A stretch of DNA of 64,000 nucleotides from an uncultured Syntrophobacteraceae bacterium (lineage in GTDB: Bacteria; Desulfobacterota; Binatia; UBA9968). The translations under genes were made by a program, and so were the position numbers. Of the stretch, positions 1 through 64,000 are shown piece by piece. The DNA lies in NCBI GenBank assembly GCA_964404195.1, contig CAYOJC010000001.1, positions 57,940 through 121,939 of the forward strand, given 5' to 3'. The stretch's first letter is position 1. Every line of letters begins with the position of its first letter. Below the pieces are notes generated by a model. It was given only the letters and a program-made list of their open reading frames with translations. It did not search any database and was not told where the DNA came from.

Positions 1-1
1 A

Positions 2-622
2 GCGAAGACGCGCGTGACCGAGGGTCCGCACGGCGAATCGCACGGGTTTTACGGCGATGAAAAAGAGGGGCTCGTCTTCAAAGTCAAATGTGTGACGCAC
101 AGAAAGAATCCGATCCATCAGGGACTGATCTGCAATTATATGGAAGACGGCGGCAAACGCATCACGCGCTCGGCGGTTTTGTGGGGCAAGTTAAAAAGTC
201 TCGGCACGCCCGGCGTGGTCGACGTCCGCTTTCCCGATCCGGGCTGCGGGCGCGAAATCTGCGTCGTCGCCGCCGATATCAAAGAACCGGGGCAGGTGAT
301 GCAGATCGTCGAGACGGTCTGGGGCGTCAACGCCATGGGGCCGAACTGGATCATCGTGGTCGACGCCGACGCCGATCTCGACGACTGGAACGATATTTGG
401 TGGCGCATTTATTCTAGAAGTGAGCCGCACCGCGACGTTTGGATCACGCCGCCGCGCCAGCACGGCGGGCACCAGCCGCTGGTGAAGCACGGCTTCACCT
501 CGCGCATCGCGATCGACGCGACCTCCAAGTTCAAGGGCGTGGAATTTCCCGAAGTGAACGACGTGAGCCGCGAGCTGACGCAGAAAGTCCTGAGACGGTG
601 GTCGGAGTTGGGCCTGGAGTAG
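2..622 (+). CDS. UbiD-family (prFMN-dependent) decarboxylase, C-terminal fragment; the 5' end lies upstream of the window
   Basis: The frame is open from the window edge. The translation aligns with the C-terminal region of the four complete UbiD paralogs in this window (…IVVDADADLDDWNDIWWRIYSRSEP… matches …IVVVDDDIDPTDLNEVIWAIGTRSNP…). Confidence 0.6.
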   Translation, partial: AKTRVTEGPHGESHGFYGDEKEGLVFKVKCVTHRKNPIHQGLICNYMEDGGKRITRSAVLWGKLKSLGTPGVVDVRFPDPGCGREICVVAADIKEPGQVMQIVETVWGVNAMGPNWIIVVDADADLDDWNDIWWRIYSRSEPHRDVWITPPRQHGGHQPLVKHGFTSRIAIDATSKFKGVEFPEVNDVSRELTQKVLRRWSELGLE

Positions 623-624
623 AT

Positions 625-775
625 CAGTGTGCGCGATGAATACTCACCACGAAGGACACGAAGTTGCGGAATCGACAAGAAAATATGATCTCACCACGAA
701 GCCCACGAAGGCCACGAAGGTTTGGGATATGAATAATTTTGAACTTCGTGTCCTTCGTGCCTTCGTGGTGAATCC
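625..775. repeat. REP/MITE-like element built from direct and inverted CACGAAGG/CCTTCGTG repeats
   Basis: caccacgaaggacacgaag … caccacgaagcccacgaaggccacgaagg … cttcgtgtccttcgtgccttcgtggtga. The same family occurs at 5479-5697 and 46630-46760. Confidence 0.5.
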
Positions 776-861
776 TACTTTTCTTATTTTGGTTGTGGCA
801 TTGCCGCGCTGGGCGCTTCGTGGTGAAAAGAACTTGAACCTGAAAAGTGGGAGACAGTCGA

Positions 862-3114
862 ATGGCGCATAAGGTTGTCGGGCGCTCGCTGCCCCGCGTC
901 GAGGGGGCGGCGAAGGTCAGCGGCGCGTTGAGTTACACGGCGGACATTCTTCGGCCCGGCTCTCTCTGGGGCAAAGTTCTGCGCAGCCCGCTGCCCCACG
1001 CGCGCATCCTTAATATAGATACCAGCCGGGCCATGAGCCTCCCCGGCGTGAAGGCGATCGTCACCGCCGCCGACATGAAAACGACGCTCGTCGGCGCGAC
1101 CTTGAGAGACATGCCGGTGATGGCGCGCGACCGCGTGCGCTTCGTCGGCGAGGAGATCGCCGCCGTCGCCGCCGTGGATGCCAACACGGCGGAAGAAGCG
1201 GTTGAATTGATCGACGTCGAATACGAAGATCTGCCGGCGGTTTTCGATCCGCTTGAGGCGATGAAGCCCGAGGCGCCCATCCTGCATCCGGATTACCCGA
1301 CTTATAAAGGACCGAAGACCATGGCGCTGGAACTCAAGAACGTCCAGACGCTCGTGCGCGGCCGGAAGGGCGAGATCGAAAAAGGCTTCGCCGAATCGGA
1401 TTTCATCTTCGAGAAAACTTATCGCACCCAGCTCGTGCACCAGGGCTACATCGAGCCTTACGCCTGCACGGTGGAAGTCGACGATCAGGGGCGCGTCGCC
1501 ATCTGGGTGGCGAACCAGGCGTTCTTCAAGCTCAGGCGCGTGCTGGCGGAATATTTGGAGCTTCCTCCGGAAGATATCACGATCTACCCAAGCAACATGG
1601 GCGGCTCGTTTGGCGCCAAAGATTTTCTGTTCCTGAATCCGGCGGCTTATTATCTCTCGAAAAAAACCGGCCGGCCCGTGCGCTTTGTGAAAAGCTACGG
1701 CGAAGAACTCGGAGCCACCACGCCGCGCCACTCCGCGGTGATCTCTCTCCGTGTCGGTGTAAAAAAGGACGGCCGCCTCTGGGCATGGGACGGAAAGACC
1801 TTCTACAACGGCGGCGCTTACGGCGCGTTCAAGCCCAACCCCAAAGGCTCGATGAGCGGCGCGTACATGGTCGCGGGCTCTTATAATATCCCCAACACGC
1901 GCCTCGAAGGGTATTGCGTTTACACCAATCAAGTCCCGTGCGGCTACTTCCGCGCGCCGGGGGAAGCCCAGACCCTGTTCGCGGTCGAAAGCCATATGGA
2001 CCTAATGGCCGAAGCGCTCGGCATGGATCCGATCGAGTTCCGCCGGCTGAACGCGCTGAAAGAAGGCGACACGCGCGCGACGGGCGAATCGCTGGAAGAT
2101 CCGCACTGCCTCGAAGTTCTCGATCGCGTGGCGAAAATTTCCGGATGGAAAAAGAAGCAAGCCAAAGCATCTGCCGAAAATAAATTAACCGGGCGCGGCG
2201 TGGCGCTCGGCGACCGCCACGTGGGCCACGGCGAGTCGAGCTTCGAATTGCTTCTCGAGCGCGGCGGAACGCTCCGGCTCTTGAGCGGCGTCGGTGATCA
2301 GGGGGTCGGCGCCTACACGATGCACCGCCAGGTCGCGGCCGAGCTGCTCGGAGTCAAGCCGGGCTTGATCGAGATCGAGGTCAGGGACACCTCCAACGCG
2401 CCATACGACCAGGGGATCAAGGGCGCCAGGGGGACGCACGTCGAGGGACAGGCGGTCGCGCGCGCGGCCGGCGCGTTGATCGACAATCTGCGTTCTCTCG
2501 CCGCGTCGCGATGGGGCGTGCCGGTCGAAAAGATTTCCTGGACCGATGGAGCCGCTCTCTTCAAAAACCACGGAAAAAGAAAAAAGCTGAGCTTGAAAGA
2601 ATTGGCGGGCCTTTCGGAAGCGCCGGTCAAGGGATTCGGCGAGTACACGGGACACAAGCCGCACGTCTATTCCTTTCAGGCGATCGTCGTCGACGCGGAG
2701 GTCGATCAGGAGACCGGCGCGGTCGAGTTGCAACACCTCTACTTCGTCTACGATGTCGGCACGATCATCAATCCGCTCAATCACCAGGGGCAGATCGAAG
2801 GCGGCATCGTCCAAGGCCTGGGCTACGCGCTGACCGAAGAGCTGAAAGTCGATGAAGGGCGCGTCACCACGGTGACGCTGGGCGATTACAAAATTCCCAA
2901 CATCGCCGACAATGTGCCGCTCACGACTTCGCTGGTTCAAGCGAAGGTCGGCCCCGGCCCGTTCGGCGCTAAGTCGGTGGCCGAGGCCGGAGTCAGCATC
3001 GTCGCGCCGGCGGTGGCGAACGCGGTCTACAACGCGACCGGCGTGCGGATCACTGAGCTGCCGGTCACCGCGGAAAAAATTATCGAGGGTCTCGCATGCC
3101 GTTCCAAAGTTTGA
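862..3114 (+). CDS. xanthine dehydrogenase/aldehyde oxidase-family molybdopterin-binding large subunit (copy 1)
   Basis: The protein is ~750 aa with an N-terminal a/b-hammerhead (RVEGAAKVSG..YTADI, LWGKVLRSPLPHARI) and the MoCo-domain motifs GGSFG, GYFRAPGE and GQGxxT. The ATG at 862 has a GGGAG RBS; the track start at 847 is a GTG. Confidence 0.85.
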   Translation: MAHKVVGRSLPRVEGAAKVSGALSYTADILRPGSLWGKVLRSPLPHARILNIDTSRAMSLPGVKAIVTAADMKTTLVGATLRDMPVMARDRVRFVGEEIAAVAAVDANTAEEAVELIDVEYEDLPAVFDPLEAMKPEAPILHPDYPTYKGPKTMALELKNVQTLVRGRKGEIEKGFAESDFIFEKTYRTQLVHQGYIEPYACTVEVDDQGRVAIWVANQAFFKLRRVLAEYLELPPEDITIYPSNMGGSFGAKDFLFLNPAAYYLSKKTGRPVRFVKSYGEELGATTPRHSAVISLRVGVKKDGRLWAWDGKTFYNGGAYGAFKPNPKGSMSGAYMVAGSYNIPNTRLEGYCVYTNQVPCGYFRAPGEAQTLFAVESHMDLMAEALGMDPIEFRRLNALKEGDTRATGESLEDPHCLEVLDRVAKISGWKKKQAKASAENKLTGRGVALGDRHVGHGESSFELLLERGGTLRLLSGVGDQGVGAYTMHRQVAAELLGVKPGLIEIEVRDTSNAPYDQGIKGARGTHVEGQAVARAAGALIDNLRSLAASRWGVPVEKISWTDGAALFKNHGKRKKLSLKELAGLSEAPVKGFGEYTGHKPHVYSFQAIVVDAEVDQETGAVELQHLYFVYDVGTIINPLNHQGQIEGGIVQGLGYALTEELKVDEGRVTTVTLGDYKIPNIADNVPLTTSLVQAKVGPGPFGAKSVAEAGVSIVAPAVANAVYNATGVRITELPVTAEKIIEGLACRSKV

Positions 3115-3176
3115 GAGAGTTCGTGCGCGAGTTTCACTTGTCACGACAATGGGACGCAACCCAGGGGGCTTTATGA
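3096..3176 (+). pseudogene. remnant of a UbiD 5' end (MPFQSLREFVREFHL…*) overlapping the XDH copy-1 stop
   Basis: gcatgccgttccaaagtttgagagagt (3092-3118) is 22/27 identical to the true UbiD start at 5749-5775 (gcatgccgttccaaagcctaagagatt; MPFQSLRDYL). Confidence 0.4.
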
Positions 3177-4732
3177 ACTGCTTGCGCATTGCGGCGTCTT
3201 TGTTGAGCGTATTTCTTGCCGTGGGTTTGTCCGAGGGAGCGGAGTCTCCGAGATACGGGGGGCGTTTGGTTTTTGGCCTGGCTAGAGACATCACCGGCCT
3301 GAATCCTTTCGTTCGCACCCGCTCAACCAACAAGTACGTACGGCAGATTGCCTACGAAGCGCTTTTCGACTACGACACAAAGGCTCAGCTCGTTCCGGCG
3401 CTTGCCGACTCCTGGACTGTTTCTCCCGATAGCAAGGTTTACACGATCAGGCTGCGGCGGGGGGTAAAATTTCACAACGGCGAGGAGCTGACCGCCGAAG
3501 ATGTGAAATGGAGCGCCGAATACGCCAAGGACCCCAAGAACGCGGCAACCGGAATCACCTTCTTGGAAAGAGTGCAGGCAGTGAGCGTCAAGGACAAGTA
3601 CACGGTGGAGTTCCTCCTAAAAGAGCCCCAGGCAATCTTTCTTAACCTGTTGGCATCCATGGAGGCCTCCTTCCCCGTTCTTCCCAAGGGGTCGGTGCCG
3701 GCTGCGCAGAGCAATTTGCCCAGTCCCCCTCCCGGGACCGGACCTTTTGAATTCAAAGAATACAAGCCGGCAAGAGAACTAGTCTTTGTGCGCAACAAAA
3801 ACTACTGGCAGAAAGGCCTTCCCTATCTCGACGAGCTGGTGCTCAAACCGGTGGAGGATGAGCAGGTTCGTTTTGCTTCGCTGCGCGCCGGGGACCTGGA
3901 TATGATCGAGCGAACCGCCTACGTATTCGTGAAGAAAATATTAAACAGAGAATACCCGGAGATCGGGGTTACAGAAGCCAAATATGCCGGCTTTCGGCGC
4001 CTGATATTCAACGTCGTGAATCCGCCCTTCAACGATCTCAAGCTGCGTCAGGCCGTGCTTTATGCTCTGGACAAAAAAGGCTACCTCGAAGGGGCCTTCT
4101 GGGGTCTTGGGGAGCCGGCGAACCAGGCGATTCCGACGGAGAGCCCCTGGTACGTCAAGCTGCCGGAGGCCAAGCGGGATTTGGCCAAGGTCAAGGCTCT
4201 TTTAAAGGAATCGAAAGCCGGCCCCGACTTTGAAGTGGAAATCCTGGCCCGGAGAGGGGAAGAGCCCGAGACCCAGATCCTTCGAGAGCAACTGACGACC
4301 GCCGGGATCAAAACCAGGATTGCGCTGCTGGAGAGCGCGGCGCGTGAGGCGCGGACCCGCGCAGGTGATTTTATGATAGTCCTGAGCGGGATGGATGTGC
4401 CCAACGATCCGGGGGACGATTATTCGGTGGAGTATGGCTGTAATCCCGAGGAAGTGTCGGCCAAACGACGAGGCCAGAACCAGGCCGGTTATTGCAATAA
4501 AGAATTCGACCGGCTGATGGCGGAGGCGTCGAAGATCCAGGATACGAAAAAGCGTTATGGGCTTTACGCCAATGCACTTGGGATTCTCAATCAAGAAATT
4601 CCGGCTATCTCCATGGCGTTCGTGCCGCGCTATTTCAGCTATCGACAGAAGGTGCGGGGCTTCAGGACCGACGGAGGCGATCGCTTCAACACGATCACTA
4701 CGGGACTTTCACGGGTTTGGATCGAACCTTAG
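3173..4732 (+). CDS. ABC transporter substrate-binding protein, family 5 (DppA/OppA-like), copy 1
   Basis: Signal peptide MNCLRIAASLLSVFLAVGLSEG, then RYGGRLVFGL…GLNPF…KFHNGEELTAEDV…PPGTGPF. An alternative ATG lies at 3149. It is paralogous to 20310, 25467(-) and 28635. Confidence 0.85.
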   Translation: MNCLRIAASLLSVFLAVGLSEGAESPRYGGRLVFGLARDITGLNPFVRTRSTNKYVRQIAYEALFDYDTKAQLVPALADSWTVSPDSKVYTIRLRRGVKFHNGEELTAEDVKWSAEYAKDPKNAATGITFLERVQAVSVKDKYTVEFLLKEPQAIFLNLLASMEASFPVLPKGSVPAAQSNLPSPPPGTGPFEFKEYKPARELVFVRNKNYWQKGLPYLDELVLKPVEDEQVRFASLRAGDLDMIERTAYVFVKKILNREYPEIGVTEAKYAGFRRLIFNVVNPPFNDLKLRQAVLYALDKKGYLEGAFWGLGEPANQAIPTESPWYVKLPEAKRDLAKVKALLKESKAGPDFEVEILARRGEEPETQILREQLTTAGIKTRIALLESAAREARTRAGDFMIVLSGMDVPNDPGDDYSVEYGCNPEEVSAKRRGQNQAGYCNKEFDRLMAEASKIQDTKKRYGLYANALGILNQEIPAISMAFVPRYFSYRQKVRGFRTDGGDRFNTITTGLSRVWIEP

Positions 4733-4759
4733 GTGGTCACTCGATAAAGGAGGATCAAG

Positions 4760-5479
4760 ATGCCAAAGCCGCCTGACGAATTCGTCGAAGAGCTTTTGCG
4801 CGGGAGGCTACCCCGTCGCGAGGAACGGCCGACTCGAGCGCTGATCGTTCAGGGAAAGCTCAGCAAAGAACAAGTGAAGCTATGGGTCAAGCAGCTTCAC
4901 TATTATCGCGTCAACGTGCCGCGCAAGGAGCTCTATATCCTGGCCAATTGCCCGATCAAAGAGATCCGGATGGAGCGATTGAAAAAGTATCTTGAAGAGG
5001 AGGACGATCGCGTGATGGGCGGGAAAGCCGGACCTCATGCCGAGCTGTGGGCCCAGTTGGGCGAAGGCCTGGGGATAAGCCGCGCGGAGATGGAAGACTT
5101 CGACGCCATGTGCCCGGAATACCGCCTCCTCGTCGACTCATGGGTCAACTACGCGCGCGATCACACTTGGCTGGGAGGCTCGGCCATGAGCTTCGATGAA
5201 GACGGCGGCACGGGGACCTCGGGCGAAGGAATGAACATGGCGCGGGCCTTGTCCAAATTCTACGGCGTTCCCGATTCGGGGTTGGCACATTTCACGCTCC
5301 ATTCCGAGCTTGACATCGAGCACGGCGCGTCGACCCACGACTTGATCCGAAAATACTCCCTTACGGACGAGCAACAGGAGGGCGTTCGCAACGCGGTCCG
5401 CTTCAAAAGAGCCTTCCATACGATGGAGGACCAGTGCATGCGGATCGCTTGCCGAATCGACCCGCAATTATATGCTTAG
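4760..5479 (+). CDS. PqqC-like (cofactor-independent oxygenase, haem-oxygenase-like fold) protein
   Basis: LSKEQVKLWVKQLHYYRVNVPRKELYILANCP and HAELWAQLGEGLGISRAEM align with the PqqC motifs TREQIQGWVANRFYYQ..IPLKDAAI.ANCP and IEAWLRLGEAVGLSRDDL. An AAAGGAGG RBS is present. No pqqA/B/D/E genes are nearby. Confidence 0.7.
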   Translation: MPKPPDEFVEELLRGRLPRREERPTRALIVQGKLSKEQVKLWVKQLHYYRVNVPRKELYILANCPIKEIRMERLKKYLEEEDDRVMGGKAGPHAELWAQLGEGLGISRAEMEDFDAMCPEYRLLVDSWVNYARDHTWLGGSAMSFDEDGGTGTSGEGMNMARALSKFYGVPDSGLAHFTLHSELDIEHGASTHDLIRKYSLTDEQQEGVRNAVRFKRAFHTMEDQCMRIACRIDPQLYA

Positions 5480-5697
5480 CCTGGATTATTCATCGACCGA
5501 GGAAAGATCGTGACACACTGTAGATGAGAAAAGCGTTCTTTGAGTCTTGGCGCGAGGACTTAAAAACTTCGTAACCTTCGTGCTCTTCGTGGTGATAAAC
5601 TTTTTGACCACGAAGGACACGAAGCACACGAAGGAAGAGGCGCAAAGAAAGAAGCCGTACCTCACGGAGAGGATGTATAACGGTGAATAATCCGGGC
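5479..5697. mobile_element. MITE-like element: 14-bp terminal inverted repeats (gcctggattattca / tgaataatccgggc) flanking a CACGAAGG hairpin
   Basis: The TIRs are 13/14 complementary. The core ccttcgtgctcttcgtggtg…accacgaaggacacgaagcacacgaagg is palindromic. The copy at 46630 starts with a similar TIR (ccggaatgattca). Confidence 0.45.
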
Positions 5698-5750
5698 TAG
5701 TTCGATTTGAATCGGGACAAACAGCGACCGGCAGACCTCGGAGACTTAGC

Positions 5751-7184
5751 ATGCCGTTCCAAAGCCTAAGAGATTACCTCAAGAAGGTCGAAGAGCACGG
5801 CGATCTTCTTAAGATCGACGGCGCGTCCCGCGAGGAGGAGATCGGCGCGCTGGCGGAAATCGTCGCGAGCACGGCCAAGCACCCGATGCTGCTCTTTGAC
5901 AACATCAAAGGATACCCCGCGGGATATCGCGTTTCGGCCAGCACGATGGGCGGCGTGCGCCGGATGGCTCTCGGCCTCGGCTTGGACCCGTCGCTCGCCA
6001 ATGTCGAGCTGGTAAAGGCATGGAAAGAGAAGCTCAAGACGTTCAAGCGGATCGAGCCGCGCGAAGTCGCCGACGGTCCGGTGCGGGAAAATGTTTTCTC
6101 CGGCGAAAAAATTGACTTGCTCAAATTCCCCGCGCCGAAGTGGCACGAACGCGACGGCGGCTACTACATCGGCACCGGCTGCTGCGTGATCACGCGCGAC
6201 CCCGACGATGGCTGGGTCAACATGGGCGTCTATCGCGTCGTGGTCCACGATAAGAAAACTCTCGGGATTTTTATCAACCACATCCAGCACGGCCGGCTCA
6301 TCGTCGAGAAGTACTGGTCGCAAGGAAAAAGTTGCCCGGTGATTATCTCTTTCGGACAAGACCCCGCGCTTTTTCTCGCCGCCGCGCAGCGCGAGCCGTG
6401 GGGCGTGGGCGAGCTCGACGTCGCGGGATGGCTTCGCGGCGAGCCGGTGGAAATTCTGAAAGGCGAGAGGACGGGTCTGCCGATTCCCGCGCACGCGGAG
6501 ATCGTCGTCGAAGGAGAGATCCCTCCGATCGAGAAAGAAGCGCGGCCCGAAGGGCCGTTCGGCGAGCGCACGGGTTACTACGCGACCGGGACGAGAAACG
6601 AGCCGGTCGTCCGCGTGTCGTCGCTGATGCACCGCAACGATCCGATCATCCAGGGTGATCCGCCGCTGAAGCCGGTGCCCGGCATGGACCACTTCGGCAT
6701 CCCGCTGCCCGCGGCGGGTGTGTGGTCGGCGTTGGAATCCGCCGGCATTCAAGACATCCGCGGGGTCTGGCTGCACGGCCCGTTCGCGACGGTGATCTCG
6801 CTCAAGCAGCGCTACGAAGGCCACGCGCGCCAGGCGGCGGCGATCGCGCTCGGCGCGCGCGCCACGGTGCACCTCGGAAGATTCGTCATTCTTGTCGACG
6901 ATGATATTGACCCGTCGGATCTCAGCGACGTCTTCTGGGCGGTCACGACGCGCTGCGATCCGGCGGAGCAAACGGAAGTCTTGAAAGGATTTCCGACGAG
7001 CGGCATCAATCCGCGCGTCGCGCCGGCGGACCGTGAAGAGGGACACTTTGTCTCTTCCAAGATGATCATCGACGCGTGCCGGCCGTACCGTTGGATCAAG
7101 GATTTTCCGGCGACGAACGTCATGAGCCCGGAGCTGAAAACGAAAGTAGCGGAGAAGTGGAAGCGATTGCTGGAGCGGCAGTGA
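5751..7184 (+). CDS. UbiD-family decarboxylase (copy 2)
   Basis: 477 aa. The N-terminus MPFQSLRDYL…LLFDNIKGYPAGYR matches the canonical UbiD PALLFENPKGY region, and the full-length architecture fits the family. Confidence 0.85.
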   Translation: MPFQSLRDYLKKVEEHGDLLKIDGASREEEIGALAEIVASTAKHPMLLFDNIKGYPAGYRVSASTMGGVRRMALGLGLDPSLANVELVKAWKEKLKTFKRIEPREVADGPVRENVFSGEKIDLLKFPAPKWHERDGGYYIGTGCCVITRDPDDGWVNMGVYRVVVHDKKTLGIFINHIQHGRLIVEKYWSQGKSCPVIISFGQDPALFLAAAQREPWGVGELDVAGWLRGEPVEILKGERTGLPIPAHAEIVVEGEIPPIEKEARPEGPFGERTGYYATGTRNEPVVRVSSLMHRNDPIIQGDPPLKPVPGMDHFGIPLPAAGVWSALESAGIQDIRGVWLHGPFATVISLKQRYEGHARQAAAIALGARATVHLGRFVILVDDDIDPSDLSDVFWAVTTRCDPAEQTEVLKGFPTSGINPRVAPADREEGHFVSSKMIIDACRPYRWIKDFPATNVMSPELKTKVAEKWKRLLERQ

Positions 7185-7278
7185 GTTTTCCATGCCGGCG
7201 ACCGTGCCGCGCGAGGCATCGCGTCCGGCTTCAAGGACGAATTATACAAACAAGCCCCGTGAGAAGAATGCAAGGCCA

Positions 7279-9531
7279 ATGGATTTTCTGACGATCGGCC
7301 AGCCGGTCCCGCGCGTCGACGGCCCCGCCAAGGTGAGCGGCGCGTGCGTTTACACGGCCGACGTTCCCGGCGCGGGAACGCTGTGGGGAAAATTTTATCG
7401 CAGCCCGCTGCCGCACGCGCGCATCCTGAACGTCGATACGGGAAAAGCCAAGAAAGTTCCCGGCGTCAAAGCCGTGATCTCCGCCGGCGACGTGTCGCCG
7501 CGGCGCGAGGGCTACACGCTGCAGGACAAGCCGATCTTCGCGCGGAAAAAAGTTTTATATTGCGGGGAAAAGGTCGCGGGAGTCGCGGCCGTCGATAAGG
7601 ACGCGGCGGAAGAGGCCGTCGCGTTGATCGAAGTCGAGTACGAAGAGCTGCCGGCGGTGTTCGATCCGCTCGAGGCGATGAAACCGGAAGCGCCCCTGCT
7701 TCACCCCGACTATGCCTCCTACCTTGGGCCGCCGAGCATGGCGCCGGATCTGAAAAACGTCCAGAGCGTGATGCGCGCCGCCAAAGGCGACACCGCCAGA
7801 GGATTCGCGGAATCGGACGAGATTTTTGAAAACTCTTTTCGCACGCAGATGGTCCACCAGGGCTTCATCGAGCCGCGCGCGTGCCGGGTCGAGATCGACC
7901 GCGACGGACGGATCCAGGTCTGGTTTTGCCATCAATCGAGCTTCAAGGTCCGCCGCTGGATGGCGACGCACCTCGGAATTGCCGAGGAGAAAATCGTCGT
8001 CCATCCGGTCGCGCTCGGCGGCTCGTTCGGCGGCAAAGAAGGCTATGAGGAGGCGCTCTGCACCTATTACCTGGCCGCGGCCGCCGGCAAGCCGGTGAAA
8101 GTGGTGGATAGCTACGCCGAGGAGCTGCTCGACGGCGAGCCGCGCCACGCGGCGGTAATCCGGCTTGGCACCGGCGTGAAGCGGGACGGCCGGCTGTGGG
8201 CGTGGGAGGGAAAGATATTTTACAACGGCGGCGCCTACGCCGCGCGAAAGCCCAGCCCGAAGGCCAACATGAGCGGCACCTTCATGCTGGCGGGCTCGTA
8301 CAACATCCTGCATACGCTCATGGAAGGCTACGCGGTTTACACCAATCAAATACCGTGCGGCTACTTTCGCGCGCCGGGAGAGCCGCAGACGCTCTTCGCC
8401 GTCGAATCACACGTCGACATGATCGCCGAAACCTTGGGCATCGATCCGCTCGAGTTTCGCTTGAAGAACGTGTTGCGCGCGGGAGATACGAGGGCGACGG
8501 GGGAGCCGCTCGCCGATCCGCGCGGCGCGGAAGCGCTCAGCGAGCTGGGAAAAATTTCGGCCTGGAAAAAAACTTCTCTAAAACCGACGCGAGGCCGGAA
8601 GCTCCGCGGGCGCGGGCTCGCCCTCGGCGACCGCCACGTGGGCCACGGCGAGTCCAGCGCCGAGATTTATCTCGAGCGCGACGGCGCGGTGCGCCTCGTC
8701 ACTTCCGTGAGAGATCAGGGCGTCGGCGCTTACACGATGCATCGCCAGGTCGCGGCGGAAACGTTGGGCATCGAGCCGGAGCGCGTTCGGGTCGAGATCA
8801 AAGGGACGGCCGACGGTCCTTACGACGAGGGCGTCCGGGGCGCCCGCGGCGCGCACGTCGAAGGCCGTGCGGTGTTGCGCGCGGCCGAAAACTTAATCGC
8901 ATGTCTCCGAAAACAGGCCGCGGCGTACTGGAGAGTCGACGCCGGCAAGGTCGAGTGGCAAGCGGGCAAGGCGTGGTTGGCGAACGGCCGAAAATCCAAA
9001 AACCTCGGACTTAACGATCTGGCCCGCATGATCGAAGCGCCGCTCAAAGGCTACGGCCATTACAAGGCCGAGAAAAAACCTTCGGTCTATTCCTTTCAGG
9101 CGATCGCCGCAGACGTCGAAGTCGACGCCGAAACCGGCGCAGCGCGCGTCGCGAAGCTCTATTTTACTTACGACGTGACCAAAGTCATCAATCCGGTCAT
9201 TCACCAGGGACAGATCGACGGCGCGATCGTCCAGGGATTGGGCTATTCGTTGATGGAGGAAATGGCCGTGGACGAAGGGCGGGTGCTCACGCTGAGCCTC
9301 GGCGATTACAAGATACCCAACATCAAAGACGTTCCGCCCCTCGTCACTTCTCTGGTGCAAGCCAAAAAAGGGCCCGGACCTTTCGGCGTGAAGGCCGTGG
9401 CGGAAGCGGGCATCAGCATCGTCGCTCCCGCGATCGCCAACGCCGTTTACAACGCGACCGGCGTGAGAATCACGGAGCTGCCGGTCACGGCGGAAAAAAT
9501 TCTCGCCGGTCTGGCGCGTCTTTCTAAATGA
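7279..9531 (+). CDS. xanthine dehydrogenase-family molybdopterin-binding large subunit (copy 2)
   Basis: It is paralogous to 862..3114 (PRVDGPAKVSGACVYTADV…GYFRAPGEPQTLFAVESH). The ATG at 7279 is in frame; the track ORF was extended upstream. Confidence 0.85.
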   Translation: MDFLTIGQPVPRVDGPAKVSGACVYTADVPGAGTLWGKFYRSPLPHARILNVDTGKAKKVPGVKAVISAGDVSPRREGYTLQDKPIFARKKVLYCGEKVAGVAAVDKDAAEEAVALIEVEYEELPAVFDPLEAMKPEAPLLHPDYASYLGPPSMAPDLKNVQSVMRAAKGDTARGFAESDEIFENSFRTQMVHQGFIEPRACRVEIDRDGRIQVWFCHQSSFKVRRWMATHLGIAEEKIVVHPVALGGSFGGKEGYEEALCTYYLAAAAGKPVKVVDSYAEELLDGEPRHAAVIRLGTGVKRDGRLWAWEGKIFYNGGAYAARKPSPKANMSGTFMLAGSYNILHTLMEGYAVYTNQIPCGYFRAPGEPQTLFAVESHVDMIAETLGIDPLEFRLKNVLRAGDTRATGEPLADPRGAEALSELGKISAWKKTSLKPTRGRKLRGRGLALGDRHVGHGESSAEIYLERDGAVRLVTSVRDQGVGAYTMHRQVAAETLGIEPERVRVEIKGTADGPYDEGVRGARGAHVEGRAVLRAAENLIACLRKQAAAYWRVDAGKVEWQAGKAWLANGRKSKNLGLNDLARMIEAPLKGYGHYKAEKKPSVYSFQAIAADVEVDAETGAARVAKLYFTYDVTKVINPVIHQGQIDGAIVQGLGYSLMEEMAVDEGRVLTLSLGDYKIPNIKDVPPLVTSLVQAKKGPGPFGVKAVAEAGISIVAPAIANAVYNATGVRITELPVTAEKILAGLARLSK

Positions 9532-10589
9532 ACATGGCGGTCCTTAAACCCGAAGAGCATGAGCGGATGGTGATGGAGTCGGTCCGCTTCGCCAAGGAAG
9601 AAGCGAAGCGGCGGCAACAGGCACCGGTGCAGATCAAGGCCGAGGAGATCCGCGCGCAGTTCGAAACGAATTCCCATCTCTATCTCGTCGATCCGCGGTT
9701 GGGCTTCAATCACCGGACGTTTCGCTTCTGGATCAACCGCATCCCCGCGGGCGAGGAAGAGGGGATGGGCTGGAAGACGCTCGGCCACCGCCACACGGTC
9801 GAGGCGGTGCTCCACGTGCTGCAAGGAACCGGCCACAGCATCGTCGACGGCGCGCGCTACGACTGGGCGCCGGGCGATTTTATCAGCGTGCCGATGTTTT
9901 CCTGGCACCGCCACGTGAACACCGGCGACGAAGATTTTATTTATCTGGCGGCGACCACCGGCCCGCTGTCGTTGTCTCTCGGATTGGCGGTCTACGAAGA
10001 CGAGCGGTATCCGGACTATTGGGTCTTCGGCCACAAGAGCGAGAGCGCGATGAAGTCGCTGATCCCCGGCGCGGACGACAGCACGCGCGTGCGCACTGCC
10101 GAGGAGGCGTCGCGGGAGCCGCTGAGCCCGACGGACGCCTATTACCGGCAGCACCTGTTGTTTTCCGGCGGCGAGGAGAAGCGCCGCCGCCAAAGCCGGG
10201 TGCTGGTGAAAGGGGCTCAAGTCGATTTCGAAAAGACCGCCATGGGACGCGTCCGTTATGTGATCGATCCGCGGACGGGCTTTCTCATGCGCGTCCTGGG
10301 GACGCTGTTGGCCGAGATCTCTCCGGGAAAACGCTCCGGCGCGCACCGGCATATGTACGAAGAGGTGAATTATGTCCTTTCAGGGCGCGGCTACAGCCTG
10401 ATCGAAGATCGGAGATACGACTGGGCGGCAGGCGACGTTCTTTGTATTCCGGTCTTCGGTTGGCATCAGCACTTCAACACCGGCAAGGAGCCGGCGCGGC
10501 TGTTGGTCCATCACAACCGGCCGCTGATGGAAAATCTGGGCTTCATGCACGTCGAACAAGGCGAAGAAGCAGAGGAGGAATCCTTATGA
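9528..10589 (+). CDS. bicupin dioxygenase, gentisate 1,2-dioxygenase-like
   Basis: Two cupin modules each carry His motifs (GHRHTVEAVLHVLQGTG…SWHRHVN and GAHRHMYEEVNYVLSGRG…GWHQHFN). The start ATG overlaps the XDH stop (ATGA). Confidence 0.7.
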   Translation: MNMAVLKPEEHERMVMESVRFAKEEAKRRQQAPVQIKAEEIRAQFETNSHLYLVDPRLGFNHRTFRFWINRIPAGEEEGMGWKTLGHRHTVEAVLHVLQGTGHSIVDGARYDWAPGDFISVPMFSWHRHVNTGDEDFIYLAATTGPLSLSLGLAVYEDERYPDYWVFGHKSESAMKSLIPGADDSTRVRTAEEASREPLSPTDAYYRQHLLFSGGEEKRRRQSRVLVKGAQVDFEKTAMGRVRYVIDPRTGFLMRVLGTLLAEISPGKRSGAHRHMYEEVNYVLSGRGYSLIEDRRYDWAAGDVLCIPVFGWHQHFNTGKEPARLLVHHNRPLMENLGFMHVEQGEEAEEESL

Positions 10590-11572
10590 GACGGACTCTA
10601 TACGTCGGCTTGCTGGCGTTGTGTTTTCTCCCGCAGCAGGTTCTTGCGGCGGAACGGGCCCTGCGCGTCTCCTATCCGTCTCCCGCCACCGTTTACCTGC
10701 CGCTCTGGGCGGCGAAAGAGGCGGGCTTTTTCGCCAAGCACAAGCTGGCCGTAGAACTGGTCCATGTGGGATCGTCGCCCATATCCCTCTCGGCTTTCCT
10801 GGCCGGTGAGATCGATATCCTGGGCGGCGGCGGCTCGGCCGTACCCAACGCGTTTCTTCAGGGTTTCCGCGATCTCCAGTTTTTCGCCTCCATGAACAAC
10901 AAGTTTGTCTTCTCGATCTATGCCCATCCGTCCATTTCAACCGCGGCGGAGCTTCGCGGCAAGAAGATCGGCGTGACGCGCCTGGGCGGCACGATGCACT
11001 TTGCCACTCGGTATTACCTCAAAGGGACGGGACTCGATCCTTACAAAGATGTCACGCTGGTGCAGGTCGGGAGGGCCGAAGACATCGTCACGGCGCTAGC
11101 GGGAGGGACCGTCGATGCGGGCACCATGTCTTTTCCGTTCGATCTCAAGACCAAGGAGTTGGGATACCGCGAGCTTGCCGATCTGAGCCAGAGCGGCGCG
11201 CGCTACGCGTCGTCCTCCTTTCTCGGCAAAAAACAGTTTCTTTTGGACAACCGTCTGCGCTTGGAAAGTTTTGTCAAGGCGATGATCGAGGCGATCCATT
11301 TCGTCAAGAGCCGGCCCCAGGAGGCAATAAAAATCCTCTCCCGCTATACCCGCCTTACCGACGTCAATACTCTCAAGAGCACCTTAGACCTTCACGTCGC
11401 AAAGATCTGGCCGCGAGTGCCTGAGATACAGCCGGAGGATCTCAAGCTGGTACTCGAAGAGCTGGGCGAAAGAAACCCCCGCGCGCGCGAGATCGCGCCG
11501 GCCGAGCTGATCCACGACCGGATCGTGAGGGATGTCGTCCAATCGGGCTTTGTCGAGCAGTTGTACAGATAG
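10586..11572 (+). CDS. periplasmic substrate-binding protein, NMT1/THI5-like (NitT/TauT SsuA/TauA family), copy 1
   Basis: Signal peptide MRRTLYVGLLALCFLPQQVLAA, then LRVSYPSPATVYLPLWAAKEAGFF. GAGGAGG RBS. The start overlaps the bicupin stop (ATGA). The track ORF 10019.. is an antisense-free upstream extension. Confidence 0.75.
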   Translation: MRRTLYVGLLALCFLPQQVLAAERALRVSYPSPATVYLPLWAAKEAGFFAKHKLAVELVHVGSSPISLSAFLAGEIDILGGGGSAVPNAFLQGFRDLQFFASMNNKFVFSIYAHPSISTAAELRGKKIGVTRLGGTMHFATRYYLKGTGLDPYKDVTLVQVGRAEDIVTALAGGTVDAGTMSFPFDLKTKELGYRELADLSQSGARYASSSFLGKKQFLLDNRLRLESFVKAMIEAIHFVKSRPQEAIKILSRYTRLTDVNTLKSTLDLHVAKIWPRVPEIQPEDLKLVLEELGERNPRAREIAPAELIHDRIVRDVVQSGFVEQLYR

Positions 11573-11595
11573 AAGGGGGTCGTGAAAAGCTGGCC

Positions 11596-13038
11596 ATGAA
11601 CACGGATCTGCGAGACTGGATCGTTGCGGTACAAGCCACCGGTGAGATCAAGACGCTCAGCGGCGCAGACTGGAACAGAGAGATCGGCACGCTGGTTGAG
11701 CTCAACGCCAAGGCGCGTGGGCCGGCCCTGCTCTTCGACGAGATCAGGGGCTACCCGGCGGGCTTCAGGCTGCTGGCCGGGGCGATGTCGAGCGCCAGAA
11801 GACTCGCCCTGACGCTTGGGCTTCCGCCCGATCTCGATGGGCTCGAACTCATCCGTTGCATGAAAGACAGCATGCGCGGCTGGAACGACCGCCTGGGTGA
11901 TTTTCCGCCGGTAGAGGTTCAAAGCGGCGTCGTCTTTGAAAACGTGGATGCCGAGGAAAAGACCAATCTGTTAAAGTTTCCATCCCCGCTTTGGCACGAA
12001 GAGGACGGCGGGCGCTATATCGGCACAGGCTCGGTTGCCATCATGCGAGACCCGGAAAGCGGCTGGATCAATCTAGGCACCTACAGGATCATGGTTCACG
12101 ATGAAAAGAGCGCCGGCATCTTCATGGCACCCGGCCACCATGGCGGAATCATCATGAAGAAATACTGGAAAGCGGGCAAACCCTGCCCGATTGCCGTCTC
12201 CGCCGGCCATCACCCGCTGATTTTTTTTGCCGGATCTTCTTCGCTTCCCGCGGAGACTTCGGAATACAACTACGTCGGTTCCATTCTGAAGGAGTCGGTG
12301 CCGGTCGTGATGGGACCCGTCACCGGGCTTCCGATTCCGGCCTACAGCGAAGTCGCATTCGAAGGCCACCTTTTTCCCGACGAAATGAAAACCGAGGGAA
12401 TATTCGGCGAATGGCCCGGCTACTACGTGAGCGAGGCCAAGCCGGAGCCGGTCATCCGGGTCAAGGCCGTGTATCACCGAAACGATCCGATTCTGCTCGG
12501 CGCCTGGCCCGGAAAACCACCCCACGACAGCACTTACCGAAACTCGATCATAAAGTCTGCAAGCCTTTGGGAGCTTCTCGAACGAGCGCGCATTCATGGC
12601 GTCACCGGCGTTTATCGCCCGGAGGCCGGGAGCGCAAATCTTTTGACGATCGTCAGGATCAAGCAGCTCTACGACGGCCACGCCCGCCAGGTGGGAACCG
12701 TAGCTTCGCAGCTTCTCCATCCGTCACATTCCACCCGCTATGTCATCGTCGTCGATGACGGCCTCGACATCACCAATCTTGAGGAGGTGATGTGGGCGGT
12801 CTGCACGCGCAGCGACCCGGCGCGCTCGATCGCCATCATTGACCAGACCCACGCCAACGCTCTCGACCCGATGGTTCGCTCACGCTATGACAAAGCGGCC
12901 GGCAACACGGCTTCCTGCGCGATCATCGACGCCTGCTGGCCCTACCGCGCGCTTGCCAAAGTCCCCAAGGTCGCAGAGTCGAGCGAGGAGTTTAAAAAAC
13001 AGGTCAAAGCCAAGTGGAGAGGAAAACTGTCTCTGTAA
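11596..13038 (+). CDS. UbiD-family decarboxylase (copy 3)
   Basis: 480 aa. GPALLFDEIRGYPAGFR and a UbiD-like C-terminus (VIVVDDGLDITNLEEVMWAV). Confidence 0.85.
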   Translation: MNTDLRDWIVAVQATGEIKTLSGADWNREIGTLVELNAKARGPALLFDEIRGYPAGFRLLAGAMSSARRLALTLGLPPDLDGLELIRCMKDSMRGWNDRLGDFPPVEVQSGVVFENVDAEEKTNLLKFPSPLWHEEDGGRYIGTGSVAIMRDPESGWINLGTYRIMVHDEKSAGIFMAPGHHGGIIMKKYWKAGKPCPIAVSAGHHPLIFFAGSSSLPAETSEYNYVGSILKESVPVVMGPVTGLPIPAYSEVAFEGHLFPDEMKTEGIFGEWPGYYVSEAKPEPVIRVKAVYHRNDPILLGAWPGKPPHDSTYRNSIIKSASLWELLERARIHGVTGVYRPEAGSANLLTIVRIKQLYDGHARQVGTVASQLLHPSHSTRYVIVVDDGLDITNLEEVMWAVCTRSDPARSIAIIDQTHANALDPMVRSRYDKAAGNTASCAIIDACWPYRALAKVPKVAESSEEFKKQVKAKWRGKLSL

Positions 13039-13052
13039 GCCGTTCTTTTTTA

Positions 13053-14246
13053 TCAGGTATGTTCTTTCTGGAGGAACCAATCGGTGGGGATCTCGTGGCC
13101 CAGCTCCAGGCGACGCGCGCCGGCGAGAATCCGCGCGCCGGTCGCCGCATGCTGGATGCCGAGGCCGATGTTGTTACAGTGAAAGGTGATCTCATCGTCC
13201 TTTCTCCTACCCTTGATTTTTCCCGTCAGCAGCTCGCCGAGCTCGTGCATCGAGGCCCAGTCGAGCTGCCGCGATTTTTTGTTGATGTTGCTCCCGACCG
13301 TATCCATCTTCTTCCCCATGACGAAGTCGCGCACCAGATCGCTCCCGCCGGAGAAGGGGCGCGCGTTGACGACGATGAGATCGCTGATCTTAAAGCTCGC
13401 CGCGTCCGCCTCGACGATGTTGATGCTGCCGAAATGCGCGCCTTCCTCGATCCAGCGCGCGCGAAAGACCGGCGTCAGAGAGGTCGTGGCGCTCAACACA
13501 ATTTCCGAACCGGGGCAAACGTCTTGCGGCTTATCGACTGGAACGATCTCGATTCCCGTGGCCCGCTCCATGCTGGCGGCGAAGGCTTTGCGGTGGCCGG
13601 CGTTGGGGCTGAACACTTTGACGCGCTTAAGCTTTCTCACCAGAGCGGCCGCCATCACCTGGCCCTCGGCCTGGAAACCAGTGCCAAAAAGGCCCAGCGT
13701 CTGAGCCTCCTTTCGCGCCAGGTGCTTGATCCCGACGGCGGAAGTCGCCGCCACGCGGTTTCTCTGCAGCGGTCCGAGCGGCAGAATGGCGAGCAGCTCG
13801 CCGCTTACGATATCGAAGAGAAGCATCATGCCCGTGTAGCGCCAGCCCGATCCAAGTGGCAGCTTTACGCTCCGCTTGACGCCGTTGACGACGGGGTTGG
13901 TGTCCGTCGTCGAGTCGATTTTCAGCGCCATGATGCCGCACTTCGGATAGCCGCCCGGAATGGTCTTGAGCCGATAGTTCAGCTCCTCGGTTCGCTTGGC
14001 GGCGCGAACCCACAGAGGGGACTGATGCGGATCGGCGTCGACCGGGAGATCGCGCAGCAGTTTCTTTGCCTTTCGGCTGACCTCAGCGGAAGCGCCGTAT
14101 TTGAGAAGCGGAATGCCGGTCTCGGTGCGCGGCGCGTTGATCGCCGCTCCTTTGCCCAACTCCGTGAAGGCCTCTTCCATCGCCTCGATGTAGCCCTTGA
14201 GATCCAGGGCCCGCAGGACCTCTTCCGTATTCAAGACCAGCGTCAT
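13053..14246 (-). CDS. ornithine cyclodeaminase/mu-crystallin family protein
   Basis: Rossmann motif LGLFGTGFQAEGQV and OCD-family architecture (~397 aa). It is the only minus-strand gene in the first 25 kb. The overlapping + ORF 13014..14390 is an R-rich artefact. Confidence 0.75.
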   Translation of the reverse strand: MTLVLNTEEVLRALDLKGYIEAMEEAFTELGKGAAINAPRTETGIPLLKYGASAEVSRKAKKLLRDLPVDADPHQSPLWVRAAKRTEELNYRLKTIPGGYPKCGIMALKIDSTTDTNPVVNGVKRSVKLPLGSGWRYTGMMLLFDIVSGELLAILPLGPLQRNRVAATSAVGIKHLARKEAQTLGLFGTGFQAEGQVMAAALVRKLKRVKVFSPNAGHRKAFAASMERATGIEIVPVDKPQDVCPGSEIVLSATTSLTPVFRARWIEEGAHFGSINIVEADAASFKISDLIVVNARPFSGGSDLVRDFVMGKKMDTVGSNINKKSRQLDWASMHELGELLTGKIKGRRKDDEITFHCNNIGLGIQHAATGARILAGARRLELGHEIPTDWFLQKEHT

Positions 14247-14352
14247 TTTGCCCCCGCCGGACGATTTTCCCGGTTTAAGATTTTTTCGTTTTCGCCGACC
14301 GGCTTTTTTATAGGCCAGCCTGGTCGGAAAGACAACCGATCTATTGACCGAT

Positions 14353-14428
14353 GCCGGCGCGGCTGTTGGTCCATCACAACCGGCCGCTGATGGAAAATCT
14401 GGGATTCATGCACGTCGAACAAGGCGAA
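14353..14428 (+). repeat. 76-bp remnant of the bicupin 3' end (75/76 identical to 10491-10566)
   Basis: Direct comparison of gccggcgcggctgttggtccatcacaaccggccgctgatggaaaatctggg[c/a]ttcatgcacgtcgaacaaggcgaa. It lies immediately upstream of NMT1-like SBP copy 2, in the same position as the intact bicupin relative to copy 1. Confidence 0.8.
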
Positions 14429-14435
14429 TCGAGCG

Positions 14436-15431
14436 ATGATTAAAATAACATTGTTTTTGCTCTACATGATTTTTCTACTCGCGCGCGCGGATATCTCCCT
14501 CGCGCAGAAGCGGCCGCTGCGGGCTTCTTATCCGGCGCCGACCACCGTGTATCTCCCTCTTTGGGTCGCCAAGGACGCAGGTTTTTTCACCAAGCAGGGC
14601 GTCGATGTCGAGCTGGTTCACGTCGGTTCTTCTCCGATCGCCATGGCCGCGTTTTTGGCCGGGGAGATCGACATCCTGGGCGGCGGCGGCTCGAGCGGCC
14701 CCAATGCCTATCTCAGGGGACAGCGCGACCTGGCGTTTTTCGTTTCGATGAACAACAAATTTGTCTTTTCCATCTATGGCCCACCGACGATGGCGAATCT
14801 GTCCGCCGTGCGCGGCAAGCGCATCGGCGTGACGCGCTTCGGCGGGACCATGGACTTCGCCACGCGCCATTTCCTGCGGCTCAGCGGGCTCGATCCCGCG
14901 CGCGACGTGGCGATGGTCCAGGTCGGCAGGGTGCAGGATATTCTGTCGGCGATGGCGGCGGGCTCGGTGGACGTCGGCACGATGGCGTTTCCCTACGATA
15001 TTAAAGCGAGGGAGAGCGGCTATCGCGAGCTCGCCGATCTCGCGCAGAGCGGAGCGCGTTACGCTTCGTCGTCTTTTTTGGGGAAGCGGCAATTTCTCGC
15101 GCAGCAGAAGCCCCGCATCGAGTCGTTCGTGCGTGGACTGATCGAGGCGATTCACTTTATCCGGACGCGGCGCGACGAAGGCATAAAAATTCTCGCGCGC
15201 TATACGCGCATGTCGGATATGAACATCCTGCAGCAGACCTACGATTTCCACAGCAGGGTGATCTGGCCCCGGGTGCCGGAGCTGCAGCCCGAGGATCTGA
15301 AGCTCGTCCTGGAAGAACTGGCGGACGCCAACCCCAAGGCGCGCGAGATCGATCCCGCGGAGCTGATTTACGGCGCCGCAATAAAAGACGTGGTCGCGAG
15401 CGGATTCGTCGAGAAGCTTTATGCGCGGTGA
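14436..15431 (+). CDS. NMT1/THI5-like periplasmic substrate-binding protein, copy 2
   Basis: Paralog of 10586..11572 (LRASYPAPTTVYLPLWVAKDAGFF…GGGGSSGPNAY). Confidence 0.75.
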   Translation: MIKITLFLLYMIFLLARADISLAQKRPLRASYPAPTTVYLPLWVAKDAGFFTKQGVDVELVHVGSSPIAMAAFLAGEIDILGGGGSSGPNAYLRGQRDLAFFVSMNNKFVFSIYGPPTMANLSAVRGKRIGVTRFGGTMDFATRHFLRLSGLDPARDVAMVQVGRVQDILSAMAAGSVDVGTMAFPYDIKARESGYRELADLAQSGARYASSSFLGKRQFLAQQKPRIESFVRGLIEAIHFIRTRRDEGIKILARYTRMSDMNILQQTYDFHSRVIWPRVPELQPEDLKLVLEELADANPKAREIDPAELIYGAAIKDVVASGFVEKLYAR

Positions 15432-16430
15432 GTTAAAGAAGGGCCCGCGAATCGCCTGGCTGCTTCTCTTGATCTGGATCGGGCCGATTCCAGCGAACGG
15501 CGCCGTTGCGCCGGCGCCGCTGCGGGTTTCGTACCCGGCGCCGACGGCTTCTCAGCTTCCTCTCTGGGTGGCCAAAGAATGGAAATTTTTCGACAAACAC
15601 GGCGTAGGCGTCGAGCTCGTCTACGTCGGCTCGTCGTCCATCGCCATCGCCGCGCTCTTAGCGGGAATCTGGACGTCGTCGCCGGCGGCGGGGTCGGCGG
15701 CATCGCCTCTTACCTGCAGGGCTATCGCGACCTGGCGCTCTTCGCCAGCTTGAACAACCGCTTGAATTTTTTCGTCTACGCGCATCCCTCGATCACAGAT
15801 CCGTCCGGACTTCGCGGCAAGCGGTTCGGCGTCAGCCGCTTCGGCGGCGTCGGCGATTTCGCGGCGCGTTATTTCTTGAAGCGCTCGGGTCTCGATCCGC
15901 GTAAGGACCTGGCCATGATCCAGGTGGGCAGCCAGTTGGAATTGACTCCGGCGCTGGCGCGCGGCGCCGTCGACGCGGGCACCGTATCGGTGCCGCAGAA
16001 CTTTGCAGCCAAGAAGCTGGGCTATCGAGAGCTGGCCGACTTGACGCAGAGCGGCGCGCGATACGCCTCGAACGCTTTTTTGGCCAAGAAGCAATTCCTC
16101 ATCGACAACAGAGCGCGCATGGAAACTTTCCTGCGGGCCGTGATCGAATCGATCCATTTCATTAAAACGCGCCGGCCGGAGGCTTTGAGCGTCCTCGCCC
16201 GTTATACGAGAACGAACGACACGGAAGCTTTGGGTTTGATTTACGACGAATACGTCCACAAGGTCTGGCCGCAGATCCCTGGAATCGAGCCCGAAGATTT
16301 GAAGGCGGTCTTTGAACAGCTGGGGGAAACCAATCCTAAAGCGCTGGAAGTCAATCCCGCCGAGCTGGTGTACGCGCCGCTCATGGATAATGTGGTCAAG
16401 TCGGGTTTTGTGAAGGAACTTTACCGCTGA
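15421..16430 (+). pseudogene. NMT1/THI5-like substrate-binding protein, copy 3, disrupted by a -1 frameshift near 15666
   Basis: Frame 1 (15421..15753) carries the N-terminus and frame 3 (15579..16430) the rest. Restoring one A in gggaa(a)tctg gives LLAGNLDVVAGGGVGGIASYLQGYRDL, which is collinear with the paralogs. This may be a true pseudogene or a homopolymer sequencing error. Confidence 0.6.
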
Positions 16431-17434
16431 TGGGAAGAACGCGAGTCATCGCCGCGATCATTTTTGCTTGGATCGCGATTGCCGCGGGCGGCGCGAGCGG
16501 CGCCGCTGCGCCGGCTTCTCTGCGCATCGCCTACCCGGCGCCGACCGCTTCTTTTCTTCCGCTCTGGACGGCCCAGGACGCAGGGTTTTTCAAGAAGCAC
16601 GATCTCGCGGTGGAAGTGATCCGGGTCGGATCCTCGACCCGCGGCATGGCCGCTTTGCTCGCGGGCCAGATCGACGTGCTCGCGGGCGGCGGCACCGGCG
16701 GCCTGGTGGCGCAGTTGCAAGGCTTCACCGATCTCGCGGTCTTCGGCACCAACGTGCATACTTGGGTGTTTTCGGTCTACACGGCGCCGTCGATCAAAGA
16801 CGTCGCGCAGCTCCGCGGCAAGAAGTTGGGCGTGACCCGGTTCGGCGGGACTATGGATTTCGCGGCGCGCCACTTTCTCAAAGGACAGGGGTTAGAGCCG
16901 GGGAAGGACGTCGTTCTGGTTCAGCTCGGCAGCGCGGCGGACATCGTCACCGCTTTGGCCAACGGAGTCGTCGATTCCGGGATGATGTCGGTCCCTTATG
17001 TGTTCGTCGCAAAAAGGTTGGGACTCCGGGAGCTGACCGATCTCTCCCAAACCGGGATACGCTACGCGCAGGCGGCGCTGGTTGCGAAGAGAAGTTTTCT
17101 GCGCGACAAACGGGAAGTTGTGACTCGGTTTATCAAGTCGCAGATCGAGGCGATTCATTTTTTAAAGACGCGTCCGGCCGACGGCATGCGCGTCCTGGGC
17201 CGCTATACGCGAACCGATGACGAGGAAATTTTGAAGCAGGCGTACCATTACCACGTGGACCGGCTGCTCTCGCGCGTTCCCGACATTCATCCGGACGATG
17301 TCAGATTATTGTTGGAGGAAGCCGCGCTCACCAATCTCAAAGCCAAGGGCGCGAATCCGCAGGATTTCATCGACGAGGGACCGGTGCGCGAAGTCGTGCG
17401 CTCCGGCTTCGTCGAGCAGCTTTACAAGAAATAA
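16430..17434 (+). CDS. NMT1/THI5-like periplasmic substrate-binding protein, copy 4
   Basis: LRIAYPAPTASFLPLWTAQDAGFF. The start overlaps the copy-3 stop (TGATG). Confidence 0.75.
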   Translation: MGRTRVIAAIIFAWIAIAAGGASGAAAPASLRIAYPAPTASFLPLWTAQDAGFFKKHDLAVEVIRVGSSTRGMAALLAGQIDVLAGGGTGGLVAQLQGFTDLAVFGTNVHTWVFSVYTAPSIKDVAQLRGKKLGVTRFGGTMDFAARHFLKGQGLEPGKDVVLVQLGSAADIVTALANGVVDSGMMSVPYVFVAKRLGLRELTDLSQTGIRYAQAALVAKRSFLRDKREVVTRFIKSQIEAIHFLKTRPADGMRVLGRYTRTDDEEILKQAYHYHVDRLLSRVPDIHPDDVRLLLEEAALTNLKAKGANPQDFIDEGPVREVVRSGFVEQLYKK

Positions 17435-17465
17435 CTTTGCGCGGGTAGTTTCCGAGGAGGAGACC

Positions 17466-18896
17466 ATGGATGACTTGAGAGCTTGGTTGAAAGAGATAGA
17501 CGCGCTGGGTCAACTGAAGCAGGTGAACGGCGCGTCAACGAACCTGGAGATCGGCGTGATCACGGAGATCAACGGACAGCGGAGGGGCCCGGCGCTTTTG
17601 TTCGACAACATACCGGGCTTTCAAAAAGGTTTCAGGATTTTGTCCGGTTCGAGCCTCAACGCCAAGAGGCTCGCCTTGACGCTCGGCTTCCGCGACATCG
17701 ACACCGACCGGCAGCTCATCTCGCGCCTCGAAGGAAAGATGAGCGAGTTCGAGCGCAAGGCGCGGGATTATCCCACGAAGGACGTTTCGAGCGGCTCCGT
17801 CTTGCAGAATCGACTTTCCGAGCAGCAAGTCGATCTGCTGAAATTTCCCGCGCCCAAGTGGCACGAGCACGACGGCGGCAACTATCTCGGCACGGGCTGC
17901 ATCGTCGTCACCAAGGATCCCGACAGCGGCAGGATCAACTTCGGGTCGTACCGGCTGATGGTGCAGGATAAAAAAACCGTCACGCTGCACATTTCTCCGG
18001 CGCATCACGGCGCGATCAACGTGAGAAAATATCACGAGCGCGGGGAAGCCGCGCCGGTCGCCGTTTCGTTAGGCCACCATCCGCTCTATCTCATCATCTC
18101 GGGCATGGGGATTTCCTACGGCATTTCGGAATACGAATATTTCGGCGCGGTGACGGGGGAATCCGCTGCGGTGATTCGCGGTGAGGCGACGGGATTGCCG
18201 ATTCCGGCGGCGAGCGAGATCGCCTTCGAAGGTTTCTGTCCTCCCGGCGAGTTGCGCGAAGAGGGGCCTTTCGGCGAATATACCGGCTACTATGCATCGG
18301 GCCGGGGCAAAGAGCCGATCATCGACGTCAAGGCGGTCTACCACAGGGACGATCCGATTATCCTCGGCGTGCCGCCGGGACGTCCGCCGCACGACTACTC
18401 TTACGCCAGCGTGCTGATGAAATCCGTCAACGTCAAAGAGTCGCTCGTCAAAGACGGCATCCCGGACGTCAAAGGCGTGTGGTTTCACGAGGCGGCCGGT
18501 GTGAATTTTTTCGGCGTCGTGTCCATACGCCAGAGATATCCCGGTCACGCGCGCCAGGCGGGCCACGTCGCGGCGCAGTGCCAGGCGGCGGGAAATCACC
18601 TGGGCCGCTACATCGTCGTCGTGGACGACGATATCGATCCGACGGATCTGAATGAAGTCATCTGGGCGATCGGAACCAGGTCCAATCCGGAAAAGGATAT
18701 CGACTTGATCCGCAACACCTACACGAGCCCGCTCGATCCGATCTATTCCAGGGAGAAAAAAGGCGGCTTCGGCACTCGCGCGGTCATCGATGCCTGCAAG
18801 CCCTACGATTGGATCAACGAATTTCCCAAGGTCGCGTCGACGAGCGCGGAGGAAAGAAAAAAAGTGCTGACGAAGTGGAAACAGCTCTTCGAATAG
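17466..18896 (+). CDS. UbiD-family decarboxylase (copy 4)
   Basis: MDDLRAW…GPALLFDNIPGFQKGFR. GAGGAGGA RBS. The track ORF 17298.. is an upstream extension. Confidence 0.85.
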   Translation: MDDLRAWLKEIDALGQLKQVNGASTNLEIGVITEINGQRRGPALLFDNIPGFQKGFRILSGSSLNAKRLALTLGFRDIDTDRQLISRLEGKMSEFERKARDYPTKDVSSGSVLQNRLSEQQVDLLKFPAPKWHEHDGGNYLGTGCIVVTKDPDSGRINFGSYRLMVQDKKTVTLHISPAHHGAINVRKYHERGEAAPVAVSLGHHPLYLIISGMGISYGISEYEYFGAVTGESAAVIRGEATGLPIPAASEIAFEGFCPPGELREEGPFGEYTGYYASGRGKEPIIDVKAVYHRDDPIILGVPPGRPPHDYSYASVLMKSVNVKESLVKDGIPDVKGVWFHEAAGVNFFGVVSIRQRYPGHARQAGHVAAQCQAAGNHLGRYIVVVDDDIDPTDLNEVIWAIGTRSNPEKDIDLIRNTYTSPLDPIYSREKKGGFGTRAVIDACKPYDWINEFPKVASTSAEERKKVLTKWKQLFE

Positions 18897-19093
18897 ACTC
18901 TGAGAGTGTGTGAGAAAATTCGTTCATGGTTCGACAAGCTCACCACGAGCGGAATAGCGTAGATGGTAATTCAAGCACTTATCCGTTTGTCCTGAGCTTG
19001 TTGAAGGGCGATCGGCAATTTTTTCACACATTCTGAGAGGATCTCCTATGGACCGGGAAACGATCGGTCGCATTATCGTGAGGCCATTCTTTT

Positions 19094-20194
19094 ATGAAAT
19101 ATGCTAGCGACCAAAGAGTAGACACCTATCGCGACTGGCAGGCGGCGCAAAAAATCCCGATCAACAGGGGATTTTTTATCGGAGACTTGAAAAAAGTGGA
19201 AGTGGCTCCCTGGGATCTCAAGGGCGGGCTGGGGGCATTCATCAACCTCGAGGGCACCGGCGAGGCCAACGATGCCTACGTATGCGAGATCCCGCCCGGA
19301 AACCAATTAAGACCGCAAAAACACCTCTTCGAGGAGATGGTCTTCATCGTCGACGGACACGGCGCGACCTCCGTCTGGCAGGAAAACGGCAAGAAGCACA
19401 TCTTCGAGTGGCATCCCGGCAGTTTATTTGCGATTCCGCTCAATGCCAGGTACCAGCACTTCAACGGACAGGGAAACGCCCCGGCGCGGTATTTTGCCGT
19501 GACCAACGCTCCTTTTATGATGAATCTGTTCCACAACCTGGATTTCATCTTCGATAACGTGTTCACTTTTACGGACCGCTTTTCGACCGAGGAGGACGAC
19601 TATTTCAGCGGCGAAGGGCAGTTGTGGGGAGACAAGCTGTCGGTCAACCTCGTCCCGGATACGCGAAAAATCCGGCTCTATGAAAAAAAAGCGCGCGGCG
19701 CCGGAGGGAATAGGCAAGTCTTATTCGACCTCGCCGGCAATACCATGATGGCTCACATCTCGGAATTCGGCGTCGGCTCCTACAAGAAGGCGCACCGCCA
19801 CGGTCCGGGGGCTCACGTGACCATTTTAAGCGGCCAGGGCTACTCTCTTTTATGGCCGGAAGGAAAAGAGCCGGCGCGCGTGGACTGGAAACCCGGCAGC
19901 GTCGTGGTACCGCCGAACCAGTGGTTTCACCAGCATTTCAACACCAGCGCCGAGCCGGTCCGCTATCTGGCGCTCCGCTGGAACAGTTGGCGTTATCGTT
20001 TTCCCATATTCAAAAACGAAAACACACCGACGGACAAAAGTGTCAAAGAGGGAGGCACGCAGATCGAGTACGAAGATGAAGACCCGAAGATTCACGAATT
20101 GTTCGAAGCCGCTCTCGTAAAGGCGGGGGCCCCATGCAGGATGGGCGCCGCGGTGCCCTGGTGCACGCAGAAGGAAGCTGCGCGGGCGGTCTGA
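19094..20194 (+). CDS. bicupin-fold protein (paralog family A, copy 1)
   Basis: 366 aa. The C-terminal cupin has KAHRHGPGAHVTILSGQGYS…PPNQWFHQHFN. Close paralogs lie at 21899 and 27155(-). Confidence 0.65.
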   Translation: MKYASDQRVDTYRDWQAAQKIPINRGFFIGDLKKVEVAPWDLKGGLGAFINLEGTGEANDAYVCEIPPGNQLRPQKHLFEEMVFIVDGHGATSVWQENGKKHIFEWHPGSLFAIPLNARYQHFNGQGNAPARYFAVTNAPFMMNLFHNLDFIFDNVFTFTDRFSTEEDDYFSGEGQLWGDKLSVNLVPDTRKIRLYEKKARGAGGNRQVLFDLAGNTMMAHISEFGVGSYKKAHRHGPGAHVTILSGQGYSLLWPEGKEPARVDWKPGSVVVPPNQWFHQHFNTSAEPVRYLALRWNSWRYRFPIFKNENTPTDKSVKEGGTQIEYEDEDPKIHELFEAALVKAGAPCRMGAAVPWCTQKEAARAV

Positions 20195-20199
20195 TCACC

Positions 20200-20250
20200 C
20201 ACCGTTTGCCCTTCGACAAGCTCAGGGCGAACGGTGGCGAGTTTTTTTCC
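20200..20250 (+). terminator. REP hairpin doubling as an intrinsic terminator after the bicupin copy-1 gene
   Basis: The 13-bp stem caccgtttgccct/agggcgaacggtg (20200-20236) is followed by gcgagttttttt. Confidence 0.45.
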
Positions 20251-20278
20251 GTTCGTGCTGAGCGTGTCGAAGCACGAA
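20200..20278. repeat. REP-like composite element (hairpin A 'FDKLRANG-type' plus hairpin B ttcgtgct…agcacgaa)
   Basis: Two palindromes. The same pair, inverted, lies at 27044-27150 downstream of the bicupin copy-3 gene. Degenerate remnants lie at 18900-19020. Confidence 0.55.
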
Positions 20279-20309
20279 GATGTGACACGTTCGTTTCAGG
20301 AGATTTTTT

Positions 20310-21860
20310 ATGATGCACGTTCTCGTCGCCGTTTCGACATTTTTATTTTTCGCCGCTTCCGCTCCCGCCGCGGAAGCGCCCCGCTATGGAGGGCGGCTGG
20401 TTTTCGGCATTCGCAGCGATATCTCCTCCCTGAATCCTTTTCTCCGCACCAGCTCCACCAACTACTACGTGCGCGGTCTGGCCTACGAGGCGCTCCTGGA
20501 TTTCGACAAGACTGGAAAATTGGTGCCATCGCTGGCGCAGTCCTGGAGTGTATCTCCCGACGGCAAAAGCTACACCTTCAAGCTCAGGACAGGCGTAAGA
20601 TTCCATAACGGAAAGGAATTGTCCGCCGAGGATGTGAAGTGGAGCGCGGATTATGCGCTCGACCCCAAGAACGCGGCATCGGGGTTTACGATCTTGAAAC
20701 ACCTGCAAGCGGTCAACGTCAAGGACAGCCTCACCGTAGAGTTCGTTCTGAAGCAGCCGATGGGCGCATTTCTCAATCTGCTCGCGACGGTCCGCGCCTT
20801 TCCGATTATTCCGAAGGAGTCGCTCCCGGAAGGAACGGCCAGGGTGCTGAGTCCCCCTCCCGGCACGGGCCCTTTTATATTCAAGGAACACAAGCCGGCG
20901 CGGGAAATGGTCTTCGCGCGCAACAAAAACTACTGGCAAAAAGGTCTCCCCTACCTGGACGAGCTGGTGCTGAAGACGGTGGTGGAGGACCAGGTCCGTT
21001 TCATCTCCGTGCGCAGCGGCGATCTGGATATGATCGAGAGAACTCCCTACGCCGCTATCCGAAAGCTGCTCACGGGCGGATCTCCCGACCTCAAGACTAC
21101 CGAGGTCAAATACGCCGGCTATCGCCGCCTGCTTTTCAACGTCGCCGATCCGCCGTTCAACAATCTCAAATTGCGCCAGGCGGTGCTCTATGCCCTGGAC
21201 AAAAGGAAGTATATCGAAGGGGCGTTCTGGGGCTTTGGACAGCCGGTGGATCAGGTGTTTCCCCAGGAGAGTCCCTGGAAGGTGAAGCTCGCTGAGATTA
21301 AACCGGATCCGGCCAAGGCGAGGGCGCTGTTGAAAGAGGCCGGCCTCGGGCCGGATGTGGAAGTCGAGCTTTCGGGGCTAAAGTCGGAGGAAGAAGAGCT
21401 GCAAGTCATTCAACAGCAATTGGTCGGCGCCGGCTTCAAGGCAAAAGTTTTAGTCCTGGAAAGAGGCGCGCGGGGGTCGCGCGAGAGCCGGGGCGATTTC
21501 ATGATGGTGCTCAGCGGAAGCGATATCCCCAATGACCCGGAAGAGGAGTACCCGAGCGAGTTCGGGTGCGCCGAGGAAGAGGTCAAGGCCAAAAATCGGA
21601 CCGAGAACACGTCCGGCTACTGCAACCCGGAGGTGGACCGGCTGCTGGCGGAGGCGTCGAAGACCATGGATCATAAAAAACGCTACGAGGTTTTTGCTCG
21701 GGTCACCCGCATCCTTCACGAGGAAATACCGGGCATCCCTTTGGTCTTCGTGCCGCGCTTTTTCACCTACCAAAATAAAGTGAGAGGATTCGAGACCGAC
21801 TTCGACGGCCGCTTCAATTTGACTACGGCCGGTTTTTCCCGGGTATGGATAGCGCGGTGA
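20310..21860 (+). CDS. ABC transporter substrate-binding protein, family 5 (DppA-like), copy 2
   Basis: MMHVLVAVSTFLFFAASAPAAEAPRYGGRLVFGIRSDISSLNPF. GGAG RBS. Confidence 0.85.
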   Translation: MMHVLVAVSTFLFFAASAPAAEAPRYGGRLVFGIRSDISSLNPFLRTSSTNYYVRGLAYEALLDFDKTGKLVPSLAQSWSVSPDGKSYTFKLRTGVRFHNGKELSAEDVKWSADYALDPKNAASGFTILKHLQAVNVKDSLTVEFVLKQPMGAFLNLLATVRAFPIIPKESLPEGTARVLSPPPGTGPFIFKEHKPAREMVFARNKNYWQKGLPYLDELVLKTVVEDQVRFISVRSGDLDMIERTPYAAIRKLLTGGSPDLKTTEVKYAGYRRLLFNVADPPFNNLKLRQAVLYALDKRKYIEGAFWGFGQPVDQVFPQESPWKVKLAEIKPDPAKARALLKEAGLGPDVEVELSGLKSEEEELQVIQQQLVGAGFKAKVLVLERGARGSRESRGDFMMVLSGSDIPNDPEEEYPSEFGCAEEEVKAKNRTENTSGYCNPEVDRLLAEASKTMDHKKRYEVFARVTRILHEEIPGIPLVFVPRFFTYQNKVRGFETDFDGRFNLTTAGFSRVWIAR

Positions 21861-21898
21861 CGCGCAGAGCAGAGCGCGGGCAGAATGGGGGATAAGAT

Positions 21899-23026
21899 AT
21901 GAGCGACTTCGACAGGCTGATGAATGCATTGCAGCAGACGGGCTATCATCAGTGGATGAAGAGCGAGGGACTCCCCGTGGTCGTCGGTCACGGCGTCGAG
22001 GATGTCCGCGACATAAAACTTCTTCCCTGGCGGCGCACCGGCGGCCTGGGCGCCTTCGTTCATCTCCACGGGATGGAAGGGGTCACCGGCATGTACGTAG
22101 CCGAAATCCCGCCCGGAGCGGCATTGGAGCCGGAAAGACACATCTATGAAGAGCTCATCTGCATCCTCGACGGGCAGGGAGCGACGGAAGTCTGGCAGGA
22201 GGGCAAGAAAAAAAGTCTCTTCGAGTGGGGACGCATGAGCCTCTTTTCCCCGCCGCTCAACAGTTGGCATCGATTGATCAACGGAGGACGGGAGCCGGTC
22301 AAGTTTTTGGCCGTGACGAACGCGCCGATGATTTTGGACGCTTACCGCAACTCCGAGTTCGTTTTTAACAACTCGTTTGTGTTTTCGGACCGCTTTGCCG
22401 GAGAAGAGGGTTATTTCAACGTGGGCCAAAAACGCTACGCGAGCGGAAACGCCAACGTCTGGGAGACCAACTTCGTTCCCGACATTCTTGCGGCGCGCGT
22501 GGACGAACACGAGTCGAAAGGAACCGGGGTCAAGCTGACCCAGTTTCAGATGACGGGAAATTCGATGATCGCCCATGTGGCTCACTGGCCCGCCGCCCGC
22601 TATCAAAAGGCGCATTATCATGGGCCCGGCGCCGTTCTGCTGGGCCTGGAATCGGAAGGTTACGTGATCATGTGGTCCAAAGACCTGGGTGTCAGACCTT
22701 ACCAGAACGGGCATGCAGAAGAGGTGTTGGAGTTGAAATGGAAAGCGGGGAGCATCTATTGCCCCCCGGGCGGCTGGTTTCACCAACACTTCAATACCGC
22801 GGGGAAGCCCGCGCGCCACATCGCGCTCCGCTACAGCGGGAGGAATCACCCCACGGGTCTTTTGCTGGCCGGCAAGCGCCATGAAGACGGAACGACGACA
22901 TCCATTAAGAGAGGCGGTACGTTAATCGAATACGAAGACGAAGACCCTGAGATTCGCCGGCGATTTGAAGCCGCATTGAAACAGGAAGGAGTGCGGTCGG
23001 ACATGCCGCAGGTCGCGTACGCATAG
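21899..23026 (+). CDS. bicupin-fold protein (paralog family A, copy 2)
   Basis: 375 aa. KAHYHGPGAVLLGLESEGY…PPGGWFHQHFN. Confidence 0.65.
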   Translation: MSDFDRLMNALQQTGYHQWMKSEGLPVVVGHGVEDVRDIKLLPWRRTGGLGAFVHLHGMEGVTGMYVAEIPPGAALEPERHIYEELICILDGQGATEVWQEGKKKSLFEWGRMSLFSPPLNSWHRLINGGREPVKFLAVTNAPMILDAYRNSEFVFNNSFVFSDRFAGEEGYFNVGQKRYASGNANVWETNFVPDILAARVDEHESKGTGVKLTQFQMTGNSMIAHVAHWPAARYQKAHYHGPGAVLLGLESEGYVIMWSKDLGVRPYQNGHAEEVLELKWKAGSIYCPPGGWFHQHFNTAGKPARHIALRYSGRNHPTGLLLAGKRHEDGTTTSIKRGGTLIEYEDEDPEIRRRFEAALKQEGVRSDMPQVAYA

Positions 23027-23030
23027 GAAA

Positions 23031-23111
23031 ATGGAGTGTTGGAGTAAAGGAGTATTGGAGTGTTGGGTCTCAAGCGGTACTCCATCCCTCCACCACTCCA
23101 ATACTCCAACT
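23031..23111. promoter_or_regulatory. cluster of direct and inverted GGAGTNTTGGAGT repeats forming an ~18-bp imperfect stem
   Basis: ggagtgttggagt (23033-45), ggagtattggagtgttgg (23049-66) and the inverted ccaccactccaatactcc (23091-108). It sits between the bicupin copy-2 stop and the XDH copy-3 start, and is low in GC relative to its surroundings. Confidence 0.35.
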
Positions 23112-23140
23112 CATGACAACGCTGATGAGGAAATAGCAGC

Positions 23141-25390
23141 ATGGCTAAATTTCGTGTCATCGGCCGACCGCTTGAACGCGAGGACGGGCTGGGGAAAGTC
23201 AACGGCGAGGCGCGCTACACGGCCGACGTGATCCGTCCGGGGACGCTCTGGGGCAAAGTTTTGCGGAGCCCTTTGCCGCACGCGCGCATTATCAATATAG
23301 ACACGAGCCGGGCGAAGGCGTTGCCCGGCGTCAAAGCCGTCATCACCGCCGCGGACGTGAGCCCGAAGTTGATCGGCCATACGTTCCCCGATTCGCCGGC
23401 GCTGGCGCGCGAGCGCGTGCGTTTTGTCGGCGACAAAGTCGCCGCCGTCGCCGCCGTGGACAAGGACATCGCCGAAGAGGCGGTGAGTCTGATCGACGTG
23501 GAGTACGACGAGCTGCCGGCGGTCTTCGATCCGCTGGAGGCGATGAAGCCCGACGCGCCTCTGATCCATCCGGATTACGCGAGTTATAATCTGCCAAAGA
23601 GCAAGGCGCCGGAGCGCCGCAACGTGCAGAACATGCTGACCGCCGGGAAGGGTAACGTCGAGCAGGGCTTCGCCGAATCGGACAAAATATTCGAGCATAC
23701 GTTCCGCACGCAGATGGTGCACCAGGGCTACATCGAGCCCAACACGTGCTCGGTGGAGATCGACGGCGAAGGCAGAGTTTTAGTCTGGGCAGCGACGCAG
23801 TCGCCCTTCAGCGTGCGCGATCAAATGGCGCACTACCTGGAGGTGCCAAAGGACCGGGTGATCCTGCACCCGGTGGTCGTCGGCGGATCGTTCGGCGGCA
23901 AGGATTACTTGACCGACATTCCCCTCGCCTATTATTTAGCCAGGGCGACCGGCAAGCCCGTCCGTTTCGTCAGGACTTATGCGGAGGAGCTGATGGCCGC
24001 CTCGCCGCGCCATCCTTCGATCATTGTTCTTCGCACCGGCATCAAAAGCGACGGCCGCTTGTGGGCGCGGGAAGCGCGGGTGATCTATAACGGCGGCGCT
24101 TACGGCGCCTTCAAGCCGAGCCCGCCGGCGCACATGAGCGGCGGACTGACAATGGGCGGCGCGTACCGCGTTCCCCACACCCGCCACGAAAGTATGTGTG
24201 TCTATACGAATCAGGTTCCGGGCGGTTACATGCGCGCCTCAGGCGAGTTGCAGACTGTCTTCGCGACCGAGACACACATGGACATGATCGCGCACGAATT
24301 AAAAATAGATCCGTTGGAGTTTCGCTTCATGAACGCGTTGGTCGAGGGCGATTCCAATTACGCCGGCTTCGAGTATCGGGACATCAAGTGCCGCGAAGTG
24401 CTCGAACGCGCGCGGAAGGTTTGGAAAAAACCCAGGTTGAAGCCGCAGAAACCGGGAAATTTGACCGGCCGCGGCATCGCGTTGACGTGCCGGCACATTG
24501 GCCAGGGTCAGTCTGAAGCCGAGCTCCTGCTGGGAAAAGACGGAAACGTCCGGCTCAACGTCGGGATTCTCGACGTCGGCACCGGAGTTCACGTCATCCA
24601 AAAGCAGATCGTAGCGGAGATTCTCGGCATCGAGCCGGAGCGCGTCAGCGTCGAAGTGCCGGACACGAACCACGCGCCCTATCACGACGGAATCAAGGGG
24701 CAGGGCGCGACGCACGTCATCGGCCAAGGGGTCGCGCGCGCGACGCAGGCGCTGATCGAAAGTTTGAAGGCGCGCGCGGCAATTCAATGGGAAGTCGAGC
24801 CCGCGCAGGTCGAATGGAAGGACGGCGGCGTTCATCTCATCACCGGCAAGCAAAGGCTCGATCTCAAGCAGCTCGCGGCGCTGGCGCCCGGCGAGCCGGG
24901 CCGCGGCTTTGCATATTACGATGGACGGATACGACCGCGGGAGCACATCTTTCAGGCGGCGATCTCGGATGTCGAAGTCGACCGTGACACCGGACAGGTC
25001 GAGGTGAGGCGAATGAGCACGTTCCACGATGTCTCGGTGGTCATCAATCCAACCACGCACCAGGGGCAGATCGAAGGCGGGATGATGCAAGGACTGGGAA
25101 TGGCTTTATGCGAGGAGATCGTCCTCGACGAGGGGCGCGTGACGACGCTGACGCTGGGCGATTACAAGATGCTCACGGCGCGCGATATCCCGGCGCGCGA
25201 GACCACGCTCGTTCACGGCGCCACGCATGGACCGGGCCCGTTCAACGCCAAACCGGCGGCCGAGCACGCCATCACGCCGATTCCTCCGGCGGTGGGAAAT
25301 GCGGTTTTCAATGCGACCGGCGTTCGGCTTACCAGCCTGCCGATAACGGCGGAGAAGGTCCACCAGGGACTAAAAAAGCCGTGCTCGTGA
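23141..25390 (+). CDS. xanthine dehydrogenase-family molybdopterin-binding large subunit (copy 3)
   Basis: MAKFRVIGRPLEREDGLGKVNGEARYTADV…GGYMRASGELQTVFATETH. 749 aa. Confidence 0.85.
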   Translation: MAKFRVIGRPLEREDGLGKVNGEARYTADVIRPGTLWGKVLRSPLPHARIINIDTSRAKALPGVKAVITAADVSPKLIGHTFPDSPALARERVRFVGDKVAAVAAVDKDIAEEAVSLIDVEYDELPAVFDPLEAMKPDAPLIHPDYASYNLPKSKAPERRNVQNMLTAGKGNVEQGFAESDKIFEHTFRTQMVHQGYIEPNTCSVEIDGEGRVLVWAATQSPFSVRDQMAHYLEVPKDRVILHPVVVGGSFGGKDYLTDIPLAYYLARATGKPVRFVRTYAEELMAASPRHPSIIVLRTGIKSDGRLWAREARVIYNGGAYGAFKPSPPAHMSGGLTMGGAYRVPHTRHESMCVYTNQVPGGYMRASGELQTVFATETHMDMIAHELKIDPLEFRFMNALVEGDSNYAGFEYRDIKCREVLERARKVWKKPRLKPQKPGNLTGRGIALTCRHIGQGQSEAELLLGKDGNVRLNVGILDVGTGVHVIQKQIVAEILGIEPERVSVEVPDTNHAPYHDGIKGQGATHVIGQGVARATQALIESLKARAAIQWEVEPAQVEWKDGGVHLITGKQRLDLKQLAALAPGEPGRGFAYYDGRIRPREHIFQAAISDVEVDRDTGQVEVRRMSTFHDVSVVINPTTHQGQIEGGMMQGLGMALCEEIVLDEGRVTTLTLGDYKMLTARDIPARETTLVHGATHGPGPFNAKPAAEHAITPIPPAVGNAVFNATGVRLTSLPITAEKVHQGLKKPCS

Positions 25391-25466
25391 TCGTGGCTCG
25401 TGCTCGTGCCGAAAAAACGAACACGAAACTTTGTAGGCCGCCTTCGAAGTGACACGAACACGTTTT

Positions 25467-27011
25467 CTACGGCGCGATCCAAACCCGGGAAAAACCCGCC
25501 GTCGTCATGTTGAAGCGGCCGTCCCAGTCGGTTTCGAAGCCGCGCACCTTCTTATGATACGTGTAGTAGCGCGGGATAAACGCCAGCGGGATTTCCGGAA
25601 CTTCTTCGTTGACGATGCGCACCACCTTGGCCCAGACTTCGTAGCGCTTCTTGGGGTCGATGGTCTTCGCCGCCTCCGCCATCAAGCGGTCCACTTCTTT
25701 GTTGCAATAGCCGGACGAATTCTCGCCGCGTTTTTTCGCTTTGACCTCGTCCTCGTTGCAGCTAAGCTCTCCGGGATATTCCATGCCCAGTTCGGTCGGC
25801 ACGTCGCTGCCGCTCAGAATCATCATGAAATCGCCCCTGCTTTCACGCGTCTCGCGCGCGCCTCTTTCCAATATCGTGACTTTGGTTTTTATCCCCGCCG
25901 AGGACAACAGGCTCTGAATCACTTGCAGTTCCTCGCCTTCGGTCTGCAAGCCCATCAGCTCGACTTCGAGGTTGGGCGAAACGCCCGCTTCCTTGAGGAG
26001 CGCCTTGACCTTTTCCAGGTCGCGCTTCACCTCGGGAAGTTTCATGTGCCAGGGACTCTCCTTCGGAACCAACTGGTCCGCGGGCTCGCCCAGTCCCCAG
26101 AACGCGCCTTCGATAAATTGTTTTTTGTCGAGCGCGTAGCGCACCGCCTGGCGCAGCTTTAAATTATTAAACGGCGGATCCACGACGTTAAACAGCATGC
26201 GGCGAAAGCCGGCGTACTTAGCCTCGGTTGCCCTGAGATCGGGATATTCCCCTTTGAGAACGCTCCGCACGGAACCGTAAGCCGTTCTTTCAACCATATC
26301 GACGTCGCCGGCGCGCACCGAGGTGAAGCGGACCGTCTCGTCGCGAATCGGGCGCAGGACCAGCTCGTCGAGATAGGGAAGCCCCTTATGCCAGTAATCC
26401 GCGTGGCGCATGAAGACGATCTCCCGGTCGGGTTTGTAGTCTTTGAACGCGAACGGGCCCGTTCCCGGCGGCATCGTTTGCGCGCGCGGATCGGTAATCG
26501 ACCCTTCAGGCACGATGGGAAACGGACGGATCGAACCCAGCGTGGCCAAAAAAGCCGAATCGACTTCCTTCATTACGAACTCGACGGTGTACTTGTCCTT
26601 GACGTTGACCGCGCCGACGTTTCGGAGCGGAACCAGACCGGTGGGGGCGTTCTTCGGATCCATGGCGTAGGCGACGCTCCATTTCACGTCCGCCGCGGTC
26701 ATCTCCTTGCCGTTGTGGAATTTGACCCCGCGCCGCAAGTTGAAGGTATAAAGTTTTCCGTCGGGCGAAACTTTCCACGACGTGGCGAGCGCGGGGACCA
26801 TCTTGCTGTCCTTGTCGAAGTCGATCAGCGGCTCGTAAACGATGCCGCGCACGGCGAAATTCGTGGATGTGGTGCGCTGGAAGGGATTGACCGCCGTAAT
26901 GTCGTTGCGCAGTCCTAAAATAAGACGGCCGCCACGCCGCGGAGTTTCCGCGGCGTGCGCGGAGGCGGTGAAAAGTAAAAGCGTCAAACCGGCGACGATG
27001 ATGTGGATCAT
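25467..27011 (-). CDS. ABC transporter substrate-binding protein, family 5 (DppA-like), copy 3
   Basis: MIHIIVAGLTLLLFTASAHAAETPRRGGRLILGL. GGAG RBS. The track ORF is extended to 27428. Confidence 0.8.
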   Translation of the reverse strand: MIHIIVAGLTLLLFTASAHAAETPRRGGRLILGLRNDITAVNPFQRTTSTNFAVRGIVYEPLIDFDKDSKMVPALATSWKVSPDGKLYTFNLRRGVKFHNGKEMTAADVKWSVAYAMDPKNAPTGLVPLRNVGAVNVKDKYTVEFVMKEVDSAFLATLGSIRPFPIVPEGSITDPRAQTMPPGTGPFAFKDYKPDREIVFMRHADYWHKGLPYLDELVLRPIRDETVRFTSVRAGDVDMVERTAYGSVRSVLKGEYPDLRATEAKYAGFRRMLFNVVDPPFNNLKLRQAVRYALDKKQFIEGAFWGLGEPADQLVPKESPWHMKLPEVKRDLEKVKALLKEAGVSPNLEVELMGLQTEGEELQVIQSLLSSAGIKTKVTILERGARETRESRGDFMMILSGSDVPTELGMEYPGELSCNEDEVKAKKRGENSSGYCNKEVDRLMAEAAKTIDPKKRYEVWAKVVRIVNEEVPEIPLAFIPRYYTYHKKVRGFETDWDGRFNMTTAGFSRVWIAP

Positions 27012-27043
27012 AAAAAATCTCCTGAAAGGAACTTGTCGGCATC

Positions 27044-27150
27044 TTCGTGCTTCGACAGGCTCAGCACAAACGGAAAAATGAACCTCGCCACCGTTCGCCC
27101 TGAGCCCTTCGGCTTCGCTCGGGACAGGCCCGTCGAAGGGTGAACGGTGG
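27044..27150. repeat. REP-like composite element, an inverted copy of 20200-20278
   Basis: Hairpin B is ttcgtgct…agcacaaa (27044-70). Hairpin A is gccaccgttcgccct…agggtgaacggtgg (27087-150). On the minus strand it is followed by a T-run (catttttcc). Confidence 0.5.
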
Positions 27151-27154
27151 GTTG

Positions 27155-28258
27155 TCAGACCGCGCGAGCGGCTTCCTTCTGCGTGCACCAGGGAATGGCG
27201 TGCCCCATGCGGCAGCGCGCCGACGCCTTGGCCAAAGCTTCCTCGAACACGGCATGAATTCTCCGATCTTCGTCCTCGTATTCGATCTGCGCGCCGCCCT
27301 GCTTGACGCTTTTGTCGGTCGGCGCGTCCTCGTGATTGAACATCGAGAAACGGTAGCGCCAGGTGTTCCAGCGAAGCGCCAGGTAGCGCGCCGGGTCGGC
27401 GCTGGAGTTGAAGTGCTGGTGGAACCATTGGTTGGGCGGCACGACGACGCTGCCCGGCTTCCAGTCGACGCGCATCCGCTCTTTGCCTTCCGGCCAGAGC
27501 AGCGAGTAGCCCTGGCCGGTGAGGATGATGACGTGCGCGCCGGGGCCGTGGCGATGCGCTTTCTTGTAGGTGCCGACGCTGAACTCCGATATGTGCGACA
27601 TCATGATGTTGCCGGCGAGGTCGAACATGACGTGGCGGTTGCCGCCTGCCCCGCGTGCCGGCTTGTCGTAAAGCGGTACCGTGTAGACGTCGGGAACGAA
27701 GTTGACGGAGAGCTTGTCGCCCCAGAGCTGACCGACGCCGCTGAAGTAATCGTTTTCTTCCTCCGGATTGAAGCGGTCGAGAAAAGCGTAATCCGCGTTG
27801 AAGACGAAATCGACGTTATGAAACAAGCTCAGCATGAAAGGCGCGTTGGTCACGGCGAAGTAACGCACCGGCGCGTTGCCCTGGCCGTTGAAGTGTTGGT
27901 ACGAGGCGTTCAAAGGGATGGCAAAGAGGCTGCCGGGATGCCATTCGAAGGTGTGTTTCCTCCCGTCTTTTTGCCAGATGGTGGTGGCCCCGTGGCCTTC
28001 CACGATGAAAACCATCTCTTCATAGAGGTGCCTCTGCGGCTTGAGCGACTTCCCCGGCGGAATGACGCACACGTAGCCGTCGTTGGTCCCTCCCGTGCCG
28101 TCGAGATTAATGAACGCTCCCAGGCCGCCCTTGAGATCCCAGGGCGCGACTTCGACTTTGCGCAGGTCCTCGATGAAAAATCCCCGGTGGATGGGAATTT
28201 TCTGCGCGATCTGCCAGGTCTCGTACGTATCGATCATCTGATCGTCGGTGTATTTCAT
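27155..28258 (-). CDS. bicupin-fold protein (paralog family A, copy 3)
   Basis: MKYTDDQMIDTYETWQIAQKIPIHRGFF… is ~80% identical to copy 1. GGAGG RBS 7 nt upstream of the ATG at 28258. Confidence 0.65.
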   Translation of the reverse strand: MKYTDDQMIDTYETWQIAQKIPIHRGFFIEDLRKVEVAPWDLKGGLGAFINLDGTGGTNDGYVCVIPPGKSLKPQRHLYEEMVFIVEGHGATTIWQKDGRKHTFEWHPGSLFAIPLNASYQHFNGQGNAPVRYFAVTNAPFMLSLFHNVDFVFNADYAFLDRFNPEEENDYFSGVGQLWGDKLSVNFVPDVYTVPLYDKPARGAGGNRHVMFDLAGNIMMSHISEFSVGTYKKAHRHGPGAHVIILTGQGYSLLWPEGKERMRVDWKPGSVVVPPNQWFHQHFNSSADPARYLALRWNTWRYRFSMFNHEDAPTDKSVKQGGAQIEYEDEDRRIHAVFEEALAKASARCRMGHAIPWCTQKEAARAV

Positions 28259-28373
28259 AAACTTCCGCCTCCTCGCTAATCCAAATCGACAAATAGTTTC
28301 GGATCGATCCTTTGTGGAAGAGATCTCTTCCACTCATGAGTTCTTGAATGAAATCATCCGGCGGCTTAGGCAT
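28259..28373 (-). pseudogene. 5' remnant of a second PqqC-like gene (MPKPPDDFIQELMSGR…)
   Basis: The first ~16 codons match the 4760 PqqC-like start (MPKPPDEFVEELLRGR) at both protein and DNA level. The frame then diverges and runs into the bicupin gene. Confidence 0.45.
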
Positions 28374-28448
28374 GGTCTGACCGTTGGTAAGCTTTAACAG
28401 CCGATCGGCAAAGCTCCGGCCCGGCGACCTTGGTAGGCACAGCTATCA

Positions 28449-28476
28449 AAATGGGTTTGGTTTGGCAAGCGGAGGT
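28449..28476. promoter_or_regulatory. 9-bp inverted repeat GGTTTGGCA-N10-TGCCAAACC in the divergent intergenic region
   Basis: A perfect palindrome lies between the minus-strand bicupin/PqqC-remnant genes and plus-strand SBP copy 4. A TATAAA lies ~100 bp downstream. Confidence 0.3.
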
Positions 28477-28634
28477 CTGCCAAACCGGTCCACGATGACT
28501 GTGCGGGAAGCCCTCGTCGGACGCCGTAAGATGACCTGCGTCTTCCGCCTTGGTCCTCTTGCACCGATTTCACCCTGAGTATAAAAGATATGCCTACTGA
28601 ACGTCCTGACACCGGCAAACAAAGGGGGGTCCCA

Positions 28635-30179
28635 ATGAAACTCTTCTGTCTGTTGATTTCGCTGATCTGTTCGGCGGTTCCCTCATGGAGCGGGGCGCAG
28701 GAGAAGCCCCGATCCGGAGGCACGCTCAACGTGGGGATTCACGCCGACCTGTACGGACTGAACCCGTTCGTGCGCATGCGCTCGATCGACCGCAACATTC
28801 GGGCGCTGGTCTATGAGAGCCTGGTCATGATCGACGGCAAAGGCGAGGTGAAGCCGTTTCTGGCCGAGTCGTGGAAAATCTCTCCCGACGGCAAGGAATA
28901 TACTTTCGTTCTCCGCAAAGGAGTGAAATTTCACAACGGCGAGGAGATGACCGCCGAAGATATCAAGTGGGCGGTGGAATACGCCAAGGACCCGCAGCAC
29001 GGCGCGACGGCCAAGCCCAACCTCGACGACGTGGATGCGGTCCGCGTGGTGGACAAATATACCGTTCGGTTCGTCATGAAGCGGCCGGTGGTTTCGTTTC
29101 TCCCGGGGCTCAGCGAATTGGGCGTGCTCTTTGTACTGCCCAAGAATTCCATCCCCACGGGACAGACCAAAGTCCAGGCGATGCCGCCGGGCACCGGCCC
29201 GTTCGCCTTCAAAGAATGGCGCGCCGGCTCGCACGCGACCTTCGAGCGCCACAAGGACTACTGGCAAAAAGGCTATCCTTATCTCGACCGGGTCGTGCTG
29301 AAGCCGGTGCCGGACGCCTCGGCGCGGCTCGCGGCGCTCCGGGCCGGCGATCTCCATATCATCACACGCCTTCCTTCGCAGTGGGTGGCCAAGGTCCAGA
29401 AGGGCGAAATGCCCGAGGTCTCGCTGGTGGCGGCCAAGTACGCCGGCATGAGAGAGCTGTATTTAAATACGGTCCGGCCGCCGTTCGACAATCCCAAGAT
29501 CCGCCAGGCCGTCGTTTATGCCGTGGACAAGCAAAAACTTCTCGAAGGCGCGTATTGGGGCCAGGGAGAAGCGGCGGAAGAGCGCTTTTACAAGGGATCG
29601 CCGTGGAACTTCGGCTTCCCGGAAAGAAAGCGCGACCTGGCAAAATCCAAGGCGCTTCTTAAGGAGGCCGGCTACAAAGGCGAAAAAATCGTCTTCGTTT
29701 CGCGCCAGGGTCAGGATGAAGTCGCGTTCATAGTCCCTATGTTGCAGGAGGCCGGTCTGAATGTGGTGGTGGAGACGCTCGAAGCCGGCACGTATCGGAC
29801 CCGCTCCCGCACCGGCGACTATGACATGAGCCCAGGCGGCGGCGACCTGCCCGCCGATCCCGCGCAGATCGCGGTCGAGTTCATGTGCGACGAGGAGTCG
29901 GTCAAGCTCAAAGCCCGCGATAACAATCGCACGGGCTACTGCAACAAGCAGTTGGACGCGCTGGTGAACCAAGCGGACGGCACGCTCGATCCGAAAAAAC
30001 GAAAAGAGATTTACAAAAAGGCGTTCGAAATTCTCTACAACGAGACGCCGGAAGTATTTCTCGCGTTCGAGCACCGTTATTTCGGCGTCCATCCGACCGT
30101 GCGCGGCTTCGTAACGGATAATAACGAATCCCTGGACACCGCAGAGGGAGGAATCTTCAGGGTTTGGCTGACGAAATAG
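28635..30179 (+). CDS. ABC transporter substrate-binding protein, family 5 (DppA-like), copy 4
   Basis: MKLFCLLISLICSAVPSWSGAQEKPRSGGTLNVGIHADLYGLNPF. AAGGGGGG RBS. The more divergent paralog; it is the one directly upstream of the permease genes. Confidence 0.8.
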   Translation: MKLFCLLISLICSAVPSWSGAQEKPRSGGTLNVGIHADLYGLNPFVRMRSIDRNIRALVYESLVMIDGKGEVKPFLAESWKISPDGKEYTFVLRKGVKFHNGEEMTAEDIKWAVEYAKDPQHGATAKPNLDDVDAVRVVDKYTVRFVMKRPVVSFLPGLSELGVLFVLPKNSIPTGQTKVQAMPPGTGPFAFKEWRAGSHATFERHKDYWQKGYPYLDRVVLKPVPDASARLAALRAGDLHIITRLPSQWVAKVQKGEMPEVSLVAAKYAGMRELYLNTVRPPFDNPKIRQAVVYAVDKQKLLEGAYWGQGEAAEERFYKGSPWNFGFPERKRDLAKSKALLKEAGYKGEKIVFVSRQGQDEVAFIVPMLQEAGLNVVVETLEAGTYRTRSRTGDYDMSPGGGDLPADPAQIAVEFMCDEESVKLKARDNNRTGYCNKQLDALVNQADGTLDPKKRKEIYKKAFEILYNETPEVFLAFEHRYFGVHPTVRGFVTDNNESLDTAEGGIFRVWLTK

Positions 30180-30254
30180 AGGCGAAGGGTTTCCGAAGAA
30201 ACATTTTGCTCGTAGGCGGCATGTGAACCGTTCAGGAATGAAAAGCTGGCCGGC

Positions 30255-31202
30255 GTGATTCTCTACATTCTCAGACGACTCCTTCAACTGATCCCGGTTC
30301 TTTTTATCGCCTCGTTCATTGTTTTTTTTATTATTCATCTGATCCCGGGCGACCCGGTCGAGATCATGCTCGGCGAGGAGCGCTACGACCGGGCGCAGTA
30401 CGAGATTCTGCGTAAAAAAATGAATCTCGACCAGCCGATATACGTCCAGTACCTGACTTGGCTCGGACGCGTCGCGCAAGGAGACCTGGGACAATCGCTG
30501 CGCACGCAGCGGCCCGTCCTCGACACCGTCGTCGAGCGCTTTCCCGCCACGCTTTATCTCGCCCTCGCCTCTCTCATCATAGGCATCGTGATCGCGATCC
30601 CCGCCGGAACACTGGCGGCCGTGAAGCAAAACACTGTCTACGATTACGGCGCCATGGGCTTTGCGCTGTTCGGCATCGCCGTGCCTAATTTTTTTTTCGC
30701 GCTCTTGTTGATCCTGGGCTTCGGCCTTTACCTGGGCTGGTTTCCGACGCTCGGCTACATCGACCCCTCGGCCAACTTCCCGCGCTTTCTCTGGCATCTC
30801 ACGCTGCCGGCCCTGGTGTTGGGAACCGATCTGGCTTCAACGGTGACCCGCTACGTGCGCGCGGAAATGCTCGAGCAGCTCCGGCTCGACTACGTGCGCA
30901 CGGCCAGAGCCAAGGGCGTGCCGCGCCGGCTGGTCATCTATAAACACACGCTGAAGAATTCTTTGATCTCGGCCACGACCGTCATCGGTCTTCAGGTGGG
31001 CCGGCTGCTCGGTGGCTCTACGATCATTGAGACGGTCTTTGCCTGGCCCGGCGTCGCGCGCCTGGTCCTGGAGGCGGTTTACTCGCGCGACTACCCGCTC
31101 CTGCAGGGCGCGGTCTTGTTTCTGGCGTTCACGTACGTGGGCGTGAATCTGGTCGTCGACGTGCTATACAAATGGCTGGACCCGCGCATCTCGCTTAAAT
31201 GA
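30255..31202 (+). CDS. ABC transporter permease (DppB/OppB-like)
   Basis: MILYILRRLLQLIPVLF (GTG start) and multi-TM composition. The stop/start overlaps the next gene. Confidence 0.85.
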   Translation: MILYILRRLLQLIPVLFIASFIVFFIIHLIPGDPVEIMLGEERYDRAQYEILRKKMNLDQPIYVQYLTWLGRVAQGDLGQSLRTQRPVLDTVVERFPATLYLALASLIIGIVIAIPAGTLAAVKQNTVYDYGAMGFALFGIAVPNFFFALLLILGFGLYLGWFPTLGYIDPSANFPRFLWHLTLPALVLGTDLASTVTRYVRAEMLEQLRLDYVRTARAKGVPRRLVIYKHTLKNSLISATTVIGLQVGRLLGGSTIIETVFAWPGVARLVLEAVYSRDYPLLQGAVLFLAFTYVGVNLVVDVLYKWLDPRISLK

Positions 31203-32110
31203 TTACGGCAGAAAGAGAAAAACTTCCCGGGGAACTCCCCGCCGCGACCGAGCTCGGCGCGCTCGGGCAGCGCGTGGGCGCGTCGCTGGTCATTCTCTTG
31301 CGCAATCGGCTCGCAGCTCTGGGGCTGTTCCTCGTCCTCTTGGTTTTGCTCACCGCGCTGTTTGCGCCCTACTTGATAACCCACGATCCGTTCCAAATGA
31401 ATCTGCCCGACCGCCTCAAAGGTTCCTCCGCCGAGCACCTGCTGGGAACCGACATCTACGGCCGGGATATATTAACCCGCCTTATCCTCGGCTCCCGGAT
31501 CGCCATGCGCGTCGCTTTCGGCGCGGTTCTTCTCGCGGTTCTGATCGGGGTCCCCGTAGGCGCCGTCTCGGCGTACGCGGGGGGCTGGACGGACGCCGTG
31601 GTGATGAGGTTCGTCGACGCATTTCTCGCCTTTCCCGGAAGGCTTCTTGCTATTGCGTTGGTGGCCGCCATGGGACCGAGCTTTCTAACCTTTTATTTGG
31701 CGATCGGCTTGACTTCGATACCCGGATATATCCGCGTGGTGCGCGCCACCGTCCTATCGCAAAAAGAGCGGGAATACGTCGAAGCGGCGCGCATGACGGG
31801 CGAGTTCGAATTCCGGATTCTTTTCTTCCAGATACTTCCCAACTGCATCGCGCCGATTCTGGTGCTTGTCAGTCTCGATTTCGCGCACGCCATACTCGTG
31901 GAGTCCTCGCTGAGTTTTCTAGGATTGGGCTTTCCGCCTCCAGCGCCAAGCTGGGGCCTGATGCTCAGCGAAGCGCGCGGGTATATGGAACTCGCGCCTC
32001 ACGTTGCCATTTTCCCGGGTCTGGTGATCTCGCTCGCCATCCTGGGCTTCAATCTTCTCGGCGATGGACTGCGGGATATTTTCGACCCGCGCCAATACGA
32101 ACGGCAATGA
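31199..32110 (+). CDS. ABC transporter permease (DppC/OppC-like)
   Basis: An EAA-like loop and TM-rich sequence. The ATGA overlap indicates translational coupling. Confidence 0.85.
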   Translation: MITAEREKLPGELPAATELGALGQRVGASLVILLRNRLAALGLFLVLLVLLTALFAPYLITHDPFQMNLPDRLKGSSAEHLLGTDIYGRDILTRLILGSRIAMRVAFGAVLLAVLIGVPVGAVSAYAGGWTDAVVMRFVDAFLAFPGRLLAIALVAAMGPSFLTFYLAIGLTSIPGYIRVVRATVLSQKEREYVEAARMTGEFEFRILFFQILPNCIAPILVLVSLDFAHAILVESSLSFLGLGFPPPAPSWGLMLSEARGYMELAPHVAIFPGLVISLAILGFNLLGDGLRDIFDPRQYERQ

Positions 32111-33078
32111 GCGATCCACTGCTCCAGGTCAGAGACCTCACGGTCCAGTTTCAGATAGGGCGCGGCACTCTGATCGCCGTGGATCATGTTTCCTTCACCA
32201 TCCGGGAAAAAGAAACTCTGGGCATCGTCGGCGAAACCGGTTGCGGCAAGAGCGCAACCGCGCTCGCCATCCTTCGCCTCATCGCCTCGCCGCCCGGCGA
32301 GATCGCCGGCGGGCAGATTCTTTTCGAAGGCGAAGATCTGTTGAAGAAGAGCGAGAGAGAGATGGAGAAAATCCGCGGCCGTCGGATATCCATGATCTTT
32401 CAGGAGCCCATGACCTCGCTCAATCCCTCTTTTACCGTCGGCGAGCAGATTGCCGAATGCTATCGGATTCACCTGGGCCACTCCAACAAGGTCGCGCTCG
32501 ACTGGTCCCAGCATATTCTCAGCTCGGTGCGCGTTCCCTCTCCCCGGACCGTCATGGCGCGCTACCCTCATGAGCTCTCCGGCGGCATGCGCCAGCGGGT
32601 GATGATCGCGATGGCGCTCGCCTGCCAGCCCAAGCTGCTGATCGCCGACGAGCCGACCACCGCCCTGGACGTGACCATCCAGGCGCAGATTTTAGAATTG
32701 CTGGAAGAGCTGCAGGAGAAAATGGGCATGGCGCTGCTCTTCATCTCTCATAACCTGGGCGTCGTCGCCCGCCTGTGCGACCGGATCGGCGTCATGTATG
32801 CGGGCTCGCTCGTGGAGCTGGCCGACAAGCGGGAACTGTTCACTTCGCCGCTTCACCCTTACACGATCGGACTCTTGCACGCGTTTCCGCGCCCCGAACG
32901 GCGCGACGAACCGCTGCGCGCGATTCCCGGCAACGTTTGCAATCTGCTCGACGCGCCGAGCGGCTGCCGGTTTCATCCGCGCTGCTTCAAGGCGAGAGAG
33001 ATCTGCAAGGCCGACGTTCCTCCCTTTGAGAAAAAATCCGACAACCACAGGGTCGCCTGTTACTTTCCCGGTGAATGA
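32107..33078 (+). CDS. ABC transporter ATP-binding protein (DppD-like)
   Basis: Walker A GETGCGKS, signature LSGGMRQR, Walker [13 protein letters not shown], and an oligopeptide-type C-terminal extension. Confidence 0.85.
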
Positions 33079-34049
33079 TGCCGCTTCTCGAAGTCAAAGG
33101 CCTGACGAAGTACTACGACCTCAGCGGCGATCCGCTGAGCCGTCTGTTCCGCGGCACCAAGCTGCTCAAAGCGGTCGATCATATCAACTTCTCGATCGAC
33201 GAAGGCGAGACCTTCGGGCTGGTCGGCGAAAGCGGCTGCGGAAAATCGACCACCGCGCGCCTTATCACGCGCTTGATCGAGACGACCGAAGGAGAAGTGA
33301 TTTTTCAGAACCGAAACATTCTTAGCCTGCCGAAGAAGCGAGTCCGGGAAATCAGGAGCGATATCCAGATGGTCTTTCAGGACCCATTCGCGTCGCTGAA
33401 TCCGCGCATGAAGGTCCTGGAGATCGTCGGCCGGCCGGTGACGCTTTATCAGGGACTCAAGGGGAAAAAGAAACTCGACACGGTCGCCGAGCTTCTAGGA
33501 CTGGTCGGACTCCAGCCGGAGGCCATGCACCGCTATCCGCACGAATTCAGCGGCGGGCAGCGCCAGCGGATCGGCATCGCGCGCGCTCTGGCGGCGAACC
33601 CAAAGCTGATCATCGCCGACGAGCCGGTATCTTCTTTGGACGTTTCGGTCCAGGCGCAAGTTTTGAATCTGTTCAAGAAGCTGCAAAAGGAACTGAAGCT
33701 CACGATGCTCTTCATCTCGCACGACCTCAACGTCGTCGAGTACCTCGCCGACACCGTCGCCGTGATGTACGCGGGAAAGATCATGGAGATCGCGCCCGTG
33801 CAGGAGATTTTTCAATTCCCCAAGCACCCGTACACTCAGGGCCTGATGGCCTCCAACCTGACTCCCGATTCCTTCGAAGTCAAAAAGACGCCCACGCTGA
33901 GGGGCGAAGTCCTTCTGCCGCTGAATCCTCCTCCCGGCTGCCGCCTCGAGCCGCGCTGCCCGATTCGCGTCGAGCGCTGCAAGACCATCGAGCCTCCGCT
34001 CGAACAAAAACGCCCCGGCCACTCTGCCGCGTGTCACGAAGTGACGTGA
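33075..34049 (+). CDS. ABC transporter ATP-binding protein (DppF-like)
   Basis: GESGCGKST, FSGGQRQR, LIIADEPVSSLD. Confidence 0.85.
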   Translation: MMPLLEVKGLTKYYDLSGDPLSRLFRGTKLLKAVDHINFSIDEGETFGLVGESGCGKSTTARLITRLIETTEGEVIFQNRNILSLPKKRVREIRSDIQMVFQDPFASLNPRMKVLEIVGRPVTLYQGLKGKKKLDTVAELLGLVGLQPEAMHRYPHEFSGGQRQRIGIARALAANPKLIIADEPVSSLDVSVQAQVLNLFKKLQKELKLTMLFISHDLNVVEYLADTVAVMYAGKIMEIAPVQEIFQFPKHPYTQGLMASNLTPDSFEVKKTPTLRGEVLLPLNPPPGCRLEPRCPIRVERCKTIEPPLEQKRPGHSAACHEVT

Positions 34050-34095
34050 CGACGGGGTTAAAAAGTAGAATGTCCCTTTTTTCCCGCTTCTTTTG

Positions 34096-34932
34096 TTAGC
34101 CCGCCTTCTTAGGATACGAGAAGACTACATCGCGCGGGCACCAAATTGCTGCGGTATCGTCGCCGAGGGCAACTGTTCTTCCGGCGAGAAACTCCATACC
34201 AACCCAGGCGCAAACCAATGCGTCCAAGGCATCTTCGTACCTCTTTAAATAAACCAATTTCTGTACACTTCCCTCCGCGGGTATCGGGATGTTTAGCGGT
34301 CCGAATGCAGCTGCGAGGGCGCTGTGAATCGCAACAAACTCGGTGAGCAGAGCCTGAATGCGCTGCAGGAGCGTGAACGATGGCCAATAGTCGCGCGACT
34401 TGGAGACTTTGTAGGGTATCCGACGCGAACGCTTCAGCAACGAGAGCAGCGCCGGATGTGGATACACCTCGAGCATACATGGCGCGCCGGCGACGGAAGT
34501 CCCCACCGTGGCGAGTGGGTAGCCGGCTGCGCCGAACGCATTCGAAAGAGCAGCGCCAAGTGGCCCCGGTCGCTTCTGATTAGGACTGTGTGCTGAACAC
34601 CAACACGCTCCGAACTCTGTGGAAATGGCATCGTCTGCTCGTCGCCGGCAAGAAATCGAGACTGTTGCGACAGGCATGTCGATGGTAATGATGTCGATGG
34701 TACATCCAGCAAGCTGCTGCGCAGCTGCGAGCAGCTTGACCACATCTGGAACGCCACCGTGGAAGGTGGGTAGGTCCCAATCAATGCTCCACCCACGCGC
34801 GAGCGCGAGAAATTCATCGTAACTTGGGGCTGCCGCAACGTACCGCCATCCAGATTCCTCGGAGCGAACGACCGCCACGCCACTTGGTTCGGTGGTCGTC
34901 CAGGCCGCGTCGATAGCAAGTATTGTGGGCAT
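34096..34932 (-). CDS. DUF429-family protein (predicted RNase H-like fold)
   Basis: MPTILAIDAAW…ITIDMPV…EVYPHPAL are collinear with the DUF429 family motifs. It is separated from the upstream gene by 34 bp. Confidence 0.6.
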   Translation of the reverse strand: MPTILAIDAAWTTTEPSGVAVVRSEESGWRYVAAAPSYDEFLALARGWSIDWDLPTFHGGVPDVVKLLAAAQQLAGCTIDIITIDMPVATVSISCRRRADDAISTEFGACWCSAHSPNQKRPGPLGAALSNAFGAAGYPLATVGTSVAGAPCMLEVYPHPALLSLLKRSRRIPYKVSKSRDYWPSFTLLQRIQALLTEFVAIHSALAAAFGPLNIPIPAEGSVQKLVYLKRYEDALDALVCAWVGMEFLAGRTVALGDDTAAIWCPRDVVFSYPKKAG

Positions 34933-34965
34933 ATGAGGGGTACTGGGTCGCGCTAACGTCCAAAG

Positions 34966-35913
34966 TCACCGGCCCGCTGTAAGCGGGTCCGGTGCACTGG
35001 TGGGTTGGGCATTGCCTTCGTAGGCGGCGATCGTCCAGCTACAACCGGGATTGACGCCGTTACCGTCGTCATCCTCGAACTTTGTACGCAAACCCGACCG
35101 AGCTTTCATGACCTTCATCTTCTTCGCAGGCGAGAACTCCGCCGGCAGCAGTTGCGTATCGTCGCTTAGTTGGCTCAACAGTCCGAGGTAATGCCGCGTA
35201 TTTTTCTGTTTTGCGGGATCGCCATGCATGTGCTGAAGTCCCGCCTCGATGACTGCGGGTGATAAGAAGTGAGACCAGTTTAGGCACCACCGCACCTCCG
35301 GCTGTTCGGTCGAATCTTTTCTCGGTATCGGCATGCAGTGTAACGGGGAGGACCGCGGCAGATTGTTAGGTCCCGTGTTCCCAAGCAACGACGAAACCAC
35401 AACCTCCTCCGCTTCAGGCAAGAGGACACAACCGGTCCATTGTTGGTTTTCCTCGTCAATTCGCAATCGCTTAAACGCGTTGCTGAGGAAAATCTGGGCC
35501 ACCTCGTCAGCGCAGAAGTCCCCAATACCAATCGAGCCGCGCAACGGAAACTTCTCGGCAAAGAAAATCTCCATCAAGAGTATCGACGCGAACACGAAGC
35601 GATATGCTGACTTGACATCGACCGGATAGGACACCAGCACAAGCGTGTCGAAGACGAACTGACCGTACTCGAAATTAGGTTCAGGTTCGTTGGGACTCCC
35701 CGGCACCGCTCTAGGAGAAAACATGTGCCCTCTAGCGTGACTGATTAGCTCTGCATACCTCGTAGTAGTGCTCTCCAGCCCTTCTCGGGTCTGAATCCGG
35801 TCAGCAAAACCCAACACATCAACCATAGCAATGAGTCGGTTCTCAATATACATATGGTGCTCGATGAGGCGGTGCCCAACGTATAGCGTTTTATCCCCAA
35901 AGCCTGGAAGCAA
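34966..35913 (-). CDS. hypothetical protein with weak class-III nucleotidyl-cyclase/GGDEF-fold-like motifs
   Basis: IAMVDVLGFADRI, FVFDTLVLVS and RGSIGIGDF are weakly reminiscent of the cyclase metal-binding and GxGxHxG segments. There is no confident family assignment. GC is lower than the surroundings. Confidence 0.4.
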   Translation of the reverse strand: MLPGFGDKTLYVGHRLIEHHMYIENRLIAMVDVLGFADRIQTREGLESTTTRYAELISHARGHMFSPRAVPGSPNEPEPNFEYGQFVFDTLVLVSYPVDVKSAYRFVFASILLMEIFFAEKFPLRGSIGIGDFCADEVAQIFLSNAFKRLRIDEENQQWTGCVLLPEAEEVVVSSLLGNTGPNNLPRSSPLHCMPIPRKDSTEQPEVRWCLNWSHFLSPAVIEAGLQHMHGDPAKQKNTRHYLGLLSQLSDDTQLLPAEFSPAKKMKVMKARSGLRTKFEDDDGNGVNPGCSWTIAAYEGNAQPTSAPDPLTAGR

Positions 35914-36211
35914 TCAAGCCTCGGATAGGTTGGCGAAGTGGCGACGGGGGGATAAAACGTGTTGGACTAAACCGCGAAGCAGCGCGTCAGTTGCGGCTAT
36001 GCGGATTGTAAAGTGACGCAGCGGCGCAGAGTGGAGTGCTGTGTTGGCAATCGAACGGCGTGTGGGTGAAGGTCGAGTTCGACGCTGATAGATTTTCCGT
36101 GATTACCACGGTGCCATGGGGTTTGGCAGCCACTTCTTGGTGTCGGCAGACACACCTGTGCGAAGAGGGCAAGTTGAGAGTTAAAGAAGCACAAGAGCCG
36201 TTGAGTTTTTC

Positions 36212-37387
36212 TCATGAGGAATCCCATTGGGGTGAGTACGGCAGCGCTGGCAGATCAGCGACGACGATCATGGTTCCCTTCTGGCAACGAGGGCAGCGGG
36301 AAAGGTCGATGCCGGTGATCTCCCGCAAAAGGTCTTGGGCTGATCTGTTGGGAAGTTGGGGCAAGGCGGGATTAAGTCCCAACAGCTTGCGGCATTGAGG
36401 GAGAGCTTGCTTCTTGGAGCGGTTAGCGAGAAAGCCGAAGTGACGGACGCGCATGAAGCCATCGGGCAAGACGTGCAGCAAGAAGCGGCGGATAAATTCT
36501 TGGGCATCGAGGGTGAGGGTCTTCTTTCGATCCCCGTCTTTTCGATCTCTATAGCTCAAGATGACCTGGCCGTTTTGCGCGTTGAGGATGCGGTCGTTGG
36601 ACAGAGCCACGCGGTGAGTGTAGCGGCCGAGGTAATCAAGCACGGTCTGTGGAGAACCGAACGGCTTTTTCGCGTAGACGACCCAGCTCTTTTGGCGTGA
36701 TGCTTTGATCTCGTTGTCGGCCGCTGGGATTTTTCCTTTATCACAGGCCTGTTGTAACAGACCCAGAAACTTTCCACGAAAGACCTGGCTCAGAGCTGTG
36801 ACCGGGAACAGAAAGTTTTTGCGCGCCGAGATCCAGCGGCTGCCATCGAATGACAGAGCGCCTGCGGGGACGAGACAGTGTAGATGGAAATGATCTTTGA
36901 GCGTTTGATCCCAGGTATGGAGCACGGCGGTAATGCCCACCGTTGCGCCAAAGCGCCTTTGGCCGAACTCCAGGAGCGTTTCACTGACGGCTTTGAACAG
37001 AAGAGCCAACAGAATCTTTTTGTGGGCGAGAATCAGAGGATTAAATTCATGCGGCAAGGTGAAGACCAGATGGAAGTATCCCACCGGCAAAAGCTCAGAG
37101 GTTTGCCTCTCTAGCCACTTGGCCTTGGCCAGCGACTGGCATTTCGGGCAGTGGCGGTTACGGCAGGAGTTATAGGTCGGGTGCTCAAAACCGCAAGTGT
37201 CGCACTTCTTTAGATGCCCTCCCAGCTCTTGGGTGCGGCAGACCTCAACGGCCCGCATCACCTTTTTGTGGGAGGCCGGCAAACGATGCGCACGGCGGTA
37301 GCTCTCCCCGTGGCTACGAAAGATATCGGCCAGCTCGGGGCGCGCCTTTTTTTCTCCTGCCGCCCGCGCATGAGCGAGAGGCAGCAA
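36212..37387 (-). CDS. IS91-family transposase (HUH endonuclease, rolling-circle)
   Basis: Zn-binding N-terminus (CDTCGFEH…CRNRHCPKCQ) and the HUH motif AVLHTWDQTLKDHFHLHCLVP. Confidence 0.85.
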   Translation of the reverse strand: MLPLAHARAAGEKKARPELADIFRSHGESYRRAHRLPASHKKVMRAVEVCRTQELGGHLKKCDTCGFEHPTYNSCRNRHCPKCQSLAKAKWLERQTSELLPVGYFHLVFTLPHEFNPLILAHKKILLALLFKAVSETLLEFGQRRFGATVGITAVLHTWDQTLKDHFHLHCLVPAGALSFDGSRWISARKNFLFPVTALSQVFRGKFLGLLQQACDKGKIPAADNEIKASRQKSWVVYAKKPFGSPQTVLDYLGRYTHRVALSNDRILNAQNGQVILSYRDRKDGDRKKTLTLDAQEFIRRFLLHVLPDGFMRVRHFGFLANRSKKQALPQCRKLLGLNPALPQLPNRSAQDLLREITGIDLSRCPRCQKGTMIVVADLPALPYSPQWDSS

Positions 37388-37402
37388 AGATCAAGGCGCC
37401 TT

Positions 37403-38239
37403 TCAGTCAGGGAATCTCAACAGGTCCAGCGGATTCGCCGTGCTTGTGAGTTTGTGCTGGCGGATCTGCAAATAACGCTGGGTGCTCTGAAGAGAGTTGT
37501 GACCCAACAGCGTCTTAATGGTCACCAGATCCACCCCGGCTTCTAACAGATGCGTGGCAAAGCAGTGGCGCAGCGTGTGGATGCCGTGGCCTTTTTGGAT
37601 GCCGGCCTTCAGCTTGGCAAGATTGTAAATGCGCTGGGCGTAGTCGATCGAAAGCGGACCGCCCTTTCGGTTGGGAAAAAGCCACGTTGGGGAACGGTGC
37701 TCTTTCCAATACGAGCGCAGCTCGGTCAACAGCCGGTGGGACAAAATCGTGTAACGGTCTTTTCTCCCCTTGCCTTGCTCCACCTTAACCATCATCCGTT
37801 CGCTGTCGATGTCGCTCACTTTGAGCCGCACCAGCTCACTTACCCGAAGCCCCGTCGCATAGGCCGTCATCAAAAGACAGCGGTCGCGAAGCTTGCCGTT
37901 GGCACAACGCAAACGCTCCACTTCCTTCTGGCTTAATACCTCCGGCAATCGCCAGCTCCCTTTTCGCGGTGGCAAAAACAACTTCTCTTCATTCCATCCC
38001 AGAATCTGGTGATAGAAAAACTTCATCCCCGAGATCGCCACGTTGCGCGAACTCGGCGAGAGGCCCCGCTCTTTGAGGTGCAACAGATAAGAGCGAATCT
38101 GCTCTTGAGTGAGCTGATGCGGTGACTGACGGAAATGCTTGACCAGTCCCACCATCGCTGAAACGTAGGACTGCTCGGTCCTGGGCGAGAAGTTGCGCAG
38201 CCTCATCTCCTCGATCATCTTGGTCCGTAGTGCTCCCAT
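37403..38239 (-). CDS. tyrosine site-specific recombinase (phage-integrase family) associated with IS91
   Basis: C-terminal catalytic region HTLRHCFATHLLEAGVDLVTIKTLLGHNSLQSTQRYL (R..HxxR..Y). Confidence 0.85.
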   Translation of the reverse strand: MGALRTKMIEEMRLRNFSPRTEQSYVSAMVGLVKHFRQSPHQLTQEQIRSYLLHLKERGLSPSSRNVAISGMKFFYHQILGWNEEKLFLPPRKGSWRLPEVLSQKEVERLRCANGKLRDRCLLMTAYATGLRVSELVRLKVSDIDSERMMVKVEQGKGRKDRYTILSHRLLTELRSYWKEHRSPTWLFPNRKGGPLSIDYAQRIYNLAKLKAGIQKGHGIHTLRHCFATHLLEAGVDLVTIKTLLGHNSLQSTQRYLQIRQHKLTSTANPLDLLRFPD

Positions 38240-38714
38240 AACAAACCCTCCTTGGATTTAAATTTGGGAGCGAGGGTATCACAGGGAACACTGATCGATG
38301 AGATGATCTGAATGAGTCAGGAACGTGAATAGAAAACGAGAAGGTGAGTGAAAAGCACTGGCTCTACAGAAGCAGAGCCACCGCGAAGCGGTTTAGTTCA
38401 ACTATTAATTGAACAGGTCAATCTATCCCCATCCGACAGTTTCGAAATTCGGGGCAATTCTACAATCCTTCCCGCCTCTTAACAACAAAAACACTTCCCC
38501 GACAAACACTGCAAATATGTCAGCCTTTGCCGTTACCGTCGGACAGTGATCGAAGAGGCCTTGGGCAATCCTTTTTAAATTTGGACCAGCCATAGACCGT
38601 TTCTTAATGGGTGGATTGAAAAGCTTGGGCAAGCAATACTCCAAACCGAACCTGCACGTCAAGCGGCACGCGGCTGGTCTCGTAGACGTCCCCGCAATAG
38701 GAACAAGCGTCGCG

Positions 38715-39416
38715 CTACTGTTCGCTGAGCCGCTTTACCTGAGAAAAGAGATTTCCGGCCGTGATGACGGAGGAGGGGTTTACGGGCAATCCGGCTGCCT
38801 CTAAAGCTTCAGCGACCCATGTATTGCAGTTTCTAAACAGGTGAAACTTTTCTCGCGCCGGATAGAAGCGGCTGTTCGGAAAAAGCCCTTGCCGGGACTC
38901 TTCCGGCGTTCCCGACCGCAGGAACGAGTCGGACACGAACTGAGTCAATCGCTGATATCCCTCTGCGGAAAGCGTGAGCCCATAAATCTCCGCGCCGCGA
39001 AAATGATCCTCAACGGCGCCGTCGAAGGCCGTGACGTGCACAACACTGCCGCCGGAAAAGAAAGCGGCCTTGATCGCCAATCCTATTCCGGCGTCGGGAG
39101 TCAGGTAAAAGTCCCGGTCGCCCCATCCGATCTCCAGGTTCTCTCCGGGCAAGTCTTGAGCCTCCGGTAAAAGACCGGAAGGAATGTCCGCTTTGCTGAT
39201 AGCGATCCCGGTGTGCCAGCCATAATTGACGACCAAGACGCGTTTCCCCGTTTCTCCGGGAGCCGGCCGCGCGAAGGGTTGTTCGACGGCCGTCGCGCAA
39301 GCGGAAAGAAAAACGAAAAGAAAGGTTGCACAAAATGCTTTCCGCGCCGGATACCAATAAGAAAGATCGTTTGCTCTGTCCCGTATTTTATCTCGAATAT
39401 TCATAGTTCCAATCAC
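38715..39416 (-). CDS. hypothetical lipoprotein
   Basis: Signal plus lipobox (FVFLSAC). No confident family assignment. Confidence 0.4.
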   Translation of the reverse strand: MIGTMNIRDKIRDRANDLSYWYPARKAFCATFLFVFLSACATAVEQPFARPAPGETGKRVLVVNYGWHTGIAISKADIPSGLLPEAQDLPGENLEIGWGDRDFYLTPDAGIGLAIKAAFFSGGSVVHVTAFDGAVEDHFRGAEIYGLTLSAEGYQRLTQFVSDSFLRSGTPEESRQGLFPNSRFYPAREKFHLFRNCNTWVAEALEAAGLPVNPSSVITAGNLFSQVKRLSEQ

Positions 39417-39438
39417 GTCAGCATGCTACCTTAAAAGT

Positions 39439-39900
39439 ATGCACGCTCTTGAGCTTAAGGTTCCGCCTCTCGCATTTGTTCTTTTCATAGCGCTGCTCAT
39501 GTGGCTGGTCACATGGGCCGTACCCCAACTCGGATTCGCCTTTCCCGGACGCGCTGTCGTCGTAGTGGCTCTCGCTGTCGCCGGAACAATCACAATCGTC
39601 TTAGGCGTTGCGTCGTTCAGGCGGGCAAGAACGACTCTCAACCCCATGAAGCCCGAGTCATCGACTTCTTTGGTTGTTTCCGGCGTCTACAAGTTTACGC
39701 GGAACCCGATGTACCTGGGGGTTCTTTTGGTCTTGGCCGGGTGGGCGGTTTTCTTGTCGAACTTGCCTGCGTCCCTTCTGCTTCCTGCTTTCGTCCTCTA
39801 CATGAACCGCTTTCAAATCGAACCTGAGGAGAGGGCGCTCAGGTCCAAGTTTCCGGAGAAGTTCTTGGCGTATCAATGTCGGGCACGCAGGTGGCTGTGA
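39439..39900 (+). CDS. isoprenylcysteine carboxyl methyltransferase/phospholipid methyltransferase-family membrane protein
   Basis: Several TM helices and the ICMT/PEMT motif SGVYKFTRNPMYLG. Confidence 0.7.
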   Translation: MHALELKVPPLAFVLFIALLMWLVTWAVPQLGFAFPGRAVVVVALAVAGTITIVLGVASFRRARTTLNPMKPESSTSLVVSGVYKFTRNPMYLGVLLVLAGWAVFLSNLPASLLLPAFVLYMNRFQIEPEERALRSKFPEKFLAYQCRARRWL

Positions 39901-39930
39901 GCCGTAACCGTAAGATGTTATCGTATCCTC

Positions 39931-40833
39931 ATGTCCCATCACGAAAGTCCAAAGATTCGCCGCGTCGAAACCAGCCTCCTAAACATCGCCTATGAAGAGC
40001 GCGGACCGAGCGGCGGTTTTCCGGTTATTCTTCTACACGGATGGCCGGATGATGTTCGCACGTGGGACGGCGTGGTCGCGACATTGAATGACGCGGGTTT
40101 TCGCACGATCGCGCTCTACCTGCGCGGCTTCGGCCCGACGCGATTTCGCGATGGCTCGACGATGCGAAGCGGTCAGTTGTCGGCGTTGGGCGGCGACGTG
40201 ATTGAGATGGCGCAGGCGCTCGGTTTGGATCGCTTCGCCATCGTCGGGCACGACTGGGGCGCGCGCGCCGCTTATATCGCGGCGACCGAGCTTAGTGAGC
40301 GCGTCACGCGGCTCGTTGCGATTTCAGTCGGCTACGGCACGAACAGTTCGGACCAGCAACTGCCACTGACTCAAGTCAAGAATTACTGGTACCACTGGTA
40401 CTTTTCCTTGCCGCGCGGCATCGAGCTGGTGAGAAACGCGCGGCGCGAGCTTGGCAAATTCATGTGGCGGACCTGGTCGCCGACGTGGCAATTCTCCGAG
40501 TCCGACTATTCCGAGACCGCGGCTTCGTTCGAGAACCCGGATTGGGCGGACGTGACGATCCACTCTTACCGCCACCGCTGGGGACTCGCCGAGGGCGATC
40601 CGCGCTATGCGGATCTTGAGCGTCGATTGGCATTGCTGCCGCAGATCTCTATTCAAACGCTTGTCCTGCACGGCGGCGCGGACGCGTGCAATGATCCGGC
40701 GACTTCCGCCGGCAAGGAAATTTTTTTCACCGGCCGCTACGAGCGCAAGCTGTTGCCAAACCTCGGCCACTTTCCGCAGCGTGAGAATCCCAAAATCGTA
40801 GCCCAAGAGATCATCGCCTGGCTGCGAAGTTAA
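39931..40833 (+). CDS. alpha/beta-fold hydrolase (epoxide hydrolase/haloalkane dehalogenase-like)
   Basis: HGWPDDVRTW oxyanion region and GHDWGA nucleophile elbow. Confidence 0.8.
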   Translation: MSHHESPKIRRVETSLLNIAYEERGPSGGFPVILLHGWPDDVRTWDGVVATLNDAGFRTIALYLRGFGPTRFRDGSTMRSGQLSALGGDVIEMAQALGLDRFAIVGHDWGARAAYIAATELSERVTRLVAISVGYGTNSSDQQLPLTQVKNYWYHWYFSLPRGIELVRNARRELGKFMWRTWSPTWQFSESDYSETAASFENPDWADVTIHSYRHRWGLAEGDPRYADLERRLALLPQISIQTLVLHGGADACNDPATSAGKEIFFTGRYERKLLPNLGHFPQRENPKIVAQEIIAWLRS

Positions 40834-40852
40834 ATCCAGGAGAGAATCTGAA

Positions 40853-41392
40853 TTGATCACGACTCCGATTCTCATTCTTCCCGGCCTGGGAAATTCCGGC
40901 CCCGATCACTGGCAGAGCTTGTGGGAAGCGGCAGATCCCGCGATTCGCCGCGTGGTCCAACACGACTGGAATCGTCCCGATCCCGCGGAATGGCTGGAGA
41001 CGTTGCATCGGCACATCATCGGCCGCGAAGCGCCGCCGGTTTTAGTCGCGCACAGTCTCGGCTGCACGTTGGTCGCGCACTACGCGAAAAACTTGGCGCA
41101 CCCAATCAAAGGCGCGTTACTGGTCTCTCCATCAGACGTGGATTCGCCGGCGCACACACCCGACGAGGCGCGGGGCTTTAGCCCGATGCCTCTCGCTCGA
41201 TTTTCCTTTCCCAGCATCGTGGTCGCGAGCACGAACGATCCTTACGTCGAGCTGGAACGCGCGAAATTTTTTGCCGAGCGCTGGGACAGCCGTTGGGTGA
41301 CCATAAAGGAAGGCGGCCACCTCAACGCCGCTTCAGGATTGGGCGCCTGGCCGGAAGGCAGGAAATTGCTCAACGAGTTGCTAAGCCAATGA
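40853..41392 (+). CDS. RBBP9/YdeN-like serine hydrolase (alpha/beta fold)
   Basis: ~180 aa. LILPGLGNSGPDHW…VAHSLGC. Confidence 0.6.
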   Translation: MITTPILILPGLGNSGPDHWQSLWEAADPAIRRVVQHDWNRPDPAEWLETLHRHIIGREAPPVLVAHSLGCTLVAHYAKNLAHPIKGALLVSPSDVDSPAHTPDEARGFSPMPLARFSFPSIVVASTNDPYVELERAKFFAERWDSRWVTIKEGGHLNAASGLGAWPEGRKLLNELLSQ

Positions 41393-41404
41393 CGCGATGC
41401 ATTC

Positions 41405-42265
41405 TCACATCGCCGCGACGAGAATCCGAATTCCGACGAAGGCAAGAGCGACGGCCAGCCCTCGAATGATCCAGTCGCCGTGAATGCGATCCGACAGGGC
41501 TGCCCCGACCGGCGCTCCAATTATGACGCCGATACCCAGAGCTATCGTCCGCCTCACTCCATGCGTGAAGGCGCCGGTTACAACATGCACGAGCGTGCCG
41601 GTAAAGGCCATGACGGCCAAAATAAACTGCGAAGTCGCGGTGGCAATGTGCACCGGAAAGTTAAGTACGTTCACCAGAACGGGAACATGGATAAAGCCCC
41701 CGCCCACACCCAGCAAACTCGAAACATAACCTACCAGAAAGCTTACGCCCACCCCGATTGCAGGATTATAATTAAATTTGTAGGCATGACCCTCGCCGTC
41801 AACGAGTTCTCGCGTCGTGTAAGAAAGGGAGTTCTTCATAGCTCGGCCACCCAAGCCGGTTATTCCCAGTTGTGAAGCCGCCTTGGGATACATCAAGAGG
41901 TAGATCGACGCCAAAATCATCAAGACACCGAAGACCGAATCAAAAAGGCTGCGGGGTATATAGACCGTCGTGAGCGCGCCCAAAATGGCGCCGGGAACGG
42001 TAGCCAGCGAAAAAATGAAACCCGACTTGTAGTCGATGCGCTTCTTGCGTCCATAGGCGACAGAGCCCGCCGCGGCATTTAAAAACACCACCGCTAAAGA
42101 AATACTGACGATGATTTCGGGCGGCTCTTTCGGATATAGCAACAACAGCAGCGGAACCAACACGAAGCCGCCGCCGGCCCCGATGAGCGTTCCATAAGCG
42201 CCGAGGACAAATCCGGCCGGAATCAGCCACCAATACTGCTCGAACGAGCTCAACACCTCAGCCAT
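41405..42265 (-). CDS. TauE/SafE (DUF81) family anion/sulfite exporter
   Basis: Two 4-TM repeats, each with a GxGGG motif (GAGGGFVLVPLL and GVGGGFIHVPVL). Confidence 0.8.
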   Translation of the reverse strand: MAEVLSSFEQYWWLIPAGFVLGAYGTLIGAGGGFVLVPLLLLLYPKEPPEIIVSISLAVVFLNAAAGSVAYGRKKRIDYKSGFIFSLATVPGAILGALTTVYIPRSLFDSVFGVLMILASIYLLMYPKAASQLGITGLGGRAMKNSLSYTTRELVDGEGHAYKFNYNPAIGVGVSFLVGYVSSLLGVGGGFIHVPVLVNVLNFPVHIATATSQFILAVMAFTGTLVHVVTGAFTHGVRRTIALGIGVIIGAPVGAALSDRIHGDWIIRGLAVALAFVGIRILVAAM

Positions 42266-42438
42266 TTTGGATTTATCGAATCTCGGATTGCAGCATCTTC
42301 GATCTATTGAAGAGACACTTCGGTGAGTGAGACCCTACGCCACAAAATTTTCCGACGAGCCGGACGTCACTCCGATGCGCTAAAATTTCACTGTAATTTA
42401 CTACAGAAGAGCGAAGCCCGAAAGTATAGGCGCCTTAC

Positions 42439-44220
42439 TCACCGCATCTGCACGACCACGTCCACCAGCGCCGGCTTGCCGCTTTTCACGATTTTGATCG
42501 CGTCGCGCAGCGCTTTGGCGAGATCTTTCGGATCGGTCACCGGGCCGGCGCCCCAGACGCCGTAGGATTTTGCGTTGGCGGCGAAGTCGACGGCGGGATC
42601 TTCGATGCGGATGCCGACGGTTTTGTTTTCCACCGGGCGGTGGCGCGCTATGGCGACGCGCTCCTGGTGCTCTTCGTCGTTGAAGTAAGAACGGTTGCTG
42701 CAGACCACGACCAGGAGCGGAATCTGGTGGTGCACCGCGGTCCAAAGAGCGCTGATGGTGAACAACAAGCAGCCGTCGGGCTGGATGTCGACGCAGAATT
42801 TCCCCGAGCCTTTGTGCGCTAGCGCCGCCCCTAAGGACGCCGGCAAACCGTAACCCAGGCCGCCACCTTTATACTTGCCCAGAATCTGGTTGAACCTGGT
42901 CGCGGGCATGTAAAGATTTTCTTTTCCCTGTGAGCTGCCATTGGTCAACACCCAGTCTTCGCCTTTCAACGCCTCGGCCAGCTCCGTGTAGATTCGCGTC
43001 ATCGCAATCGGCTTCTCGTCCCACTTGGCTTTCAGCTCTTTGTCCAGAGCAGCCTTTTTCTGCTCGTGAATCTTGCCCCAATCGGCGCGCCGCTTGTCGA
43101 TCTCGCCTTGTGACGCGGCAAGCTTCTTCTCCGCCTTCAAACGCCGTACCAGCTCGGGCAGGAAAACCGCGGTGTCCGCCATGATCATGAGATCGGCTTC
43201 CCGGAGCTTGTTGAAGTCCGTCGCCCAGGCGCGCACGAGCAGATCGTCGAGCGCGACATTGATGACCTTGGCGTTGGCCGGCATCAAGGGAATCGGCCGC
43301 CGATTGCCTCCCTCCTGCGCTCTCTTGGTCGTGGCGCCCTCGAGATCGGGAACGTCGAGCGCCAGGATGAGATCCGCTTGCGGAATGACTTTGTCGGCTT
43401 GTCCGGTAAGATTCAGCGGATGCTGCACGGGAAAATTGAGCCTGCCGAGTTGGTCCAGCACCGGCGCGGCGAGCATTTCGGCCAATTCGCCCAGCGCTTT
43501 GAAACCGGCTTCTTTCCTGCCGACCCAGTCCGCCAGGATCACCGGCCGCTTCGCTTCGAGCAGCATCTTAATTGTTTTCTCGAATCCTTCTTCCGGCGCC
43601 TGTAACGGCAGCGGCGCGGGATAGCGATCCAGCGACACGGAAGGAACGTCGCCGTCGAGCTTCTTCTCCTGCACGTCGCCGTCGTAGCAGATGTAAACCG
43701 GTCCCTGCGGATCGGTAGTGGCCAAACGGTAAGCGCGGATAAAAGAATCCGGCACCGCCTCGACGCTCGCCGGCTGGTCGTCCCACTTGCAGAAGTCGCG
43801 AACCAGATTGCCTTGCACGTTCGCCGTATGAACCCAATCGATCCATGGCCGGCGGTTGGCGGTGTCCATCGGGCCGGTGCCGCCGAGAACGATGACGGGC
43901 AATCGGTCGGCCCAGGCATTGTAAATCGCCATCGAAGCATGCTGCAGGCCGACCACGTTGTGCACCGCCGCGGCCATCGGTCTCCCCTTGGCGCGCGCGT
44001 AGCCGTGCGCGAAGGCCACGGCGATCTCTTCGTGGTTGCAAAGTATAATTTCGGGCGCGCGGTTGCCGCCGTAGTTGACGAGCGAATCGTGCAACCCGCG
44101 GAACGTGGCTCCGGGATTGATCGCGATGTACTCGATCTCGAAAGCTTTGAGTAGGTCGACGATCACGTCGGAGCCCCATTCGGCCCGGGGTTTCTCGACT
44201 ATTCGCGCTGCTTTGCTCAT
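42439..44220 (-). CDS. thiamine-diphosphate-dependent enzyme (acetolactate synthase large subunit/benzoylformate decarboxylase/Xsc-like)
   Basis: 593 aa. TPP-enzyme N-terminal Pyr domain (CNHEEIAVAFAHGYARAKGRP…VIVLGGTG) and C-terminal PP domain (GGGLGYGLPASLGAAL). Confidence 0.8.
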   Translation of the reverse strand: MSKAARIVEKPRAEWGSDVIVDLLKAFEIEYIAINPGATFRGLHDSLVNYGGNRAPEIILCNHEEIAVAFAHGYARAKGRPMAAAVHNVVGLQHASMAIYNAWADRLPVIVLGGTGPMDTANRRPWIDWVHTANVQGNLVRDFCKWDDQPASVEAVPDSFIRAYRLATTDPQGPVYICYDGDVQEKKLDGDVPSVSLDRYPAPLPLQAPEEGFEKTIKMLLEAKRPVILADWVGRKEAGFKALGELAEMLAAPVLDQLGRLNFPVQHPLNLTGQADKVIPQADLILALDVPDLEGATTKRAQEGGNRRPIPLMPANAKVINVALDDLLVRAWATDFNKLREADLMIMADTAVFLPELVRRLKAEKKLAASQGEIDKRRADWGKIHEQKKAALDKELKAKWDEKPIAMTRIYTELAEALKGEDWVLTNGSSQGKENLYMPATRFNQILGKYKGGGLGYGLPASLGAALAHKGSGKFCVDIQPDGCLLFTISALWTAVHHQIPLLVVVCSNRSYFNDEEHQERVAIARHRPVENKTVGIRIEDPAVDFAANAKSYGVWGAGPVTDPKDLAKALRDAIKIVKSGKPALVDVVVQMR

Positions 44221-44376
44221 GTCAATAGCTCCTTATGAATTCATCGGCTGCGGTCGTTTCGTTGGCACCATATTCTAAGAATTTGCCCGTGGCAAGCGAG
44301 ATGAAGTCTCCTCGCTTCCCGTCGCGTTGACGAAGCGCGCGCCGCGAAGTAAGTTCCGCTCAGAGGGAGATCGCGC

Positions 44377-45651
44377 ATGAATAAAGAAAAGGTCTACGAC
44401 GACCTGCTGTCCGGCATCGAAGGCGATCGCACCGAGCTGGTCGATCTCTGTCTCAAGCTCGGCAATATCCCGAGCCATCACGGCAAAGAAAGAAAAGTGG
44501 GCGAGGCCGTGCTCGCGTGGCTCACAGAATGCGGCATTCACGGCGCGCTTCAATTCATCACCGACGAGAGCGTCAACGCGGTGGCAACGATGCCGGGCAG
44601 CGGCGACGGGACCAGCCTGATCCTCAACGCGCATATGGATACCGGACCCGAATTGGGACCCGACGCCACGGAGGCCGACAAGAAAATCGACGGCGCGTGG
44701 ACGGAGGGCGAGCTCATCTTCGGCCGAGGAGTGATCAACGACAAGGCGCAGCTTTGCGCGTTCATGATCGCGGCGCGAGCGATCCAAAGGTCCGGAATTC
44801 GCTTGCGCGGCGATCTCACGATCACGGCGGTGGCGTTCGAGACCGGCGCGCCGTCGATCGACGAGTATCAAGGCGTCAATTTTCCCGGCGAGGGCTTCGG
44901 CACCAAATGGGTCGTCGACCGCGGAGTCACGGCGGACTACGCGCTCGTGGGCGAGACTTCCGGCTTCGGCATCGTCCGCGCAGAGTGCGGCGCCGTCTGG
45001 CTCAAGGTGCGGGTGAAAGGAAAAGAGGTCTACACGCCGCGCTTCGAGCGCGGCGCGTCGATCCAGGAAAATCCCAACGCCTTCGCCAAGGCGGCGCACG
45101 TGATCCTGGCGCTTGAGGAATGGGCGGTCCGGTACCAGCAGAAAGAAAAACTGGAGTTAGAAGGCGGCGCGATCGTCCCCAAGGCGCAGATAATGAATAT
45201 CCGCGGCAATAACGAGATCAGTCAGGCGAGCCCCTTCTGCGACATCTATATGGATATCCGCCTTGTTCCCGGCAAAAAGCCCGAAGCGGTCAAGAAAGAC
45301 GTCGCGCGCGCGGTGCGCGCGTTGGGCATCGAGTGCGAGGTCTCCGCGTTTCAATATTCGCGCGGCCATATCGCCGAGAATGCCGAGGCGCTGATTTCCG
45401 CGCTCACCGATGCGCACCGTTACGTTTTCGGGACCGAGCCGCCACTGCCGCCTTCCGCCGAAGTGAGCATGTGGCGCGATCTCAACGTCTTCAACGAGGT
45501 CGGCATCCCCTCGGTCTGCTACGGCCCGCCGCGGCAGCGAGACCCGTTCAGCGGCGCGGGCAATCGCGCGATGAAAATCTCCGACCTCGTCGCCGCGACG
45601 AAAGTCTACGCGCTGACGGCATTGCTTGTTTGCGGAGTGTCGGACCGCTGA
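44377..45651 (+). CDS. M20-family metallopeptidase/deacylase (ArgE/DapE-like)
   Basis: NAHMDTG…GRGVINDK…GETSG metal-ligand motifs. 424 aa. Confidence 0.75.
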   Translation: MNKEKVYDDLLSGIEGDRTELVDLCLKLGNIPSHHGKERKVGEAVLAWLTECGIHGALQFITDESVNAVATMPGSGDGTSLILNAHMDTGPELGPDATEADKKIDGAWTEGELIFGRGVINDKAQLCAFMIAARAIQRSGIRLRGDLTITAVAFETGAPSIDEYQGVNFPGEGFGTKWVVDRGVTADYALVGETSGFGIVRAECGAVWLKVRVKGKEVYTPRFERGASIQENPNAFAKAAHVILALEEWAVRYQQKEKLELEGGAIVPKAQIMNIRGNNEISQASPFCDIYMDIRLVPGKKPEAVKKDVARAVRALGIECEVSAFQYSRGHIAENAEALISALTDAHRYVFGTEPPLPPSAEVSMWRDLNVFNEVGIPSVCYGPPRQRDPFSGAGNRAMKISDLVAATKVYALTALLVCGVSDR

Positions 45652-46131
45652 AAAAGGCCCATCTACCATAGCCCGCCACCGGCGGGCGTTCAGATAGTTG
45701 CGCGTCGAAACGCGACAATCTTGACGCTTGCCGGTGGGCAAGCTATGCGACGTACTAGAAGAGTACGCCTGCGCTCAGCCCGTCCTGAGCGAAGCCGAAG
45801 GATCGATTTCTCGCGCGCCTTGTAGCTGGAACCTTTTTGACCGGTCTGAAAAAGTCATTGACGAATCGTCTGCGCGAGCGGGCCGCCTCGCGCCGAAGGG
45901 GGGCCTGTTCCGAAGCAGCGAGACGTCCGACACTGAAGTCTCTCAGATACAGTGCGGATTCAAGCAGACACTTCGAGACAGAACGGCAGAGACCCATCGG
46001 CTCGCGCGGAGGAGCAGGCCCCTCTTCGGCGCGCATCCTATAATGGAGCGTGACAATTATAAATTGCAGTAGCCGATTGCGTGTGTTAAGGCACACTCGT
46101 TGTCGTAGCTCGGGACGAAGGAGGGCAAACT

Positions 46132-46629
46132 ATGGGAATTAAGATCAAAAGAACCGGCCACTTAGTATTGCGCGTCAAAGATATCGAGCGCTCGAAAAAA
46201 TTCTTCACCGAAGTCCTGGGACTACCCGTAGTCGGCGAGGCGCCCAACGGCATGCTCTTCTTCAGCCCCGACGTCGAAGCGAACCATCATCTGCTGGCGA
46301 TCCGCCAGGCCGCCGACGGCGCGCGCATGCCCGACCACGAGCAGGTCGGCATGGAACACGTCGCGTACGAGCTGGGTTCATTTGCCGAGCTGCAAGAGGC
46401 CTATCGGATTTTTAAGGCGAACAACGTCAAGTTCAAGCACGTCGTCTTTCACGGCATCACCAAGAGCATTTATTTTTACGATCCCGACGACAACTTGCTG
46501 GAAGTTTACTGCAACGTGCCGCCGGAGGAGTATCGCAAAACCGTTAAAAATCCATATGGGCTTTACGGCGACATCTCAGCCGAGCTGGAAGGCGAACAAC
46601 CGCAGAAGCCCGGCACCGTAGCGCCGTAA
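46132..46629 (+). CDS. VOC-family protein (glyoxalase/extradiol dioxygenase fold)
   Basis: GHLVLRVKDIERSKKFFTEVLGL…HVAYEL. AAGGAGGG RBS. A palindrome gtgtgttaaggcacac and a TATAAT lie upstream. Confidence 0.75.
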   Translation: MGIKIKRTGHLVLRVKDIERSKKFFTEVLGLPVVGEAPNGMLFFSPDVEANHHLLAIRQAADGARMPDHEQVGMEHVAYELGSFAELQEAYRIFKANNVKFKHVVFHGITKSIYFYDPDDNLLEVYCNVPPEEYRKTVKNPYGLYGDISAELEGEQPQKPGTVAP

Positions 46630-46760
46630 CCGGAATGATTCAAACTTCGTGTGCTTCGTGCTCTTCGTGGTGAGAGGATTTTAACCACGAAGGATCGGCC
46701 TTAAAAACTGTGGCTGATCCGTCCTCTGGCGGACACGAAGGTCTCGAAGGAAGACAACAT
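46630..46760. repeat. REP/MITE-like CACGAAGG element (third copy)
   Basis: ccggaatgattcaaacttcgtgtgcttcgtgctcttcgtggtgag…aaccacgaagg, directly after the VOC stop. Confidence 0.45.
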
Positions 46761-46807
46761 GACTCGCGCAAAGGCGCAAAGGGCGCCAAAGGAAACCTGG
46801 AGTTTTT

Positions 46808-47776
46808 ATGATGGAGCCGCTGCCGAGAGGCGCTAATTTCCAGCGCTGCAAAATACTCTGGGAAATAGGTCTGCAGATCGCGGGGAATCCCGCTACGCCT
46901 TACTACGGCAACCGCGACATGTGTATCGCCGTCGGCGCGGGCTCGGGCGAAAATTTTCAGCCGTGGCTGCGCATGGCGACGGGATCGCCGCATCTCGCGC
47001 ACGCCGTCTGCGACGGAAGCTTGGAGATGGCGATGGTGAATCCCTCGGGGTTTCTCACGCAGGCGTACCGCGGCAGAGGACTTTTTCCCGAGCCGCTGCC
47101 GGTCCGCGTTCTCGCGATTTATCCCTCGTGGGACCGTTTTGTGTATGTCTTCCATCCGCGCACCGGCTTGAATTCGCTGGCTGAGATCAAAACGAAACGT
47201 TATCCATTACGGTTGTCCATCCGCGAGGACCCGCACCATTCGACGCGCGTGCTGGTGGATCAAACGCTTGCCGCGTACGGCTTCACGCTTGCCGATATCG
47301 AATCGTGGGGCGGAAGCCTGCAGCTCAACGGCGGTCCGGGGGATCAAAGACGGCTCGATGCGTTGCGCGCGGGAACCATCGACGCGATCTTCGACGAAGG
47401 CCTGGTGCTCTGGTTCGACGAAGCGCTCGCCGCCGGCATGCGGCCGGTTCCGCTCGATGAGACGGCGTTCAAAAAACTGGAAGCGATCGGCTGGCGCAGA
47501 GTCACCATCCCAGTCGGGCGCTTTCCTCATCTCAAGTCGGACTACGTCTGCTTGGACTACGGCGGCTGGCCGCTCTACACGCGCGCCTCATTGCCGGACG
47601 AGGATGCCTACAAAGTTTGCGACGCGATTCACGCGCGCCAAAAAGAAATTTACTGGGAAGATTCTTTCACGGGCATCGGCCAATTAGGCCAGGACACCGA
47701 CGCGACTCCGCGTGACGTGCCGCTGCATCCGGGCGCGGCGAAATGGTACACGGAGCACGGCTTTAAAATCTCTTGA
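46808..47776 (+). CDS. TAXI-family (TRAP-transporter solute-receptor-like) protein without a signal peptide
   Basis: The C-terminal LHPGAAKWYTEHG resembles the TAXI signature LHPGAxKYYKE. There is no N-terminal hydrophobic signal. Confidence 0.4.
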   Translation: MMEPLPRGANFQRCKILWEIGLQIAGNPATPYYGNRDMCIAVGAGSGENFQPWLRMATGSPHLAHAVCDGSLEMAMVNPSGFLTQAYRGRGLFPEPLPVRVLAIYPSWDRFVYVFHPRTGLNSLAEIKTKRYPLRLSIREDPHHSTRVLVDQTLAAYGFTLADIESWGGSLQLNGGPGDQRRLDALRAGTIDAIFDEGLVLWFDEALAAGMRPVPLDETAFKKLEAIGWRRVTIPVGRFPHLKSDYVCLDYGGWPLYTRASLPDEDAYKVCDAIHARQKEIYWEDSFTGIGQLGQDTDATPRDVPLHPGAAKWYTEHGFKIS

Positions 47777-47839
47777 GGTAGGGGCGGTTCGCGAACCGCC
47801 CCTACGCCTGCCATGGGCCTGTCGTCCGCGTTTGTTAAT

Positions 47840-49063
47840 TTATCTGTTTTCGACGCGCTCTCTCAGCGATTCGAGCGTCGGGAGAATCGGGCGCAGCTCC
47901 TCTTCCGAGACTCGAATGGCGGAGGGCTGTTTGAGGCCGTGGCCCGTGATGGTGCAGACAACCAGTTCATTCTGCTGAATCACTCCCTGCCGTCTCAGTT
48001 TCCCCGCAGCCCCGACGGAGATCGCGCCCGCAGGCTCGGCAAAGATTCCGGCAAGTCGCGCCAGCAGCGATTGAGCTTCTAAGATTTCGTCGTCGCTCAG
48101 CGTCACTGCCGTGCCGTTTGAAGCGCGGATCGCGGCGAGAGTCCGCCGGCCGAGGGCGGCCGGATTCCCCACCTGGATGCTTTCCGCGACCGTGTCCCTC
48201 GCCGTAACCGGCTCCACTTCATCGAGCCCTTTCTCCAAGGAGCGAACGATGGGCGCCGCCGCCGCGCTCTGGGCCGCGACCAAACGCGGAATTTTCTCTA
48301 TCCAGCCGAGCTTGTGAAACTCATTGTACCCCTTCCACATGGCGCATATCCCGGCGCCGCCCGCCGTGGGATGGATGACCCAGTCGGGCATTTCACCGTC
48401 CAGTTGATCGAGCATCTCATAGGCGTAAGATTTCTTTCCTTCGTTCCGGTACGGATTGCTCGACAGGCAGTCGTACCAGCCGAACTCCTGCAGCGCTTCC
48501 TGGTAAAGCCGCGCGACTTCATCGTCGAAACTTCCCTGGACCACCACGACGGTCGCGCCGTAGGCAGCGGCTTGCAGAACTTTCGACGCGGAGGTTCCTT
48601 GGGGAACCATGACGACGCTTTTTAAGCCGGCGGCAGCGGCATAGGCGGCGACCGACGCGGCCGCATTCCCGGTCGAGATAACAGCCGCGGTCGAGAAGCC
48701 CAGTTCTTTGGCTCGCGATATGCCGACCGCATTGCTCCGATCTTTCAGCGAGCCCGTCGGTAGGAGCGTATCGTTTTTCAGAAAGAGCCGAGGAAGCGCT
48801 AATTTTTCCGACAGTCGGGAGGATTGAACTAACGGCGTGCAGCCTTCGCCCAAAGAAACGATGTTGGAGTGGTCTTCAACCGGGAGAAATTCGAACCAGC
48901 GCCAGATGCTGCGCTCTTTTCTCTTGCGGATCTCCGATAGCTGCGGATTTCCGATCTCAAGAATGACTTCCAGGACCGCGCCGCAAGAGAAACATTTGAA
49001 TGTCGTCCAGGAGGGAGATTTCCATCCGCACTTGGGACAGCGAAGCGCAGCGATCCTTCCCAC
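47840..49063 (-). CDS. threonine synthase-like PLP-dependent enzyme with an N-terminal zinc ribbon
   Basis: CPKCGW…CFSCG ribbon, PLP-lysine region PTGSLKDRS, and Trp-synthase-beta fold motifs. Proposed GTG start at 49063, 2 nt after the ferritin-like stop. The track start at 49183 would overlap the upstream gene by 119 nt. Confidence 0.65.
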   Translation of the reverse strand: MGRIAALRCPKCGWKSPSWTTFKCFSCGAVLEVILEIGNPQLSEIRKRKERSIWRWFEFLPVEDHSNIVSLGEGCTPLVQSSRLSEKLALPRLFLKNDTLLPTGSLKDRSNAVGISRAKELGFSTAAVISTGNAAASVAAYAAAAGLKSVVMVPQGTSASKVLQAAAYGATVVVVQGSFDDEVARLYQEALQEFGWYDCLSSNPYRNEGKKSYAYEMLDQLDGEMPDWVIHPTAGGAGICAMWKGYNEFHKLGWIEKIPRLVAAQSAAAAPIVRSLEKGLDEVEPVTARDTVAESIQVGNPAALGRRTLAAIRASNGTAVTLSDDEILEAQSLLARLAGIFAEPAGAISVGAAGKLRRQGVIQQNELVVCTITGHGLKQPSAIRVSEEELRPILPTLESLRERVENR

Positions 49064-49064
49064 C

Positions 49065-49721
49065 TTACCAAATCGCTTTCCCCATCGCCCAACGGTCGAG
49101 GCTGGCGAGATATTCGCGGAACAAGACCATGCGCATCGCCACGGCGCGGCGCACGCGATCTTGACGCTCGTTCGTAGTGGCATAACGTTTGAGAAATTCT
49201 TGCGGGATGCTGCCGTGCTCCGCCTCGTCCTCGGTGATCCGGCGATACGGCTGTTTGATCCAGTCCGGCACGGCGGGCGAATTGAGGCACATCTGGATCA
49301 AGTAGTACGCCACGGTCTCGCCGGCGAGCGAAAGACCGGCAACACGCTCGCAGGTCTCGCCCAGCCCTTCCATCGCGTTGAACATCGCAATCTGCGCCGG
49401 CAGCGGCTTGTAGTCAAAAGGATCGTGGCCGAGATCCTGAATTCTTTTCGACAGGAGTCCGGCGTGAGTCATCTCCTCGTGCGCCGACTCGGCCATCGTC
49501 GCCTTGACGTCCAATTCCGGAGTCGTCTTAAGCCACGTGCCGTAGAGATCCGCCGCTCGGAGCTCGTTGAACAGACGGCTCTTCATCACGCGGATGCGCT
49601 CCGCGTCGCTTGAGAGCGGGATATAGCTGTAAGCCGGCGGGGCGCCGTCGAGCGCGCGACAGAACTCGTAGATCGGTATCAGCAGCTCTTTGACGAACTC
49701 TTCGCTGTTCATAGACTCCAC
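49065..49721 (-). CDS. ferritin-like diiron-carboxylate protein
   Basis: Two ExxH motifs (AESAHEEMTH and EDEAEHG) plus additional Glu ligands. 218 aa. Confidence 0.6.
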   Translation of the reverse strand: MESMNSEEFVKELLIPIYEFCRALDGAPPAYSYIPLSSDAERIRVMKSRLFNELRAADLYGTWLKTTPELDVKATMAESAHEEMTHAGLLSKRIQDLGHDPFDYKPLPAQIAMFNAMEGLGETCERVAGLSLAGETVAYYLIQMCLNSPAVPDWIKQPYRRITEDEAEHGSIPQEFLKRYATTNERQDRVRRAVAMRMVLFREYLASLDRWAMGKAIW

Positions 49722-49779
49722 CCTCTTCGTTTTGCCTTTTTACGGGCGCGATAAATCGCGCCCCTACACATTTGCCTTT

Positions 49780-50289
49780 TTACCGTTTTCTTTGCTCCAG
49801 CTCGCGCAGCGATTTGTTCAACTCTTCCTCCAGATCGCCGACGTCGAAGCCGGCGGCGCGCGCGCCGTCGAGAATCGCGATCGAGATCATCGTGAGATCG
49901 AGGCATTCTTTCGGCGGCGCGTCGTCCCGATGGTCGAACAGATAATGATCGACGCGCTGTTTGAGAGTTAGAAAATCTCTCAGGCAGACGACCGGCGGCA
50001 GATCGCCGAGCGGCCCCGTGTTCGCCGTCGACGGCTCGAAGGCGACGCCGCCCGGATCGACCAAAGCGATCTGTCGGCCGTCTTCGAATTGAAGAACCAG
50101 ATAGGCGTCTTTGGTTTCCGGATGTACTTTTTCCTCGAACGCTTTCACGTCGCGCCAGTTTAGCCGTACGCTCTTGCCCGAAGCGACGTCGAGAAGGGTC
50201 GAACTTTCCTCGTCGTACAACGCAGCCTGACGGTGGCGTTGCGCCCACTCTTGCACTTTCTGTTTTGCCTGGTCAATAGGTTCGAGCAC
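49780..50289 (-). CDS. hypothetical protein
   Basis: It is the first gene of a minus-strand three-gene operon that is divergent from the NRPS genes. No motif was recognised. Confidence 0.35.
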   Translation of the reverse strand: MLEPIDQAKQKVQEWAQRHRQAALYDEESSTLLDVASGKSVRLNWRDVKAFEEKVHPETKDAYLVLQFEDGRQIALVDPGGVAFEPSTANTGPLGDLPPVVCLRDFLTLKQRVDHYLFDHRDDAPPKECLDLTMISIAILDGARAAGFDVGDLEEELNKSLRELEQRKR

Positions 50290-50317
50290 CGCTCGATTTT
50301 AGCACTTTCATAGCGGA

Positions 50318-50347
50318 TTGACATAACACGCCGACATCGGATATTTT
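50318..50347 (+). promoter_or_regulatory. candidate sigma70-type promoter for the NRPS operon (TTGACA-N17/18-ATATTT)
   Basis: A perfect -35 hexamer at 50318-50323 and an AT-rich -10 at ~50341-50347, 28 nt before the ATG at 50375. It lies in a divergent intergenic region. Confidence 0.3.
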
Positions 50348-50374
50348 TCGTCTGTTGTCTCCCGGCAAATCACA

Positions 50375-53300
50375 ATGACCAAGGCTGTTGCTCTTTCCAA
50401 ATCGCGCGAATCCCGGACTCTTCACCGCATTCTTCAAAAATGGGCTGAGCTGACTCCCGAAGCGATCGCCATCGCGGCGCCCGGCCGCGCGCCGCTGACC
50501 TATCGCCGCCTGTTCGCCCACGTCGAGACCGTGATCGAGAGTCTCAATGCGGCGGGCGTCGGACCGAACGATCGCGTCGTCGTCGCCCTTCCCGACGGCC
50601 CTGAGACGGCCGTCGCTTTTCTCGCCGTCGCCGCGGCGGCGAGCTGCGTTCCGCTCAATCCCGCGTATCGCGCCGGCGAGCTGACTTCTTATATGGCGCA
50701 TCTCGGCGCCAAGGCCTTGATCGCTCCCGCAGAGACCGATTCTCATGCGCGGACGGTCGCTCGCTCTCTCGGCATTCCGGTCCTTGAGCTGTCCACTCTG
50801 CCGCACGCCGAGGCGGGCTTGTTCAAACTTTCCGGCGCGGCCAACGCGCGCGCGGCGCGCAGCGGCTTCGCGGCGCCGGACGACGTTGCTTTGATGCTCT
50901 ACACTTCCGGCACCACGTCGAATCCGAAGCTCGTTCCGCTCACGCAGGCAAACCTGTGCGCGTCCGCGCGGAACATCCGCGCGGCGCTCGAGCTGACTCA
51001 GGCAGACCGTTGTCTCAACGTGATGCCGCTTTTTCACATTCACGGGCTCGTCGGCGCCGTTCTTTCTTCGCTCGCCGCGGGCGCGAGCGTGATTTGTCCT
51101 CCGGGATTTAACGCGCCGAAGATCTTCGAATGGCTCGAAGAATTTCGCCCGACCTGGTACACGGCTGTGCCGACGATACATCAATCTATTCTCGTCCGAG
51201 CGGCGGCGAACCGCGAAATCATCGCGCGCTCGGAGTTGCGATTCATCCGCTCGTGCTCCGCTCCGCTGCCTGCGCGGCTGGCGTCGGAGTTGGAAACAAC
51301 CTTCGCCGTTCCGGTAATCGATTCCTACGGCATGACCGAGGCCTGTCATCAGATCGCGAGCACGCCGCCGGGCAGGCGAAAGCCCGGCTCGGTCGGCGTG
51401 GCGGCGGGGCCGGAGATCGCGATCATCGACGAAACGGGAGGCCGATTGCCGGCCGAAGCCGACGGCGAGATCGCGATCCGCGGCGCAAACGTCATGTCAG
51501 GCTACGATGGAGCGCCGGAAATCCATCGGCAGACATTTACCGGCGACTGGTTCAGAACCGGCGATCTAGGTCACATCGATGGCGAAGGCTACCTGTTTAT
51601 CACTGGGCGCTTGAAGGAAATCATCAACCGCGCCGGAGAAAAGATTTCTCCGGCGGAAGTCGAAGAGGCGCTGCTCGCGCACCCGGCCGTGAAAGAGGCG
51701 GTTGTCTTTGCGATGCCCCATCCCGAGCTCGGAGAAGAAATAGCCGCCGCCGCGGTGCTGCGCGCCAACGTCTCCGCCACGGGAAAAGAAATTCAAGAAT
51801 TCGCGGCGAAACGGCTGGCCGATTTCAAAGTTCCGTCGCGGGTCGTTTTCGTCGCGGCGATCCCGACCGGCGCAACCGGAAAAGTCGAGCGGCTGAAATT
51901 GGCCGAACAACTCGCTTTGCTCCCTGAATCGATCGACGTAATGGCTGACTACGTTTCGCCGCGCACGCCGCTGGAAAATCAACTCGCGGATCTCTGGAGC
52001 GAAGTCCTCGGCGTGGCGCGCGTGGGAATCCACGACAACTTTTTCGCGCTCGGCGGCGATTCCATTCTCGCGGCGCAATTGTTGAGCCGCATACGCGCCA
52101 AGCTAAACGCCGAAATTTCGTTTGTCTCTTTCTTCGACGCGCCGACCATCGCCGGCATCGCCGCCTTGCTCCAAAGCGCGCCGCGGCCGGCGGCGGCGCT
52201 TGACGGCATCGCCCGCTCGCAGGACGGCGACGCGCCTCCGCTCTCCTACGCTCAAGAGCGCATGTGGTTCCTGGATCAGCTCGATCCCGGCAATCCCGCC
52301 TACAACCGTCCGACCGGCTATCGTCTCCACGGCCCTCTCGATGCCGCCGTGCTCGAGCGCTGCCTGGGAGAAATCGTCGAGCGCCACGAAGTCTTGCGAA
52401 CCACGTTCTCATCGAGAGACGGACTTCCTTTTCAAGTTGTCTCGCGCGACCCGTCCCTATCGTTTGAAATCGTCGATCTCAAAGAATTGCCCGGGGCCCG
52501 ACGCCGGATGGAGTCGGAGCGTTTGGCCGCCGCAGAAGCCCAGCGCCCGTTCGATTTGGCGAAAGGGCCGCTGTTGCGCGCCACGCTGATAGCGTTACAC
52601 GAAACGGAACACATTCTTCTCCTGGTCACGCACCACATCGTCTTCGACGGCTGGTCCGAAGCGATCTTCCTCCGCGAGCTGACAACCCTCTACGAGGCGT
52701 TCGCTCGGGGCGAGCCGTCGCCGCTTCCGGCGCTTCCTACGCAATATGTCGACTACACCGTCTGGCAACGCCGGCGGCTGCACGGCAGAATTTTCGAAGA
52801 CCAGCTCTCCTACTGGAAGCGGCAACTCTCAGGCGCCGCGGTTCTCGACCTGCCGACCGACCGGCCGCGGCCCGCCGTTCAAACCTTCCGCGGCGCGAAA
52901 AAATTTGCCGCGTTCCCAAAAAATCTTGTCGAGGAGCTGAAAGCTCTCAGCCGGCGCGAAGGGGCGACGCTGTTCATGACGCTTTTGGCGGCGTTCCAGA
53001 CTCTGCTCCATCGATACACGGGACAAGATGACATCGTGGTGGGGTCGCCGATCGCGGGCCGGACCCTCCCTGAGCTCGAAGGGCTGATCGGAGTGTTTAT
53101 CAACACGCTCGTCTTGCGCGGCAACTTGTCGGGGAATCCCACATTCACGGAGCTACTGGCGCGCGTGCGCAAAGCGGCTTTGGAGGCCTACGAACACCAG
53201 GAGCTGCCGTTTGAAAAACTAGTGGAGGAACTGCGACCGGATCGCGATCCCGGACGCACTCCCCTGTTTCAAGTGATGTTCGTTTTCGAGAACACGCCCA

Positions 53301-55462
53301 GGGCGGCGCTGAACATCGGCGGCCTGGAGGCCGCTCCCTTCGAAGCCGACACCGGCGCTGCGAAGTTCGACCTGACGCTCTCGATTGCGGAAGCAGGCGG
53401 CTCGCTTGAAGCGACGTTGGAGTACAACACCGATCTTTTCGAACCGGCTACCGTCCGTCGCATGTCGGATCACTTTCAGACTCTGCTCGAAGGCATGGTT
53501 GCCAATCCGGAGCAGCGGCTCTCGGAGCTACCAATGCTCACCGAAGCGGAGAAACATCGATTGGTCGTCGAGTGGAACGACACGAAGAGAGACTATCCGC
53601 AAGACAAGTGCATCCACGAGCTTTTCGAAGAACAAGCGGAGCGGACGCCCGAGGCGACGGCCGTGGTCTTCGAGGAGAGGCATCTAATCTACCGGGAGCT
53701 GAATCGACGCGCCAACCAGGTGGCGCATCATCTGCGAAAGCTCGGAGTCAAGCCGGACGGCTTGGTGGGCCTCTACATGGAGCGCTCGTTGGAAATGGTC
53801 GTCGGGCTTTTGGGAATTCTCAAAGCCGGCGGCGCGTATGTGCCGTTAGACTCCGCTTATCCAAAAAAACGCCTGGCGTTCATGCTGGCTGAAACGCAGC
53901 CGACCCTGGTCATCGCCGATCGGCCGCCGGCGGATGATTTTCCGGAATTCGACGGGCAGGTGCTTTGCCTGGACCGTGACGAAAGCAAATACGCAGGCGA
54001 GGAAGAAAAAAATCCGGAACCGGCCGCGGGACCGGACAATCTGGCTTATATCATGTATACCTCCGGCTCCACGGGAAAGCCGAAGGGAGTCCTTATCCGT
54101 CACGCGGGAGTGGTCAACTATTTTTTCTATCTTCGTGAAACCTACAATCTCAACGGCGGCGACACGGTCCTGCAACTCCCGCCGATTTCATTCGACGCCT
54201 CGGTCCGGGACCTGCTCGGCCCGCTGACCGCGGGCGCGCGCGTGGTCCTCGTCAACGACTTCGACGCCCGGGCGCCCTCGGCGCTTCTCTCTGAAATCAG
54301 AAAGCGCCGGGTGACCTGTCTTCTAAGCGTCGTGCCTACGATGTTGAACGCGCTCCTCGAGGCGGCGCTCGATCGGCCGCGCGTCGATACGATGCGGCTT
54401 ATCCTCGTGAGCGGCGATGCGCTCAGCATGAGCAGTTGCCTAAAGGCAAAGGAAGTATTCGGGCACGACGTAGGGATTGTAAACCAATATGGGCCGACCG
54501 AAACGACTTTAACCTCTAGCTACCATCGTGTTGTCGATGACGATAGCGATCGCGACATCGCCCCGCTGGGGAAACCCATCCCGACCGCGCGAATATATAT
54601 TTTGGACCGTGATCTACAGATCGTGCCGACCGGAGTTGCCGGCGAATTGCACATCGGCGGCGCCGGTCTGGCGCGCGGCTACCTCAACTCTCCCGCGCTC
54701 ACCGCGGAGAAATTCATTCCCAATCCCTTCAGCGACGAGCCCGGCGCCCGCCTCTACAAGACCGGAGATCTCGCGCGCTATCTGCCCGACGGCAACATCG
54801 AATTCCTCGGACGCCTGGATACTCAGGTCAAGATCCGCGGCTTTCGCGTCGAGCCGGGAGAGATCGAGGCGGCGCTGGTAAAGCACCACGCCGTGCGCGC
54901 GGCGGCCGTCGCGGCGCGCGAGGAAGCTTCGACGGGCAGGCGGCTGGTCGCCTATGTCGTTCCGACCGGAACGCAAGTTCCCGCCGCCGAGCTGCGCGAT
55001 TTCCTAAAATCCAGACTACCCGACTACATGGTTCCGTCGGCCTTCGTCGCGCTCGCGGCCTTGCCGCTGACCCCGAATGGAAAAATCGACCGCCGCGCGC
55101 TGCCGGCGCCGGACCGGAGCAGGCCCTTCGACTTCGCTCAGGACAGGCCGGAACTAAAAAACACCTTCGTCGCGCCGCGCAATGCGCTCGAGACAACGCT
55201 CGCAGCCATTTGGGCCCAGGTGCTTGGGCTCGAGCAAGTCGGAGTGCATGACAACTTTTTCGATCTGGGAGGCCATTCGCTGTTGGCGACTCAGGTCATC
55301 TCGCGGGTGCGTGAGGCCCGTCGGGTAGAGGTAAATCTCAGGACCTTCTTTGAGAGACCGACGGTCGCCGGCCTCGCCGAGGTCATTGAGCGAGCCAAAG
55401 ACAGCGACGCCGAAAGCGCGACGCCTAAAATCCCCCGGGTTTCACGGCGGTCGCAACCATGA
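50375..55462 (+). CDS. NRPS: fatty-acyl-AMP-ligase-like A domain, T, C, A, T (loading plus module 1)
   Basis: Acyl-CoA-synthetase-type motifs (MLYTSGTTSNPK, YGMTEA, WFRTGDLG) and a GGDS T domain (~52050). The C domain has HHIVFDGWS (~52630). The NRPS A domain has YTSGSTGKPKG (~54060), NQYGPTE and YKTGDLARY. The second T domain has LGGHSL (~55268). Confidence 0.9.
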   Translation: MTKAVALSKSRESRTLHRILQKWAELTPEAIAIAAPGRAPLTYRRLFAHVETVIESLNAAGVGPNDRVVVALPDGPETAVAFLAVAAAASCVPLNPAYRAGELTSYMAHLGAKALIAPAETDSHARTVARSLGIPVLELSTLPHAEAGLFKLSGAANARAARSGFAAPDDVALMLYTSGTTSNPKLVPLTQANLCASARNIRAALELTQADRCLNVMPLFHIHGLVGAVLSSLAAGASVICPPGFNAPKIFEWLEEFRPTWYTAVPTIHQSILVRAAANREIIARSELRFIRSCSAPLPARLASELETTFAVPVIDSYGMTEACHQIASTPPGRRKPGSVGVAAGPEIAIIDETGGRLPAEADGEIAIRGANVMSGYDGAPEIHRQTFTGDWFRTGDLGHIDGEGYLFITGRLKEIINRAGEKISPAEVEEALLAHPAVKEAVVFAMPHPELGEEIAAAAVLRANVSATGKEIQEFAAKRLADFKVPSRVVFVAAIPTGATGKVERLKLAEQLALLPESIDVMADYVSPRTPLENQLADLWSEVLGVARVGIHDNFFALGGDSILAAQLLSRIRAKLNAEISFVSFFDAPTIAGIAALLQSAPRPAAALDGIARSQDGDAPPLSYAQERMWFLDQLDPGNPAYNRPTGYRLHGPLDAAVLERCLGEIVERHEVLRTTFSSRDGLPFQVVSRDPSLSFEIVDLKELPGARRRMESERLAAAEAQRPFDLAKGPLLRATLIALHETEHILLLVTHHIVFDGWSEAIFLRELTTLYEAFARGEPSPLPALPTQYVDYTVWQRRRLHGRIFEDQLSYWKRQLSGAAVLDLPTDRPRPAVQTFRGAKKFAAFPKNLVEELKALSRREGATLFMTLLAAFQTLLHRYTGQDDIVVGSPIAGRTLPELEGLIGVFINTLVLRGNLSGNPTFTELLARVRKAALEAYEHQELPFEKLVEELRPDRDPGRTPLFQVMFVFENTPRAALNIGGLEAAPFEADTGAAKFDLTLSIAEAGGSLEATLEYNTDLFEPATVRRMSDHFQTLLEGMVANPEQRLSELPMLTEAEKHRLVVEWNDTKRDYPQDKCIHELFEEQAERTPEATAVVFEERHLIYRELNRRANQVAHHLRKLGVKPDGLVGLYMERSLEMVVGLLGILKAGGAYVPLDSAYPKKRLAFMLAETQPTLVIADRPPADDFPEFDGQVLCLDRDESKYAGEEEKNPEPAAGPDNLAYIMYTSGSTGKPKGVLIRHAGVVNYFFYLRETYNLNGGDTVLQLPPISFDASVRDLLGPLTAGARVVLVNDFDARAPSALLSEIRKRRVTCLLSVVPTMLNALLEAALDRPRVDTMRLILVSGDALSMSSCLKAKEVFGHDVGIVNQYGPTETTLTSSYHRVVDDDSDRDIAPLGKPIPTARIYILDRDLQIVPTGVAGELHIGGAGLARGYLNSPALTAEKFIPNPFSDEPGARLYKTGDLARYLPDGNIEFLGRLDTQVKIRGFRVEPGEIEAALVKHHAVRAAAVAAREEASTGRRLVAYVVPTGTQVPAAELRDFLKSRLPDYMVPSAFVALAALPLTPNGKIDRRALPAPDRSRPFDFAQDRPELKNTFVAPRNALETTLAAIWAQVLGLEQVGVHDNFFDLGGHSLLATQVISRVREARRVEVNLRTFFERPTVAGLAEVIERAKDSDAESATPKIPRVSRRSQP
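55121..55149 (+). repeat. in-frame REP-like mini-insertion (encodes FDFAQDRP) in the A-T linker of the NRPS, flanked by an AGGCC direct repeat
   Basis: The paralogs read PAPDPTRPELGNPF. This gene reads PAPDRSRP-FDFAQDRP-ELKNTF. The DNA is aggcc|cttcgacttcgctcaggac|aggcc. Confidence 0.5.
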
Positions 55463-55544
55463 AGTTGTCCTGATAAGCAGTGATCCATATGAGAGAATTC
55501 TTGCGCGTGCCTGAACAACTTCCCGCGGAGCAGAAGATCATCCG
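55393..55544 (+). repeat. ~150-bp perfect direct repeat, copy 1, spanning the 3' end of the T domain, the 17-nt spacer and the 5' end of the next A-T gene
   Basis: Identical to 57379-57530. Similarity continues at ~95% for a further ≥170 bp. Confidence 0.85.
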
Positions 55545-57447
55545 GGCGAAGTGCTTCCATCCGAGCGGGAGCTTCATCGAGTTCACGAGGGACGAGGTGG
55601 AGCAGGCCATTGCGGGCCGTTTCGAAAAGATCGCGCGGCTCCATCCGTATCGCCTCGCCGTAAAGACGAGAAAGCGGGCGCTCACCTACGATGATTTGAA
55701 CCAGGCGGCCAATCGTGTGGCACATGCCCTTATTGAACGGCGCGGCGAAGCCAACGAACCGATCGCGCTGCTGCTCGAAAACGACGCGTCGATGATCGCC
55801 GCGATTCTCGGCGTGCTGAAGGCCGGGAAGATGTACGTGCCGCTGGATATTTCGCATCCGCGTGCGAGCATCGCATACATCTTAGAGGATTCTGAGGCAG
55901 GCGTCATCGCGACCAACAACAGAAATCTTCCGTTGGCTCGCGAATTGGCTCACTCTGAGCGCCAAGTCGTCAACGTCGATGAGATCGATTCCAATTCCCC
56001 GGCCCCGAACCCTAACTTAAACATTTCTCCGGATAGTCCCGCTAATATCCTTTACACTTCCGGCTCGACCGGACAACCTAAGGGGGTCGTCCAAAATCAC
56101 CGCAACGTGCTCCATGAAATCATGAACTACACCAACGGCGTTCACATCTGCGCCGACGATCGGCTCATTCTTGTTTCTTCTCCGAGCTTCTCCGGCACCG
56201 TGAGAACCGTTTACGGCGCGCTTCTAAACGGCGTCGGCCTGTATCCGTTCGACGTCAGAGAAGAAGGGCTGGCGCGCCTGGCCGAGTGGATGATCCGGCA
56301 AGGGATTACCATTTACCGCTCGGTCCCCGCGATCTTTCGCCACTTTCTCGGCGCGTCGAAAGAAAATCAAAATTTTTCCGACGTTCGCGTAGTCTACTTA
56401 GCGGGCGATTCGGTTTCCAAAGACGATGTGGAGTCGTATAAAAAATATTTTTCGCAGAAATGTATTTTGGTGAACAGCATGGGCTTGTCGGAAACCCTGA
56501 CCTGCCGATGGTATTTCCTCGATAAAGACACCCACGTTCCCGCCGGCGCGGTTCCCGTAGGCTATCCGGTCCCCGACATGGACGTCGTTTTGCTCGACGA
56601 TGACGGCAAAGAACTCGGCTTCGATCAGGCCGGCGAGATTGCAATTAAAAGTCTCTACCTTTCTTCCGGTTATTGGCGGAACCCGGAGCTGACCGCGGCC
56701 GCCTTTTCCGCCGGGGTCGATGGGGCAAGCCGGCTCTATCGCACCGGCGATCTCGGCCGGATGTCGCCCGACGGCTGCCTCGATCATCTTGGGCGCAAAG
56801 ACTTCCAGGTAAAAATCAGAGGGCACCGCATCGAAGTCAGCGCGATCGAGACGGCGCTGCTCGAGCTGGGTACAATCAAGGAAGCCGTCGTTGTGGCATG
56901 GGTCTACGCGCCCACGGACCCTTCGACCGCGCTCGGGACGGATTTGCGCCTGGCGGCTTATGTGGTTCCCCGCAAGCAACCGGGACCGGCCGTCAGCTCG
57001 CTCAGGAATTTCCTAAGAGAAAAGCTGCCGGACTATATGATCCCTGCGGTCTTTGTTCTGCTCGACGCCCTGCCGCTGACGCCAAACGGGAAAGTCGACC
57101 GCCTTGCGCTGCCGGCGCCGGATCCAACCAGGCCCGAGCTGGGAAATCCTTTCGTGGCCCCTCGATCCTCTATCGAGGAGATGATAGCCGGCATTTGGTC
57201 TCAGGTTCTTGGGCTGGAGCGGGTCGGAGTGCACGATAACTTTTTCGATTTGGGAGGCCATTCTCTGTTGGCGACTCAGGTCATCTCGCGCGTGTGGGAG
57301 ACTTATGAGATCGAGTTGTCCATGCGGAGCTTCTTCGAAGCGGCGACGGTCGCCGGAATCGCCGAGGCAATTCAGAAAGCCAAAGACAGCGACGCCGAAA
57401 GCGCGACGCCTAAAATCCCCCGGGTTTCACGGCGGTCGCAACCATGA
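55480..57447 (+). CDS. free-standing NRPS A-T didomain protein (copy 1)
   Basis: A3 ILYTSGSTGQPKGV, a divergent A5 NSMGLSETL, A7 YRTGDLG, A8 GRKDFQVKIRGHRIE, A10 PLTPNGKVDR, and a T domain LGGHSLLATQV. There is no C domain. GTG start; an alternative ATG lies at 55489. Confidence 0.85.
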   Translation: MIHMREFLRVPEQLPAEQKIIRAKCFHPSGSFIEFTRDEVEQAIAGRFEKIARLHPYRLAVKTRKRALTYDDLNQAANRVAHALIERRGEANEPIALLLENDASMIAAILGVLKAGKMYVPLDISHPRASIAYILEDSEAGVIATNNRNLPLARELAHSERQVVNVDEIDSNSPAPNPNLNISPDSPANILYTSGSTGQPKGVVQNHRNVLHEIMNYTNGVHICADDRLILVSSPSFSGTVRTVYGALLNGVGLYPFDVREEGLARLAEWMIRQGITIYRSVPAIFRHFLGASKENQNFSDVRVVYLAGDSVSKDDVESYKKYFSQKCILVNSMGLSETLTCRWYFLDKDTHVPAGAVPVGYPVPDMDVVLLDDDGKELGFDQAGEIAIKSLYLSSGYWRNPELTAAAFSAGVDGASRLYRTGDLGRMSPDGCLDHLGRKDFQVKIRGHRIEVSAIETALLELGTIKEAVVVAWVYAPTDPSTALGTDLRLAAYVVPRKQPGPAVSSLRNFLREKLPDYMIPAVFVLLDALPLTPNGKVDRLALPAPDPTRPELGNPFVAPRSSIEEMIAGIWSQVLGLERVGVHDNFFDLGGHSLLATQVISRVWETYEIELSMRSFFEAATVAGIAEAIQKAKDSDAESATPKIPRVSRRSQP

Positions 57448-57530
57448 AGTTGTCCTGATAAGCAGTGATCCATATGAGAGAATTCTTGCGCGTGCCTGAA
57501 CAACTTCCCGCGGAGCAGAAGATCATCCGC
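57379..57530 (+). repeat. ~150-bp perfect direct repeat, copy 2 (tandem-duplication junction)
   Basis: See 55393-55544. Confidence 0.85.
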
Positions 57531-59525
57531 GCGAAGTGCTTCCATCCGAGCGGGAGCTTCATCGAGTTCACGAAGGACGAGGTGGAGCAGGCCATTGCGC
57601 GCCGTTTCGAAAAGATCGCGCGGCTCCATCCGCATCGCCTCGCCTTAAAGACGAGAAAGCGGGCGCTCACCTACGATGATTTGAACCAGGCGGCCAACCG
57701 TGTGGCGCGCGCCATTCTTAAACGGCGCGGCGAAGGCAATGAGCCGATCGCGCTGCTACTGGAAAACGATGCGCCGATAATTGCGGCGATTCTCGGCGTG
57801 CTGAAGGCCGGGAAGATGTACGTGCCGCTGGATATTTCGTATCCGCGCGCGAGTCTCGCCCACATTTTAGAGGATTCCGGGGCCGGCGTCGTCGTGACCG
57901 ACACCGGAAGTTTTTCGTCGGCTAACGAGTTGGCTCACTCCGGGCTCCAGCTTGTCAACCTCGACGACATCGACGGCAACTCTCCCGCCCCGAATCCGGA
58001 CTTAACCATTTCACCGGAGAGCCTTGTCTATATCCTGTACACTTCCGGCTCGACCGGAAAACCCAAGGGCGTCGTCCACAATCACCGCAACGTGCTCCAT
58101 GAGATCATGAACTACACCAACGCCGTTCACATCGGCGTAGACGACCGGCTGGCGCTTCTTTCTTCTCCCAGCTTCGCCGATGCCGTGAGGACCACCTACG
58201 GCGCCCTGCTCAACGGCGCCGGCCTGTACCCGTTGAATATCAGAGCGGAGGGCTTGGCCCATTTGGGCGATTGGTTGATCGAGCAAGAGATTACCATTTA
58301 CCGCTCGGTGCCGGCGGTCTTTCGCCAGTTTGCCGGCGCCTTGACGGACAATGAGAACTTTCCCCGCCTGCGCGCCATCTACTCGGCGGGCGACACCGTC
58401 TCCAAGCACGATATAGATCTGTACAAAAAACATTTCTCCCCGCACTGTATTTTCGTCAACGGTCTGGGCGCGAGCGAGTGCCTGACCTTTTGTTGGCAAT
58501 TCTTCGACAAGCAGACTCGGATTTCCCACAGCACCGTTCCTGTCGGCCATGCGATAGAGGACATGGAAATTCTTTTGCTCGACGAAGACGGGAACCGAGT
58601 CGGTTTCGATCAAGTCGGAGAAATAACGATCGAGAGCCGCTACCTTTCACCCGGTTATTGGCGCAAGCCGGAGCTCACGGCGGCCGCCTTTTCCGATGCC
58701 AAAGGGGGAAGCGAACGAACTTACCGGACCGGCGACCTCGGCCGCATGTCGTCCGATGGCTGCCTGGAACACCTTGGGCGAAAAGACTTCCAGGTAAAAA
58801 TCAGAGGGTACCGCATCGAAGTGATCGAGATCGAGACTGCGCTGCTCGGCCTTGAGACGATCAAGGCGGCCGTTGTTGTCGCGCGCGAAAACGGTTCCGG
58901 CGATCCTTCGACCGGGCTCCCTTCGATTAACTCAGGGCTTGACCCCTCGACAGGCTCGGGACTAAAGGCTGTCGAGGGGGCCTGCCCTGAGGCCCCTCGA
59001 AGGGTCGAAGGCAGGACAGACCTGCGCTTAGTTGCTTATCTGGTTCCCCATGAGCGACCGGGGCCCGACGTCCATTCGCTCCGGCGCGCCCTCGAAGAGC
59101 GACTACCGGACTATATGATTCCTTCGGCTTTTGTTCTGCTGGATTCCTTGCCGCTGACGCCAAACGGGAAAGTCGACCGCCGTTCGCTGCCGGCCCCGGA
59201 TCCAACCAGGCCCGAGCTGGGAAATCCTTTCGTGGCGCCTCGTTCTCCGATCGAGGATACGCTCGCAAACATTTGCTCTCAGGTTCTTGGGCTGGAGCGA
59301 GTCGGAGTGCATGACAACTTTTTCGATCTCGGAGGCCATTCTCTTCTGGCGACTCAGGTCATCTCGCGCGTGCTGGACGCCTTTCGGATCGAGCTGTCTC
59401 TGCGGAGCTTCTTCGAGGCGCCGACGGTCGCCGGAATCGCCGAGGGAATTCAGAAAGCCAAGGAGCGCGACGCCGAAAGCACGCCGCCTAAGATATCCCG
59501 GGTGCCAAGGAGTCGCCTCGCATAA
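57465..59525 (+). CDS. free-standing NRPS A-T didomain protein (copy 2, diverged)
   Basis: The same architecture as 55480..57447. The N-terminal 50 aa are nearly identical; the A-domain core is ~75% identical. The C-terminal tail differs (…KERDAESTPPKISRVPRSRLA). Confidence 0.85.
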   Translation: MIHMREFLRVPEQLPAEQKIIRAKCFHPSGSFIEFTKDEVEQAIARRFEKIARLHPHRLALKTRKRALTYDDLNQAANRVARAILKRRGEGNEPIALLLENDAPIIAAILGVLKAGKMYVPLDISYPRASLAHILEDSGAGVVVTDTGSFSSANELAHSGLQLVNLDDIDGNSPAPNPDLTISPESLVYILYTSGSTGKPKGVVHNHRNVLHEIMNYTNAVHIGVDDRLALLSSPSFADAVRTTYGALLNGAGLYPLNIRAEGLAHLGDWLIEQEITIYRSVPAVFRQFAGALTDNENFPRLRAIYSAGDTVSKHDIDLYKKHFSPHCIFVNGLGASECLTFCWQFFDKQTRISHSTVPVGHAIEDMEILLLDEDGNRVGFDQVGEITIESRYLSPGYWRKPELTAAAFSDAKGGSERTYRTGDLGRMSSDGCLEHLGRKDFQVKIRGYRIEVIEIETALLGLETIKAAVVVARENGSGDPSTGLPSINSGLDPSTGSGLKAVEGACPEAPRRVEGRTDLRLVAYLVPHERPGPDVHSLRRALEERLPDYMIPSAFVLLDSLPLTPNGKVDRRSLPAPDPTRPELGNPFVAPRSPIEDTLANICSQVLGLERVGVHDNFFDLGGHSLLATQVISRVLDAFRIELSLRSFFEAPTVAGIAEGIQKAKERDAESTPPKISRVPRSRLA
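58915..59020 (+). repeat. in-frame ~93-105-nt REP-like double-hairpin insertion inside the A domain (between A9 and A10) of A-T copy 2
   Basis: It adds GLPSINSGLDPSTGSGLKAVEGACPEAPRRVEGR relative to the paralog. It contains the 11-bp palindrome cccctcgacag…ctgtcgagggg (58943-58979) and a second stem gcctgcc…ggcagg. Confidence 0.5.
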
Positions 59526-59592
59526 AGCCGCCCTTATGAAAATCGCCGGTAGTTTAGAAGGATCGAAGGGCGCAGGAGACCCGGACGAAACG

Positions 59593-62500
59593 ATGAAAAA
59601 AGAAATCGTTGTTTTTCCCACCTCGTTCGCCCAGCAACGTCTGTGGTTCCTGGATCAACTGGAGCCGGGCAACTCGACCTACAACATCGCCCAGGCCTTC
59701 AGGCTCAGCGGCCGGCTTCAGCCGGAAGCGCTCGAGCGAAGCTTGAATGAGATCGTACGGCGCCATGAAACTCTGCACACCACGTTCGTCGAGATCGAGG
59801 GCGAACCCATGCAGATCATCGGCGCGCCGTCGCACCAGCCGCTCAACGTCATCAACCTTTTGGGGATTCCCGCCGGCGAGCGGGAGAGCGAAGCTGGGCG
59901 ATTGCTCGAAGCCGAGGCGCATCGGCCGTTCGACTTGGCCAAGGGACCCCTATTTCGCGCCGTTCTCTTCAGGCTGGACGAAGAAGAAAATATTCTGCTG
60001 TTCGTCATGCATCACATTGTGTCGGACGGCTGGTCCATGTCGGTGCTCTATCGCGAGCTCTCCGCTCTCTACGAGGCGTTTTGCCGGGGCAAGGTCGCGT
60101 CCTTGCCGGAGCTTCCGATCCAGTACGCGGACTTTGCCGTTTGGCAGCGTGAATATCTCGCGGGAGGCATTATCGAAGCCGAGCTCGAATACTGGAAAAA
60201 ACAACTCGCGGGGATGCCTCGTGGCTTGACGTTCCCCGGAGATCCCGATCGACCTCCCGTTCTCAGCCGGCAAGCCGCGCGGCAGTCATTCTCGCTGTCG
60301 AAGATTTTATCCGATGCGTTGAGAGCGCTCGGCCGCCAGGGAGAGGCGACGCATTTCATGACGCTGTTGGCGGCATTTTACGTCTGGCTCCGGCGTTATA
60401 CAGGACAGGAAGACATCGTCATCGGAAGCCCGGTTGCCGGTCGGAATCGCGCCGAGATCGAGGGACTGATCGGTTTTTTCGTCAACACCTTGCTTTTGCG
60501 GGCCGACCTTTCCGGCGATATCACGTTTCGCGAGCTGCTTTCGCAAGTGCGAACGGTGAGTCTGGAGGCGCTGACCAACCAGAACGTCCCTTACGAAAAG
60601 CTGGTCGCGGCACTGCCCCGGCGGAGCGCGCGCCAGGACGCTCTCGTCCAGGCCGCTTTTGCATTTCAGACCGGGACCGCGCCGCTGCGCCTCAGCGGAC
60701 TGACAACCCGCCGCATGAACATAAAACCGGGCGCCGCCAAGCTTGAGTTGACTCTCTTCATGTGGGACGAAGCGGAAGGACTCGCCGGCGCGCTGGAATA
60801 CGACACCGGTCTGTTTAACGATCGCGCCGCCACCGCAATGATCGAGGATTTCCACAAATTGCTGGAGGCGATCGTCGCCGGTCCCGAACGCCGCTTGTCG
60901 GAATTGGCGCCGGTGATCGCGCCAACCGCAAGACCCGATAAAAAGCGCGAGCCCGACATCTACGAACGCGCCAACTTGACGAAGAATCAGCTTCTTGTCT
61001 GGCTAGGTCAGAAGCTCCAGCCGGAAGTCCCGCTCTACAATGTCGCCGTGACCTTCGAATTTTCCGGGAAGATCGACCCGCTCCACTTCCGCAAAGCGTT
61101 TCAAACGCTCGTCGATTCCAGCGACGCGCTGCGCACCGCGATCGAGGAAACGGGCGGCGTGCCGCAACAAAAAGTGCTGGACCGTCTTCCTTACGAGATG
61201 GAATACCTTGACTTCTCGGCGCTTACCGATCCCGAGGCCGCCCTCGATGAATGGGCGGAGCGCCGCTGCCGCGTCCTGTTCGATTTGCGCGACCGCCTGT
61301 TCGATTCGGCGCTGCTCAAAATCGCCGAAGACCGGTTCGTCTGGTATTGGTGCCAGCACCACATCGTCACAGACGGAGCGGCCATCTTGCTGATTTACCG
61401 CCGCATGTCGGAGCTCTACGGCCGCTCGCTCGACGGGCGCCTGGAAGACGTCGTCGCGCTGCCGCAGTTTCAGGACTACATCGAGCACGAGCGGGAGCAG
61501 CGCGCTTCTCCGCGCTACGCCGAAACGGAAGCCTATTGGGAAAAACAGCTCGCGGAAAAAGCCGAGCCTTTGAACTTCTACGGCGGCCGCCAAACGGAGC
61601 GGACGGCGCGAGTCGAAAGGCTCTCGTTCGATTTGGGCGCCCGTCGGACGCAGGGGCTAAAGACGATCGCCGGCAGCAAAGAGATTTTCAGCGCGACGGA
61701 ACATGCATCGGTCTTCAACGTTTTGGCGGCGGCCCTCTTTGCCTATCTTTATCGGATCCATGGCGACCGGCGGCTCTCCATCGGCGTTCCGTTTCAAAAC
61801 CGGGCCAAAGTTTTCAGCGAGACGATCGGCCTTTTCATGGAGGTTTTTCCTCTGCAAATCGCCCTGGAAGAAAACGACAGCTTTCTTTCCGTCATCCAGA
61901 AAATTCGCGCCGGGATGTCCGAGATCCGCGCCTTCCGCGGAATTACGCTGGCAAACTCTCCGAGCAATAGGCTTTATGACGTCCTCCTGAACTATCACAC
62001 GGCGAGATTTTCCCGCTTTCACGGCATGCCCATGCGGCAGCGATGGATTCACACCGGATATGAAAACGATGCTTTGGCGCTGCAAGTGCGCGACTTCGAG
62101 GGCGCCGGCAGCTTCGTTTTGGATTTCGATTTTCATTGCGACGTTTTCAGTGAAGCGGAGCGCGGCCAGGCGATGCGCCATTTTCTCAAGGTTCTGGAAA
62201 GTTTTTTGGAAGATCCGGCCCAACCGTTACATAACGTAAGTCTTCTCACCTCGGAAGAAAAACAGCGCATCCTGGTGGAGTTCAACCGCTCGACGTGGAA
62301 ACCGTGCGGCGCGCAGGTGCTGCCGCGGCTCTTCGAGGCGCAGGCGCGGAAAACGCCCGGTCGCGTGGCGCTTGCCGTCGAAGACCAGACGCTGACCTAC
62401 GCGGCGTTGAATTCCCGCGCCAACCAGGTCGCCCGCTATCTCAGATCTCTTGGAGTCGGCGCGGAAGCCATCGTGGCCCTATGCGCGGAACCCTCGCCCG

Positions 62501-64000
62501 CGATGCTCGTGGGCATCTTGGGAATCCTCAAGGCCGGCGGCGCCTATCTTCCTCTCGATCCGCAATATCCCAAAGAGCGGTTGGAATTTATGCTTCAGGA
62601 CACGAGCGCGCCTTTCCTTGTGACCGAGAATAAATTGTCTGTCTCCTATCCTCATCTTGCCGGCATCGCCGCGCCTACTGTCGTCTATCTGGACGACGAC
62701 CGGGACGTCATCGCGAAACAGAACGAAGAAAACTTCGACGCCGGAACAACGCCCGGCAATCTCGCTTACGTGATTTATACTTCGGGCAGCACCGGGACGC
62801 CCAAGGGCGTCATGATCGAGCACGGCGCGATTTGCAATCGGGCGCAATGGGGAGGCGAATTTTACGGCTTGAACGAGTCGGACCGGGTGTTGCAAAAGTC
62901 TTCTTTGGCCTTCGACGCTTCGGTCTGGGAAATTTTCGAGCCGCTTTTGGCGGGAGCCCGCATCGTCATGGCCCGCCCCGGCGGCCGGCAGAATCTCGCT
63001 TACCTGGCCGAATTGATGGCCGAACAAAAAGTCACCGTCGCCGAATTCGCGCCTTCGACGCTGCGCGCGCTGTTGGAGGAAGGAAGCATCGCCCGTTGCA
63101 AGTCGCTGAAACGCGTCTTCTCGGGCGGCGAGGTTTTGACCGCCGAGCTCGAAAAAATGTTTTTCGAGCGGCTATCGGCCGAGTTGGTCAACACCTACGG
63201 CCCGACGGAGGCCTCGGTCGACGTCGCGCACTGGAAGTGCGAGGCCGGGATCGCCCAACGCAACGTCCCGATCGGAAGGCCCGTTGCCGGCATGCAAATC
63301 TATATTCTCGACGCGCGGCTTCAACCGGTGCCGGTCGGCGTGCCGGGCGAGCTGCTGATCGGCGGCGTGGGCGTCGCCCGCGGATATCTGAACCGCCCCG
63401 AGCTTAGCGCCGAGAAATTCGTTGCCAATACGATCAGCGGCGAGCCGGGCGCGCGGCTTTACAAGACCGGAGATCGGGCGCGCTACCTGCCGGACGGCAA
63501 CATTGAATTTCTCGGCCGCATCGACGACCAGGTAAAAATCCGCGGCTTTCGCATCGAGCCGGGCGAGATCGAGGCGATGCTCTCCCGGCACGCCGCAGTG
63601 AGGGAGGGCGTAGTCGTGGCGCGAGGGGATGCGACGGGAGAGAAGCGCCTCGTGGCCTATGTCGTACCCCACAGAGGCCGGACTCCCGCAACCGCTGACC
63701 TGCGGAGCTTTCTCAGATCGAAGTTGCCCGAGTATATGGTGCCTTCAGCTTTCATCTTGCTGGAGGCCCTGCCAAGGACTCCTCACGGCAAGTTGGACCG
63801 CCGGGCGCTGCCGGCGCCCGACCAGATCAGGCCCGAGCTGGAAACAACGTTTGTTGCCCCCCAGACTCCGGTGGAAAAAGTGCTTGCAGGGATCTTCGCC
63901 GACGTTCTTGGCATAGAGCGGGTCGGAATCCACGACGACTTCTTCGAGCTGGGCGGCCATTCTTTACTGGCGACGCTGGTCGTCTCCCGGATACGCGCCG
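59593..64000 (+). CDS. NRPS beginning with two consecutive C domains followed by A-T (C-C-A-T…); the 3' end lies beyond the window
   Basis: Frame 1 is open from the ATG at 59593 to the window end. The first C domain has MHHIVSDGWS (~60010). The second has CQHHIVTDGAA (~61360). The A domain has YTSGSTGTPKG (~62780), NTYGPTE and YKTGDRARY. The T domain has LGGHSLLATL (~63950). Confidence 0.85.
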   Translation, partial: MKKEIVVFPTSFAQQRLWFLDQLEPGNSTYNIAQAFRLSGRLQPEALERSLNEIVRRHETLHTTFVEIEGEPMQIIGAPSHQPLNVINLLGIPAGERESEAGRLLEAEAHRPFDLAKGPLFRAVLFRLDEEENILLFVMHHIVSDGWSMSVLYRELSALYEAFCRGKVASLPELPIQYADFAVWQREYLAGGIIEAELEYWKKQLAGMPRGLTFPGDPDRPPVLSRQAARQSFSLSKILSDALRALGRQGEATHFMTLLAAFYVWLRRYTGQEDIVIGSPVAGRNRAEIEGLIGFFVNTLLLRADLSGDITFRELLSQVRTVSLEALTNQNVPYEKLVAALPRRSARQDALVQAAFAFQTGTAPLRLSGLTTRRMNIKPGAAKLELTLFMWDEAEGLAGALEYDTGLFNDRAATAMIEDFHKLLEAIVAGPERRLSELAPVIAPTARPDKKREPDIYERANLTKNQLLVWLGQKLQPEVPLYNVAVTFEFSGKIDPLHFRKAFQTLVDSSDALRTAIEETGGVPQQKVLDRLPYEMEYLDFSALTDPEAALDEWAERRCRVLFDLRDRLFDSALLKIAEDRFVWYWCQHHIVTDGAAILLIYRRMSELYGRSLDGRLEDVVALPQFQDYIEHEREQRASPRYAETEAYWEKQLAEKAEPLNFYGGRQTERTARVERLSFDLGARRTQGLKTIAGSKEIFSATEHASVFNVLAAALFAYLYRIHGDRRLSIGVPFQNRAKVFSETIGLFMEVFPLQIALEENDSFLSVIQKIRAGMSEIRAFRGITLANSPSNRLYDVLLNYHTARFSRFHGMPMRQRWIHTGYENDALALQVRDFEGAGSFVLDFDFHCDVFSEAERGQAMRHFLKVLESFLEDPAQPLHNVSLLTSEEKQRILVEFNRSTWKPCGAQVLPRLFEAQARKTPGRVALAVEDQTLTYAALNSRANQVARYLRSLGVGAEAIVALCAEPSPAMLVGILGILKAGGAYLPLDPQYPKERLEFMLQDTSAPFLVTENKLSVSYPHLAGIAAPTVVYLDDDRDVIAKQNEENFDAGTTPGNLAYVIYTSGSTGTPKGVMIEHGAICNRAQWGGEFYGLNESDRVLQKSSLAFDASVWEIFEPLLAGARIVMARPGGRQNLAYLAELMAEQKVTVAEFAPSTLRALLEEGSIARCKSLKRVFSGGEVLTAELEKMFFERLSAELVNTYGPTEASVDVAHWKCEAGIAQRNVPIGRPVAGMQIYILDARLQPVPVGVPGELLIGGVGVARGYLNRPELSAEKFVANTISGEPGARLYKTGDRARYLPDGNIEFLGRIDDQVKIRGFRIEPGEIEAMLSRHAAVREGVVVARGDATGEKRLVAYVVPHRGRTPATADLRSFLRSKLPEYMVPSAFILLEALPRTPHGKLDRRALPAPDQIRPELETTFVAPQTPVEKVLAGIFADVLGIERVGIHDDFFELGGHSLLATLVVSRIRA

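Follow-up and report, generated by a model that had tools for sequence, protein, structure and literature searches.

To our knowledge, the described nucleotide-cyclase defences (Pycsar, CBASS, type III CRISPR, and Panoptes) all pair a synthase with a dedicated effector. Class III cyclases are regulatory enzymes as a rule. Pycsar cyclases depend on two metal-binding Asp residues, and their effectors are the CNBD-containing PycTM or PycTIR (PMC11224242). Among integron cassettes without an assigned function, phage-defence genes are common (bioRxiv 10.1101/2024.07.02.601719). The integron-cassette literature examined, including that report, made no mention of a cyclase-type cassette, and a literature search on stand-alone cyclase defence and on 'cyclase homology domain' with anti-phage returned nothing relevant.

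In a 64-kb window (the whole stretch of DNA analysed), a gene for a cyclase-like protein and a DUF429 gene were found next to an IS91-family insertion sequence (IS). The locus is probably the relic of an integron-cassette array abutted by the IS, holding an unrelated DUF429 gene and a stand-alone cyclase-fold enzyme. The four co-oriented ORFs had been placed by the first-pass annotation exactly as we found them (Table 1). Its genes and family calls stood, and its summary as an 'IS91/integrase island with a two-gene cargo' did not. The cyclase-like and DUF429 genes are co-oriented as described, with a measured gap of 33 nt and not 34 bp. In its annotated form, the cyclase-like gene starts at the ATG, as do all homologs. 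We rejected the TTG start of the mechanical ORF, since the homologs all begin at the methionine of MY(L/F)ENR and the added stretch would fall within an attC site. The composition shift reported after dpp proved real but modest. The GC content of 34096–38402 was 55.7%, compared with 59.3% for the window (4th percentile among same-length windows), and GC3 was 0.60–0.67, compared with 0.71–0.78 in dpp. The shift does not end at 38400, as had been proposed, and runs on to about 39900.

Table 1. Coordinates of the features at the locus, numbered along the window.
Feature	Coordinates	Strand	Details
Weak attC-like candidate	33999–34101	−	R''-like GGCTAAC; from the DUF429 stop codon into the dppF 3' end
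DUF429 gene	34096–34932	−	278 aa
Downstream attC-like site	34951–35010	−	60 nt; R'' GCCCAAC ... R' GTTAGCG; overlaps the 3' end of the cyclase-like ORF
Cyclase-like gene	34966–35853	−	295 aa from ATG at 35853; mechanical ORF to TTG at 35913, 315 aa
Upstream attC-like site	35874–35967	−	94 nt; R'' GTCCAAC, R' GTTGGGC; 12-bp perfect L''/L' stem
IS91-family insertion sequence	35961–38402	−	2442 bp; tyrosine recombinase and HUH Y2 transposase
IS91-family transposase	36212–37387	−	391 aa; NF033538, Y2_Tnp, Zn_Tnp_IS91
Tyrosine recombinase, Xer/IntI-like	37403–38239	−	278 aa; Phage_integrase, Phage_int_SAM_4

The identification of an IS91-family HUH transposase was borne out by NF033538 (E = 4.5e-133, 443.7 bits, cut-off 125), Y2_Tnp (E = 1.5e-57), and the N-terminal zinc-binding domain Zn_Tnp_IS91 (E = 1.3e-33). 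Its companion matched Phage_integrase (E = 1.9e-39) and the SAM-like N-terminal domain Phage_int_SAM_4 (E = 4.4e-17), in agreement with the annotation as a tyrosine recombinase. On TIGR02249 (integron integrase), it scored 160.6 bits in two separate stretches, below the cut-off of 265, and on XerA_Arch it scored 196.7 bits, below the cut-off of 220. Its length and its TIGR02249 score led us to reject it as an integron integrase. The transposase and recombinase genes also appear together in plasmid annotations. The element is bounded by 15-nt terminal inverted repeats (35961–35975 and 38388–38402; GTTGRACTAAACCGC), and a small GC hairpin follows each repeat. The terminal motif has only these two occurrences in the 64 kb, and the left-end sequence TTGAACTAAACCGC is common to a related Skermanella element. 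Only the recombinase and transposase genes lie between the repeats, so both genes of the supposed cargo lie outside the element.

The attC-like sites were located with a home-made detector based on a shuffle z-score and calibrated on two arrays only. A version relying on at least 5/7 R''/R' complementarity and absolute energy density missed known Sulfurimonas sites and was replaced. The detector gave six candidates in the window, and the two best bracket the cyclase-like gene. The best one (z = −5.1) stands between this gene and DUF429, and its DNA fold (z = −4.8) was matched in stability by 0 of 200 shuffles. Its R'' box is homologous in position to a canonical GCCTAAC at homolog locus L027, which holds the stop codon. 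A T>C change in the window removed this stop, and read-through into the attC site gives the cyclase-like protein its terminal residues 282–295. The second-best candidate (z = −4.0) ends 20 nt upstream of the ATG. Its R'' box, supplied by the IS, is the final 7 nt of that element. The R' box of the site and the 5'UTR that follows (A[C/T]CGCCTCATCGAG) line up with the canonical attC on the upstream side of the L027 homolog. This homolog is 78% identical, has the same 20-nt attC-to-ATG spacing, and is flanked by canonical GCCTAAC...GTTAGGC attC sites, positionally homologous to those in the window. The weak candidate beyond DUF429 (z = −2.8) had a 66-nt fold no better than shuffles (z = −0.35) and may be a degraded attC site or a chance match. 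Another candidate (26067–26193) was dismissed, as it lies inside a 653-aa ORF.

By this detector, the cyclase-like gene has the layout of an integron cassette, an ORF followed by an attC with another attC in front. An integron integrase with the IntI-specific extra domain and an attI were not found within the window, where the sole recombinase belongs to the IS. The locus is CALIN-like, because it has attC-like flanks without an integron integrase; like BRiCs and CALINs, it presents one ORF that lacks a promoter and has attC sites at its borders. We propose that it is a short cassette-array relic without a nearby integron integrase, and that the IS91-family element inserted at the upstream attC site. 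The cyclase-like gene and DUF429 would then be independent units juxtaposed by cassette traffic, the former as a single-gene cassette from a widespread family without a name.

The first-pass annotation had tentatively read the two genes as a Pycsar/CBASS-type defence. In such a system, a nucleotide signal made upon infection would activate the RuvC-like nuclease. The DUF429 part of this proposal was confirmed by a PF04250 match (E = 2e-11) and by a RuvC-like model. The model describes a predicted single-domain nuclease of RuvC-like, RNase H fold with conserved acidic residues, which also matched the PADLOC single-gene defence candidate PDC-S44 (E = 1.8e-26). A literature search found no experimental validation of PDC-S44, and its only mention was in a metagenome survey. 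DUF429 belongs to clade D of the RNase H-like proteins; its members are mostly single-domain and are occasionally fused to NUDIX or RelA/SpoT domains (Majorek et al. 2014, PMC3985635). Such fusions to nucleotide-metabolising domains speak for a coupled pair, as do the defence-candidate match, the co-orientation with a short gap that contains no promoter-like or terminator-like site, and the cyclase and nuclease folds, each confirmed in models. However, Pfam and the structural model revealed no CNBD, SAVED, CARF, or STING-type sensor in the DUF429 protein, and there is no room for a cyclic-nucleotide sensor because the Pfam domain spans residues 17–259 of 278. Pycsar effectors, in contrast, all carry a CNBD (PMC11224242). 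No PADLOC model for Pycsar or CBASS gave a hit, an attC-type recombination site lies between the two, and the sizes of the two families differ greatly. The pair was found in this strain only (L028 and L029 are 100%-identical contigs). DUF429 was present at 0 of 21 non-redundant cyclase-like loci, homologs of 75–79% identity included, and the cyclase-like gene in 0 of 2 independent DUF429 lineages. Sampled DUF429 homologs were solitary, often adjoining HicAB, and never next to the cyclase-like gene. Conserved co-occurrence is absent; the two genes are therefore not a conserved system. The cyclase-fold and nuclease-fold assignments are retained, and their coupling into one defence is very unlikely.

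The AF2 model of the cyclase-like protein (pLDDT 90.3) indicates a stand-alone, divergent class III nucleotidyl-cyclase fold. Residues 1 to about 195 are predicted to form the cyclase-homology fold, a palm with a β-α-β-β-α-β core, and residues from about 195 to 280 form a family-specific α/β extension. The fold matches class III cyclase homology domains (Rv1625c, 7yzi; soluble guanylate cyclase, 3uvj/2wz1; mammalian AC C1/C2, 1cjk/1ab8), and the longest and best structural matches were true cyclases. Their alignments covered about 158 residues, compared with 108–136 for the palms of mCpol (Panoptes OptS, 9mnr), GGDEF, and Cas10. The hairpin carries no GGDEF-type motif, and the dedicated effector gene of mCpol has no counterpart here. 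Adenylyl and guanylyl cyclases were also structurally closer than PycC, and the PycC profiles of PADLOC matched neither the protein nor 75 relatives. Unlike Pycsar, the gene has no adjoining CNBD effector or any conserved partner. Compared with CBASS, the predicted palm is of class III and not of the Pol-β/CD-NTase type, and no PADLOC CBASS model matched.

The three motifs quoted in favor of a cyclase (VDVLGFADRI, FDTLVLVS, and GSIGIGDF) are all present, with the family-invariant D12, D69, and R105/G106/G111. Across 75 sequences, down to 17% identity, D12, G15, D69, R105, G106, and N192 were invariant, and K179 and K215 were near-invariant. In the predicted model, D12 ends strand E2–13, D69 lies between strands E63–67 and E70–74, and R105 begins strand E104–116. 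Judged by place in the predicted secondary structure, D12 (end of β1) and D69 (β2–β3 hairpin) occupy the positions of the metal-binding Asp residues. The two invariant Asp residues are a likeness to Pycsar (PMC11224242). In contrast to class III domains, 57 residues and not about 44 separate them. The α4 Asn/Arg pair (N-x-x-x-R) of class III domains is not kept. In the close family, S124-x-x-x-K128 precedes helix 127–135, and Ser124 and Lys128 are not among the conserved columns of the wider-family alignment. This pair belongs to the transition state, and its loss means that cyclase chemistry is not assured. The protein further differs from class III cyclases in its C-terminal extension of ~85 aa with the invariant Asn192, in the lack of sensory or membrane domains, and in its setting as a mobile single-gene cassette.

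At the sequence level, similarity to class III domains was undetectable. PF00211 matched neither the protein (E ≤ 1) nor any of the 75 relatives (0/75, E ≤ 10). Scans of the protein with Pfam, NCBIfam, PADLOC, and PHROGs gave only one PHROG of unknown function (E = 0.015), and the same scans run on the 75 relatives gave noise only. PDB sequences were searched with the protein itself and with the family profiles A1 and A2; no cyclase emerged, only chance matches to a TMCO1 partner and SWR1. An hhalign comparison of the family profile with the GGDEF protein encoded in L002 gave a meaningless probability of 0.3%. A regex scan of the 393 kb of collected DNA found no canonical class III cyclase to serve as a comparator. 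The class III cyclase-like call was thus upheld for the fold and the two Asp residues of the predicted model, and not for the sequence profile or the α4 Asn/Arg pair.

These observations bear on the possibility that the protein is a palm without cyclase activity, either a pseudo-enzyme that binds nucleotides or a nucleotidyltransferase of another kind, engaged, for example, in linear oligonucleotide synthesis or in protein or nucleic acid modification. Both the missing Asn/Arg pair and the undetectable sequence similarity would fit. The structural matches included PDB 6yii, an ATP-binding non-cyclase that resembles class III cyclases, and the chemistry of GGDEF, Cas10, and mCpol runs on the same fold. 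However, both Asp residues and Arg105 are strictly invariant in very divergent members, which argues for catalysis over mere binding, and the longest and best matches were the true cyclases. We regard this alternative as improbable. Enzymatic NTP turnover by the cyclase-like protein is slightly favored. In the proposed mechanism, Asp12 and Asp69 would bind an NTP with two metal ions, as in other class III cyclases, and Arg105 and Lys179 would hold its phosphates. The NTP would be turned into pyrophosphate and a nucleotide that is cyclic or modified in some other way. More speculatively, the C-terminal extension, with the invariant Asn192 and the near-invariant Lys215, might complete the pocket or gate the activity. 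As the gene spreads and is kept without a dedicated partner, its output would have to work via general components of the host or else drain or poison the pool of nucleotides.

The family comprises 1,588 cluster representatives at 50% identity, with hosts in Proteobacteria, Campylobacterota, Firmicutes, Bacteroidota, and an Asgard archaeon. A pattern scan of 185,579 species genomes gave only 7 loci, a patchy and rare distribution, and tblastn found no match in 72,556 plasmids and 50,697 phages. The members found were chromosomal, in environmental bacteria, as opposed to mobile integrons borne on plasmids. The Sulfurimonas arrays hold the homolog as a lone ORF with an attC site on either side and IntI-like integrases adjoining, together with AbiTii, GmrSD, and toxin-antitoxin cassettes. 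Integrases of 320 aa are present in the L001 and L002 arrays. Further attC-like sites were found beside the homologs in L027 (both sides), L014 (array of 4), L011, L015, L017, and L021. Toxin-antitoxin, defence, and mobile genes are enriched near homologs in about half of the loci, the neighbors being AbiTii, GmrSD/HEC-06, HigB, DUF433, PIN, CopG, and a DDE transposase. The other contexts, again about half, are plain housekeeping (pur, trp, ribonucleotide reductase, MCP, and acyl-CoA dehydrogenase). No neighbor family of any kind recurred across the 21 non-redundant loci. NUDIX, which adjoins the homolog in L002–L004, was rejected as a conserved partner, as an attC site intervenes and it does not recur elsewhere.

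The housekeeping surroundings of about half of the loci, the lack of a dedicated effector at any of them, and the usual regulatory role of class III cyclases would suit an ordinary orphan second-messenger cyclase, serving physiological regulation through the cyclic-nucleotide receptors of the host, with no part in conflict with phages or mobile elements. Such a role is at odds with the very patchy distribution, the recurrence as a mobile integron cassette, and the frequent toxin-antitoxin and defence neighbors. Moreover, two homologs, in two lineages, are pseudogenes, and most members are stand-alone, lacking the sensory or regulatory input domain usual in regulatory cyclases. We consider the purely regulatory role rather unlikely. 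The likeliest biological role of the cyclase-like protein, which we assign tentatively, is in conflict, as phage defence or addiction. A more specific version is doubtful, though less so than the regulatory one: a one-protein conflict module carried on an integron cassette, triggered by phage and gated by the extension, which would cause growth arrest through a signal to a host target or through NTP drain. If real, such a partnerless cyclic-nucleotide defence would be unlike Pycsar, CBASS, Thoeris, and type III CRISPR in its architecture.

For genome scanning, the stand-alone cyclase-fold gene and its DUF429 neighbor illustrate that functional coupling should not be read from adjacency within a cassette array. 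The family represents a predicted cyclase-fold protein with an invariant two-Asp site, missed by family and defence models, that repeatedly occurs as a one-gene integron cassette without a partner, and it merits a Pfam entry. If the protein is active, either a cyclase can serve by itself as a mobile adaptive trait, or its effectors are encoded elsewhere.

After the convergent dppBCDF genes, the window carries four co-oriented minus-strand ORFs (see table). Profile scans bore out the first-pass annotation for three of these: a DUF429 protein (PF04250, E 2e-11), an IS91 transposase (NF033538, 444 bits vs a cut-off of 125), and a tyrosine recombinase. For the cyclase-like ORF, the ATG at 35853 is the start of the annotated protein (P0001, 295 aa) and of all homologs. 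The composition shift reported for this region is real, but it is small (GC of 55.7% vs a window-wide 59.3%, which ranks at the 4th percentile among same-length windows; GC3 of 0.60-0.67 vs 0.71-0.78 in dpp), and it extends past 38400 to about 39900 across ordinary genes, namely DUF2459 and a PEMT-type methyltransferase. The low GC continues past the IS91-family element (IS), and more than these four genes may have been acquired. No attC-like sites (integron cassette recombination sites) were detected in 38403-39900.

Features of the window and frameshifted homologs of the cyclase-like gene
Feature	Position	Strand	Properties
attC-like palindrome	26067-26193	both	127 nt, AACCAAC...GTTAAAC, z -3.3 on both strands
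DUF429 ORF	34096-34932	-	278 aa
attC-like site	34951-35010		detector z -5.1
Cyclase-like ORF	34966-35913	-	315 aa from TTG start
attC-like site	35874-35967		detector z -4.0
IS terminal inverted repeats	35961-35975, 38388-38402		15 nt, GTTGRACTAAACCGC
IS core-site termini	35961-35967, 38396-38402
IS91 transposase ORF	36212-37387	-	391 aa
Tyrosine recombinase ORF	37403-38239	-	278 aa
Intergenic region past IS	within 38403-39900		312 nt, 49% GC, 1st percentile
DUF2459 gene	38715-39416		GC3 within 0.60-0.66
PEMT/ICMT-type methyltransferase gene	39439-39900		GC3 within 0.60-0.66
Homolog, Methylophaga MAG	L011, 10001-10839		broken by frameshift into two ORFs
Homolog, groundwater metagenome contig	L021, 936-1907		broken by frameshift into two ORFs

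The IS is bounded by terminal inverted repeats, each followed by a small GC hairpin, and the terminal motif occurs nowhere else in the 64-kb window. The left-end sequence is identical in a related Skermanella plasmid element, with TTGAACTAAACCGC shared at that end; therefore, these bases belong to the IS. The repeats and the Skermanella left end together delimit an element of 2,442 bp with only the recombinase and the transposase. The cyclase-like and DUF429 genes, previously described as its two-gene cargo, fall outside these ends (35961-38402). On the minus strand, the first bases of the IS, GTTGAAC, match the integron core site GTTRRRY perfectly, and its last bases, GTCCAAC, are a perfect match to the inverse core site RYYYAAC. 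The latter double as R'' box for the attC-like site ahead of the cyclase-like gene. Elements of this subgroup, which carries an IntI/Xer-like recombinase, may use attC sites as targets, or their termini may imitate the ends of cassettes; the core-site match could also have arisen by chance, at about 1e-3 for a perfect RYYYAAC.

Sites for cassette recombination were sought with a simple purpose-written detector (RYYYAAC and GTTRRRY boxes 55-140 nt apart, a spanning hairpin, and shuffle z <= -2.5), which recovered the known sites of the Sulfurimonas arrays. It yielded only six distinct sites on both strands of the window, and the cyclase-like gene lies between the two with the best scores. Independent DNA folding of the site nearer to DUF429 gave z -4.8, with 0/200 shuffles as stable. 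The palindrome at 26067-26193 was rejected as a real attC; it lies within a 653-aa ORF (25467-27428, minus strand), and its resemblance to attC in this coding sequence is probably coincidental.

The window was compared with L027, a locus where a 78%-identical homolog has detector sites on both sides (canonical GCCTAAC...GTTAGGC). Upstream of the ATG, the window reads GTTGGGC-ACCGCCTCATCGAG-(6 nt)-ATG, and L027 reads GTTAGGC-ATCGCCTCATCGAG-(6 nt)-ATG. At the 3' end, ...GGCAATGCCCAAC of the window faces ...GGCAATGCCTAAC of L027, where the stop codon is located within the R'' box. This box is GCCTAAC in L027 (5229-5235) and GCCCAAC in the window (35005-35011). Due to the single T>C change, the stop codon is lost and the ORF reads through the attC (34966-35010). 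The resulting tail (QPTSAPDPLTAGR, 14 aa) is not conserved and is disordered, with pLDDT below 50. Unconserved tails of similar length are present in other close homologs (P0003, P0008, P0011, P0016, P0019, and P0023). Judged from sequence, the cyclase-like gene qualifies as an integron cassette, both in the window and in other genomes, and we regard the L027 comparison as settling this point. The homology of the flanks to the L027 sites places a recombination site between the cyclase-like and DUF429 genes, which by this comparison are separate units joined by cassette traffic. No integron integrase was found near the cyclase-like gene in the window, and thus the locus resembles an attC cluster lacking integrase.

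Further homologs have detector sites at the gene ends (L014, in an array of four; L011, L015, L017, and L021). In the Sulfurimonas loci, a divergent 320-aa IntI-like integrase lies upstream of small genes arrayed in one orientation, among them the homolog; its neighbours include AbiTii, GmrSD/HEC-06, NUDIX, ParE/YoeB, and a methylase-HNH pair. An imperfect palindrome of 64-69 nt (type TAAC...GTTA) comes after every array gene, and the homolog consists of a single ORF flanked by two of these. Directly upstream of it, an exceptionally long and stable palindromic site of 136 nt (L001, 7845-7980; -44 kcal/mol, z -9.8) is much stronger than the adjoining 64-69-nt attC sites, and may have arisen by attC duplication or be a composite site.

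The first-pass annotation had proposed a two-gene signalling defence of the Pycsar/CBASS type, and the lack of conserved co-occurrence of the two genes speaks against it. Among 21 non-redundant loci with a cyclase-like homolog (33-79% identity; downstream sequence >= 0.9 kb in 13), tblastn revealed a DUF429 relative in none. The reverse gave a like result: DUF429 relatives at 61-63% identity, in two independent lineages, are solitary, adjoining HicAB, without the cyclase-like gene. Other contigs with both genes are only 100%-identical pieces from the same strain. Family sizes differ as well, with at least 1,778 clusters for DUF429 vs 63 for the close cyclase-like family. Clustering of all flanking ORFs gave no recurring neighbour of the cyclase-like gene except synteny between near-identical genomes; for the closest homologs (78-79% identity), the genes downstream are DUF433 or HigBA toxin-antitoxin genes, or an HNH gene. 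In contrast to Pycsar, the locus has no CNBD effector, conserved operon, or profile match, and for CBASS the protein has the wrong fold.

Two further neighbourhoods were recorded. A HicA/HicB pair directly follows the DUF429 homolog in L030 (5001-6634) and L036 (5001-6331), in opposite orientations, and the genes that precede DUF429 in L036 include a tyrosine recombinase in truncated form, with 35-40% identity to that of the window IS, and a BrxL-like ATPase. This DUF429-HicAB neighbourhood, recurrent in two independent lineages, may be worth a survey. At L025 (3274-4902) and L026 (2683-4316), which hold the two nearest relatives whose context could be used (78-79% identity), the cyclase-like homolog is directly downstream of a 245-aa OmpA-family gene, with no attC-like site detected; in this lineage, the cassette seems fixed at a chromosomal site other than the window's post-dppF position.

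The 315-aa ORF had no match in Pfam, NCBIfam, PADLOC, or PDB sequences, and sequence methods found no link of its family to any cyclase or GGDEF. The AlphaFold model, built on a 38-sequence alignment, was confident (pLDDT 90.3, pTM 0.88), and a Foldseek search with it supported a cyclase-type fold; the tentative cyclase assignment was therefore right at the fold level. Across 75 representatives, down to 17% identity, D12, G15, D69, R105, G106, and N192 are invariant, and K179 and K215 are near-invariant. The predicted model places D12 at the end of beta1, D69 within the beta2-beta3 turn, and R105 at the opening of beta4. In cyclases of the class III and Pycsar types, these positions hold two metal-binding aspartates and a phosphate-binding arginine. 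Matched by position in the model, without coordinate superposition, D12 and D69 would be the metal-binding aspartates and R105 the phosphate-binding arginine. The metal-binding D102 and D146 of the Pycsar cyclase EaPycC occupy equivalent places (PMC11224242). The canonical alpha4 Asn/Arg pair is not conserved, being Ser124/Lys128 in the close family and variable in the wider one. The protein is thus similar to class III cyclases in fold and metal site, whereas it fails their sequence profile and lacks the Asn/Arg pair.

In an exhaustive profile search, 1,588 cluster representatives passed a threshold of E<=1e-3, and 99 passed E<=1e-30; no Pfam domain or name beyond 'hypothetical protein' was found among family members. 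The distribution is patchy, with hosts including Sulfurimonas, Hyphomicrobium, Methylophaga, Parvibaculum, Bacillus/Priestia, Flavobacterium, Syntrophomonas, and Lokiarchaeum. A few members have extra parts: P0192 (537 aa) bears C-terminal leucine-rich repeats (LRR_8, E 9e-13), and P0097, P0101, P0104, and P0121 (415-437 aa) are among the wider-family members with a common N-terminal extension of about 130 aa and no Pfam match. These rare sensor-like fusions could hint at regulation of the stand-alone proteins. Two homologs (L011 and L021) are apparent pseudogenes, consistent with a dispensable accessory gene.

The firm basis for a functional proposal comprises the modelled cyclase-type palm fold, the invariant two Asp and Arg, the stand-alone architecture, the single-gene cassette mobility, and the lack of a fixed partner. 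The protein would bind NTP with two metal ions and turn it over, a cyclic nucleotide being the simplest product; we lean slightly toward such enzymatic turnover. The conserved C-terminal extension (N192, K215) may complete or gate the active site. Since the gene moves without an effector, general host components or the nucleotide pool would have to be the target of its output. Our best guess, though a distinctly tentative one, is a conflict role (defence or addiction). It is pointed to by the cassette lifestyle, the two pseudogenised copies, the patchy distribution, the presence of toxin-antitoxin, defence or mobile-element genes nearby at about half of the loci, and the phage defence function often encoded by integron cassettes of unknown function (bioRxiv 10.1101/2024.07.02.601719). 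Against it count the housekeeping genes in the other half of the homolog contexts, and the family's absence from sequenced plasmids and phages. Overall, the first-pass observation was largely correct and its fold call good, but its functional two-gene model was not supported. The cyclase-like gene belongs to an undescribed cyclase-fold family with the behaviour of an autonomous mobile gene, and it does not amount to a new two-gene system.
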